Source: Vezdaea acicularis
Taxonomy: Eukaryota
NCBI GenBank assembly: GCA_026025075.1
Contig: JAPEUI010000019.1
Coordinates: 184,261-204,260 of the forward strand
Direction: 5' to 3'
DNA: 20,000 bases
Part shown: one piece after another, positions 1 through 20,000 of the stretch
Numbering within the stretch: position 1 is the first letter of the stretch
How the letters are laid out: the number at the start of each line of letters is the position of its first letter
The notes under the pieces: generated by a model
Databases searched by the model: none
What the model was told of the DNA's origin: nothing
What the model saw: the letters and a program-made list of their open reading frames with translations, nothing else
Translations under genes and position numbers: made by a program

Positions 1-1
1 T

Positions 2-58
2 GGGGACTCAAAGATCTTGAAGCCCGGCGAGGTCCTGGACAACCAAGGCGGCGTGTAA
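2..58 (+). CDS. Possible 3' end of a gene entering from the left (GDSKILKPGEVLDNQGGV*), product unknown
   Basis: Open frame from position 2 to TAA at 56-58 with coding-like C/G-ending codons, followed by UTR-like sequence. Too short to identify. Confidence 0.3.
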   Translation, partial: GDSKILKPGEVLDNQGGV

Positions 59-372
59 CTTAGAACTTTAGGCATGGCGGGATGTGATAGAGGAGAGCAA
101 TGGGAAAAGAACCTGAGGATTGGGTACTACCTCAATTAGTTGAGCCCAAAGCTTGAAAGAGCCAAAAAAACAACAACAGTAGTGACAATCCCAAATTCAA
201 GTTGGCGGGTGGTTGTTGCATCGCTGTAAACCTTTCAGAGGCCAACGCGCCTGGCGCCTTCGCTTAGCCTCCCAAACCCCGGTCTCCCCCAGGCGCGTCA
301 GATCATTAGCGCCGCGGCCCTGCACCTTCACCAACACCTTTCATGGAATAGTTATCAAGCAGCGCAGCAAAC

Positions 373-1149
373 ATGGCCGGACCTCCACGAAATACCGTGG
401 ATCGTCTCGACAGGCCCAGTGCTTACTATCTAGGGCGGGTGAGTTCAGCCTTGTATCAGTATTCTTTGTGACGCAAACTCATGCGGCGTGCTTGAGCAGA
501 ATCGAAAACGCAAGTTTGACCGGGATCGCGATGAGAGGGAAGAGAGGGAGAAGTCACCGGCGGAGGAAGAGGACCCATTGAAAGACGCAACAACCCTCTA
601 TGTTGGAAACTTGTAGGTCTCCTTCGACGGAAGCTCTTCTTTGTGTGGATATTTTCAATTTACGCATACAGGTCTTTCTATACCACTGAGGAACAGATTC
701 ATGAGCTCTTTGCGAAGTAAATGCCCCCTTGGCTCCGATGCTCCTTATGTGTGGCTAATTGGCTATTCAAACAGGTGCGGAGAGATCAAGCGTCTGGTAA
801 TGGGACTCGACCGCTTTAATAAGACGCCTTGCGGCTTCTGTTTCGTGGAATACTACACACATCAGGATGCGCTCGACTGTATGAAGTATATTGGTGGAAC
901 TAAGCTCGATGAGCGCATAATCCGCACAGATCTGGACCCAGGGTTCAAGGAAGGGAGACAATACGGGTATGTCACAGCTTCGCCTAGCTTCTACAACAGC
1001 TCTAACCAGAGAGATACAGGCGAGGAAAGTCTGGCGGCCAAGTGCGCGACGAGTACCGCGACGAGTATGATCCCGGACGTGGAGGTTATGGTCGTGCGGT
1101 TGAGATGGAGCGCCAGAAAGAAGAGGACGAGTACGGGAAAGGTAGGTAG
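373..1149 (+). CDS. CBC2: Nuclear cap-binding complex small subunit (CBP20/NCBP2), 181 aa, 5 exons
   Basis: join(373..438,500..612,672..716,775..966,1020..1149) with GT-AG introns gives a continuous frame. It contains [50 protein letters not shown] (RRM, RNP2/RNP1) and [28 protein letters not shown], both characteristic of CBP20. Confidence 0.96.
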
Positions 1150-1315
1150 ATTGGACTATCCATCTGAACCAGTAGCAAAGTGTGCGGCGCCTGGATAAAC
1201 ATGTGATTGCCTCGTTTCCTTCCCAGGTATCTCCGAGTGCGTTCACCGATACTCCACACAATGCACCCCGAACGCCCTCAAACATGCTTCCACCCAATTG
1301 CCCTTTCCAGAATGC

Positions 1316-1881
1316 TCAAAGATACTTCTTCCCCGCCCCCACCACTCTCGCCTTGAACACCGGACTCGTGACCACCTGGTCGACCCTATAAAACGGATTC
1401 ATGATATTCTTGACCCAGACCTCATACACATCCGCGAAAAAACTCTTAATCGCCTCCTCCGTGGCCGGACTCGTCGGATTCGCCGCCACACTCGTACTCG
1501 CCCTCGTCGTCCCGCTCGGTTGGTGTAGCAGCAGAAACTTGATATTGCCCCCCGTGATCCAGCACGAGACGTAGGAATTGTAGAAGCGGTCGATCAGTTT
1601 GAGGTACCTGCGCATTTTTTCGTCAATTTACCAACTTCTTCTACTAATAATACTACTGCTGGGGTGTTTTTTTTTTGGATGAAGAAAAGCTCTTACATTT
1701 GTCCGCCGTTCCATTGGACCTCTTCCACAATGTCCAGGCTTGAATGCACGACGAACTGGTTTATGTGTCTTGCATCCTCGCGGAACCGCGCGAGGCCGTC
1801 GCCGCCGGCTTTGGAGGTGCCGAATTCGAGCTCGAAGAGGGGATTGTCCTTCGTGCCCACTATGCTGAAATAATACGACAT
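1316..1881 (-). CDS. TRS20: TRAPP complex subunit Trs20 / sedlin (TRAPPC2), 158 aa, 2 exons
   Basis: complement(join(1316..1607,1697..1881)), intron GTAAGA...GCGCAG. Sedlin-family motifs MSYYFSIVGTKDNPLFELEFG, HINQFVVHSSLDIVEEVQW, MYLKLIDRF and FFADVYEVWVKNIMNPFY. Confidence 0.95.
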
Positions 1882-2069
1882 CTTCCCTGCTGTTCGGGTA
1901 TGAAAGGTGGGAAGCCGTGGGGCGCATTGGGGGAAAGCTTGTGTTGGCAGATCCCCGCTCACCGCCCTCGGGAATTTCGAAAAAGCTTGGCACTCGCGAC
2001 GTCGAGCTTTCGAACTTAACCTTCAATCCGCGATCCCTCCCATATCCCCCATCGTCACCCCCACCCACA

Positions 2070-2543
2070 ATGTTTGGACCCTTCCGCCTGACCTCCCCGC
2101 TCAGCGGCGGTCTTCTCTGGTACCTCCCCCCTCTCAACCCACCAACTCATCCGACCCATCTAACCCTCTGGCAGGAAAATCCCCTACCGGCTCTCCCAGC
2201 CGCAAAAAGCGCGACACCGCGCACGACTACGCCGCGTCGACAAAATCATCGGGGTCGTCGACCGCGCCCTGGCGAAAGCGGGGTTATCCACCAAAGCGGT
2301 TGAGCGCTGGAAAGGGGAGATGCCGGCTGAGAGAGAGATGCGCCCGCGGGATAAGTATACGGTGTTTGATCGTAAGGCGAAGGGGTACAGGAAGGGGATA
2401 CATAGTGAGTTTGTGGTTTTCTCTTTTTGTGAGAAGGAGGGGGGGATGGAGATGGGAAATGGGGGGGGATTGAGGCTAATGTGTTTACAGAGGTGCCGAA
2501 GTGGACGAGGGTTAGTCAACGGGTGAATCCGCCGGGGTATTGA
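2070..2543 (+). CDS. MRPL31: Mitochondrial large-subunit ribosomal protein L31 (mL60), 110 aa, 3 exons
   Basis: join(2070..2119,2175..2404,2491..2543) gives MFGPFRLTSPLSGGLLWKIPYRLSQPQKARHRARLRRVD...[40 protein letters not shown], matching the fungal MrpL31 signature. Confidence 0.94.
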
Positions 2544-2863
2544 GGACTGTCTTTGGATGTTTCTGGGGAAGGAATGGAGGGGGGTTGGTGTAGCATGCCG
2601 AGGATGTTACAGTTAGCATCATCGCACCCTGCGACTAGGGAGACTTTGAGGGTATCATGTAGTAATATTTTGATCAGCATCATCAGCGGAAAAAAGAGGC
2701 GTTAATCCCACCATCCACCCTAAAGGCAAATTTGCTCGCCAAGCACCGTTAACCAAGCCCTTGACATTTCTTCATGTTGCGATGAACAATTCTTCGTCAA
2801 AATGCCGTCAAGCATGAAACTCCCCCAGCACCATATCCAACGCCCATCCCTCCTTCCCATGCA

Positions 2864-5800
2864 TTACCCCTTCGCCAATTGCATCCTCTCCACCCCTGGA
2901 CCTCTCCCCTCCCTGACCGCCCTCCTGCCCTCCACAAAGACATTTTCCCTCCTCCCCACGCCAAGGCCCAAATCCTCAATCCTAAGCCTCTTGATATCCA
3001 CGGTATCCATCTCCTCATCCTCCGCCTGGCGCTTAAGCGGGATCTCCGCTCCGCCAGGCAGACGGACACTGCGGGCCCCAAGGGTCCTCTTCATGTCTTC
3101 GAGCAGAACCTGCATGGGACAGATATACGCGATAGCGTTACGTTCGCACCACGCGAGAACGTGTCCACAGACGCGCCCGTCGCTGTTCGAGATCACCCAC
3201 GCCCCGGAGTCGCCACCGACTGTGTTGCATGTCAGTCACGAGGAAAATTGGAGGGAGTTGGGAAGATGGAACTAACCGCCAAAACGGCCCATGACGTGCC
3301 AACTCCGGGAGTATGAGCGGCGTCCAAAAACCTTCACGGAGCTCATAGCCGGGCTGATCATGCCGCCCTGTAAGCCGCTCGTGCGGCCAAGACAGTGCAC
3401 TTCGAGGTTACCCAGCTGGTCCCCTGGTGCGACGGCTGTGGGATAGAGGTCTTCCTCCGGCTTGAAGAGCGGATGTCTGCAGACCGGATCGAGCAGATCC
3501 GGGTGTGCCTGCGCGCCACCTTCTCTGCTGAAGCGCCGCCCGCCTTGGATCAGGTTGTGCGGCTGTAAGCGGCTGTTGGAGACTTTGAGCAACGCCCAGT
3601 CGATCTCGTGCTTGATGCCGTTGCGCTTCCAGCGCCGCACGCCAGAGGAGGCGTGTACGTGGCCCAGTGTATGCGAGTCGAGGTGCTCTTCATCACGCTC
3701 TTCGTCGTTAGGGAAGAAGTTGTCATCGACGTCGTCGATCGCGGGCTGCGTGATGAGGTACTGGGGCCCGTCTTCGACATCGATGCCCGGGACGTTTCCC
3801 CAAGGCATGCCGGCCTCGTCGACATCGCTTTCTTCGCTTTCGCTAACGTCGTCGTCGAAATCGGTGTCGTAATCTTCGTTATAGGCAGAGTCGTAGCCGG
3901 CGTCATCTTCGTCTGAGATCTCGAAGAGGTCGTAGCGGTCGTCTGTGTTGATGTCCGGGAGCCAGGGACGCATTGACTCGAAACCGGGGGCCTGTTGCTG
4001 CGAGTACCAATTTGCGCTGGATCGCATCACGTCGGCATCATCTTCTTCGTCGCTCTCTTCTTCGCTCGGGGCGTCGAGCGAGTGGTGGACGGTCATACCG
4101 TAGGGTTCTCCGTCTAGAAGAACCACTCCTCCGTATGACACAGGTGGAAGATGCTCTTCGTCCCGGTATGCGCCGATAGAGGCACCGTTCAGGGGGCGCT
4201 GCTGATGAAACGGGTTCATGACAGCATTGCCATCATCCACGCCAGCCCCTGAACGGAGTGGTAGCGTTCGCTTCTTGCGTCTGACCTTCTTGCCAGAGGA
4301 CCGACGGAGCTTCCCTCTGCGCACCTTGAGGTCAAAGACCGATTTATCGTATGCAAAGCGGCGGCTCAAGACTCCTTTGACCTTCCCAACGCTCGAGCAT
4401 GTGACGAAGATAGTCGGGCGTGTGTTAAATGGCGTCTCACCCACCCCGATGAGATCGATAGTGACGGTCTCCATTGAGCTTTTCAGTGCCCTGGTAAGCA
4501 AGTGCTCCAGACGAGGAAGTAAAAGGCTATGCCACTCTTCGAGATGAGAAGGGAGTATTTTGACCGGATGAATCTTCAGCCTGGCCACTGGGGCCGCAGA
4601 CGGGGATGCTGACTTTTTCTCTCGATTTCTCACCGGTGTGACATTCGAGAGCATCAATTCTCTGTTCCTGGCCTCTTCTACGAGCCTTGAAGCTTCCTCA
4701 TCCGGGATGGAAAGAAGACTGTACTCCATGTCATTTTGGCTGATCATCTCGAGTTCAGACCCTTTCTTGTCCACTTCGGGCGCCTCATCCACACCTAGGG
4801 ACAGTCGAGCACGTGCAATCGACCCTGTGGCTGGATCGATATCCAAGTCTCTACTATATGGCTGAGACTGGAACGTTTTTGTCTTTGCTTCAAGTTCTTG
4901 CACGATCTTGAATGCCTTCGCAAACTCTCGTGATGTCTGCAAGGTGTCCTCATGATCGTAGCCTAAGGTCTTCTGGCGAGCGACGAGGACGGTCTCCAGT
5001 AACCTGCAGATCTTCTGATACATGTTCATGATCAGGTAATCCTGCGCAGGACTGTGATGGGGTAGATTCTTGGATTTGGATGGACCCTCCGAGGAGCTAA
5101 GTCGACCAGCCTGGTCGATCTTCACATGAGCTAGATGCATCGCTGCTTCCAAGGCATCAGGATGATCTACTCCCATTGTCTGGCGATAGTCGTTCAAGAC
5201 CCGTTCGTGGATCACTTCAGCCTGGTCGTACTGTCCTTTGAGACGGTACTGCAATGCTAGCGTTGTGGCTAGGCGTAATGAATGAGGATGTGACGCTCCG
5301 AATGCTCGTTCAGACTGCATAAGGTGTAGCTTCGTGTCTTCGATGGCGTCCGTTCTTACTGGCGTATTGGAAGGGGACCTCACTTGGGTCGGGGTACCAA
5401 CTGCCGTCGGAGTGGATGCATCCGGCACTTCAGTAAAATCCTTGACAAGGTCGTCTTCCTCCATTGCCGTAGTCTCTCTAGAATAGGGTTCTCCAATAAC
5501 TGTAGGAGTCGAGGCCTCCGTCATCTCGACGGAGCTTACGGATACAGAACTCCTCCGGGATAGCGTAGGGGTAGGACGCTCAAGAGCAAGGGCTGTTGAT
5601 GACCGTTCTTCATCAGTATCGTCAATTGCACAGCACCTCTCGAGGCGTCGAACAACGTTCCAGTAAAGCTCAATCTGCAGCTTTTGGCGCCAATCTTCCT
5701 CATCCTCGAGATGGTGCACTTCATCTGCGCACAGGAGACAACTCTGCACCGCAAGCGTGTAGAGCTTACCGCATTTAGGCAGAAGCTTCTTAACATGAAT

Positions 5801-7366
5801 ATCGACGATCCTCGATTTGAAGACACCACGATCGTACTTGGGCTTCCAGAGTGTCCCAATAGGAAGCCAGAGTCCTATTTCGAGAAGGAGCAGGCCAAGT
5901 CCATAAAGGTCGAATGAAGGATGGAAGCCGTTAGCGCCGCCTAGATCTCCTGGATGTCGATACATGTCAGAAGCAAGATCCCTGGTTGAATCTTCAAGAG
6001 AATACTCGGAAAACAGGTCATAAGAGGCAAGATAAGGGTTCCGTAGGTCCCACGAGTCCTGGTTAGATATGGAAGGTGAAGAGTCCAAGGATGCCTTGGG
6101 AAATAAAAGAATGTTCTCACTTTGTACGTCCCGGTGGGAGATGCCTTTGGTATGCAAATGGAAAAAAGTTGCAGCCAGAGTGTACGCAGCTCTGAAACGA
6201 TCTTCCAGGCATGGCACACTAGATCCACTCCGAAATGGGCCCGGCTGGAGGACTTCTCTAAGGCTGATGGGAGCCATGGTGTGAAGCGGCTTTTGGGCAT
6301 CCTCAGGTCCACGATAAGCGTCTTTTGGCAACTGATAAGCTAATCCGTACCGGGAATACTCTGGGTCCTCGAAATAGCCAACTAGGTTCAAGCTTTTGAG
6401 CATAGAAGGATGGGTCTCATCATCTTCGTGATGTAAGACAGAAGCTAGCTCCTCGAGGGGGTCGATGGAGAGGTGAACACCTGTACTTGAGTAGATGGGG
6501 TCATACGGACAGTACTCGATGAGCACTGGCAACATCAAGGGTCCAGATCTCTCCTTCCAAGGGCTGATAGATGATGTGGGGGCCATACGAAGATAACCCA
6601 TGGTCCTCTGTGAGCCAGGAGGGGGAGGCCGGTCACGGGATGGGGGTTCAGGGGCAGGCCATGAACTATCTCCCGGGAAAACTATTGAGGAAGCGTCAAT
6701 TTTTAGTGATGGCGGTGAGATGAAGTTCCCAGGGGTGGTTGGGACACTTGATGCTGACGGGGTGGGGAAGTCGTGGGTCTCGGTAGTGTCGGGAGGGAGG
6801 AGGAGTGGGTTGTCCCAGCTTGCCGACTTTTTATACGCCCCCATGGCTGAGCCCTGCTCATGTGACTGGCCCGGCAAGTTTTCTCTGAGGGCTCGCCTCG
6901 ACCTCGACAAATCATAGAGCGTGTCAATTGAGGTCGTTAGATCGTTGACGAGGTCCTCGAACTGGCGTTTGTCCCCCGGCCGGATTTGCCCCTTCTCCCC
7001 TAGCCCTTTCTCCTTCTTTTCGGGGAAGGCAACAGCCGTCTTCCTAGCTTCGATACTCTCTGCATCCTCTAACATCTCCTTGATAGATGACATCACGCTG
7101 CTGACCACCCCGCTTAAGCCCTCTCTTTGGATCTTCTCATCAATATCACCAGGTCGATTTGCAGCCTCATCACTCCAGTCCAGGCCCCAAGTAATAAGCC
7201 TGTCTTTCTGTATCCTTAGCTTGCGGTGCAGTGAGTGCAGCTCCGGAGTATTCTCTGTCTTCTTCGGCTCCGTAATGGTCTCATAATACCGCTTCGTCTC
7301 CGAGTACATCTTCGTCAACGGCGCAACTGGGCGCATCAGCTCACTGCTTCTGATCAAGCGCTCCAT
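2864..7366 (-). CDS. Multidomain protein, ~1481 aa: HeLo-like domain, protein-kinase-like domain, TPR repeats, trypsin-like serine protease (resembles proteins annotated as HET-s/LopB domain proteins)
   Basis: complement(join(2864..3219,3277..7366)). HeLo-like: [15 protein letters not shown]...[18 protein letters not shown]. Kinase-like: [42 protein letters not shown]...[14 protein letters not shown]...[18 protein letters not shown]. Protease: [24 protein letters not shown]. Domain calls come from motif recognition, not HMM searches. The start codon is uncertain. Confidence 0.85.
3220..3276 (-). other. 57-nt spliceosomal intron separating the long ORF from the exon encoding the protease catalytic Ser
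   Basis: Donor GTTAGT at 3276, branch site GACTGAC, acceptor ACACAG ending at 3220. Splicing removes the apparent TAG stop (3272-3274) and joins ...MGRFG to VGGDSGAWV... in frame with ORF 2864..3196. Confidence 0.9.
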
Positions 7367-8116
7367 CGTGTCAGTATTAGATGAAGAACAATTAAATTCA
7401 AAAAACTGTTAGAATTCGATGAAGACAGGATCTTCATAGAGCTTTAAACTTGTTGCTCACGAATGCGCGGCGTTGTCGGCAATCTGTCTCCATTTGAAGG
7501 TCGACGGACGTCGTCGCCATGAAGTGAGGTTGGAAGCTCGTTGCCTAAACCGTCGTCGCGTACTTTCAGGCGACCAACGCGGCCGCAACGTCACGGCACC
7601 CAAGGAACCGCGAGATCAGAAAAATGCATCGGATTATCAATAGAACCTTTTCTAAATTGTATCTAATGCCAAATATCGTATCATAAGCCATGCATGCTCA
7701 TTGAAATCGAGTTCAAGGCTCGACGTTGCGGTATCGTGATGTGTGCGCTTAGCGAAGCGGTGATGTGGATGCCCTCGCGCGAGCAAGTTGGTTATCAAAA
7801 TGCCATGCAAGGGGCAGACAATTCATCAAGGAATGTTTTGTTGCATGTCCAAACTATGAATAGTAACACTTTCATCCGACTCATTGATAGTGCGGACTGC
7901 GCTATAGTGATATGAATGCGTTTCTTTGCTATCTCGCGTCACCTTAATCAATGTATCGTGCGTATCAAAAAGCCCGAGTCTTGATATAACACAAAAAGGC
8001 CACCACCGTCCATTGATCAAAAAGAGTGATATTACACATGCTAGAACAGAAGTGCAAGTCCAACCTTTCCAAGTCTTCTACTGCAAGTCCCAGCTATCTC
8101 TTTTTGTACAGGGCGA

Positions 8117-20000: not shown

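Follow-up and report, generated by a model that had tools for sequence, protein, structure and literature searches.

A spliced HeLo-pseudokinase-protease gene of Vezdaea acicularis is a probable orthologue of the Aspergillus nidulans signalling-protease gene sltB

The closest described system is the Slt pathway of Aspergillus nidulans, in which SltB combines a pseudokinase with a chymotrypsin-like protease and is needed for tolerance of cations and alkaline pH (PMC4557415, PMC4985261). Its published layout is an N-terminal pseudokinase, a non-conserved linker and a C-terminal protease (PMC4557415). SltB cuts itself between the two halves, near residue 692 and just ahead of the point where conservation resumes, and then cuts the zinc-finger factor SltA; the S1142A exchange behaves as a null and abolishes both SltB autoproteolysis and SltA processing, and the protease half alone is inactive (PMC4985261). 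The sltB null mutants are sensitive to salt and alkali, all SltB-GFP forms were cytoplasmic with no membrane association, and the data revealed no substrates beyond SltA and SltB itself, the authors adding that additional functions cannot be dismissed (PMC4985261). The evidence on self-cleavage, SltA cleavage and phenotypes comes from A. nidulans alone.

The locus described here lies in 20,000 nt of V. acicularis DNA (hereafter the window). An earlier note had read it as a candidate immune or cell-death protein and knew of no functional characterisation of similar proteins; in fact, papers of 2015 and 2016 had already presented SltB as the Slt pathway's signalling protease. We consider the gene to be an orthologue of A. 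nidulans sltB (AN6132), encoding a cytoplasmic, zymogen-like signalling protease that activates SltA, with a probability of roughly 0.87. Membership in the SltB family makes it a known kind of signalling protein and not a new immune device.

The gene is located on the minus strand and consists of two exons, with a coding sequence of 4446 nt for 1481 aa beginning at an ATG at 7366. Exon 1 (3277..7366, minus strand; 4090 nt), delimited from the open reading frame and its translation, comprises codons 1-1363 and the first base of codon 1364, and its start agrees with the N-termini of the aligned homologues. It belongs to a stop-free run of 1378 codons (3272..7408, minus strand), for which we calculate a chance of about (61/64)^1378, roughly e^-66. 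A single phase 1 intron of 57 nt (3220..3276, minus strand; GTTAGT...CTGAC...CAG, with the donor GTTAGT beginning at 3276) lies four codons ahead of the codon for the catalytic Ser, and exon 2 (2864..3219, minus strand) runs from the remainder of codon 1364 to codon 1481, with a TAA stop at 2866..2864. The spliced junction of 11 residues fits the homologue consensus (V in 87 of 119), and the C-terminal tail, ...AKG, agrees with the end of the Thelocarpon homologue. Many database models of the SltB family end at the intron, among them the ENA entry of the window protein itself (P0003), which stops there at 1364 aa. The earlier proposal of four modules in one spliced frame is borne out by the gene model, the Pfam matches and the fold prediction.

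The link to AN6132 runs through the Aspergillus crustosus homologue P0463 (1266 aa) and the published residue numbers. H1026, D1029, F1119, G1133, S1135 and G1149 of P0463 equal the published SltB residues H1033, D1036, F1126, G1140, S1142 and G1156 minus a constant 7. Moreover, the single intron of A. nidulans sltB has its donor at nt 3413-4, with 1137 codons and 1 nt before it (PMC4557415), and both its position and its phase are identical to those in the window, the Ser standing four codons past the split codon in both genes (S1368 and Ser-1142, respectively). The order of the modules likewise agrees with the published layout. Searched with phmmer against 1.84 billion representatives, the protease part of the window protein had only 264 matches at E<=1e-3; the best 150 of them included 84 proteins with HeLo, kinase and protease, 15 with kinase and protease, and 51 with the protease only, mostly short fragments. 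According to the accessible text of PMC4557415, proteins with the C-terminal part alone do not exist and, judged from these best 150 of the 264 matches, the protease module is confined to the SltB family. The full architecture was present in 306 proteins. The homologues listed belong to Dothideomycetes, Lecanoromycetes, Eurotiomycetes and small lichen-related classes. The orthologues among them include some from Aspergillus and Penicillium and none from Podospora or Neurospora, and no named species is listed twice. A FastTree of 45 rows recovered the fungal classes and grouped the window copy with Vezdaea. The gene thereby appears to be single-copy, vertically inherited and strongly conserved, with pseudokinase and protease cores that are as conserved in the window protein as in other members and nearly all invariant columns kept. 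One copy of the SltA site AGGCA was found 176 nt before the ATG; in the 20-kb window the motif is not enriched (38 found vs 41.5 expected).

In the homologue alignment, conservation is highest in the C-terminal protease module (3080..4591, minus strand, spanning the intron; ~aa 926-1410), which has an alpha/beta fore-domain followed by two chymotrypsin-fold beta-barrels. The protease of the Thelocarpon homologue, modelled as a stand-in with AF2 (pLDDT 76.3, pTM 0.76), gave top Foldseek matches that were all rice NAL1 entries (E 2.1e-8 to 9e-7, probability 1.0, TMt 0.42-0.50), in line with the trypsin-like or Nal1 fold guessed beforehand; alpha-lytic protease (TMt 0.68) and SGPB (TMt 0.71) were also matched. 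NAL1 as the closest solved fold, which rests on this model, is not stated in the accessible text of the SltB papers (PMC4557415, PMC4985261). At the sequence level, neither the window exons nor 46 homologues matched a Pfam protease family or Nal1 in a library copy that may not include PF25819, and a phmmer search of PDB sequences with the protease part returned nothing real. The Atlas neighbours of the protease included bacterial Nal1_C clusters at 0.91, a lead only.

The catalytic triad named in the earlier note (H1095, D1256, S1368) has exact residue numbers on the spliced translation and is near-invariant across the family. The predicted catalytic His belongs to the pair H1094-H1095 (MTVHH; 4082..4087, minus strand), with His in 423 and 424 of 425 sequences, respectively. 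In the model, strand 3 of barrel 1 runs straight into this VHH pair, which stands where chymotrypsin has His57. The invariant pair is the probable catalytic His and lies upstream of the candidates named in the literature; this assignment, too, is not stated in the accessible text of PMC4557415 and PMC4985261. The catalytic Asp, D1256 (HEIDW; 3599..3601, minus strand), is Asp in all 422 sequences having the residue and equals SltB Asp-1036, as mapped via P0463. The catalytic Ser, S1368 (GDSGAW; 3206..3208, minus strand), equals SltB Ser-1142 and is kept in 344 of 348 sequences having the residue, a count outside which fall 78 further gene models that end at the intron. Between His and Asp, barrel 1 is split by an acidic low-complexity insertion (~aa 1099-1199; 3770..4072, minus strand) of low occupancy and conservation, with pLDDT <50 in the corresponding model segment. 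A conserved basic loop (~aa 1016-1045; 4232..4321, minus strand) between the fore-domain and barrel 1 is predicted to be disordered (pLDDT <50 at stand-in residues 115-125).

The kinase-fold domain (5621..6610, minus strand; ~aa 253-582) was assigned by Pfam and Foldseek, which fits the range anticipated earlier (nt 6610-5620, aa 253-582), and at the family level it is a pseudokinase. Pfam DUF7580 (kinase-like) matched aa 359-577 with 37.9 bits vs a cut-off of 27, and Pkinase reached 20.1 bits, under its cut-off of 31.7; the best 50 Foldseek matches of the aa 1-600 model were all protein kinases. The position of the beta3 Lys is occupied by E, D or Q in all 394 family sequences having the residue, and only 132 of 426 retain the Asp of HxD. 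VAIK, HRD and DFG are all said to be missing from A. nidulans SltB (PMC4557415). In the window protein the VAIK Lys is absent (E284), HRD is intact, N418 is kept, and DFG reads YDL with its Asp, D450, retained. Because HRD, N418 and the DFG-position Asp are kept, the sequence would leave room for residual phosphotransfer in the window lineage.

Ahead of the kinase fold, AF2 predicts a HeLo-type helical bundle (6872..7324, minus strand; ~aa 15-165) with helices at 17-32, 41-59, 76-81, 85-112 and 130-162 and a pLDDT of 50-85 over the region. In the exon 1 translation, Pfam HeLo (PF14479), expected in the earlier note, passed the curated threshold at aa 43-112 (27.8 bits vs 23.2), and of the homologues, 9 of 10 close ones and 15 of 36 distant representatives also reached the cut-off. 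The accessible text of the SltB papers (PMC4557415, PMC4985261) does not state this match. It includes the RLxxWG core motif and begins at model position 33, which leaves the region of the N-terminal membrane helix unmatched. HeLo/HELL domains need an N-terminal helix of transmembrane propensity in order to kill (PMC10197012). By the maximum 19-residue Kyte-Doolittle value, a crude measure, no such propensity was found ahead of RLxxWG in the window protein (0.09), and across the homologues the same maximum had a median of -0.23 and reached 1.6 in 1 of 167. The nearest Atlas clusters of the N-terminus were HeLo (0.89 and 0.87), again a lead only.

The pseudokinase and protease modules are separated by a linker which is hypervariable in length and conservation (4592..5614, minus strand; ~aa 585-925). 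It has 351 aa in the window protein and 77-280 aa in ten homologues; among the 306 full-architecture proteins the median was 86.5 aa, and the window protein, as its exon 1 database copy P0003, had the second longest at 341 aa. By homology, the autocleavage site would fall near the end of this linker. Pfam, PDB-chain and NCBIfam matches define within it a TPR insert of the kinesin-light-chain type (147 aa; 4877..5317, minus strand, ~aa 684-830), close to the range seen earlier (nt 5335-4900, aa 677-822). TPR_12 matched at aa 699-756 (40.1 bits vs a cut-off of 30.1, E 4.3e-10) and TPR_10 with E 1.3e-8, both as expected; kinesin light chain TPR chains matched with E 1.3e-11, and NCBIfam FxSxx_TPR with E 5e-13 at 48.4 bits, far under the 300-bit cut-off of that family. 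Within the SltB family, P0003 was the only one of 240 homologue rows with precomputed Pfam annotation to carry TPR, Pfam found none in 10 close homologues and 36 distant representatives, and the Vezdaea sister sequence in the gene tree has a 100-aa linker without it. The TPR, which the earlier note took for a sensor, is therefore a lineage-specific insert and not a family feature. Other linkers carry other modules, namely a WD40 propeller in P0022, a PX domain in P0143 from Lasallia and, in Dothideomycetes, IQ-like motifs.

By analogy, we infer that the window orthologue acts as A. nidulans SltB does. The N-terminal half, with the HeLo-type bundle and the pseudokinase, would serve as a very large prodomain or scaffold, and an intramolecular self-cut at the end of the variable linker, placed by homology, would separate the halves, which would have to stay functionally coupled afterwards. 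The protease would then clip the C2H2 zinc-finger protein SltA to an active short form driving genes for tolerance of high cations and alkaline pH, sltB included. The TPR insert would stay with the N-terminal fragment and may add a lineage-specific partner or localisation. The earlier idea that proteolysis frees the N-terminal part or cuts a partner has precedents in A. nidulans SltB on both counts (PMC4985261), and the caveat in the earlier note, that the role might be conserved and non-immune, proves to be the best reading.

An extension of this scheme, which we put forward as unlikely, takes SltB for an MLKL-type unit welded to a NAL1-fold protease that cuts it free constitutively; the freed HeLo-pseudokinase fragment may act on membranes or trafficking, and linker repeats (TPR, WD40) may confer a response to ligands in some lineages. 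It bears on the rescue of near-lethal ESCRT nulls by slt loss-of-function mutations (PMC3244986) and by the pseudokinase allele sltB57, which leaves proteolysis and cation tolerance unaffected (PMC4985261). If the extension is true, activity of the freed fragment would explain why ESCRT/vps nulls are rescued when sltB, or sltA as the driver of sltB expression, is lost, and also why sltB57 rescues them with no change in SltA processing or salt tolerance. ESCRT-III repairs MLKL damage in animals. Such an activity would parallel this repair.

The death or immune executioner suggested by the earlier note, in which the TPR senses, the pseudokinase flips and the protease frees a membrane-attacking HeLo bundle, we regard as very unlikely. 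The same ESCRT rescues would speak for it, as would an N-terminus above the Pfam HeLo threshold followed by a pseudokinase, the sensor-type linker repeats in two family members (TPR in the window protein, WD40 propeller in P0022), and the occurrence of some fungal HELL domains in kinase or pseudokinase proteins reminiscent of MLKL (review, PMC12881547). Against it stand the salt and alkali phenotypes of SltB nulls and the cytoplasmic SltB-GFP (PMC4985261), the segment ahead of RLxxWG with no transmembrane propensity, and a TPR foreign to the family. Moreover, the gene, unlike NLR and HET genes, is apparently single-copy, vertical and conserved; neither NACHT nor NB-ARC was matched by Pfam in the window protein or 46 homologues, and its neighbours in the window are housekeeping genes. 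A cell-death role is possible but unsupported. Of the earlier interpretation, the modules, triad, fold and idea of proteolysis stand, and the immune role, the uncharacterised status and the TPR as family sensor do not.

We find it highly improbable that the gene is a rewired, diverged SltB whose TPR insert brings in another substrate or regulator and which no longer acts (only) on SltA. The restriction of the TPR to the window lineage, its absence from the Vezdaea sister, the other modules in linkers elsewhere and the additional functions left open by the 2016 authors are in its favour, but the cores are as conserved as in other members and the published data revealed no substrates beyond SltA and SltB itself (PMC4985261). 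That the copy is decaying, or an artefact fusing separate genes, as the database models ending at the intron might suggest, is next to negligible, given an uninterrupted exon 1 frame of 1363 codons, an intact exon 2 frame, the retention of all catalytic and nearly all invariant residues, and the identical full architecture in 306 proteins.

Among known systems, HET-S and HELLP share with the SltB-like protein the Pfam HeLo match including RLxxWG and differ in that their N-terminal membrane helix region lies outside the match; no NLR gene is adjacent in the 20-kb window. The layout of bundle and pseudokinase does resemble MLKL, as noted earlier, and MLKL, plant MLKL-like and fungal HeLo/HELL-pseudokinase proteins have in common with it an N-terminal HeLo/4HB bundle, a disordered brace and a pseudokinase. 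The best 50 Foldseek matches of the N-terminal model were all taken up by protein kinases and did not demonstrate a similarity to MLKL itself. In contrast to that type, the SltB family has a C-terminal protease, a cytoplasmic localisation, no known death phenotype and an N-terminal helix with no transmembrane propensity.

Ssy5 (MEROPS S64), part of the SPS amino-acid sensor in yeast, is likewise a signalling endoprotease of the chymotrypsin-like kind and has a large prodomain at its N-terminus; it cleaves itself, stays with the prodomain and clips a latent transcription factor to its active form, and the SltB authors took it as their working model. They reported 25% identity over 68 aa only and no SPS partners in A. 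nidulans. The prodomain of Ssy5 is of another kind, being neither HeLo bundle nor pseudokinase. Pfam Peptidase_S64 was matched neither by the window exon translations (E<=1) nor by ten full-length homologues (E<=0.1). One of the Atlas neighbours is a cluster in which 10% of the members carry Peptidase_S64. Among solved structures, rice NAL1 (PDB 7Y77, 8PMG, 8PMI, 8HAS) comes closest to the modelled C-terminal module as a whole (E 2.1e-8, 565 columns including gaps vs a 409-residue target), and the match is read as reaching past the barrels into the predicted fore-domain. The His-Asp-Ser triad of NAL1 lies between two barrels, and its substrates include transcription regulators (PMC12012508); NAL1 forms a hexameric cage, which is required for the active triad. 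It differs in having no sequence-level similarity, with TM-scores of only 0.45-0.50, and in lacking the long acidic insert, a feature specific to the fungal family.

In comparison with characterised SltB, the window protein is longer (1481 aa vs 1272 aa), has kept HRD, Asn and the DFG-position Asp, which Aspergillus and Onygenales members lost, and carries in its linker the 147-aa TPR insert, which is without counterpart there and could change partners. It shares with SltB the order of modules, the codon and phase of the intron, the HEID Asp and GDSG Ser, the exclusive protease module and an apparently single-copy distribution restricted to Pezizomycotina.

The gene on the minus strand with exons 7366..3277 and 3219..2864 is, on sequence comparison, an orthologue of the characterised signalling protease SltB (AN6132) of Aspergillus nidulans, tied to it via the Aspergillus crustosus homologue P0463 and distinguished by a lineage-specific TPR insert. 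A stop-free frame of 1378 codons covers 3272..7408 on this strand, and the ATG at 7366 is its first start codon that agrees with the N-termini of the homologues. The exon-1 frame closes with RFGG and a stop codon sitting within GTTAGT, a standard fungal donor; the intron has a CTGAC branch site and then CAG 57 nt on, where reading resumes as GGDSGAW. Splicing 3277 to 3219 gives a coding sequence of 4446 nt (1481 aa), with an 11-residue junction in agreement with the homologue consensus. In the spliced translation, the gene coordinates and the triad H1095, D1256 and S1368 proposed in the earlier note proved exact, and the gene model, Pfam and structure models together confirmed its observation of four modules in one spliced frame. 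Pfam matches on exon 1 (all minus strand) were HeLo at aa 43-112 (27.8 bits, cut-off 23.2), TPR_12/TPR_10 at aa 699-756 (above cut-off) and the kinase-like DUF7580 at aa 359-577 (37.9, cut-off 27), with Pkinase itself staying below its cut-off (20.1 vs 31.7).

The conserved intron (window 3220-3276) ends ORF-based public gene calls, and the exon with the catalytic Ser is lost from the homologue records P0012, P0016, P0017 and P0022 as well as from P0003, the public record of the window protein itself, which has 1364 aa and stops at the intron. The Ser region is missing from 78 gene models in the alignment of 426 family proteins. In practical terms, ORF-based calls of SltB-family genes drop the catalytic Ser at this intron, the window's own public record included.

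The N-terminal half was modelled with AF2 (aa 1-600, alignment A3, pLDDT 75.1). Helices were predicted at 17-32, 41-59, 76-81, 85-112 and 130-162, followed by a disordered stretch (aa 164-216) and then the kinase fold. All Foldseek matches listed for this model (ranks 1-50) were protein kinases; with the list filled by these, neither a HET-S nor an MLKL bundle appeared in it. Across 426 members of the family, each 900 aa or longer, the position of the kinase beta3 Lys is occupied by E (223), D (168) or Q (3) and never by K, while the HxD Asp position varies (D 132, N 190, H 34, Y 25, S 12). The DFG-position Asp is kept in 327 and lost in Onygenales and Eurotiales; the window lineage retains HRD, N418 and D450. 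Because of this conservation pattern, the kinase fold is regarded as a pseudokinase at the family level and the protease as the conserved enzyme.

Mellado et al. (2015, PMC4557415) describe A. nidulans SltB as a protein of 1272 aa in which a non-conserved linker joins an N-terminal pseudokinase to a chymotrypsin-like protease at the C-terminus, and this architecture is common to the window family. Moreover, both genes have a single intron in the same place and phase, the exon ending 1 base into the codon four before Ser; for Aspergilli, use of an alternative donor has been reported. The published residues H1033, D1036, F1126, G1140, S1142 and G1156 correspond, minus 7, to H1026, D1029, F1119, G1133, S1135 and G1149 of P0463. 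Architecture, intron and published residues thus link the window family to SltB in three independent ways. A motif search of two supplements of PMC4557415 gave no match.

At E<=1e-3, a search with exon 1 retrieved 887 of the 7999 proteins that were scored. The best 120 of these were all from Pezizomycotina, had 1100-1580 aa and carried names such as 'protein kinase domain-containing', 'het-s domain' or 'DUF7580'. Seeds from distant members added Lecanoromycetes and Eurotiomycetes (Exophiala, Cladophialophora, Endocarpon, Onygenales, Penicillium and A. crustosus), and no named species occurred twice among the matches listed in the exon-1 and distant-seed searches. The Slt pathway is likewise reported as restricted to Pezizomycotina in PMC4985261 and PMC4557415. 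A FastTree phylogeny of 45 rows, in which 28 of the 42 inner branches were starred, recovered the fungal groups; in it, the sequence from Vezdaea aestivalis is the sister of the window protein (local support 99%). The C-terminal end encoded at window 2867-2900 (...MQLAKG) resembles those of Thelocarpon and Sarcosagium (...QMAKG, ...TAKG, ...LAKA), which suggests a terminal motif conserved among these lineages.

The protease part alone retrieved only 264 proteins at E<=1e-3 in a phmmer search of 1.84 billion representatives. Sorting the best 150 of them with local HMMs gave 84 proteins with bundle, kinase and protease, 15 lacking only the N-terminus and 51 with the protease only, nearly all of the latter being short fragments; PMC4557415 states that no proteins with the C-terminal part alone exist. 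The odd long 'protease-only' representatives look like gene-model chimeras with rhodanese + Bud6, with MIT or, in P0310, with a DEAD helicase. The protein P0310, from Psora testacea (2142 aa), has a DEAD-box helicase ahead of the HeLo-pseudokinase part and probably represents two neighbouring genes joined by the gene caller. LopB of Leptosphaeria maculans was also rejected as a family member: a signal peptide is described for it (PMC1325252), the SltB family is without one, and relatedness was not shown. Literature searches on DUF7580, on fungal HeLo/MLKL-like proteins and on NAL1 proteins turned up no description of the combination of HeLo, pseudokinase and protease.

Pfam (window protein and scanned homologues), NCBIfam and PADLOC assigned the protease to no family. 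A profile of 66 full-length homologues found only kinases among the 60 matches listed against PDB sequences, and phmmer of the window protease part against the PDB gave two matches, both spurious. The fold was approached with a stand-in for the window protein, a model of the last 581 aa of P0011, the homologue from Thelocarpon, built with 59 homologues (alignment A2; pLDDT 76.3, pTM 0.76). Rice NAL1 entries ranked first in Foldseek against the PDB (8pmi_B, 7y77, 8pmg and 8has), with 8pmi_B at E 2.1e-8 over 565 alignment columns, gaps included, for a 409-residue target; alpha-lytic protease (TMt 0.68), Lysobacter L5 and Streptomyces griseus protease B (TMt 0.71) followed. On this ranking, the modelled C-terminal module has a chymotrypsin fold and is of the NAL1 type in structure, as the trypsin-like/Nal1 expectation for it had foreseen. 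In the model, an alpha/beta fore-domain is followed by two barrels, the first being broken by an acidic disordered insert of about 100 aa.

The identity of the catalytic His deserves separate consideration. The candidates named in the SltB papers were H925/H939 in 2015 (PMC4557415) and H1008/H1033 in 2016 (PMC4985261), H1033A causing only partial loss of function. In the family alignment, HEIDW begins with H1033, which lies three residues ahead of the Asp and is kept in 406/422 sequences; H1008 is kept in 419/422. The HEIDW Asp is present in 422 of 422 sequences with a residue there and the GDSG Ser in 344 of 348, a further 78 models being truncated at the intron. The most conserved of the candidate His are those of the VHH pair (423/425 and 424/425 in family proteins of 900 aa or more), which in the model sits after strand 3 of barrel 1, similar to His57 of chymotrypsin. 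Given a NAL1 fold whose barrel 1 is split by an acidic insert, the invariant VHH pair is indicated as the catalytic His, and we infer that it supplies this residue. It lies upstream of the segment modelled in 2016 (900-1192; PMC4985261) and, should the offset of 7 also apply to A. nidulans, would fall at about residue 871/872 of that protein. This assignment goes beyond the SltB papers. A His cluster also occurs just upstream of the catalytic Asp (window 3599-3685, aa 1228-1256), with H1228 kept in 419/422, H1232 in 388/423, H1238 in 339/423 and H1253 in 406/422; these residues may be structural, form a metal site or belong to the S2 pocket.

The linker of the window protein holds a TPR insert of the kinesin-light-chain type (aa 684-830). 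TPR was found in no other row with precomputed Pfam among the matches listed in the exon-1 and distant-seed searches, in 0/10 and 0/36 scanned homologues and not in the sister Vezdaea sequence; it is lineage-specific and not a family feature. The median linker of 306 full-architecture proteins is 86.5 aa, and the two longest are those of P0022 (454 aa) and the window protein (341 aa). The homologue P0022 (1488 aa) has a WD40 beta-propeller at 618-922, in the same linker site as the window TPR, and groups with Peltula apart from the window protein (FastTree), so the two inserts are independent. A PX domain (residues 226-312, E 5e-11) lies between bundle and pseudokinase in the Lasallia pustulata homologue P0143, and in Dothideomycete homologues, P0023 and P0025 among them, the linker carries weak IQ-like motifs at about residues 733-759. 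Beyond what the SltB papers state, the linker and other variable regions of the family accept repeat and lipid-binding modules (TPR, WD40, PX, IQ-like).

For A. nidulans, Mellado et al. (2016, PMC4985261) report that Ser-1142 is essential (S1142A is null, with no self-cleavage and SltA unprocessed), that self-cleavage is intramolecular near residue 692, that SltB processes the 78-kDa zinc-finger factor SltA to a 32-kDa form, that the protease half is inactive alone and that every SltB form is cytoplasmic. The route from zymogen through self-cleavage to SltA clipping, shown in that species, most likely applies to the window protein by homology. It would be made as a zymogen and cut itself where the variable linker gives way, on its C-terminal side, to conserved sequence again at about aa 925; the protease, together with its N-terminal half, would then clip SltA to the active form, which would induce cation/alkali tolerance genes and sltB itself. 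Counts of AGGCA, the SltA site, were at chance level in the window.

A bold minority reading, put forward in the earlier note, sees the protein as an immune or cell-death device. In its favour are the pairing of HeLo with a pseudokinase, the repeat inserts in the linker and the finding that slt mutations suppress ESCRT/vps nulls, one of them being the pseudokinase allele sltB57, in which proteolysis is intact (PMC4985261). However, sltB nulls are known for sensitivity to Na, K, Li, Mg and alkaline pH (PMC4985261 and PMC4557415), the protein is cytoplasmic, apparently single-copy and vertically inherited, and an NLR domain is absent. No transmembrane propensity was seen in the segment ahead of the HeLo core. 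The neighbours are of the housekeeping type as well. Upstream, some 750 nt separate the sltB-like ATG from the end of a minus-strand acetyl-CoA carboxylase gene (8120-14627). That gene is divided into three or more frame segments (8120-8863, 8845-9690, 9723-14627), a pattern implying short introns. Immediately past the sltB-like stop, on the downstream side, exons of sedlin, a TRAPP subunit (1696-2022, minus), and of mitochondrial ribosomal protein L31 (2164-2523, plus) stand head to head. Further out are a plus-strand ORF with a weak RRM_1 match (617-1195, E 3.3e-5), overlapped by an antisense ORF (770-1315) without a family match, and a plus-strand NudE-type gene running off the window (18821-19999, NUDE_C E 6.5e-45). 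In its last 1 kb the window departs clearly from the rest, with G+C at 66% and GC skew at -0.41. The modules and the proteolytic logic of the earlier interpretation stand, whereas its novelty and immune role do not, SltB being already characterised with salt and alkali phenotypes.

As an SltB orthologue, the window gene is ordinary: it encodes the conserved protease that activates a stress pathway found across Pezizomycotina. Neither HeLo nor HET-s occurs as a word in PMC4557415, PMC4985261 and PMC11011638, and a further point beyond the SltB papers is that the SltB 'pseudokinase prodomain' opens with a HeLo-family bundle. Fungal fusions of a HeLo-like domain with a pseudokinase are known (reviewed in PMC12881547), and the HeLo + pseudokinase layout of the window protein is similar to that of MLKL. 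The closest solved fold to its protease is that of plant NAL1.
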